NCBI RefSeq assembly: GCF_006345805.1
Contig: NW_021834974.1
Span: forward strand, 1 to 43,576
From: Octopus sinensis
Lineage: Eukaryota
Length of the DNA stretch: 43,576 bases
Reading direction: 5' to 3'
Shown: positions 1-43,576 of the stretch, in pieces
How the letters are laid out: each line of letters begins with the position of its first letter
Numbering within the stretch: the first letter of the stretch is position 1
Program-made: the position numbers and the translations under genes
The notes under the pieces: model-generated
The model's database searches: none
Seen by the model: only the letters and a program-made list of their open reading frames with translations
What the model was told of the DNA's origin: nothing

Positions 1-170
1 GTTCTGAGAGTGTCGAAACCAGTACATATTCTTATCGGATTGCACTTATTCTACTCTATCTGAATCTTTTGCTGAACTGCTAAGTTTCGGACACATTAAG
101 AATAGTTGTTTTCAAAGCGCTGGAGCGGGACGGAGACTAACCCAAAGAAACGAATACACATACACAAAAT

Positions 171-202
<32 letters not shown>

Positions 203-586
203 GTATATATATAGATATATATATATATATATATATATAGAAGATAGATAGATAATAGATATATAGATATATATTATATAGTGGTTTTTATGCTTTGTAT
301 ACTTCCTTATGTTTTTTCTGCTACCTTTAACCATGTTTTTCTTGTGCTTGTGCGTATATAGACGTATGTATGAACTTTTATGGCACGCTGTGTGTGTACG
401 AGTTTGTATATATATGCGTATACATTTGGCGAAAAATGCGAGTGAAGATGTGTACGTTTTCATAGTGACGTATACGTACGCACGTGGGTCCGCGAAAGCA
501 CATGTGAGCATATGACTAGCCATGTTTACGTGTTTACTATGAACTTTTAATCTTAATTTATATAAGTAGCAGAATTATAATACAGT

Positions 587-1040
587 AATAAATATATACA
601 AATTACAAAAATAATAAATAAAAATAAACAGTACAGAAAATGTTTCAACTTTGCGGATTTTCACCTATCGTGGAGGGGTTTTGGAACGTAGCACCCATAT
701 GTGTATAGATATGTATATACATGCATGTATGTATATATATATATTATATATATATATATTATATACGTAATATATGTTACATTATGTATGTGAGAATCAG
801 TGTGCGTATGTATGCTTATATACGAAAGATATTGATATAGAAACAGCAAAAGTTAAAAACATTCTTATATATATGTAATTAAGGATAAGATCGTTAATTT
901 AAAAATTAAATAACGATTTTCGACTACAATGGGTGCTACGTTTCAAAACCCCTCCACGATAGGTGAAAATCCGCGAAGTTGAAATAATTTCTGTACTGTG
1001 TATTTTTATTTATTATTTTTGCAATTTGTATAGATTTATT
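587..1040. repeat. Inverted repeat, ~112-bp arms (587-698 / 929-1040), Tigger/pogo-like MITE ends
   Basis: ttgcggattttcacctatcgtggaggggttttggaacgtagcacccat is mirrored by atgggtgctacgtttcaaaacccctccacgataggtgaaaatccgcgaa. The motif resembles subterminal sequence of Tigger-type non-autonomous elements. Confidence 0.75.
699..860 (+). repeat. Diverged direct repeat of 4139-4395
   Basis: Shared atgtatatacatgcatgtatg-(TA)n-tacgtaat..tgttacattatgta..atcagtgtgcg..tacgaaag..tgatatagaaacagcaaaagttaaaaac. Confidence 0.8.
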
Positions 1041-1174
1041 TTATCATAAATGCAAAACAACACTACTGAGGAATCGATGTAAGCTTAAATCCCCTAGTGG
1101 GTAATAATAAAACAGATGTAAGCTTAAATAATATACTGCGATGTGTGAACCGCGATTTGGTGAGGAATTAACTG
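929..1174 (-). mobile_element. Pogo/Tigger-like non-autonomous DNA transposon remnant
   Basis: Minus strand starts TA|CAGTtaattcctcaccaaatcgcggttcacacatcgc, resembling Tigger-type CAGT termini with a TA target. Confidence 0.5.
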
Positions 1175-1215
1175 TATGTGTGTGTGTGTGCGGATTTATA
1201 AATGAATGTATATGT

Positions 1216-1500
1216 ATACTCTTTACTCTTTTACTTGTTTCAGTCATTTGACTGCGGCCATGTCAAGCAATACTAGGGGGACAAACACAGACACACAAAC
1301 ATATACACACACACTTATATATATATGTACATATATACGACAGGCTTCTTTCAGTTTTCGTCTACCGAATCCACTCACAAGGCACTGGTCGGCCCGAGGC
1401 TATAGTAGAAGACACTTGCCCAAGGTGCCACGCAGAGGGACTGAATCCGGAACCATGTGGTTGGTAAACAAGCTACTTACCACACAGCCACTCCTGCGCA
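1216..1500 (-). mobile_element. tRNA-derived SINE family A, internally deleted copy
   Basis: Minus strand has A box TGGCTGTGTGG, a B-box-like GATTCAGTCCC and ccttgggcaagtg. About 120 bp is missing between gcggccat and gtcaagc relative to 17797-18210. Confidence 0.9.
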
Positions 1501-1660
1501 TATATTTTTTTATTCATTTCAGCCATGTGGCCGCGCCCATGCTGGAGCACCATCGTGATTTTGCTCTTTTACATATCATTCTTCTTTGGCTGATTTCCTA
1601 GGATGATATGATTCCATATCACCATTCCTATGTGTGCTTTTCCCCTTGGTTATTGGCCTA

Positions 1661-1780
1661 TTAGGTGCATGAGAGAGTTTGACACCGCTGCCCTCATCTA
1701 TACCTCATGCCGAGCCGTTGGCCCATCTGGTATTGTGGAGAGGAGAATGTCCAGTTCTTTTTTTAAGACATCCACGTATG
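1661..1780 (-). pseudogene. CR1/L2-group LINE ORF2 C-terminal fragment
   Basis: Manual translation YVDVLKKELDILLSTIPDGPTARHEV*MRAAVSNSLMHL matches the FKxxLDxxLxxIPDxP...RAAxSNSL terminus. Confidence 0.7.
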
Positions 1781-1826
1781 GGTCTGTAACACTTAATGCT
1801 GATATTAAGTTCTAACCCGTCCAGAA

Positions 1827-2062
1827 TTTTCCACATATAGATTATTACTTGTTTATTACATATTATTATTATTATTTTTATAATTATGTTTATTACATAT
1901 TATTATTTATTATTTTTATAATTATGTTTATTACATATTATTATTTATTATTTCCACATATAGATTATTACTTGTTTATTACATATTATTATTATTATTT
2001 TTATAATTATGTTTATTACATATTATTATTTATTATTTCCACATATAGATTATTACTTGTTT
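1827..2062. repeat. AT-rich tandem repeat (ccacatatagattattacttgtttattacatattattatt...)
   Basis: The unit start recurs at ~1829, ~1951 and ~2036, and resumes after the SINE at 2447-2478. Confidence 0.85.
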
Positions 2063-2446
2063 TGTGGAGGTGCAATGGCCCAGTGGTTAGGGCAGCGGAC
2101 TCGCGGTCATAGGATCGCGTTTCGATTCCCAGACCGGCGTTGTGAGTGTTTATTGAGGCGAAAACCTTAAGCTCCACGAAAGGCTCCAGCAGGGGATGGT
2201 AGTGATCCCTGCTGTACTCTTTCACACCACACTTTCTCTCACTCTTACTTCCTGTTTCTGTTGTACCTGTATTTCACGGGGCCGGCGTGTCACTCTCTGT
2301 TTCACGCTGAATATCCCCGAGAACTACGTCAAGGGTACACGTGTCTGTGGAGTGCTCAGCCACTTACACGTTAATTTCACGAGCAGGCTGTTCCGTTGAT
2401 TCGGATCAACCTGAACCCTCGTCGTCGTAACCGACGGAGTGCTTCC
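2063..2446 (+). mobile_element. Full-length tRNA(Arg)-like SINE (octopus OR-type) with 11-bp TSD
   Basis: A box TGGCCCAGTGG, anticodon-arm-like gacTCGcggtc, B box-like GTTTCGATTCC, and an RTE-like 3' tail cctcgtcgtcgtaaccgacgg. TSD attacttgttt at 2052-2062 and 2447-2457. Confidence 0.88.
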
Positions 2447-2571
2447 ATTACTTGTTTATTACATATAGATTATTACTTCGTTCCAAGGAGTAAATTATTA
2501 GTTTTTTAGCCTCTCTCTGTGGCCCATCTTCTGCACTGTTACAATCATTTTAGTGTAGTCACTTAATTCTT

Positions 2572-2950
2572 GGCATCCTTTTGTCTCGGGAGACAATGGA
2601 GTTGCGCATAAACTAACCCAGTCTGGTTTTTACATTTCATGTCCTCCCCAGCTTCCTCTCTAGTTTTGCGCAGACCTGGGCTAGATGTAAGGAAATCTTG
2701 GGTAGCCCAATCGCCGGGATTCCTCTCTCGACCTTGCTGACGTTGTCCAAAGGAATGCAGAGCATTACATTTGGCACCAGCTTAGTTGAGGGAGCTGCCG
2801 GAAGTGTGTCGAGTCGAACACTAAACCACCTACGGGGCTCCACTCCGGAATTCTTTGATGGTTGTCTCCTTTCCGTAACCCTAGATAGGGGCCCATACCG
2901 GGTACTGTCAGCCGGCACTCGTGTCAGGCAGGGTCGTCACACCCTGAAGA
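2572..2950 (-). mobile_element. Non-coding retroposon segment, tentatively RTE/Vingi-associated
   Basis: GC-rich island. Minus-strand motifs tccggagtggagcccc, ttccggcagctcc..aagctggtgccaaa and terminal ctccattgtctcccgagaca..ggatgcc recall non-LTR-derived repeats from other animals. Assigned from memory, not searched. Confidence 0.4.
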
Positions 2951-3075
2951 AGTGAAGAAAATAACTACTCACTACCCAAGTAACTTAGGGCTGCTTCAAA
3001 TTCCGCTGGTAGTTTGGACCCGTGTGGTGACCACAGCTGTGGGCTGTAACCCAGGCGGCTTTGAGCAAGAGTCAT

Positions 3076-3390
3076 TCATAAGGTCAACATGACTTCGTTG
3101 ACACTTGAATTGAAGGATCTTCGGCCTGCCAGTTCTCTACTCTTTGTTGCCACATTGGTAATGTGTATACGAAATAGTGCATCATGACACATGCTGATCC
3201 CCAAATCTCTGACTGCCTGTGAATCCGAGATTTCAATAACTTTGGGTCCTCTGTATGCAAGCTGCGGTACATTTGCGAACTGATCGCGCAACCCATGACA
3301 TTTTCCAGCATTAAACTGCATGTTGTTTACTTCAACCCAATTTTATATTGCATCCAGGTTCCGCGGAAAGCTTGCGACGTCGTCTGGATT
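3076..3390 (-). pseudogene. CR1/L2-group LINE RT fragment (post-motif C / thumb)
   Basis: NLDAI*NWVEVNNMQFNAGKC...VRDLGISMCHDALFRIHITNVATKSRELAG fits the WxxxNxMxFNxxK and RDLG motifs. Confidence 0.8.
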
Positions 3391-3391
3391 C

Positions 3392-3806
3392 TTTATTCTT
3401 TTACTTTTTTACTTGTTTCAGTCATTTTACTGCGGCCATGCAAGAGCACCGCCTTTAGCCGAGTAAATCGACACCAGGACTTATTCTTTGTAAGCCTAGT
3501 ACTTATTCTATCGGTCTCTTTTGCCGAACCGCTAAGTTACCGGGACGTAAGCACACCACCATCGGTTGTCAAGCGATGTTGGGAGGACAAACACAGACAC
3601 TCAAACATATATACACACATACATATATATATATATATACATATATATGACAGGCTTCTTTCAGTTTCCGTCTACCAAATCCACTCACAAGGCTTTGGTC
3701 AGCCCGAGGCTGGAGTAGAAGACACTTGCTCAAGGTGCCACGCAATGGTAATGAGCGCGGAATCATGTGGTTTATACGCAAGCTACTTACCACACAATCA
3801 CTCCTG
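3392..3806 (-). mobile_element. SINE family A, near full length
   Basis: Collinear with 17797-18210. Confidence 0.9.
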
Positions 3807-4168
3807 TGTATTATCGGCAAAACAAATAATGGAGTGTCTGGGGGATCATGGGACCCGAACCTACGTCACTGCAAGACAAGACTGCTAACCACACAGCCAT
3901 GTCTTCGCTGCAATAAAGCTCTGCCTTTTATTTTATATAAAATAAACACGTTGCAATGAAAAGTAAACAATAGCTCTTTTATATGTTATTGGCGGATTAG
4001 AGTTATCGAGCCAACCAGATGCTTTTTTGAAGGAAATCAAAGAATATCTTATCACACGTAAATATGACATACATACACATAGAGATATGTATATATTTAT
4101 ATAATATATATATATATAATAATATATATATCTACATGTATGTGTATTGATATGTATATACATGCATG

Positions 4169-4235
<67 letters not shown>

Positions 4236-4263
4236 TATATATATAATATATATATATATATAT

Positions 4264-4297
<34 letters not shown>

Positions 4298-4533
4298 CGT
4301 AATGTATGTTACATTATGTATTTGGGATCAGTGTGCGGATGTGTGTGTTGTCTATACGAAAGCTATTTGATATAGAAACAGCAAAAGTTAAAAACCAAAT
4401 TCAAAAATTAATATAATTTAAACATAGCAAGAGGTGCCGAATGGTGAGGATGTCCTGATGTACCCTCAAAAACCATATATGTATATACAAAACGCACACA
4501 CTCAGTACACGCACATTTATGTATATATATATA

Positions 4534-4583
<50 letters not shown>

Positions 4584-4964
4584 CACTACAATATACACAC
4601 ATATTTATATGCAAATATCATGTACATATATATGTATATATATATATATGTTTATCCCTATATGTATATATATATTTGCGTGTATGTGTAAGTATATGTA
4701 TGCCTCTTTGCGTATTCGTGTGTGTTTGTAACTGTTTGTTCGTTTATGTTTATGTGTATGTGTGTGTATGTGTGTGTGTGAGTAGACATGGGGTGTGTGT
4801 ATGCGTCTCCACTTCTCTTTTGATATTTAAACAATCTATCATTAAGAAAATAGATTTCATTTTCAAATTTCCTTTAATTTCCTCTTCGCCTATCTTTTAT
4901 ATTGCTGTTGTTGTTGCTGTTGTGTTACATTGCTGCAATTTGTTTTCAGTATTCTCCTTTTGCT

Positions 4965-5296
4965 TATAACGACGATAGTGATGAGGAAGTTGTGGTGATG
5001 GTAGTTGCGGTGGTGGGGGCCGGTGGTGGCGACGGTAATGATGGTGACGGTGATGATGATGATGATGATAATGATGGTGGTGGTGGTGGTGGTGATCTTG
5101 GTCAAGATGATGATGTTGATGATGTTGGTCAAGATGATAATGGTGGTGATGATGATAATGATGATGACGATGATGATGATGAGACAATGACGATGATGAT
5201 GATGATGATGATGATGATAATGACGATGATGATGATGACGATGTTAATGACGATGATGATGATGATGACGATGATGACAATGATGATGACAATGAC

Positions 5297-5331
<35 letters not shown>

Positions 5332-5700
5332 CGATGATGATAATGATGATGACAATGACGATGATGATGATGATGATGATGATGATGATATTATAATGAC
5401 GATGATGATGATGATGACGATGATGATGACGATGATGCTGGTGTTAGTGATGACGTTGACGGTGATAATGAATGTGATGATGGTGATGGCGATGATGATG
5501 ATGATGACGACGACGACGACGACGATGTTGATGATAATGAGGAGGGGGAGGTAGAGGAGGGAGAAGAGGTGAAGTGGATGATGAGGCGGAGAAGGTGGGG
5601 GCGGGATCGTGATGATGGTGTCGGTGCTGATAATACTGATAATAGTGATGCTGCGGCAGCCACAGCTGCTGCCGTCGCTTCTGCTGCTGCTAATGATAAT
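4965..5700. repeat. (GAT/GGT/GAC)n trinucleotide low-complexity tract
   Basis: Seen directly. Generates the poly-D/M/S/H ORFs. Confidence 0.95.
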
Positions 5701-5803
5701 TCTCTTGTTGATCAAAATTCTATTGTTGTTATGTTGTTCTCTTTTGTTCTTCTTCTTTGTAGTCAGTACTTCATATAGTTCTGCTTTTATTTTATCTTAT
5801 TTC

Positions 5804-5861
<58 letters not shown>

Positions 5862-5875
5862 TATTTTATTATTAT

Positions 5876-6384
5876 TGTTTATGGGTTTTTCTTCTCCTTT
5901 CAAATTTGCTTCTATTTCTTGTCGGGTGTCTTCCCGATTCCTAGGGCAAAGAAACTCATTGTATACATTGGTAGGCCATTAAACTAAACTCAGTAGTTCG
6001 TTCATCTTTTTTTTTATAGAAATAAAGTTAAATTAAAATACATGTGTAGTAATAGTTCTCACATCGACAATACTCTTCTCAATACGTGTGATGTACCAGT
6101 TAAGACAATCTTTTGCACTTCTTGCAGGGATGGTAAGCCATGGATCATTCTCATATAATTTTCGGTTCCCTTCTTGATCATTCCTAGTGCTCCTACGATC
6201 ACTAGTATTGTAACCGCCTTGAGATGCCACATTTTATCAATTTCAATGAGCAAGTCTTTATATTTTCTGAGCTTGTCAAATTCTTTCGCCGAGATATTAT
6301 GATCACATGGGATGCTCATGTCAATAAGCAAACTTTATTGTTTTGGTCTTTCACAACAATATCCGGTTTATTGGCTTTGATGGT
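5876..6384 (-). mobile_element. R4/Dong-type retrotransposon, 5'-truncated 3' fragment in (TAA)n
   Basis: TIKANKPDIVVKDQNNKVCLLIDMSIPCDHNISAKEFDKLRKYKDL RLE motif plus 3' UTR, highly similar to 22836-23330. (TTA)n on both sides. Confidence 0.93.
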
Positions 6385-6389
6385 TATTA

Positions 6390-6458
<69 letters not shown>

Positions 6459-6555
6459 CATTACTTGTTTTTCCCGTTTTCTGAATTCAACTTTAAATTT
6501 ATTAGCAATACAGATTGTGATTTCTGTTGTTGTTGTTGTTGTTGTTGTTATTACT

Positions 6556-6700
6556 ATAGGCACAACTCCTGAAATTCTTACTTTGTCTGTGGTGTTGGTA
6601 GGTAGAAGGGGCGCAAGTCGATTACATCAATCCCAGTATTCAACAGTAATCGCTTCCGGAAGGATAAACGGCACAGAACGTACAGATTGCTGAAATGCCA
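6556..6700 (-). mobile_element. SINE family B, degraded
   Basis: ataggcacaa..cctgaaatt and agtcgattacatc..cccagt match the reverse of 24919-25130. Confidence 0.6.
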
Positions 6701-6705
6701 CTAAT

Positions 6706-6977
6706 CGCAGGCGTGGTTCTGTGGTAAGAATCTGGATTCCCAACCACGTATTTCCAGGTTCATTCTCACTGTGTGTCTGTGTTTGTTCACCCACCACAGC
6801 GTGACAACCAGTGATGATGTGTTTCTGTCCACGTAACTTCGCGGTTCGGCAAATACGACCGATAGAACATGTACCTGACATGATAGAAAAGATGTACTGT
6901 GGTCGATTCATTCGACCAAAAATTCAATGCAGTGCCCCAGCATGGCCGCAGACGCATGACTGAAACCAGATAAAAGA
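6706..6977 (+). mobile_element. SINE family A-related, diverged and internally deleted
   Basis: tRNA-like head tggttctgtggtaag..ggttcattct followed by the family 3' half (gcggttcggcaaa..gaccgatagaa..ccagcatggccgcag..atgactgaaac). Confidence 0.75.
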
Positions 6978-7021
6978 CATATATGCATACTTACAAACAC
7001 ACAATACACATACACACACAA

Positions 7022-7087
<66 letters not shown>

Positions 7088-7091
<4 letters not shown>

Positions 7092-7267
7092 GAAATTTGT
7101 AGAAAACCAAAAGACGAAGACAGGTGTATAAACAACAAGCAAGTGTATAGTTAGACGCTCGGGAAAAATGAAAAACGTTTTTTACGTTTCGAGCCAACGC
7201 TCTTCAACAGAAAGGAATATAAAGAAATATACAGAGAGAGAATGAAAAAACCCAGTAGAGTTCAGTG
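7088..7267 (-). mobile_element. Penelope-type terminal repeat (pLTR) with minimal HHR-like motif at 7179-7214
   Basis: Minus strand tttCTGTTGAagagcgttggctcGAAAcGTAaaa. Homologous to 7360-7508 and 13810-13998, flanked by (TA)n. Confidence 0.7.
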
Positions 7268-7359
7268 GTCCAGTGGTACATATGTATGTACACAGACATA
7301 TATATGTACATATATTATATATATATATATATATATGTACATGCATACATTTACATACA

Positions 7360-7508
7360 TCTCTGCTTATTTCTGTGTTCCTATCTGCTGAAGAGCGTAG
7401 GCTCGAAATGTAAAAGACTTTCTCACTTCCCAAGCTTTAAACTAATACATCTGTTTGTGTGTCTACACCACCTTTCTTCGTCTTTTGTTCTTTTGTGAAT
7501 TCTCCCTA
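7360..7508 (+). mobile_element. Same pLTR family, HHR-like motif at 7381-7416
   Basis: CTGCTGAagagcgtaggctcGAAAtGTAaaag. Confidence 0.7.
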
Positions 7509-7528
7509 TATATTTATGTATATATATA

Positions 7529-7578
<50 letters not shown>

Positions 7579-7638
7579 ATTTACTATATATATATATATA
7601 TAATAATATATAATATATATATATATATACATATTAAC

Positions 7639-9532
7639 AGCTAGGAAAACTTTAATAGAGTTTGATAATAAACTTTGGCTAGCTAGAAAGGACACACCCA
7701 ACTTGTTCGACATCACCATGGGATCGCCGGACTCAGCGGAAGTGACTGATGTAGTGGGGATGTATCTATTGGATAACATTAGTAGGGAATTCCCTGAATT
7801 AAAAGGAGTTTTATATAGGGATACGCTTTATTTTGTGTAAATAATACCTCTAATAGGAGATTAGATCTTCTGAAAAAAAGAATAAATAATTTTTTTAAAA
7901 GTTTCGGCCTATCCATTATCATTGAAAGGGAAAACTATTCTGCTAATTATTTGGATGTCAATTGTAACATTACTAATGGAATACATGAACCTTACATTAA
8001 ACCCAATTCTAACCTAATATATATAAACCGTTCTAGCAATCACCCCACTCAAATTAAATGTGCACTAGTGCGTAACATTAGTCAGAGAATTTCTTGTTTA
8101 TCCTCAAACGAGGACATTTTTAATAAGCATTGTGATAGATACAACGCAGCATTGCTAAAAGCAGGCTACAAAAGCAAAATATGGTATATACCTAAGGGGA
8201 ATCCTCCAAACGGGGGTGGAACTATTAGGAACAACACCAATAGATTTAGGACAAACAATAATAACTATAAGAAAAGGAAAAATAGAATATATGAAAACGC
8301 CTATAATAATATAGAGGTTTGTTAACCTCAGAACGGTGGACGGTAGTTTAAATAGATCTGCGCAAACAGGTAATGGGTAATATAATATAATATACATATC
8401 AAAACTTATGGTAGATATGATAATAGTAAAGTTTACTTGCGTAATAATTTTGGGAATATTGATATAGATAGACATAACAATGACATTGGTAAGAATAGTA
8501 AACATATGGGTTGGTCAGGAATAAGGTTTTTACTAAAAACAATAACTTGATAGGCAACCCTAATACTGATAAGGATACACTTTGGCTTATTATCCCATAT
8601 GCAATGCAGATAAAAACAGACATAGTTAGAGCTTTGCATAATGTAATATTTAGGCACTTTGGTAAGGATAGGAATAAATTTAGTCATTTAATTAACAATG
8701 GTACTGTTAGAATAGGATATAGCATTACACATAATCTAGCCACCATTATCTACTCTTTTAATAACCGGAAACTTGATTACTTCTATAAAGATAGAAAGTT
8801 GAAGTTAAATAATAGAAATTTGCCTCTCTTTAATAGTATGAACAATAAATCTTTTGGAGCTAACGGGAACAACCCTCTTATAAATTATGAGGGTACCGTA
8901 CCTGCTAAGGAAAATATCAATGTAATAGATGATACTACTACTCCCAATACTAGTACTAGTATTGATAGGAATATCGCCAATAATGTTAAATTAACTCATT
9001 CGTTGAATTTGGGTTTGGATGGTAATAATAATTGTAACACTACTAATATGAATGGTGTTACAGGATTGGGGACCAATCTTGGATTACCCCAACCTGTTAA
9101 TAACTGTAATTTCAGAAACAGAAATAAATGTGTGTTTGGTAATCAATGCCTCAGGACGAAGGAGGTAGTTTACCAAGCACTGTGGATACACAATTTAGTA
9201 GTAGGGTGTATATCGGAGCAACTATGAATAGCATGAAACAGAGACTTAATTATCATAGATATACTTTTAGAAATAAAAATAGGATGTACTCTACAGGGTT
9301 AAGTGCATACATTTGGGAACTCAAAAGTAAGAACTTCGATTTTAGATTAAATTGGAAAATACTAACTTCGGCACCTGTGTATAATGGAAAAAATAAAAAA
9401 TGCTCTCTATGTATTAATGAAATCTTTTTCATTATCAAAGCGGGTAGGAATATTATTAATAACATAACGAAAAAAAATTTTTTTGCATTCCCAAACTACC
9501 GTACACTTTTTCTAGATTCAAATAGAACTTAG
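7639..9532 (+). pseudogene. PLE reverse transcriptase - GIY-YIG endonuclease, frameshifted
   Basis: FDITMGSPDSAEVTDVVGMYLL (motif B); LYRD with a frameshift at the second D; YLDV; thumb PYIKPNSNLIYINRSSNHP; Cys motif CN(F)RNRNKCVFGNQCL; VVYQ..VYIGAT..KQRLNYH..TGLSAYIWELK..CSLCINE. At least three frame breaks. Confidence 0.92.
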
Positions 9533-11404
9533 CATTTCTACTAGCAATATTTTAACTCCCTTCTGTATCTAATTATACTAGTGGTCTTCTACAATTCTAA
9601 AACATGCAACTTATAAATTTATAATTTTATATAATTTTGTAGCTACACATGTATAAAAAAATATATATGTCCAGTATTAATGGTTTTTGTATGTGGGTTT
9701 TTTGTCTTGTTTTATAAGGGAAATACACTACGGCAAGAAATAATATATTCATTTTGGTATTTGCTTTGTAATATGTGATTCTTGAAGTTTTCTAATATTA
9801 CAGAGTGTGTATGAATATCATAGTTAGATACCTGGTTTTGGATACTTTAATACTATTATGTAATATATGAGAGTCTATTTGGGAGTTTGTTTGTTTAGGT
9901 TGAGAATTTGGGTTTTTGTAGGTTTTTATTTGGCAGGCTTATATATTGTATATTTGGTGTATCTTTGCACTCACCTAAATTTGTATCTTATGCTATTTAT
10001 TAATAAACCTATTCATTTACTCGCATTTGGCTTTATAAATATTAGCAGTCTTATATATTTAGTCTATATTTGTAATCTTCTGGATTTGTACACTATGTTA
10101 TCCATCTATTCATTTTTTTACTCATTATCTACAGGTATTAATTTACATAATATTAGCCTGTATACTAAGTTTATATAAGTATTTTCTTCAATATATATCT
10201 TCACTTTATTTTGTTATTTATTTACATATATACTATTTTATGCATATGAGGATATATGCATATTAGCATTAATATATATTAGGTGTACCTGTACCTAGGT
10301 ATTTATCTGAATTTGTTTTCTATGGTATCTATCTATTCATTTAGTCATTTATTTATTTATTTATTATTTATTTATTTACTTATTTAAGTGTAGATATATA
10401 CATACATATCAATTATTTATTTTAATAATATATGGATACATGTATACTGGTTTGTACTTATATTATGTATGTAATTTTAATTATTTCTTCTTATTTATTT
10501 TATCACATTTTTAACTTAAGTATTTACAATTTATTAACTTATAATTAATTTAATTTCTGTTATTTACTTATATACAATTGTATTGGTTAGTCCCCCGTTG
10601 ATATTATTTAATGCCAAATCTTGTTAATTATTACATTTGTTATCTATATGTCCACGGTTGCTTAAAAGTATATTTATATATAAGTACTATGAATTGTTTT
10701 CCCGCGAGCCACATATGAAAATAGACAGTGCACTTGTGTATATCTGCTGCAACACACGAGTATGTATATTTGAATGTAATTCTATTAGTTCGTAGGTTAG
10801 GTTCTTTGATGGATAAATATTAATATTATAATGGCACTGGATTTATTACGTAGAAAAGATTATATTTATACTATAAAAAAAAAATTATCTATACTTTATA
10901 ACTTAGCGTACATGCGATTATAGTAAATTACGGTGAAATCAGTAAACGGTATGTTGACTACAAAAAAGCGGTGTCACATGCTGCGTGTACCCTGCGAAAA
11001 TAACATTCGATGTCGTGATATATTAATATATGTATCTTTATAACAAATATTTTATGGAAATATGTGAGTGGACCTATTTAGTTATTTTGGTGGAATGGTT
11101 GTCGTTTTGAGAGACTGGATGGCTGCATAGCTAGGATTAAACCTCTTTTATTATTTATTTATTTATATGTTGGACGTTGTTTGTGGATATGTATGTGTAT
11201 GAGTGTATGTGTGTGTGTATACATATAATTATGTATGTATGTGCGATTGATCTGTGGATGTGCGTGTGCGTATGTGCGTTTCTTGACTAACTAACCGTAA
11301 AATTTCTTTTGTGATTCAAATTTTAAACTATAAGCCAATCGAATTAATCTAGAATAATCAATATCAAGCGGACAGAATAACCAGACTCATAGATATGTCG
11401 ATGT

Positions 11405-11437
11405 CCGATGAATGTACTTGGTACAGACACAATTGTA
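11405..11437 (+). ncRNA. Degenerate hammerhead-like motif
   Basis: CCGATGA-a-tgtac-ttg-gtaca-GACA-caattg-TA. Palindromic stem III ACAATTGT, but GAAA is mutated and stem I is poor. Confidence 0.45.
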
Positions 11438-11829
11438 TCTATTGTTATTATTATTATTATTATTAATATAAATAGTAATTTTTATTGACTTTTACAGGTT
11501 TATAATTTTATGAACTGAACTGTGTTTTTTTTTAATTATTTTTCATGTATAGGTCTGATTTTAATTTAAATGTGAGTGTGCATATATTTTCTGTGTGTTG
11601 GTTTTTAGAACTATTAGCCCAATATGTAGAATAACTGTGTTTATTAAATATATTGATATAATTTGTGTTTTATTTTGTTTTGTTTATTTTGTATTATTGT
11701 ATTAATGAGTTATATATATATATATATGTGTGTAGTATTATGGGTGTCTATGCACACGTTTTTATATTTTATATTTTTATATTTATATGTATATAAAAAT
11801 AATTTTTTCACACTTATAATAAATTAAAT

Positions 11830-11940
11830 TCTCTGAAGAGGCCGTGGGGCATCCTTGTTAATGTCTCATTTATACCTGCCTTATATGGCTTATAGGTTAA
11901 ATGAGGCATGCTTGCCTTTACTGCCGAAACAGCTGTCAGA
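11830..11940 (+). ncRNA. Type I hammerhead ribozyme with long stem II insertion
   Basis: tct-CTGAAGA-ggc[~80 nt, including atgtctcattta/taaatgaggcat]gcc-GAAA-cagctg-TC^aga. Palindromic stem III ACAGCTGT. Confidence 0.88.
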
Positions 11941-12259
11941 TATGGTATAATTACATATTATATTTTATATTTTATATTTCTATTTCCTTGTCTAATTATA
12001 TTCACAATATATTTTGTATAATGCCTTTACTGTTATGTAATGGTGTAATAAAGTATTGATTGGGTATCATCTGTTGTTTGATGTTTGATTGATTTAAGTA
12101 TGTTTCTCCATTTTCTAATTTTGTAGTATATATATACATATATATATGTACATATATATATGTGTGTGTATGTATATATATGTATATGCATATAGATGTA
12201 TGTATATACATATGTATATATATATGTGTATATATATATGTATATATATATATATGTAT

Positions 12260-12290
<31 letters not shown>

Positions 12291-12329
12291 ATATATATAT
12301 ATATATATTATATATATATATATATATAT

Positions 12330-12960
12330 AATTGTAATTATGAGCATAATGAATTTAATTTATTACCAGTGGTTAGCATGCATAAATGAAAGTCATAAGA
12401 CATAACATTTTTAAAAATATAAAGTATATAAAATAATTTATACACAGAGAGGAGACCTTTGACTCTTGACTCTAGTCGCTACATGCTAGAATGGGTAATT
12501 AAAACCCAAACCACGTAAAAAAGAATTCTTGAGGCACGCCGTTATAATACCAGAATGACCAAAAAACGAATTAATTAATCCCGAACTCGAGTTTCTCTAT
12601 TAATTGCCAAATTAACTAATTTGGAGTCTGTAGATCGTCGGCGAGATAGTTAATTAATGAATAATTAAGCAGTTGCTAATACGTAGCGAAAACGCTTGCG
12701 CAAGAGAGCTACATCTTTATCCATTATGGATTCAAATTTAGTGTGCAAGAGTAAACATATAGTCCAGTAGTAAATAAATAAATTTAAACCTCTGTCCTGT
12801 ATAGCCTCAGAATTATAAATATTACTATAGTAAAAATGGGGGTAATAAATTAAAATATTTCATTACCACTGGTTAGCATGCATAAATAAAAGCCATAAGA
12901 CATAACATATTAAAAATATACATTGTATAAAAGACCTTTGACCGGACTCTTTACATACGC
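12330..12960 (-). mobile_element. Probable Penelope pLTR-type element with partial tandem duplication
   Basis: ~70-bp direct repeats (attacca.tggttagcatgcataaat.aaag.cataagacataacat at ~12362 and ~12862) around a minus-strand hammerhead. Confidence 0.6.
12578..12647 (-). ncRNA. Type I hammerhead, U4C core variant
   Basis: atctcg-CCGACGA-tcta[hairpin ccaaatt/aatttgg]taga-GAAA-ctcgag-TT^cgggat. Palindromic stem III; stem I extends via ttaattaa. Confidence 0.8.
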
Positions 12961-13034
12961 ATATTCACATTTCAGGGGAAACTTAATTCATAGTAATAAA
13001 TCTCTGAACGAGATATAAACAGTAACCGCTCGAC

Positions 13035-13272
13035 AACGTAAGGTGTGTTAGCCATCTGAATGTGGCTAGCCACTGGGGGTGGGGTGTTACTGATGCTTTT
13101 AGCCCCAGGCGATCAACGTCACCAGAAGGACTTTAGACACTATCATAACACAAGGGCACTGAGATAGTGTCTAAAGTCCTTCTGGTGACGTTGATCGCCT
13201 GGGGCTAAAAGCATCAGTAACACCCCACCCCCAGTGGCTAGCCACATTCAGATGGCTAACACACCTTACGTT
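13035..13272. repeat. Perfect inverted repeat, 110-bp arms, 18-nt loop
   Basis: 13035-13144 is the exact reverse complement of 13163-13272. Direct repeat ttaattcatagta at 12983-12995 and 13271-13283. Confidence 0.97.
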
Positions 13273-13363
13273 AATTCATAGTATTTTCCCATTATGCTAC
13301 AGTTTGGCCGGGTAACATTGCAAGCAAGCAAGATTCAAACTCACTTTTAATGTATTATAGATT

Positions 13364-13606
13364 TATAAGTTAAAGAATGGAAAAATAATTAACCATGGCA
13401 GGACTATGGCATTTAAATTTACTTAGTTTAGTTTTAATTTAAGAGAGTTAAAGCTAATGCAATGTAGAAGTGATGGATTTGGAGATCATATCTATTAATC
13501 CTACCGACACTGCATTAGTATGACCTCGCTTAAATTAAACGAAACTAAGAAAATTTAAATGCTATGGTCTTGCATTATTAATTGTTTTCCGATTCTTGAG
13601 CTTATA
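13364..13606. repeat. Old imperfect foldback/MITE-like palindrome, ~105-bp arms
   Basis: gcatttaaatttacttagttt..ttaatttaag pairs with cttaaattaa..aaactaagaaaatttaaatgc; ends tataag/cttata. Confidence 0.8.
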
Positions 13607-13809
13607 CCTACGGACTCAAAGGTAGGCTACTGTTTGCCGGTATTCTCTTAACTAGACATTTGTGCTACCACAACTCGAGACCCTATTTGAACTAGCATCC
13701 TAGCGGGTTGCCAAATGGACCGCTCAGACATACCTGTTAGTTTGGGTTACCTTGATCTACAATCTGCATCTGCATGTATGTATGTATGACCCCGCTGTCC
13801 AGCATTCGC

Positions 13810-13998
13810 CATGATAGATCGCTAGCCACTAAACCTTTTTCTATTTCTCTCCTTGTTTATTTCTGTGTGACTTTCTGTTGAAGAGCGTAGGCTCGAAACG
13901 TAAAAGACTTTCTCACTTCCCGAGCGTTAAACTAATACATCTTCTTGTTGTTTACACGCCCGTCTTCGTGTTTTGTTTTTTTCTCACAAATTTTCACT
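13810..13998 (+). mobile_element. Third copy of the 7088/7360 pLTR family, HHR-like motif at 13871-13906
   Basis: cttt-CTGTTGA-a-gagc-gtag-gctc-GAAA-c-GTA^aaag. Confidence 0.72.
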
Positions 13999-14070
13999 AT
14001 GTATGTATGTATTTATGTATATACATATGTATGTATGCATGTATATATATGTATGTATTATATATGTATG

Positions 14071-14116
<46 letters not shown>

Positions 14117-14123
14117 GATAAAT

Positions 14124-14192
<69 letters not shown>

Positions 14193-14221
14193 TGTATGTA
14201 TGTATGTATGTATGTATGTAT

Positions 14222-14415
14222 GTCTTTGTACGTGTCACCCACCACAGCTGTTGGTGTGTTTATGTCCTGTAACTTTGTTCTTTGGCAAAATTGACCGAAA
14301 GGATAAGTACTAAGCTTAAAAAGAAAAAAACTGGGGTCAATTCATTTGACCTAACTTCTTCAATGCGGCGCCCCAGCATGGCCGCAGTCTAATGACTGAA
14401 ACAAGACACAAGAAG
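14222..14415 (+). mobile_element. SINE family A 3' half
   Basis: gaccgaaaggataagtact..ggggtcaattcatttgac..ccccagcatggccgcagtctaatgactgaaacaag. Confidence 0.8.
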
Positions 14416-14477
14416 AAGTATGTTGTCCGATGTGCTAACGGTTGAGCCAGCGCGTCACCTTTATAATAGAATTATTC

Positions 14478-14683
14478 CTTTCTAAAAAAGTCACAAGCCT
14501 TGAATTATGTGGGGGGGGGGCGGAGGGACTAGTCGATAAACCCACTGGTACTTAATTTATTGACCCCGAAAGGATGAAAGGGACAGTCGACCTCGGCGGA
14601 ATTTGAACTAAGAACGTAAAGGTTGGCGAAATGCCGCTAAGTATCTTGCCCTAGGCGCTAACCTTTGAGCCAGCGTATCGCCT
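14478..14683 (-). mobile_element. SINE family B
   Basis: ctggtacttaatttattgaccccgaaaggatgaaagg..gtcgacctcggcggaatttgaact. Confidence 0.85.
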
Positions 14684-14713
14684 TACTAATACTACCACTA
14701 CTACTACTACTAG

Positions 14714-14745
<32 letters not shown>

Positions 14746-14778
14746 ATAATAATAATAATAATAACAATAATAATAATA

Positions 14779-15312
14779 AGTGGCTCTCATAGCTTCTGAT
14801 CTTAACTGATTGGAAGTGTTATCATGTACATTGTTTTGTCTTGGTATAAAAGATGGGCTACAGCAAATATTCTGCTCAATACCACAGATTTGCTTGTCAG
14901 TTGTATGACCTTAACCAGTTGAGCATGTCCCTTAGTGGCTGACGATATGTGCATCTCTGATCACGAGCAGAAGTAGTGGGGGAGCATCATAGTCATGTGT
15001 TGAGAAGGATTCTTTGGGGTTTGAATAATTCACCTCTGGAAACATGGGTGGTTCTTTCAACGTCCTTAAACAACCCTTATTCAGGGACCTTTTGAGCGGG
15101 ATGGGCTACTCAATCTGAAGAAAATTCTAACTGGGCCCCACCTGCAAGGTCATGCGCTGTTTATCTTGATATGAGATCACCATGTCGCGCACATATGGCT
15201 GTGATGCATGTGCCTGGTGTACCCTTATCAGACGGGTAGTCATGATGGGTATACTGGGCTTCGTATATTTTACCTCAGTGTCACTTTGATGGCATGAACT
15301 ACTCTCTCACTC

Positions 15313-15313
<1 letters not shown>
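14779..15313 (+). mobile_element. Non-coding (TAA)n-associated retroposon, family C
   Basis: ~535 bp, reverse complement of 26472-27005. Flanked by (TAA)n; no ORF and no clear pol III boxes. Strand inferred from the TAA tail and a 3'-only stub at 22781-22803. Confidence 0.85.
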
Positions 15314-15346
<33 letters not shown>

Positions 15347-15804
15347 TACTTCGCCTCCCCGCCGAACTTGCGGGCCTTGTACCAAAATTCGAAACCAATA
15401 TTAATCCATATTTCCTTTTGAAAGTGTCAGCTTGGCCTAACGTATAGGGAGTTGCTCTCACGGTTGCAAGAGCGTGGTTTCGTTTCCCGGGCTGGGTGGC
15501 TTCTTTCGTCATTGACCTAAACATGCCGCCCTTCCATGTTGCACCAATCTGAACAGCTGTAAATGAATGACATTATGCTGATAGCATTCCTTTTAAGGGA
15601 AGAAATCTCATGAAATCGGTCAATTACACTCCATGGAAACCGAGTGACTGCCTCCATGTTTCCTAGTCCTCGACGTCGACACCCCAAAGTCCACACACAC
15701 ATTACTTTGAATGATCGGAGGGACTCTTAGTAATAACTAGGCCCATCCAGTCCTTCTTCCTCTAGACACCAACCATCGTGATTTCCCCCATCCTTGACAA
15801 TATA

Positions 15805-16363
15805 TTGGCTTGCTCGAAAAGTTCGTGCCGATTTATAGTAGCTTACCTTTTGACTTATTTTAGAACATGGTTGAATCCACAAGAGTCCATAGGATTTGAC
15901 TACACGTCCATTTAGAGCAGAGTTTAAGGAAGAAGGTTTATGTTCCATTAACCTGTGTTAATTCTGTAACCCTTTAAAATGGAAGATAAGACAGTTCATT
16001 TTCGGCACTTGATGCTTTGGGAACCAGACAAAAATTGCTGCAGCTCGGCTGGGATGTGTAACCCCACACTCCATATTCACCAGATATTGCTCTTTCGGAT
16101 TTCCACTTATTCAGGTCTCTGCAGAATAGTCTTAATTGTAAAAATTTCAATTCCTTGGATGACATAAAAAGATACCTTGATGAATTATTTGCCATGAAAC
16201 TCAATCAATTCTGGGAAGAGGGTATTTTCAAGTGAAAGGAAAGATGGAGACGCATTGTGCAACAAAATGGTTCAAATTTGGTTGATTAAAAATATAATGG
16301 CAAGTATTTATTGACCTTCTTTCTTTCCTTTACAAATCGGCACGAAATTTCCGGACAACCCAA
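15805..16363 (+). mobile_element. Internally deleted mariner (non-autonomous)
   Basis: ~30-bp TIRs (consensus TTGGGTTGTCCGGAAAGTTCGTGCCGATTT), TA at left. N-terminus MEDKTVHFRHLMLWE is fused to the C-terminal PHTPYSPDIALSDFHLFRSLQ. Confidence 0.93.
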
Positions 16364-16627
16364 CATTTCCTAAAAGTTTCCGACTGACAGTAGTTTAACC
16401 CAGGACTTAAGTGATACACTTTTCTGTAGACTCAACAAAAGCAACAACAACAACAATACCAAAATATCTTACATGAAAGGGGAAAAAAACAAAACACCTT
16501 GTGTTCCTATGTGTGACATCTCTATTATTAATCCACTCTTCCGTCCTATAAAACCACCAAGGGATTAAGCAGCCCAGGGGTATATACATACATATATATA
16601 TACATATATATATATAATATATATATA

Positions 16628-16671
<44 letters not shown>

Positions 16672-17055
16672 TATATATATATAATATATATATATATATA
16701 ATATATATATATATACATACATATATATATATGTTCTTTTTTTCTCTCTGTACTCATCATGATTGATCGCTTTTGTTTTCGCCCTGTTAATCTCAGAAAC
16801 AATTGAAGTTATAGACCTGATTAAACAGGGTTCATTAGATTTCATACAACGACCGATGATATTGGATTTTTTGCTTTTTTTCGGACGCCCATTGTGTTTC
16901 CTTATCTCTTTCTGTTTGTGTAGTATTCATAGCGATCAGCTCTATTTAACATGTCATATGTTAGACGACAACCAAAGGAGGTATTAGAAACGAAATCAGT
17001 TACACGAGAAATGAAATTCAATAGAAATATGTTCGCTCTTCCAAACTCTACCCCT

Positions 17056-17059
17056 TTAC

Positions 17060-17093
<34 letters not shown>

Positions 17094-17480
17094 TCACACA
17101 CATACACACACTCACAACACTTACACACGCACACTCACACACACACACACTCACACACACACTCACACACACACTCACACACACACTCACACACACACTC
17201 ACACACACACACTCACTCACACACACACACTCACACACACACACACACACTCCCACAAACACACCCACTCAAACACACTCCCACACACCCACACACACTC
17301 ATACACATACACACTCACACACATACACTTCCACACACACACACTCCCACACACACACACATAAACACAAACTCACACACACACACACACAGACACACAC
17401 ACACAGACACACTCGCACACATACACTTCCACACACACACTCAAACACACCTACACACACCCACACACACTCATACACAA
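17056..17480. repeat. (CA)n / (CACACACACT)n microsatellite
   Basis: Seen directly. Confidence 0.97.
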
Positions 17481-17796
17481 GGATACAAGGCAATAGAATG
17501 CAGTTTCAAATATTGCTGAATAGTAATAACTAGAAGTACGAAATATTAGAATTATCAGGACAAAATAGATATTGAAAAAATACTATATTTGTAGATGTCA
17601 TAGATATTAATAAAAAGTACAAGATGATGCAGGCCGCACATCTAGATGTAATACGAATAGAAACTAACATCAAATTCTGACCATACATGTGAGTATTGTA
17701 CGTAGTGTCTATTAATTAGTAGGGGCAAAATATATTCCGATATTGACTATAGCCGTGATATATTGGCTGGAAAGAAAAACCTGTCGTATTTCGAGT

Positions 17797-18210
17797 TACT
17801 CTTTTACTCTTTTACTTGTTTCAGTCATTTGACTGCGGCCATGCTGGAGCACCGCCTTTAGTTGAGGAAATCGATCCCAGGACTTATTCTTTGTAAGCCT
17901 AGTACTTATTCTATCGGTCTGTTTTGCCGAACCGCTAAGTTACGGGGACGTAAACACACCAGCATCGGTTGTCAAGCGATGTTGGGGATGACAAACACAG
18001 ACACACAAACATATACACATACATATATATGTATATACATATATACGACGGGCTTCTTTCAGTTTCCGTCTACCAAATCTACTCACAAGGCTTTGGTCGG
18101 CCCGAGGCTATAGTAGAAGACACTTGCCCAAGGTGCCACGCAGTGGGACTGAACCCGGAACTATGTGGCTGGTAAGCAAGCTACTTACCACACAGCCACT
18201 CCTGTGCCTA
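17797..18210 (-). mobile_element. SINE family A, full length
   Basis: A box TGGCTGTGTGG, B box GGTTCAGTCCC, CORE-like ccttgggcaagtg, internal TA/TG microsatellite, (gagtaaaa)n tail. Confidence 0.93.
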
Positions 18211-18267
18211 TGGGAAAGAAACAAACGCTTCGTGGGTCGCATCTGATATATTTAACCAACATAGTAT

Positions 18268-18783
18268 TCCTCCTCATTCCTGATAATGTAATCCCATCTA
18301 TTCAGCAATTTGATGATCCCTCGAGCGTAAAATTCTGCCGGTTTCGAAGCAAAGGAACACTTACCCACTTTAACATTGATAACAGTTTTCCCTCTAAATG
18401 ATGTTCCAAGGATCTGAAAAGTTGATAGTCAAATTGAACAAGTCCAGGAGAGGAAGGAGAATGGCGCAAAACTTCCATATCTTCTACTATGATGTTTTCT
18501 TGAGTGCCTTAAGCAATATTTACTCTTGCATATAAGGGTGCCGTTCCCAATGATGACGTAATTTTTTCTTGAAAATTTTGTGCAATGCTTTCAATTAACA
18601 GACACACCTTTCCTTAATATCTAATTTTGGATTCACTCCTCCTAATAGGCGACAGCCGTCATGGCCCACCAAAACATAGAGAATAACTGTTTCTGAGTGT
18701 AGTCCTGGTTTGCAGATAGATTCTTCTTTTTCATTTGGGGCTAATCATTGTGGTTTTCATTGCATATATAAATATATATATTC
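18268..18783 (-). pseudogene. Degenerate mariner transposase fragment (second family)
   Basis: LAPNEKEESICKPGLHSETVIL (HPKTVIL in the 20465-20626 copy), EVLRHSPSSPGLVQFDYQLFRSLEHHLEGK, FASKPAEFYARGIIKLLNRWDYII. Confidence 0.8.
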
Positions 18784-18925
18784 TTTTATTCTTTTACTTG
18801 TTTCAGTCACTTGACTGCGGCCATGCTGGAGTACCGCCTTTAGTCGAACAAATCGACCCCAGGACTTATTCTTTGTAAGCCTAGTACTTATTCTATCTGT
18901 CTCTTTTGCACAACTGCCAAGTACC

Positions 18926-19140
18926 TCGCCTTACGAACAGAACAACATTGGAGGGACAAAAGGAAAGCGTAAACTCCGCATGCCCAGAGCCACCTTCTCG
19001 TCCTTAATCCTAACAGACCCGTTAGTACCTGATCTGCGGCAGAATCTCCCGAGAACCATCGGACTGATCTGCCACAGCCCGTCACAATGTGCCCCGGCTT
19101 CTTGTCCCACGTGATGTCCTTGGTCATCGTCGACAGATAT
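18926..19140 (+). pseudogene. RTE (BovB-like) LINE 3' end fragment
   Basis: YEQNNI..KRKLRMPRAT..ICGRI/TIGLICH resembles the C-terminal CxxCGR..IGLxSH knuckle. Followed by an RTE-like 3' UTR tgatgtccttggtcatcgtcgac. Confidence 0.6.
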
Positions 19141-19171
19141 CCTTATTGATCTTGCTATTGTTATTGTCATT

Positions 19172-19345
19172 ATGGCAGCAAGTTGGCCGAATCGTTAGCA
19201 TACGACACAAACTGCATTGCAGCTTTTCGTCCGCTTTTACGTTCCGAGTTCTAATTCTACTGAGATCATCCTTTCGGGGTCTATAAAATGAATACCAGTT
19301 GAGCATTTTCCCCAAAATTTCAGTCCTTGAACCCATTACAGAAAG
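19172..19345 (+). mobile_element. SINE family B, degraded
   Basis: ggcagcaagttggccgaatcgttagca..tacgttccgagttctaatt..catcctttcggggtc. Confidence 0.8.
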
Positions 19346-19597
19346 GATTATAATAACTATTATCGTTTTTATTCCACTGAGATCGAGTTTGCCCTTCATG
19401 CATTCGAATTGATATCATGAAATATCACATGTACACCCAGTTCGAAATAAACCACTTGCTCCTTTCCCAAAATTTTCATAATTTCTGCTTCGAGTAGAAT
19501 GGTCAATAGTCTTCTTGTTAAAGTTGCTAGTAATGTTCTTCTTCATGCTGTCGTCGCAATTGCTGTATCTATCACTTGGAGATAATTAAGATTGTCT

Positions 19598-19951
19598 TAC
19601 TCTTTTACTCTTTTACTTGTTTCAGTCATTTGACTGCGGCCAAATCGACCCCGGGACTTATTCTTTGTAAAGCCCAGTACTTATACTATCGGTCTCTTTT
19701 GCCGAACCGCTAAGTTACGGGGACGTAAACACACCAGCATCGGTTGTCAAGCAATGCTAGATGGACAAACACAGACACACAAACATACACACATACATAT
19801 ATATATATACATATATACGACGGGCTTCTTTCAGTTTCCGCCTACCAAATCCACTCACGAGGCTATAGTAGAAGACACCATCCAAAGGTGTCACGCAGTG
19901 GGACTGAACCCGGAACCATGTGGTTGGTAAGCAAGCTGCTTACCACACAGC
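19598..19951 (-). mobile_element. SINE family A with two small deletions
   Basis: Collinear with 17797-18210. Confidence 0.9.
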
Positions 19952-20070
19952 CTTTTTATCATTTCATTATTATATGTAAACCCCAACACTTTATATGTGT
20001 CTTTGTATTGTCCCTCTCAACCTTCACCCTTGTGGCAAAAAAATTAAACCATCATTACTATTATTATTAA

Positions 20071-20268
20071 GGTGGCGGTTTAGGAGACGTATTAGTGTGT
20101 CGATCAAAATGTTTACCGGTAGTTCCGTTCGTTTTGAGTGTAAATTCAATCAACATTGACTTTGCTTTCCATCGGTTCGGAATCAATAAGATAAACCCCC
20201 AGCTACACACTGGAGTCGAGGCAATCAACTAGCCATCTCCTCTCAATACTGCCGGCCTAGTGACAAAA
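20071..20268 (+). mobile_element. SINE family B, degraded
   Basis: ggtggcgg..gactttgctttccatc..tacacactggagtcga..gccggcctagtgacaaaatt. Confidence 0.7.
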
Positions 20269-20984
20269 TTAAAAAAAAAAGAAAAAATCTTTTGTGACCG
20301 GTTGTTGCAGATGAGTCCGATGGTACTTGGCAGTTGGGCACAAGAGACCGATAGAATAAGTACTAGGCTTACAAAGAATAAGAATCCTGGGGTCGATTTG
20401 TTCGACTAAAGGCGGTGCTCCAGCATGGTCGCAGCCAAATGACTGAAACAAGTAAAAGAATAAAAGAATATATATATTTATATATCCAATGAAAACCACA
20501 ATAATTAGCCCCAAATGAAAAAGGAGAATCTATCTGCAAACCAGGACTACACCCAAAAACAGTTATTCTCTATGTTTTGGTGGGCCATGACGGCTGACAC
20601 CTGTTAGGAGGAGTGAATCCGAAATTCGTTCGACTGGAAGCAGGCATTCCAGCATGGCCGCAGCCGAATAACGAAAGAAGTAAACGATAAAAAATAAAAG
20701 CTAAGGACAATTTAGAATTTGGATCGAACATAGATAGGAACATGTATACGTAATTATATTAAGGTAATTGACTGAAAGACAAAGGCAGCTGTTGTAGGAA
20801 GGGATATGAAAATAATGCGTAAATGAGAAAAGAAACGAACGTGGAGACAGAAAGAGAATTAACTTTCATAAATGATTAGCGTAAATTATTCTGAGATGTG
20901 ATCTTTTCTGGTAAACTTTTATTAATGGGCGATAGTAAAGAGAACGGGGATGGGGTGGAGGTAGTGGTAGGCATGGTGGAAAAC

Positions 20985-21995
20985 TTTGTGGGAGAGAGGT
21001 AGAGGGGGAGAGATGGGGGTGAAAGAGAGAGGGAGATAGAGGGAGAGGGAGGGAGAGAGGGAGTGTATGTGAGGGAGAGAGGGAGATAGAGGGAGAGGGA
21101 GGGAGAGAGGGAGTGTGTGTGAGGGAGAGAGGGAGATAGAGGGAGAGGGAGGGATAGAGGGAGAGGGAGAGAGAGAGGGAGGGAGAGAGGGAGAGGGAGA
21201 GAGAGGGAGTGTATGTGAGGGAGAGAGGGAGATAGAGGGAGAGGGAGGGATAGAGGGAGAGGGAGAGGAAGGGAGGGAGAGAGGGAGAGAGAGGGAGAGA
21301 AGGAAAAAGAGGGAGAGAAGGAGAGAGAGGGAGAGAGGTAGTGCGTGTGTTGGAGGGAGAAAGACAGACAGAGACAGAGACAGATAGATTGTGTGTGTGT
21401 GAGAAAGAGAAAGTGAGAGAGTGAGAGAGAGAGGTAGTGTGTTTGTGTGTGAGAAGGAGAGAGACAGACAGACAGACAGAGAGAGAAAGTGTATGTGAGA
21501 GAAAGAGAAAGTGAGAGAGTCAGGGAGAGGGGTAGTGCGTAGGGGAGAGAGGGAGGTAGTGCGTGTTTGTGTGTGGGAGGGAGAGAGAGAGACAGACAGA
21601 GACAGAAACAGATAGACTGTGTATGTGTGAGGGAAAGAAATAGAGAGTGAGAGAGTGTGTGTGTGTATGTGTAAGAGAGAGACAGATAGACAGTGACAGA
21701 GAGAGAGAGTGTGTGCGTGAGAAAGAGAAATAAAATGAGAGAGTGTATGCGTGTGTGAGAGGGAGAGGTAGTGTATATGTGAGAGAGAGAGACAGACAGA
21801 CAGAGACAGAGATTGTGTGTGTGTGAGAAAGAGAGAGTAGTTGTGTGTGTGTGAGAGAAAGAGAAACAAAGTGAGAGAGTGTGTATGTGAGAGAGAGAGG
21901 TAGAAGTGTATGTGTGAGAGAGATAGACAGACAGAGACAGACAGAGCGTGTGTGTGTCTGAGTAAAAGAGTGAGAGAGTGTGTGCGTGCGTGTGC

Positions 21996-22032
<37 letters not shown>

Positions 22033-22040
22033 GTGTGTGT
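20985..22040. repeat. Polypurine (GAGGGA/GA)n tract grading into (GA)(GT) compound microsatellite
   Basis: Seen directly; internal block duplications at ~21121 and ~21217. Confidence 0.95.
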
Positions 22041-22049
22041 GCTTCTTTG

Positions 22050-22438
22050 ATAACGTTATCAAAGAAGCTTGAGAGGCGGTTGGATGGAACCTACACTCGC
22101 CTCCTAATGAGAGCTCAAAATCTCTCGTGGAAGCGTCATCCAACCAAAATGCAAATATATGGGAAGCTACCACCTGTGTCATCTCTTGTGAAAGGCAGGA
22201 GAGTCCAGTTTGCTGGACATTGTTGTAGAGCTGAAAAAGAGGTAATTTCTACTCTTCTCCTCTGGAAGCCATCTACTCGCGATACCAGAGTGCGCACACT
22301 CTCCTACCCTGATGTAATCTCCAGGGATACAGGCATCCAGCAACAGGACCTCCGTAATGCCATGATGGACCGTGAAGTCTGGCGTAGCATGGTAAATTCC
22401 ATTGTCTCGACCACGGTCGAACAATGATGATGATGATG
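22050..22438 (+). mobile_element. RTE-clade LINE 3' fragment with (TGA)n tail
   Basis: Uninterrupted TLSKKLERRLDGTYTRLLMRAQNLSWKRH..RRVQFAGHC.R..AMMDREVWRSMV..EQ*, then tgatgatgat. Confidence 0.9.
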
Positions 22439-22835
22439 TGTGTGTGTGTGTCTGTGTGAGTGTGTGTGATGTGCATTATGTTCTCTTCTGCATTTAGTTT
22501 CGTGTGATATTCCTGTAAAGAAGGAGCTGGTTTCTCAGAAACATGCAAAGCCCCATCGTTCGAATGGATGTAACGAAAACAATGTCCCATTTTCTATTTG
22601 AGAAGTGTCTGCCAAATTTTTACTGTTCTACTTATAGAACCTCTTCGTATTTACATTTGACTGATATTCGTACTCATCTTTGTTATTAACACGTTTCGAC
22701 TTTCATTAGGTGTCTTAGGGAAATTTCGAACCTGGGTTCTCATTCCTAAGGTATTTTTCAATGTTTATTATTATTATTATTGAGTGAGAGAGCAGTTCAT
22801 GCCTATCATTATTATTATTATTATTATTATTATTA

Positions 22836-24732
22836 CTTTTTTTTTCTTCTTTCAAATCTGCTTCCATTTCTTGCCGAGTGTCTTCCCGACTCCTAGGGCA
22901 AAAAAACTCATTGGTAGGCCATTAAACCAAACTCAATAGTTCGTTCATTTTTTTTTTTTTTTTTAAAGTTAAATTAAAATACATGAGCAGCAACAGTTCT
23001 CACATCGACAATGCTCTTCTCAATATGTGTGATGTACCAGTTAAGACAATCTTTTGCACTTCTTGCAGGGATGGTAAGCCAGGGATCATTCTCATATAAT
23101 TTTCTGTTCCCTTCTTGATCATTCCTAGTGCTCCTACGATCACTGGTATTGTAACCGCCTTGAGATGCCACATTTTCTCAATTTCAATGAGTAGGTCTTT
23201 ATATTTTCTGAGCTTGTCAAACTCTTTCGCTGAGATATTATGATCACAGGGAATACTCATGTCGATCAATAAGCAAACTTTATTGTTTTGGTCTTTCACA
23301 ACAATATCTGGTTTATTGGCCTTGATGGTTCGGTCTGTATGTACTGGAAAGTCCCACAGAATGGTTACATTTTCTCCTTCAGTTACAGCCTCAGGGTGGT
23401 GATTATACCACTTGTCGGCAGTTTTGATATTGTAATGCCGACTTATTAGCCAGTGGAGATATTGGCCAACTCTGTCATGTCTTAATTTATACTTCACTGG
23501 TGCCAAGACTTTACATCCAGAGATTAGGTGGTCCACTGTTTCAATCATGTCGTTGCAGAATCGGCATTTTGGGTCTGCTCCATTTTTCATCACATTGGCC
23601 TGGTAGTTCCGGGTTAATAGGCTTTGATCTTGAGCAGCCAGGATGAAACCTTCGCTCTCTGCTTTTAGCCCTGAGCTCCGTAGCCACTGATGGGTTTGCT
23701 TCTGGTCAACATTAGCTTGTTTGCTGCGGGTCACATATTTGCCGTGCAGAGGTTTCTCCTCCCACCTAACAGCCAATTGCTCGTGCGCTTTATTCGTTGC
23801 CATCATTTTCACCTTCTTTGCAACAATAGTTGCCGTACTTCCCTCGGGTTGTTCAGTTTGGGTATCCTGCACGAGATCAATAGCAAATTCTTTGCTTTCC
23901 TTTATGATAGAATGAAGCTTCTTTCGTCTCTCGTGATTATCCACGAGCTTTAGCATCCAGTCATTCGATATTTCGAGATATTTGGCCAGTCCAATTGTGG
24001 TTGTTTTGTAAGCTAGTTCAAATTGGATCAGGCCTCGACCTCCTTGGGCTCTGGGAAGGTAAAGGCGATCTACGTCTGCCTTTGGGTGGTGCATCCTATT
24101 ACAACTCAGCAGCTTGCGTACTTTCCTATCTATATTCTTTACTTCACTCATATTCCAGTTCAACACATTGTAGCTATAAGTAACAACTGGAACTGCTAAG
24201 GAATTTATAGCTAACACCTTGTTACGTGCATTTAGTTCAGATTTCAGGACTGCACGAACTCTCCTATAACATTCCTTCCTGATCTTCTCTTTCATGCTTG
24301 CATGCTGAATACCAGAGCCTTCATTTATCCCTAAATATTTGTATGTTTGTTTTTGCTCAAGCTCTCTTATGACTGTGTCAACATCTAACACGATTGAATT
24401 TGTGGTCTTCACTTTCCCTTTCTGGAAAGTGGCCTTGGCACACTTCTCAAGTCCAAACTCCATCCCGATGTCATCGCTGAATGCTTTCACGGTGCGCAAT
24501 AGGCCTTCAAGTTCATTATTGTCTTTACCATAAAGTTTTAAGTCATCCATATAAAATAGATGGCTTATTTTTTTATTGGCAATTTTATACCCATACCCTG
24601 TTCTGTTTAATTCACTTGTAAGGGGTATTAGGGCTATGCAGAATATTAAAGGTGAAAGTGAGTCACCTTGAAAAATTCCACAGTTGATGTTTATATTTTC
24701 TGAGGCAAGTACTCCATTAGAGTGGTATAATT
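22836..24732 (-). mobile_element. R4/Dong-clade non-LTR retrotransposon, 5'-truncated, (TAA)n tail
   Basis: RT-CCHC-RLE coding region, ~165-nt 3' UTR, then (TAA)n. Confidence 0.95.
23000..24730 (-). CDS. RT (motif B onward) - CCHC - restriction-like endonuclease; open frame lacking the N-terminus
   Basis: The frame extends 60 codons upstream of the track ORF: GIFQGDSLSP..ISHLFYMDDLKLY. Then YKYLG, CRFC..ETVDHLISGC, RHD, KPDIVV..IDMSIP..K..KY. No stops. Confidence 0.93.
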   Translation of the reverse strand, partial: LYHSNGVLASENININCGIFQGDSLSPLIFCIALIPLTSELNRTGYGYKIANKKISHLFYMDDLKLYGKDNNELEGLLRTVKAFSDDIGMEFGLEKCAKATFQKGKVKTTNSIVLDVDTVIRELEQKQTYKYLGINEGSGIQHASMKEKIRKECYRRVRAVLKSELNARNKVLAINSLAVPVVTYSYNVLNWNMSEVKNIDRKVRKLLSCNRMHHPKADVDRLYLPRAQGGRGLIQFELAYKTTTIGLAKYLEISNDWMLKLVDNHERRKKLHSIIKESKEFAIDLVQDTQTEQPEGSTATIVAKKVKMMATNKAHEQLAVRWEEKPLHGKYVTRSKQANVDQKQTHQWLRSSGLKAESEGFILAAQDQSLLTRNYQANVMKNGADPKCRFCNDMIETVDHLISGCKVLAPVKYKLRHDRVGQYLHWLISRHYNIKTADKWYNHHPEAVTEGENVTILWDFPVHTDRTIKANKPDIVVKDQNNKVCLLIDMSIPCDHNISAKEFDKLRKYKDLLIEIEKMWHLKAVTIPVIVGALGMIKKGTENYMRMIPGLPSLQEVQKIVLTGTSHILRRALSM

Positions 24733-24868
24733 GGGGGGAGCTAGTCGATTATATCGACCCCAGTGTGTAACTGGTACTTAATTTATCGACCCCGAAAGGA
24801 TGAAAGGCAAAGTCGACCTCGACGGAATTTGAACTCAGAACGTAAAGGCAAATGAAATGCTGCTAAGT
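24733..24868 (-). mobile_element. SINE family B internal fragment abutting the Dong 5' end
   Basis: Reverse complement of ~24959-25090. Confidence 0.9.
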
Positions 24869-24918
24869 AGAAATAAAAATAAAAATAATAATAATAATTA
24901 TTATTATTATTATTATTA

Positions 24919-25131
24919 GGCGGCGAGCTGGCAGAATCGTTAGCACGCCGAGAGAAATGCTTAGCAGCATTTCATGTCTTTACGTTCTGAGTTCAAATTT
25001 CGTCGAGGTCGACTTTGCCTTTCATCCTTTCGGGGTTGATAAATTAAGTACCAGTTACACACTGGGGTCGATGTAATCGACTAGCTCCCTCTCTCAAAAT
25101 TTCAGGCCCTGTGCCTAAAGTAGAAAGGATT
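24919..25131 (+). mobile_element. tRNA-derived SINE family B, full length
   Basis: ggcggcgagcTGGCAGAATCGttagc..gaGTTCAAATTt, central gcctttcatcctttcggggt.gataaa..agtacc (Nin/Deu-like domain). Confidence 0.92.
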
Positions 25132-25147
25132 CTTTTATTATTATGTT

Positions 25148-26097
25148 TGAATGAAAGCAGTGCATGCCATCAAAGCGACACTGGAGTAAAATATACGAAG
25201 CCCAGTATACCCATCATGACTACCCGTCAGATAAGGGTACATGACGCACATGCATCACAACCATATGTGCACGACATGGTGATCTCATATCAAGATAAAC
25301 AGCGTATGACCTTGCAGGTGGGGCCCTGTTAGTATTTTCTTCATTTCGAGTAGCCCATCCCTTTCAAAAGGTCCCTGAGTAAGGGTTGTTTAAGGATGTT
25401 GAACGAAACACCTATGTTTCAGAGGTGAATTATTTATATCCCAAAGAATCCCTCTCAACCCTTGGCTATGATTCTCCTCCACTACTTTTGCTCGTGATTA
25501 GAGATGCACGTATCGTCAGCCACTAAGGGACATAATCAACTGGTTAAGGTCAAACAACTGACAAGTAAATCTGTGGTATTGAGCAGAATATTTGCTGTAG
25601 CTCATCTTTTATACCAAGACAGAATAATGTACATGATAACACTGCCAATCAGTTAAGATCAGAAGCCAAGAGATGCAATGCCTGGTATTACATCAGGGCC
25701 TTCAGAGATGCACATATCGTCAGCCATCAAGGGACATGCTCACTTGGTTAAGGTCAAACAACCAGCAAGCAAATCTGTGGTATTGAGCAGAATATTTGCA
25801 GCGATGCATATATCGTCAGCCACTAATAAAGGACATGCTCAACTGGTTAAGGTCAAACAACTGACAAGTAAATCTGTGGTATTAAGCAGAATATTTGCTG
25901 TGGCCCATCTTTTATACCAAGACAAAACGATGTACATGATAACACTTCAATCAGTTAAGATTAAGCAAATCTGTGGTATTGAGCAGAATATTTGCTGTGG
26001 CCCATCTTTTATACCAAGACAAAACAATGTACATGATAACACTTCCAATCAGTTAAGAAGCCACGAGAGCCACTGCCTGGTACTGCATCAGGGCATT
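25148..26097 (-). mobile_element. Family C retroposon with three appended partial duplications
   Basis: Full unit to ~25698, then restarts at ~25701, ~25801 and ~25963. Confidence 0.9.
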
Positions 26098-26099
26098 AA

Positions 26100-26177
<78 letters not shown>

Positions 26178-26354
26178 CATTGTTCTTGTTGTTATTGTTA
26201 AGCCTTTGTATGCTATGCCTGTGTCCCTTCTTTTTCTGTGTATATCGGGTGTACTTGTCCATTTTTTTAATATCATTTCATTACAAACCACCAAGCTTTA
26301 TATCGGTATTTGTATTGTTCCTCTCATCCTTCGCCCTTGTGGCAAATAAATGAA

Positions 26355-26404
<50 letters not shown>

Positions 26405-26424
26405 CATTATTATTATTATTATTA

Positions 26425-26471
<47 letters not shown>

Positions 26472-26472
<1 letters not shown>

Positions 26473-27237
26473 GAGTGAGCGAGCAGAGCATGCCATCAAA
26501 GTGACACTGGGGTAAAATATACGAAGCCCAGTATACCCATCATGACTACCCGTCTGATAAGGGTACACCAGGCACATGCATCACAACCATATGTGCGCGA
26601 CATGGTGATCTCATATCAAGATAAACAGCACATGACCTTGCAGGTGGAGCCCAGTTAGAATTTTCTTCAGATCGAGTAACCCATCCCGCTCAAAAGGTCC
26701 TGAATAAGGGTTGTTTAAGGACGTTGAACGAAACACCCATGTTTCCAGAGGTGAATTATTCAAACCCCAAAGAATCCTTCTCAACACATGGCTATGATGC
26801 TCCCCCACTACTTCTGCTCGTGATCAGAGATGCACATATCGTCAGCCACTAAGGGACATGATCAACTGGTCAAGGTCAAACAACTGACAAGCAAATCTGT
26901 GGTATTGAGCAGAATATTTGCTGTAGCCCATCTTTTATACCAAGACAAAACAATGTACATGATAACACTTCCAATCAGTTAAGATCAGAAGCCATGAGAG
27001 CCACTGCCTGGTACTGCATCAGGGCATTGATGCTCCCCCACTACTTCTGCTCGTGATCAGAGATGCACATATCGTCAGCCACTAAGGGACATGCTCAACT
27101 GGTTAAGGTCAAACAACTGACAAGCAAATCTGTGGTATTGAGCAGAATATTTGCTGTAGCCCATCTTTTATACCAAGACAAAACAATGTACATGATAACA
27201 CTTCCAATCAGTTAAGATCAGAAGCCATGAGAGCCAC

Positions 27238-27238
<1 letters not shown>
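26472..27238 (-). mobile_element. Family C retroposon plus ~210-bp tandem partial copy
   Basis: The unit ends catcagggcatt at 27028 and restarts internally at gatgctcccccacta. Flanked by (ATT)n. Confidence 0.92.
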
Positions 27239-27286
<48 letters not shown>

Positions 27287-27354
27287 CATTATTAATATTA
27301 TTATTATTATTATTATCATTATATTATCATTATCATTATTATTATTATTATCAA

Positions 27355-27387
<33 letters not shown>

Positions 27388-27414
27388 TTATTATTATATT
27401 ATTATTTCCCCAAG

Positions 27415-27457
27415 ACACCTGATGAAGGCTGGCGTGTATATCAGCCGAAATGTGTGT
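27415..27457 (+). ncRNA. Minimal type I hammerhead, damaged near the cleavage site (pLTR stub 27404-27470)
   Basis: acac-CTGATGA-a-ggctgg..tcagcc-GAAA-tgt-gtgt. A related, more decayed copy lies on the minus strand at ~22676-22760. Confidence 0.7.
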
Positions 27458-27486
27458 TAACAAACAAGATCTTAAATTATATAATT

Positions 27487-27544
<58 letters not shown>

Positions 27545-27549
<5 letters not shown>

Positions 27550-27656
27550 ACGGGCTTCTTTCAGTTCTCGTCTTCCAAATCCACTCACAAGGCTTTATTC
27601 GGCCTGAGGCTATAGTCGGAGACACTTGCCCAAGGTGCCATGCAGTGTGGAACTGA
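27545..27656 (-). mobile_element. SINE family A fragment
   Basis: gggcttctttcagtt..ccactcacaaggcttt..gacacttgcccaaggtgcca. Confidence 0.85.
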
Positions 27657-27727
27657 AGTGAGTTAGTTGGATGACTTTTTCAAAAATATCTTAGATTATC
27701 CAGATGGTCACCTTGGTCATAAACCTC

Positions 27728-28400
27728 ACCCCACCAAAAATTCCAAGTACTTCCATTATTGTTGATATAAATGTTAATTTATAATTTGGATACTGCAGCT
27801 GGAATTTTTGAAGATGTTTTACGTAATTATTCTCTTCCTTCTAAATTCCAAAAGATATTCACATCGCAAGGCAGCTGACATCATCCATCACGCTGCATAC
27901 ATTTTCTTGTCGACCAGACGACAATATCTGGCCCGTTATGTTTAACATAACAGAAGTGTTGATGGGAATATTCTACCACTATATTTTATGCTGGTGTTTG
28001 TATATATATTCAACTAGCAGTATCGCCCGGCGTTGCTCGGGTTTGTAAGGGAAATAACTATATAAGCATTTTTAGAGAGTTACTTCCCTTATATAAACCG
28101 AGCAAAAATCATAAAAAATGCGGAAAAATGATGGTAATTTTTTTAAATCGTAGACTCATCGTAGACGCGCGCTAACACCCAGAAGGGCTCGATATGAATC
28201 ACGACTATAAGATACCCGGTTTTGGTTAAACTGCACCGCAAAATGTGGGAGTAGTTAGGAATCTATATCGGAGTAGACAGACACACACACAACTTCAGTT
28301 TTATATATAAAGATAACTAAGAGGTTTATTTATACAAGGACAGTCTTGGTTTTCCCTGCTTAAACGTGGATGTTCTGTTAGGACAAAATATTCTGCGGTA
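27728..28400 (-). pseudogene. Old R4/Dong-type RLE domain fragment (different family), interrupted by a Helitron
   Basis: EYIYKHQHKI*W*NIPINTS..KHNGPDIVVW..DVSC..CDVNI..ENNY..FQLQYPNYKLTFI..LG, with frameshifts. Extent right of the Helitron is uncertain. Confidence 0.65.
28014..28313 (-). mobile_element. Non-autonomous Helitron, 300 bp, complete
   Basis: Minus strand A|TCtttatatataaa...cccgagcaacgccggg hairpin..ctgCTAG|T: 5'-TC, 3' hairpin plus CTAG, inserted between A and T, no TSD. Confidence 0.92.
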
Positions 28401-28523
28401 GTTACAATGAGAGAAACTCTCATATTGGCTTTTGGGGGAAACCTGAGAGCGTCTTTCATGTTAACTGCTGCGGTATAGTTTGTTGTAACGGAACTTTCAT
28501 CTTTAAGTGGGGATAAATATTAC

Positions 28524-28750
28524 TGTGGCAAGTAGCTTGCTTACCAACCACGTGGTTCCGGGTTCAGTCCCACTGCGTGGCACCTTGGGCAAGTGCCTTT
28601 TACTATAGCCTCGGGCTGACCAAAGCCTTTTGAGTGGATTTGGTAGACGGAAACTGAAAGAAGACTGTCGTATATATGTATATATATATATATACACATA
28701 CACATACACACACACATATACATACACACACACACACCACACACACACAT

Positions 28751-28800
<50 letters not shown>

Positions 28801-29020
28801 TTATGTGTGTATGTATGTTTGTGTGTCTGTGTTTGTCCCTCCAACATCGCTTGACAACTGATGGTGGTGTGTTTACGTCCCCGTGACTTAGCGATTCGGC
28901 AGAAGACACCGACAAAATAAATACTAGGCTTCCAAAGAATAAGTCCTGGGGTCGATTTACTCGACTAAAGGCGGTGCTTCTGCATGGCTGCAGTCAAATG
29001 ACTGAAACAAGTAAAAGAGT
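28524..29020 (+). mobile_element. SINE family A, near full length
   Basis: GGTTCAGTCCC B box, expanded internal microsatellite, family 3' half. Confidence 0.92.
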
Positions 29021-29109
29021 TGTAAAACTATTTCTATCCGTCTTGTATTTGAATGGCATTGTATAGTATTATATCGACAAAACTGTATCGTACTTTTGGG
29101 CAGCCACGT

Positions 29110-29250
29110 ATGCGATGTCTTCCACATAAACATAACATAAAGAACATTTTCAACTGCATCTTGGAATTCCAACGGCTTCGCTGTCTCTTTTGTTGATTTG
29201 CTATTTCGTAACAATCTGATGTTCTTGGATTGCAAATGAATATCTTGCTA
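29110..29250 (-). pseudogene. Possible Tigger/pogo CENP-B HTH remnant
   Basis: KNIRLLRNSKSTKETAKPLEFQDAVENVLYVMFM loosely resembles the 'xxEDVExALYxWF' segment. Confidence 0.3.
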
Positions 29251-29309
29251 AATGTGATGTATCGGTCACGAGTACAACAGATGCTGCTTGTCATGTCGAC
29301 ATTGCTGGA

Positions 29310-29503
29310 ACTTATCAGATTCGTTTTGTCTGCCCGACAAAACGCTTAGAGGCTTTTTGCCTGTCATTACATCCTGAGTTCAAATTCCACCAAAGTCGAC
29401 TTAGCTCTCCATTCTTTCGTGATCGATGAGATAGAGTGCCACTCAATGTAATAGACTGCGTCTCCCTCCATTACACTTTTCAGGCCTTGTGTCTATAGAA
29501 AAG
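29310..29503 (+). mobile_element. SINE family B, degraded
   Basis: ctgagttcaaattccaccaaagtcgactt..ttttcaggccttgtgtctatagaaaag. Confidence 0.75.
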
Positions 29504-29519
29504 ATATGACTGGAGCTAG

Positions 29520-29693
29520 TTGCGGTGGTAATTATATTAGTGATGGTAGTAGTGATGGTGGTGATGGTAGTGGTAGTAACGACGACTATGATGATGATGA
29601 CAGTGGTGGTGGTGGTGATGGTACTGACGCTATCATTGATGATGGTAGTGATAATGATGATAATGATGGTGATGGTACCGGCGATGATAACGG

Positions 29694-29728
<35 letters not shown>

Positions 29729-29762
29729 CTGTTGCTGTTGCTGCTGCTGACGTTGATGATGT

Positions 29763-29818
<56 letters not shown>

Positions 29819-30185
29819 GTGATGATGGTGGTGGTGTTGGTGGATGCTAGTGGTGGTGGCGGTGGTTGTAATAATGATGATCATGATGATGATGATGATG
29901 CTTGTGCTGGTTTTATAATGGTGATGACGACGATGACGGCGCCGATGATGACGAGGGCAGCGAGTGACAGAAACGCTTCACTATTTTTCTGACGATGGCA
30001 ATTTTGTAGTGGGAGGAGATGGAGAAGATGATGACAACGATGATGATGATGATGACGACGAAGGAGACTTCCATGACGGCCACGATGATAAAGACGGTGC
30101 TGGAGATAGCAACACTACCAGCAGTGGTGGTGAGGCTGCTGGAGATGAGGATGCTATCGCTGATGATGGTAGCGATAATAACAAG
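29520..30185. repeat. (GAT/GGT)n low-complexity tract
   Basis: Seen directly. Confidence 0.93.
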
Positions 30186-30415
30186 CACAGAGGCTGCTTC
30201 GGTGATAGTGTTTGCCTTTGTCCTTTCTTCCGTGTGAAAACTGAATGGTATTAATAAGTTTCCGATGTCAGAAGAACTGCCGATCAGATTCGGATTTTTT
30301 TTCCTTCTTGCTTTTAGATTATTATGTTTTTTTTAAAGTTTTTTTTTGTTTTTCCATTGTTGTTTTTATATTCTTACGTTGTGTTGTGTGATGGCGGCCG
30401 TTGTTCCAATCACGG

Positions 30416-30493
30416 TTTTTCTGTGCGTAGATGTGTCGATATATATATATATGTATAATATTATATATATCGACACATCTACGCACAGAAAAA
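30416..30493. repeat. Perfect short foldback centred on a TA microsatellite
   Basis: tttttctgtgcgtagatgtgtcgatatatata / tatatatatcgacacatctacgcacagaaaaa. Confidence 0.95.
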
Positions 30494-30583
30494 TATATAT
30501 ATATATATAATATATATATATATATTATATATTATATATATTATATATATATGGGCTAGGTATATGAGTCTGTGTGTTGTATG

Positions 30584-30618
<35 letters not shown>

Positions 30619-30800
30619 ATATGCTTATAGTTTATGTGTACGTAGACACACACACACATATATGTACGAAAGCATATATAAGGTATACATATATACACAC
30701 ATACATACCTATATATATATATATATATATATAAAATGGAATACGCCAATGTGTGTATATAAAACGTGTGTATATAAAACTTATATCTGCACATATCTAT

Positions 30801-30847
<47 letters not shown>

Positions 30848-30895
30848 GTAAATCTATACACACATACACACGCACATATATGTATGCCTATGGAA

Positions 30896-30930
<35 letters not shown>

Positions 30931-31024
30931 TATGTATATATATATGTATATGTATATATATATGTATATGTATATATATATATGTGTATATATATATATG
31001 TATATATATATGTATATATATATT

Positions 31025-31060
<36 letters not shown>

Positions 31061-31385
31061 CATCCACACACTTGGAGAGAGAGGGAGAGAGAGAAAAGGA
31101 GAGGGACACATCAGGCAGGAAGACAGACAGATATAATTGTATCGCAAACGCACGAAAGAAGTGATATTCACAGATAAACTACAACGCACTCACCACCCAC
31201 ACCTATACACACCTATACACACAGTCTCTCCCGCTTTCCCCCTCCCTCCTTCTCTCTTTTTTGTCCTTATGAGGAACACCTTTCTCTTTTGGTGGGGTAA
31301 CATACACAGTCATTCCATTTCACCATAATTCTTAAGGGGTTCTTGTCACGTGCTCGCACGTGTACTACTTCGTATGTACTTTACC

Positions 31386-31418
<33 letters not shown>

Positions 31419-31662
31419 TGCGTCTGTGCATGTGTGAGTATGTGTGTATGTGTGTGTGTGTGTGTTTGTGTTCGTTGAATATGCGTACGCGTGTCTTTGT
31501 GAGTGTTCCTCGAAATCTCTCGCTCTTTCTCTCTTTCTCTCTCATTTTTGCTGCAGATTTTATATCCCTTTTCCGTTCTTCTTTCGACTAATCTATTTTC
31601 TTTTCTTCCGCATTATCCAGTCACTCGTGAATATATATACATATACATATTTTACATATTAT

Positions 31663-31702
<40 letters not shown>

Positions 31703-31713
31703 GTAATATATAT

Positions 31714-31779
<66 letters not shown>

Positions 31780-31849
31780 TTTGTTTTTAAGTTTCAGCTC
31801 AGAGCTGCGGCCATGCTGATGCACCGCCGTTTAATATATATACACACAC

Positions 31850-31911
<62 letters not shown>

Positions 31912-32049
31912 AATATATATATATATATATTGCATATATATATGCATTATATATATATATATATATATATAGGTAAACAGTAAAATTAATTACAGACATG
32001 GACAAGAACATGAAACACCACAGAGACGACACAAGAACCACAGGACGGG

Positions 32050-32196
32050 ACATTCGAAGCCCTCAGTCATCAGTCAAGAACCAGATCATCTTAGCAATTT
32101 CGGCTGATTAATCTTGAGATTGCTCCGATATGGCCAGCCCGCCAAGGGAAATCTAAGCCAAGCGCATTAGATCCCCTGGAAGAAAGCTTCGAATGT
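32050..32196 (-). ncRNA. Candidate non-circularly permuted hammerhead ribozyme, copy 1
   Basis: Minus-strand order agcaATC^tcaaga ... tcagccGAAAttgct ... tcttgaCTGATGActga, enclosed by a 15-bp outer helix. Confidence 0.72.
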
Positions 32197-32834
32197 ATAC
32201 AACGAAAGGACGGAAAACGATCGAAGTACACAAACAAAAATACAGAATACGTGACACCAATAAGAATACAAAAACGTAAAAAACAATAACGGTAAAAATA
32301 AAAAATAAACAACAAAACAAAACCAGGACGTAGGACAAGGGTCTTTCGACAGGACGATTTGAGTATGGGGCTGGCTTGTGAAGTTGTGCCTAAAGGCCAC
32401 GGGGAGACGAACAAATACGTGTTGCTTCTGAGGCTGCTGAAAACGAAAAAGAGCGCTCAACAGCGGCTAGCTGTCACGTGAGAGAACAAAAGACAGGAGA
32501 AAGGGACAGATGAAAAGAGAGAGAAGGTGGACGAGGGAGGAGAAGAAAGAGACAGATCGAGGGGGCTGGAGGTGAGAGAGATAGAGAAACGTAGAAAGGG
32601 GGGGGACGGATGGAGAGGGAAAGAAAGGAAGTGGAATAAGGGAGGAGAGAGAGAGAGAGAAAAAGAGACAGATTAAGAGTCGTATCAAAGCTTGAGAAAA
32701 AAAATATACTTATCGTATAAGGACAATTGTGGATACGTAGCCGCCGATTATATAGGTAAACAGTAAAATAATTACAGACATGGACAAGAACATGAAAACA
32801 CCACAGAGGGACGACACAAGAACCACAGGACGGG

Positions 32835-32981
32835 ACATTCGAAGCCCTCAGTCATCAGTCAAGAACCAGATCATCTTAGCAATTTCGGCTGATTAATCTT
32901 GAGATTGCTCCGATATGGCCAGCCCGCCAAGGGAAATCTAAGCCAAGCGCATTAGATCCCCTGGAAGAAAGCTTCGAATGT
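32835..32981 (-). ncRNA. Candidate permuted hammerhead, copy 2
   Basis: Identical to copy 1 by eye. Confidence 0.72.
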
Positions 32982-33046
32982 ATACAACGAAAGGACGGAA
33001 AACGATCGAAGTACACAAACAAAAATACAGAATATATATATATATA

Positions 33047-33485
33047 TTTGCCGCTGGTGGCAAATAAATTCTACGAAATTTTTTGCCACCCTATATTGAT
33101 TAATTATGAATTTTCTGGTTAATTCCGTAATGGAATCGGCGGCTTATATTTGCTGCCGATAAATTTGGCGCGAGTGCGATGATTTGAAAATTTTAGGTCA
33201 GATATTGCCGAGGCAGGGATAGAGGTGCCTCGTGATAATATCTGCTCGGATATGGCTGTTTCTTACTGACGAATCTATCGGCCTATGGAAGATTGGCTTG
33301 ATTTAATTTAATCAGGTTAGTTTACCATTAAACAATAGATGAAACGGTGCATCGTATAAGAAATTACAGGGTAAATGTTTTTTTAATTTTCTCCTGGTTT
33401 GCGGAATTGATGTTATTTTGCGGTTGAAGCTTTGGCTGTTATTTCTAGTGGGTGAATGGCCTATTATAGCCATTCCTTGATTGTG
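33047..33485 (+). mobile_element. Probable solo Penelope pLTR between TA microsatellites
   Basis: Contains the intact HHR and upstream hairpins (atcggcggc/gctgccgat; cagatatt..cgaggca/tgcctcg..aatatctg). Confidence 0.65.
33259..33363 (+). ncRNA. Intact type I hammerhead ribozyme with long stem II insertion
   Basis: tttctta-CTGACGA-atctat[56 nt, including gcttgatt/aatcaggt hairpin]atagat-GAAA-cggtgcatcg-TA^taagaaa. 7-bp stem I; near-palindromic stem III. Confidence 0.92.
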
Positions 33486-33527
33486 ATATATATATATATA
33501 TATATATATATACTTTTGCTAGCAAAA

Positions 33528-33561
33528 ACTGTCCGATGAACGGCAACGGAAAACTCAGAGT
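33528..33561 (+). ncRNA. Degenerate minimal hammerhead (CCGATGA core) in a pLTR-like stub 33512-33672
   Basis: actgt-CCGATGA-acggcaacg-GAAA-ac-TC-agagt. Confidence 0.5.
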
Positions 33562-33668
33562 AACAGATTTTGTTGAATTTTCTGCTGCTTTAAATAAAGC
33601 ATATTACTCTACCACTTTTTATTCGAGTACTGTTTTTTCCACCTTGTTTCACATTTATGTGTTTACTC

Positions 33669-33921
<253 letters not shown>

Positions 33922-35282
33922 TTAGTTACACGATTCGTTAGAATCTAGGCATATCAACAAGTAGGGCGCCTGTACTGGCTGGGTGCCATAGCATTGAGTT
34001 AACAGTAAGATAATACAGCAATTAGGTGTCTTTTGTTGGTAGTATACTGCAGGCATGTATATAAGTATGTATATACTTATAGGTACCAATTCCAATATAA
34101 ACTGTAAATCCAACTGAGGTAGTTTTACAGGTGTTGCGCAGGTATAAAGGAGGAACCAATCGTATTCGACTTCCTATACGTACATAGATACATATATATG
34201 TGTGAGTGTGTGTATGTGTATTTTGAATGATTGATAGGGAAGACAGTGTAATGTAAGCTTCATTAAGCACGACGATCGTTTCGGCCGCATTGTTTCATAA
34301 TATGTTACAGTGTTATAATATGCACATTTTACTACTGTGTGTCGAAAACCGGTGATGGTATGATACGTGCGTATAGTATCATACCAATAGTTCACAAATC
34401 CATTAATGTGGTAGGATGTATTGCATGTACATGTGCTCGCGCATACAAAGACACATACAGGAAGCCCGTAAATCACCATTACAATTGAAGAAATTCATAA
34501 CAAAAATAACGATATGAAAGCCAGGGTCCGTTTTAAATCAATAAGACAGATTTGCTCAAATTGGCCTCCGCGACAAGTGAGGGGCTTTGTGCCTAGAAGT
34601 GACCCGTACAAAGAGAATGCTCCGCACTAAGAGGGCGCCCCTCGTTTGAGCGAAAGACGCTATGGTGAATTTTTAGTATATGATTGTGGCTAATGATGGA
34701 GCTTCAAGCCCTCAAAAGCTTTTTGTCTGGAGACTTGCATACTACTCGAAGCATAAGACATCAGTCTTCAGCTTTTGTAGAATAGAGGGTCTCGGTGAAA
34801 ATTCTGTTATTAGGTACGGCACTTCCTAACGCCGGCTCTGATCTCAGGAGTCTTGACTGGGAAACATACGAAAACAAATTAAGTTCTATTAGAAATATCA
34901 GAACATTTCCACGTGGGCTCCATTTGTCGTACGCTATAAATAGATACAATAAATTGTAGAAATTCTAAACTTAATTTACAGACACACAGTATATTACCTT
35001 TTACGAGACAAGTGGTAATTGACTTTGAATTGTTGGTATGTTTGCTTTCATCGAACTGTGACAAAGCTCCGCTTATCTCAGAAGAAGAAAAAGCAACCTG
35101 ACTAGAAACTATATAAGCTCAAGACGAACTCAAGTGTACCACAATTTGGCGAAGGTTACCTGGCCGAAATTTCGAAGCCACAGTCAACACTCCATTTGTA
35201 AAAATATGATAAAAATGTACTTCATGAAAGGTATTGAGTACTCCGTCAGTTTAAGGTAAAATTAAATGCAGGCTCATTTGTA

Positions 35283-35741
35283 TTGGGTTGTCCGGAAAGT
35301 TCGTGCCGATTTATAGTAGCTTACCTTTCGATTTATTTTAGAAGATGGTTGAGTTCATAAAACAGGATTTGACTACACCTCCATTTAGAGCACATTTTAA
35401 GCTATCTTTTCGTGAAAGAAGGTTTATGTTCCTATAACCTGTGTTAATTCTGTAACCCTTTAAAATGGAAAATAAGGAAGTTCATTTTCGGCAATTGATG
35501 CTTTGGGAACCAGACAAAAATTGGTGCAGCTCGGCTGGGATGTGCTACCCCACCCTCCAAATTCACCAGATATTGCTCCTTCGGATTTCCACTTATTCAG
35601 GTCTCTGCAGAATAGTCTTAATGGCAAAAATTTCAATTCCTTGATGAATTCTTTGCCATGAAACCACCTCAGTTCTGGGAAGTGGGTATTTTCAAATTAA
35701 AGGAAAGATGGAGATGCATTGTGCAACAAAATGGTTCATAT
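35283..35741 (+). mobile_element. Internally deleted mariner, right TIR missing
   Basis: TA plus left TIR; same deletion junction ctttgggaa|ccagacaaaaa; LPHPPNSPDIAPSDFHLFRSLQ. Confidence 0.92.
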
Positions 35742-35779
35742 TTCTTTTCTTCCGCATATTTATATATATATATATTCCC

Positions 35780-36195
35780 TACCTATCTCCCCTCCTTCCA
35801 CGAGACCGGTGTCCGGCCAGACATGATGTTTCTCTCTTGCCCTGAATGTTGACCATCAACACGGCTTCTGTCCATCTGCCATGTTCCTGCCTTTCGGCTT
35901 TCACTTCATACACGCCAGCTCAATTCGATTCGTTCTCAGTCGAAAAACGCCTGTTGTTATTCCTTGTTGTTAGTATTCGTAATTGTGTACCATGTTCTCC
36001 ATTGTTTTTTGTCTTTGCTGCCGTATACATTCGCTAGCTTTCTTACAAAGGGGTCTAATGCTCTTAGCTTAGACTTTGGGTCAACCACATCGGACCATCT
36101 CAAGCGTAACTGCCCTAAACAGTTATGACTTCTGGTACTTGACTGAAGAAAGAAGGCCACGAATGACCCGTCTTTTTTTGCCTTTTTGTTCCATT
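35780..36195 (+). mobile_element. Diverged copy of the 31971-33034 family; decayed permuted HHR at 36027-36165
   Basis: caacacg..gtcgaaa..gtatacattcg..tctaatgc..gcttaga..atcgga..ATCtcaag..cttgaCTGAAGA..cgaatgacccgtc. Confidence 0.75.
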
Positions 36196-36280
<85 letters not shown>

Positions 36281-36315
36281 TACATATATACATATATACA
36301 TATATACATATATAC

Positions 36316-36408
<93 letters not shown>

Positions 36409-36596
36409 TATATACATATATGCATACATATTCATAATAATAAAATTATGAATAAACCAACTGTGCATAAGCACAAACTTTGAATGTTCAAATTCTTCAT
36501 TCTCCTTATTATCAATAACTATTATATGTATAAATTTCGTTTTTGTATTTGGTTTGCGAGATTCTTTATGTGAATTTGTGGGTTGAAGCAGATTTC

Positions 36597-36760
36597 ATTG
36601 TGTCTGAGGAGAGTCATTCTCTTTTAGTGCCCTATTATTTAACGCACTCACCGGTTCGATTTCCACTCATTTAGAAAGATATAACTTAATGAGGGGAACT
36701 CAAACAGGTGAATGTGTTAAGTAATAAGGCACTAAATGAGAATGACTCTCCAGACACAGT
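36597..36760. repeat. Palindromic MITE-like element abutting the mariner insertion
   Basis: tgtgtctg..gagagtcattctc.tttagtgcc.tatta.ttaac..cacc / ggtg..gttaa.taata.ggcactaaa.gagaatgactctccagacaca. Confidence 0.85.
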
Positions 36761-36764
36761 AATA

Positions 36765-37335
36765 TTGGGTTGTCCGGAAAGTTCGTGCCAATTTATAGTA
36801 GCTTACATTTCGACTTATTTTAGAACATGGTTGAGTCCATGAAATAAGATTTGACTACACCTCCATTTAGAGCACAGTTTAAGCAATCTTTTCGTGGAAG
36901 AAGGTTTATGTTCCTATAAACTGTGTTAATTCTGTAACCCTTTAAAATGGAAAATAAGGAAGTTAATTTTCGGCACTTGATGCTTTGGGTACCAGACAAA
37001 AATTACTGCAGCTCGGCTGGGATGTGTTACCCCACCCTCCATATTCACCAGATATTGTTCCTTCGGATTTCCTCTTATCTTATTCAGGTCTTCGCAGAAT
37101 AGTCTTAATGATAAAAATTTCAATTCCTTGGGTGACGTAAAAAGATACCTTAATAAATTCTTTGCCATGAAACCACCTCAATTCTGGGAAGAGGGTATTT
37201 TCAAGTTAAAGGAAAGATGGAGACGAATTGTGCAACAAAATGGTTCATATTTGGTTGATTGAAAATGTAATGGCAAGTATTTATGGACCTTTTTCTTTCC
37301 TTAGAAAATCGGCATGAAATTTCCGGACAACCCAA
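36765..37335 (+). mobile_element. Internally deleted mariner, both TIRs
   Basis: TTGGGTTGTCCGGAAA...TTTCCGGACAACCCAA; LGWDVLPHPPYSPDIVPSDF. Confidence 0.94.
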
Positions 37336-37375
37336 TGTATATGTATATGTCCGTTTTTCTGTCCTTGTTTCGTAT

Positions 37376-37518
37376 ACATTCGATCCCTTTTCCAAGAAAT
37401 CTAATGCTCGTAGCTTAGTTTTTCCTTGGGGCTGGCCGGATCGGAGCAATCTCAAGATTAATCAGCCGAAAATGCGAGGGTGATCCGGTTCTTGACTGAA
37501 GATTGAAGGCTTCGAATG
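37376..37518 (+). ncRNA. Candidate permuted hammerhead, copy 3 (solo repeat ~37350-37590)
   Basis: gccggatc-gg-agcaATC^tcaaga-ttaa-tcagccGAAAatgc..gatccggt-tcttgaCTGAAGAttga. Confidence 0.7.
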
Positions 37519-38459
37519 ACCCGTCCGTGATTTTTGTATCGTCTTCTGAATGTTTTACGTTCTTGTCCCGGTTTGTATTTTTCTACTACTATAATATATA
37601 TATATATATATATTATATATATCTTATATATATATATATATATATATACATATGCATGTATGTATGTATGTATGTATGTATGTATGGTGTCGTTTTACGC
37701 ATATTGTAATTGCATTTGTAATAATTGCTGAATGCATTTTAAAACTTCGTTCAAAATTCTTGTTGCTGTTGTATTGGCTGTTGCTGTTATCGAAAATTCC
37801 AATGATTGTAAGTAATTTGCGCCTTAGAAATAAAACTTAACACAAAACAACCATATAAATATATATATATATATACACACACACACACCACACACATACG
37901 CACATACACATGCATGCAAACGTGCGCACACACACATTAATACATACATACATACATACATACACACATGCATATACTCACACATGTATACGTGAATGGC
38001 GGGGTATGTCCGTATAGTAATTTTTAAGATCGTTATTGTTAAAACCTAACGAACGTACAAGAGTAACATGGAATTAGGAAAAATCATTAATGAATAAAGA
38101 TTAAAGTGGGACAATATCGTGCCTTCTATAAACATACACATAGACATACAGACATATACACACATACGCAGACACACAGACCCATATATACACTCACATA
38201 GGCACACTCATAGAAGCAGGTACATACGGACGCTCACATATATATATGTATACACCTATGTGTGTTTGTATACATACATATACATATGTATGTGTGTATA
38301 TGTCCGCGCGTGTGTGTGTGTATCATTACACACATATACGCATGTGTATACATTATATATATATATATTCATATAAATATAAACATGTATATACATATAT
38401 ATATATATGTATATATATATGCATGTATATACATATACATTATACGTGTAAATATATAC

Positions 38460-38502
<43 letters not shown>

Positions 38503-38931
38503 TATAAATATAAACATGTATATACATATTATATATATATATGCATATATGTACATATTTGTATATACATATACCTATACATGTACATATATACGTATTA
38601 TTTAGAAGTACGTGTATGTACTTTATATATATATAATTCAGATATAAGTTTATCTATGCATGTATATGTGTGTATGTGTGTCCATGAGTGTGTGCGCGTT
38701 GTGTGTATATGTGTGTGTATGTGTGTGTGCGTGTGCATGTGTGTGTGTGTGTGTGTGTACATGCACTAAGTACACAGCTACCTAATCTACGAGGTTCATG
38801 AAGTCACGACAGAGATTGAAAGAGAAATACTCGGGAGACCAAAATTGGCATCGGACATAAAAAGACGCGGAAGCAAGACCAAATCAGAATGTTTCTTTGA
38901 TAAACCACCGCTGTGACCAGCAGCGTCGACT

Positions 38932-40500
38932 CACTACAAACCACTACCACCACCACCACCACCACCACCACCACCACCGACGCCGCCACCACCATCACCA
39001 CCACCACCAACAACAACAACAACAACAACAATACCAACACGACAGCAAACACTATCACCACCACCACCACCACCATCATCACCACCATCACCACCACCAC
39101 CACCACCAACAATAACACCATTGCCACCACCACCACCACCATCATCACCACCACCACCACCATCACTACCACCACCACCACCACCAACAATAACACCATC
39201 GCCACCACCACCACCACCACCACCATCACCATCACCATCACCACCAACAACAACAATACCAACACGACAGCAAACACCATCACCACCACCACCAACTACA
39301 ATACCAACACGACAGCAACCACCACCACCACCACTACCACCATCACCACCACCACCACCACCAACAATAACACCATCGCCACCACCACCACCACCATCAT
39401 CACCACCACCACCACCACCACCATCATCACCACCACCACCACCACCACCACCACCACCACCTCCACCACCATCGCCACCATCACCACCATCACCACCACC
39501 ACTACCACCACCACCACCATCATCACTACTACCACCACCACCACCAACAACAACAACTACAATAACAACACGACAGCAGCCACCACCACCACCACTACCA
39601 CCATCACCACCACCACCACCACCAACAATAACACCATCGCCACCACCACCACCATCATCACCACCACCACCACCACCACCACCACCACCACCTCCACCAC
39701 CATCGCCACCATCACCACCATCACCACCACCACTACCACCACCACCACCATCATCACTACTACCACCACCACCACCAACAACAACAACTACAATAACAAC
39801 ACGACAGCAGCCACCACCACCACCACTACCACCATCACCACCACCACCACCAACAACAATAACACCATCGCCACCACCACCACCATCATCACCACCACCA
39901 CACCACCACCACCACCACCATCATCACCACCACCACACCACCACCACCACCACCATCAACAACAAAAACGGCAGGAACAATCGCAGCAACAACAACAACA
40001 ACCAATGATAATACAAATATCAGCAGTACCGTCACCACTACCACCATCACATCCAACTCTAATTCCATGACCACCACCAAGAACAACAACAACAACAACA
40101 CTTCCACCATGACGACAACCACCACCATCGTTACTAGTACCTCCATCATCCATTACCACAACCACCAGCAACGCCACCACCACCACTGCCATCATCACCA
40201 CCACAACCATCACCTCCATAACCATCACCTCCACCACCACACCATTACCACCACCTCTACAACGATTACCTCGACACCCCAATACCATCACCACCATCAT
40301 TAATGCTACCTTTACCATAACCTATCCAACACCACCACCACCACCAGCGCGATCATAGTTTTCCATTATCACTACCACCGCAGCCATCTTCCCTCCCCTT
40401 AGATCAACCACTACCACCACCGCCACCACGACAACCACTATCGTAATTACCACAATTACTCATTCATACCATAATCATCTCATCATTACCACCATCAGAA
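38932..40500. repeat. (ACC/ATC/AAC)n tract with higher-order duplications
   Basis: The landmark aactacaataacaacacgacagcagcc recurs 231 bp apart (~39555, ~39786). Confidence 0.95.
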
Positions 40501-40531
40501 CCATCAACTGTCACAGAACTTCTACTAGCGC

Positions 40532-40902
40532 TCATCATCATCATTGTTCGACCGTGGTCGAGACAATGGAATTTACCATGCTACGCCAGACTTCACGGTC
40601 CATCATGGCATTACGGAAGTCCTGTTGCTGGATGCCTGTATCCCTGGAAATTACATCAGGGTTGGGTAGGAGAGTGTGCGCCCTCTGGTATTGCGAGTAG
40701 ATGGCTTCCAGAGGAGAAGAGTAGAAATTACCTCTTTTTCAGCTCTACAACAATGTCCAGCAAACTGGACTCTCCTGCTTTTCACAAGAGATGACACAGG
40801 TGGTAGTTTCCCATATATTTGCATTTTGGTTGGATGGCGCTTCCACGAGAGATTTTGACCTCTCATAAGGAGGCGAACGTACGTTCCATCCAACCGCCTC
40901 TC
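40532..40902 (-). mobile_element. Second copy of the RTE 3' fragment
   Basis: ERRLDGTYVRLLMRGQNLSWKRH..., one frameshift near YP; (TGA)n tail. Confidence 0.92.
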
Positions 40903-41072
40903 ACGCAGCACCATTATCCATATCGTTTACACCATCATCGCCACCATCATCGCCACCATCACCATCATCGCCACCAACATGGCAGCTACGACCACAACCA
41001 CAAACACCCATCCAACACCACCTGCATCACCACCTAGACCCCCCCCCATTATTAGACCCTACCATTTATACC

Positions 41073-41486
41073 TATTTCTTTATTACCCACAAGGGGCTAA
41101 ACACAGAGGGGACACACAAGGACAGACATAGGTTTTAAGTCGATTACATCGACCCCAGTGCGTAACTGGTACTTAATTTATCGACCCTGAAAGGATGAAA
41201 GGTAAAGTCGACCTAGGCGGAATTTGAACTCACAACGTAACGGCAGACGAAATACCTATTTCTTTATTACCCACAAGGGGCTAAACATAGAGGGGACAAA
41301 CAAGGACAGACATAGGTATTAAGTCGATTATATCGACCCCAGTGCTTAACTGGTACTTAATTTATCGACCCCGAAAGGATGAAAGGTAAAGTCGATAAGG
41401 CGGAATTTGAACTCACAACGTAACGGCAGACGAAATACCGCTAAGCATTTTGTCCGACGTGCTAACGTTTCTGCCAGCCCTCCGCC
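41073..41486 (-). mobile_element. SINE family B subfamily, head-to-tail dimer with 7-bp TSD
   Basis: Units at ~41073-41257 and ~41257-41486; ttatacc at 41066-41072 and 41487-41493. Confidence 0.88.
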
Positions 41487-42708
41487 TTATACCATCACCC
41501 CACCATCCACCACCACTGATATGGCTCGATCTCCATCACCAACACTACCATCATCACCACCTCCACCACCACCATCATCGTCACCACCACCATCACTACC
41601 ACCATCGCCACCATTGCAACAATATCAACATCACCTCCATCACTAACGATACCATTACCAGCAGCGGTACCAATCCATGACCACCACCCCCGTCATAATT
41701 GTCATCTATATCACCAACACCACCATCCTCAACCATTTTACGACTATCATCAGCACCATCACCATCACCAGTCATAACACTACTACCAGCACCACCATGG
41801 TGGCGCTGGTAACTTACATCCCCACCACCACCACCACCACCGTCTCCAACCATACCCCCAACATTACCATCACCACCTTAACCACTATCACAACTGCCAT
41901 CACACCCTTACCACCGCCACTGCCATCTCCAAACATGAAACCACCACCACCACCAGCAGCTCCACCGCTATCACAACCATCAAACAACTAGCCACTCCAT
42001 CACCATTTTTGTGGGTCCCAGATTCTAAGCACCGAAGTTAACACAAAGCGAAACAATGTTCTTCAGGATAAATAAGATGGTGGATTTACGAACAGGAAAA
42101 GTACAAACCAATAACCCATGATGTTGTGTCTATCATCGTTCTCTGTACTTCCGGATCATGTGACTAGCATCACGTTGCTGTTGTTGTTATTGTTGTTGCT
42201 TCGCTTCATATCTAAATATTTTTCTGACAGCATTAGCATTTAAGTCGCAGAACACCCTACAAACATATGCACACTGAACGTAATTCTCGGGCGGTCTCCT
42301 GATGACACAGACTGTGACACAAAACTGACCCTTAACGTTACAGATACAATACTTGCGACAGGCTTCCGCACAATTTTCGTGGACCTAATGTCACTCACGT
42401 GGTATAGGTCCACCCGAGAATATAGTGAAAGACACCTGTCCACTATGCTTTCCTATTATATATTTCGCTAACCTGAAACATATGTATTAAAAAAGTTCAA
42501 AATATCACTGTTTGGTTTGACTTCATTATTACAACTTACTCATATTCATTCTTTATATCTGGACTTTCTTCCTAAATTAAGTTTCATGCTTTAACAAACT
42601 AAATTCTCAAAATCTCCCCGTATAAGATGATAGTGAGACCCTCTTCAACTTGGTTTTGGCTACGTTAGAGTTTCAGAGAGACTATATGCCATTATATGTT
42701 GCAGATAT

Positions 42709-43233
42709 CGGCACAGGATTGGCTGTGTGGTAGGTAGCTTGCTTACCGACCATATCGTTCCGGGTTCAGACCCGCTGCGTGGCACCTTGAGTGAGTGTCT
42801 TCTACTATAGCCTCAGACCGACCAAAGCCTTGTGAGTGGATTTGGTCGACGGAAACTGAAAGAACCCCGTCGAATATATATATCTGGAAATGTAATTTGT
42901 GACAATTATTCGGTAGCCATGATAAAACTCCGAGTTTTGGATGCTGACGTGGAATTCCACGCCGCCATCTCTTCAGTTATCTGGCCATACTTTTATATAT
43001 ATATATAAGTATGTGTGTGTATATCTTTGTGTGTCTGTGTTTGTACCCCCAACATCACTTGACAACCGATGCTAGTGTGTTTACGTCCCCGTAACTTAGC
43101 AGTTTCGGCAAACGAGACCGATAGAATAAGTACTAGGCTTACAAAGAATAAGTCCTGGGGTCAATTTGCTCGACTAAAGGCGGTGCTCCGACATGGCCGC
43201 AGTCAAATGACTGAAAAAAGTAAGAGAGTAAAA
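42709..43233 (+). mobile_element. SINE family A, full length, with a nested insert in its TA tract
   Basis: TGGCTGTGTGG / GGTTCAGACCC head and family 3' half; foreign segment at 42883-42994. Confidence 0.92.
42921..42981 (-). ncRNA. Hammerhead motif with mutated GAAA in a pLTR stub
   Basis: gataa-CTGAAGA-gatg..ggcgtggaattccacgtc..catc-c-AAAA-ctcggag-TT^ttatc. Confidence 0.7.
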
Positions 43234-43576
43234 GAGAGAGAATCTGTAGCTTAAAGCATTTCAAGATTTTTGCTTTTGTTTTAAAATATTTTGTTTGTTT
43301 GTTTTTTTTGTTTTTTCATATACACCAGGTTTTTCTGAGACGTGTTTCCAAGCTTGGAGCATACGTCTAATCATGTTGAAATTCTTCTGACCAACTATAA
43401 ATTCTTCTATCGCGTTCCGATCAAATTATGACGCAGGAAAAATAGTATTTGTTTGTTTCTTTACTTGTTGTTATTTATCAAATTTTGTTGTTTTTTTATA
43501 CAATACAAAAAGTATTAGAAACGAGAATGTATATTACTTTTTCTTGTATCTCGTCATTTTTTTATCAACTTTATAT

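Follow-up and report, generated by a model that had tools for sequence, protein, structure and literature searches.

Hammerhead ribozymes of types I, II and III carry their core blocks, C, G and S, in the circular order C-G-S and fold around an unknotted three-way junction. The accessible part of Eckert et al. 2023 (PMC10085705) sets out six possible orders of the blocks, assuming that CUGANGA is inseparable from stem II; the descriptors given there require CUGAUGA(U)G and then stem II, and would miss a core split at this point. For metazoan retrozymes, circular RNA intermediates have been proposed (available text of PMC7229834), and the accessible sections of Craig et al. 2021 (PMC8557442) list eight Naiad families with an unexplained 'HHR_half_core', in which the half cores lie 35-50 nt apart. 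Hammerhead variants 'with additional helices' are cited in PMC13725137.

In sequence terms, the family described here breaks the assumption that CUGANGA is inseparable from stem II; since the two are separated, the descriptors that we checked miss the family. We studied a locus in Octopus sinensis DNA within a window, by which we mean the whole stretch of 43,576 nucleotides that was analysed. All of the hammerhead strands named by the initial annotation lie where it put them on the minus strand at 32050-32196, with the letters it gave and pairing in register, and the predicted AUC^ cleavage site falls between 32118 and 32117. Its view that this pseudoknotted order (Z-Y-X in its notation) escapes standard descriptors is also supported. 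Read 5' to 3', the predicted order is P1, P2, the 10.x strand of stem II, P4, block S, block G, the second strand of P4, the stem I strand with CUGANGA, and the second strand of P1 (Table 1). Blocks C, S and G would make up a closed pseudoknotted ring, that of types SGC, CSG and GCS, with its opening between A9 and G10.1. Beyond the initial reading, the analysis below adds a kink-turn, a four-way junction and the setting in a retroelement.

Table 1. Positions in the window of the motif, its further copies and the surrounding repeat
Feature	Positions	Strand	Remark
Family A tandem array, ~1.36 units of 786 nt	31966..33034	-	between (TA)n tracts
P1 5' strand, outer helix	32180..32196	-	partner 32050-32064
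P2 hairpin, right after P1	32142..32179	-	followed by G10.1
Stem II 5' strand, 10.1-10.5, GGCUG	32135..32139	-	upstream of core
P4 5' strand, ties distal ends of stems I and II	32126..32134	-	
Kink-turn tandem GA, non-bulged strand	32124..32125	-	
Block S: stem III 16.x, C17, stem I 1.x	32112..32123	-	
Linker from stem I to stem II, 5 nt, UUAAU	32107..32111	-	identical in unrelated family F
Block G: stem II 11.x (CAGCC), G12-A13-A14, stem III 15.x	32094..32106	-	
Kink-turn 3-nt bulge and GA	32089..32093	-	
P4 3' strand	32080..32088	-	
Stem I 2.x and CUGAUGA (C3-A9)	32067..32079	-	no stem II after it
P1 3' strand	32050..32064	-	begins 2 nt past A9
Copy 2, whole motif one unit upstream	32835..32981	-	identical to copy 1 over 147 nt
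Copy 3, subfamily B	37376..37518	+	stem III mismatch (15.2), altered kink-turn base
Copy 4, subfamily C, decayed	36027..36165	+	G12 lost (UAAA for GAAA)
(TA)n tract receiving the 3' end of the array	31631..31971	.	

The array is non-coding, and its ribozyme strand is 41% U and 28% C. The four copies that had been proposed in the window are of unequal quality: copy 2 stands as an exact duplicate, whereas copies 3 and 4, which are 81% and 70% like copy 1, carry the defects given in Table 1 and fail the strict descriptor. That full helix descriptor (stems I, II, III and P4) matched twice in the window, at copies 1 and 2, and had no match in 200 dinucleotide shuffles of the window, 8.7 Mb in total. 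Several other elements lie in the same stretch. About 145 nt upstream of P1, at 32341-32350 on the minus strand, there is a 3-bp hairpin with a GNRA tetraloop; despite divergence of the flanking body, subfamilies A and B (GAAA) and E (GUAA) all retain it, and it could serve for docking or recognition. At 32473-32480 on the same strand, an E-box-like CACGTG, similar in A, B, C and E, stands at the end of a pyrimidine tract, and we assume that it could be part of an internal promoter. A repeat of ~570 nt with short inverted ends, its copies 84-88% alike (35281-35743, 36763-37336 and 15802-16363), is probably a DNA-transposon remnant.

What had been taken for a family of four copies proved to number thousands. 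Searches of the 2.72-Gb genome with window copies returned 1,379, 3,009 and 2,677 candidates, and all 40 of the scored matches to copy 1 were identical to it. Further subfamilies, D (1,446 candidates) and E (1,011 exact matches), were found as well, and families F (877 candidates) and G (1,432) surfaced in a scan of 20 long Penelope loci. No BLAST similarity links F or G to A, B, C or E across the motif, and both keep every helix in identical order. The pattern CGAAA, 23-26 nt, CTGANGA had 30,783 matches in the genome, as compared with 2,694 for a reversed control and 5,982 for a control in swapped order, which includes ordinary hammerheads. Among the first 30 pattern matches, all from one chromosome end, 16 pass for stems I and III and 13 of these also for the upstream stem II, so many copies are truncated or decayed; the counts suggest roughly ten thousand intact cores in the genome. 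Families H, I and J were found among these matches, which brings the families with this layout to about ten, several with unrelated letters. CUGANGA and CGAAA were preset by the search pattern for H-J and for the matches outside this genome, while A-E were collected by sequence similarity. The pattern list for G000:C1 also holds at least one further abundant hammerhead family, of canonical order, with a G-rich/C-rich stem II.

The layout recurs outside this genome. One of the 120 metagenome pattern matches listed, L454, has the full layout in unrelated letters, with 40 of 41 predicted pairs (at most 30 in 3,000 shuffles) and a consensus kink-turn. In prokaryote assemblies, three of 37 pattern matches pass for stems I and III, and L543 alone shows the full fold: 36 of 39 pairs, against a maximum of 30 in 2,000 shuffles. 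Its stem II is weak, its junction flawless, and it has a kink-turn. L454 and L543 were picked from 294 candidates. The contig of L543 is repeat-rich and non-coding; CCCTAA occurs 15 times in it, and it appears to be eukaryotic DNA that ended up in the bin. In L576 (G001:C254), from a bacterial genome bin, telomere-like CCCTAA repeats stand beside the ribozyme on a non-coding, AT-rich contig, probably eukaryotic DNA. Among viral contigs, none of the 120 loose matches listed and none of the 17 tight matches passed. The initial annotation had mentioned rearranged hammerheads in other animals; the accessible text of PMC10085705 reports them from metatranscriptomes, metagenomes and one bacterium only.

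The initial annotation left stem II ambiguous, and one of its two options was an upstream strand that would break the core between A9 and G10.1. From ~165 copies of subfamilies A-D, we chose 37 by hand for an alignment, 36 of them distinct. Across the 36 distinct copies of the four subfamilies, the upstream strand and 11.x are 95.6% paired, with both-side changes in three of the five pairs, although the covariation counts in this alignment mostly reflect a single split, C versus A/B/D, and the events are not independent. Pairing is of the same order in stem III (94.4%), stem I (98.1%) and P4 (87.6%), and RNAalifold picks the upstream stem II unprompted. Within subfamily C, for which 28 of 33 rows could be parsed, and with relatedness ignored, 10.3:11.3 is G-C in 17, A-U in four, G-U in four, A-C in none and otherwise in three, and 15.2:16.2 is U-A in 17, C-G in five and otherwise in six. 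Position 7 varies freely in the same 28 rows (G 11, A 10, U 7). When 195 cores were chosen by stems I and III only and grouped at 85% identity, truncated copies included, the upstream stem II was fully Watson-Crick (5/5) in 12 of the 25 clusters, which upholds this option. Its first pair is G10.1-C11.1 in 14 of 15 representatives. We conclude that stem II is, by these comparisons, built from the strand 5' of the whole core, and hence that the hammerhead core is opened between A9 and G10.1. The known variants 'with additional helices' reportedly have a one-pair stem II.

The remainder of the core is that of a hammerhead. CUGANGA, GAAA and NUH with A15.1-U16.1 are present (in all 15 representatives the H of NUH is C, A or U, G having been barred by the way sites were picked), and stems I, II and III pair in register around the core and covary across subfamilies and families, in agreement with the core conservation and helix covariation that the initial annotation had proposed to look for. 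The structure is almost certainly real and selected.

In each of the 15 representatives, P1 is formed by the strand past A9 and a partner located 5' of a hairpin; this hairpin, P2, ends at G10.1. The gap between P2 and G10.1 is 2 nt in family A and 0 nt in most families. All three junction connections have no unpaired nucleotide in seven of 15 representatives and never more than two (2, 0 and 2 in family A), as counted by a direct helix search whose penalty on unpaired bases favours low counts, MFE-based counting being unreliable. We infer a near-perfect four-way junction in which a P1/P2 stack would lie beside a stem II/III stack, with strand exchange at A9/G10.1. Because P1 and P2 abut at the opening of the core, A9 could stay beside G10.1-C11.1 without a covalent link. 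Penelope and viroid hammerheads can have one extra base between positions 9 and 10.1 (available text of PMC4209133), so the backbone can plausibly leave the core at this point. In five loci of subfamily E (L127, L130, L132, L133 and L136), a 23-nt insertion partly duplicates the P2 region.

P4 begins directly after 10.x and ends directly before 2.x; it would link stems I and II at their distal ends, where hammerheads usually have a loop-loop contact instead. Its position is that of the 'I' helix of type SGC; how that helix joins stem III directly is called unclear in the accessible part of PMC10085705. Here, both strands of P4 enter stem III through an internal loop, which in family A is a consensus kink-turn. 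Such kink-turns consist of a 3-nt bulge followed by tandem G.A/A.G pairs between two helices. The proposed stem III, AUUGCU/AGCAAU, holds for five base pairs, and the sixth pair belongs to the kink-turn. The consensus is found in A, B, C and D (with a variable bulge) and, by eye, in J, L454 and L543; E, where the consensus fails, and I have a variant; and F, G and H have AGUA/GAA loops in its place. These loops, which we take to resemble the sarcin-ricin motif, are normally straight. With typical helix values, the modelled distance between arm ends in families A, C, I and J, whose arms are near-equal in length, is 23-37 Å with the kink versus 64-73 Å without it. In family A, the kink-turn would fold the stem III-P4 arm back so that a single molecule could close, and on balance we favour folding of this family as a monomer. 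No paper combining hammerhead, kink-turn, retrotransposon and permutation was found in the open-access literature.

The same split core might, however, be active only as a dimer with a neighbouring tandem copy. This would be a sub-case of the explanation that we prefer, and we regard it as a tentative possibility. The 1.x and 11.x strands of one copy would pair with 2.x-CUGANGA and 10.x of the neighbour, which would confine cutting to multimeric transcripts. The retention of the consensus kink-turn by A, B, C, D, J and both outside contigs speaks for one molecule folding back, as do the near-equal arms that bring the ends within the shorter of the two distances; families F, G and H point the other way, since a monomer could not use their straight loops and the ends would stay at the larger distance without a sharp bend. 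The stem III of family G is a palindrome of 4 bp, as might suit a dimer, and dimeric cleavage has been described for tandem hammerheads (PMC4209133, PMC7229834 and PMC6765202, in their available text).

The motif is carried by tandem, 5'-truncated, non-coding units of 740-890 nt that target (TA)n. Family A forms partial tandems of ~780 nt, and in B, C, E and G most copies are spaced 742-893 nt apart. The ribozyme strand of the units is 41-43% U and weakly folded, at about -0.16 to -0.19 kcal/mol per nt. Of the 30 family A loci, some of which belong to a common array, 25 have the 3' end of the array at one and the same base, next to (TA)n and ~153 nt 3' of the predicted cut; in the remaining five the array continues past the edge of the locus. 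The 5' ends occur at many different positions. A fixed 3' end in a microsatellite, 5' truncation and partial tandems are the hallmarks of a Penelope-mobilised element, and non-coding tandems of high copy number with one ribozyme per unit are those of a non-LTR retrozyme. The stretch is present in 20 public entries (seven studies, four organism codes), none of them on record as RNA. Four runs that were examined consist of contigs and have neither ends nor joints in the motif, which speaks neither for nor against expression; a depth peak over the core is due to other subfamilies.

The genome also contains Penelope-like elements with a reverse transcriptase followed by GIY-YIG, in open frames of up to 1,124 codons. 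These autonomous elements carry ordinary type I hammerheads, and seven of nine end in (TA)n 34-37 or 148-158 nt beyond the hammerhead, four of the nine at the 148-158-nt distance. They are likely helpers of the units described here. A search for a sequence link between the two, covering 50 loci of 8,375 candidates, found none beyond separate insertions and short weak matches: a Penelope fragment next to a subfamily B copy (L046) is parted from it by a microsatellite, and split-core matches in two Penelope loci (L173 and L174) are separate insertions. Canonical type I hammerheads with a palindromic stem III, often as inverted pairs, were seen in L171, L172, L174, L175, L179, L180 and L186. The window itself has a broken Penelope-like element at 7607-9529 on the plus strand, which starts in (TA)n and has RT-like frames, a Cys-rich linker and a GIY-YIG-like frame; two fragments of it gave no Pfam match. 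At 23003-24748 on the minus strand, a 582-codon open frame with a Pfam RVT_1 match is a fragment of a LINE-type reverse transcriptase.

These data allow a life cycle to be proposed. Multimeric transcripts of a tandem array would cleave themselves after AUC into unit-length RNA, which a host ligase would circularise. A Penelope-like reverse transcriptase/GIY-YIG enzyme, acting in trans, would nick (TA)n, prime at an internal UAUA motif ~153 nt 3' of the cut and roll round the circle, so that arrays would share one fixed 3' end and have scattered 5' ends. The end pattern fits target-primed reverse transcription from an internal TA motif on circular or multimeric RNA, a scheme that has been proposed for Penelope elements and retrozymes (PMC4209133 and PMC7229834, accessible parts).

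It is likely, judging by sequence, that the split-core motif cleaves itself. One could also imagine a hammerhead-derived fold that does not cut, or cuts only with the help of a protein (the Penelope enzyme, for instance, or a host protein that binds kink-turns), and that serves as a recognition element for retrotransposition. A break beside the catalytic G8/A9 could indeed impair the active site, and the arrays end elsewhere than at the predicted cleavage site. We nevertheless consider a non-cutting or protein-dependent fold unlikely, given that position 7 and the helices change freely, in contrast to the catalytic bases, NUH, A15.1-U16.1 and G10.1-C11.1, which are retained. The pseudoknot-free MFE fold of copy 1 (z -1.7) puts the strands of stems I and II in other helices, at -54.5 kcal/mol versus -49.4 for the best scaffold that leaves those strands free; with a competing fold of lower energy, misfolding is possible.

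The initial annotation was headed as an intact Z-Y-X permutation, which is the published type SGC and needs stem II directly past CUGANGA. In its S-G-C order and in the shortness of the stretch between stems I and II, the motif does match an ordinary type SGC (Eckert 2023) with a small insertion or bulge, for which the extra base known between 9 and 10.1 (PMC4209133, in part) is a precedent, and family A offers CUGA/UCAG, the other of the two options for stem II, or GGCU/AGCC. Across subfamilies, these downstream options are 53.5% and 62.5% paired, the first barely above slid controls, which reach 50%, and we rejected both. The canonical place of stem II after CUGANGA is fully Watson-Crick in none of the 25 clusters (one with a G-U), as in two control windows; in families G and I, the strand past A9 makes four weak pairs with 11.x, one of them contiguous Watson-Crick; and in all 15 representatives this strand is taken by P1. 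An ordinary type SGC is thus very improbable. Chance complementarity in one ancestral repeat, passively amplified, can be set aside almost entirely: copies within a subfamily do descend from one master and are not independent, but families in unrelated letters and two outside contigs share all the helices, a cross-family covariation that refutes it, and the descriptor and the pattern passed nothing in the shuffles and among the 120 viral matches listed.

The explanation that we prefer is a hammerhead of new connectivity, which is probably carried by a superfamily of non-autonomous, retrozyme-like retroelements; the sequence shows its helices, their covariation, the conservation of the core, the copy number and the end pattern. 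We lean, with less assurance, towards a fuller reading: natural hammerheads would have a seventh topology in addition to the six considered possible. It would be active, with the four-way junction re-docking the CUGANGA strand and the kink-turn closing the fold, and would serve as the processing ribozyme for a large class of animal retrozymes that had so far escaped notice, with more than ten thousand copies here and unrelated versions in other organisms. It may also explain some of the Penelope-type elements for which half a core has been reported. If the motif is active, the best-studied small ribozyme tolerates a helical junction beside its catalytic G8/A9, engineers gain a new insertion point inside the core, and an animal genome holds an abundant, recently amplified class of retroelement.

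Comparison with Rfam, as had been suggested, gave no hammerhead among 150 of the 179 weak matches in the window. At the gathering score there was also none in six loci, a blank of little weight because L171, one of the six, holds an ordinary type I motif by our own descriptor. The open-access literature that was searched yielded no description of the split-core topology or of the family, and the accessible portions of Forgia 2023 and Perreault 2011 have no helix inserted at A9/10.1.

Every hammerhead core feature that we tested for in the sequence is present except the covalent A9-G10.1 link, which places the motif outside types I-III, SGC and CSG as these are defined. Its order is S-G-C and not the circular C-G-S order of types I, II and III. 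Type SGC is matched in order and in the helix joining stems I and II but not in an intact block C, with stem II 1-2 nt past CUGANGA; type CSG is matched in that 10.x precedes S, but CUGANGA comes last. With SGC (HRIMA-1) and CSG, as far as the accessible text of PMC10085705 describes them, the motif shares the catalytic bases, the pseudoknotted ring order, a short linker and a fourth helix between stems I and II. It differs from both in having block C interrupted at A9/G10.1, with P1 and P2 bridging the gap, in running its P4 strands into stem III through an internal loop (the kink-turn in family A), and in its setting, high-copy animal genomic repeats as against metatranscriptome RNAs. The metazoan non-LTR retrozymes of Cervera and de la Pena 2020 (PMC7229834, in part) are likewise non-coding tandems with one hammerhead per unit and thousands of copies, but have type I hammerheads in highly self-paired units of 150-450 nt, whereas the units here are ~740-890 nt long, U/C-rich and weakly folded. 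Penelope hammerheads (available text of Cervera and de la Pena 2014, PMC4209133, and of PMC8557442) resemble the family in their partial tandems, 5' truncation, (TA)n targets and tolerance of an extra nucleotide at 9/10.1, and differ from it in being minimal type I dimeric motifs.
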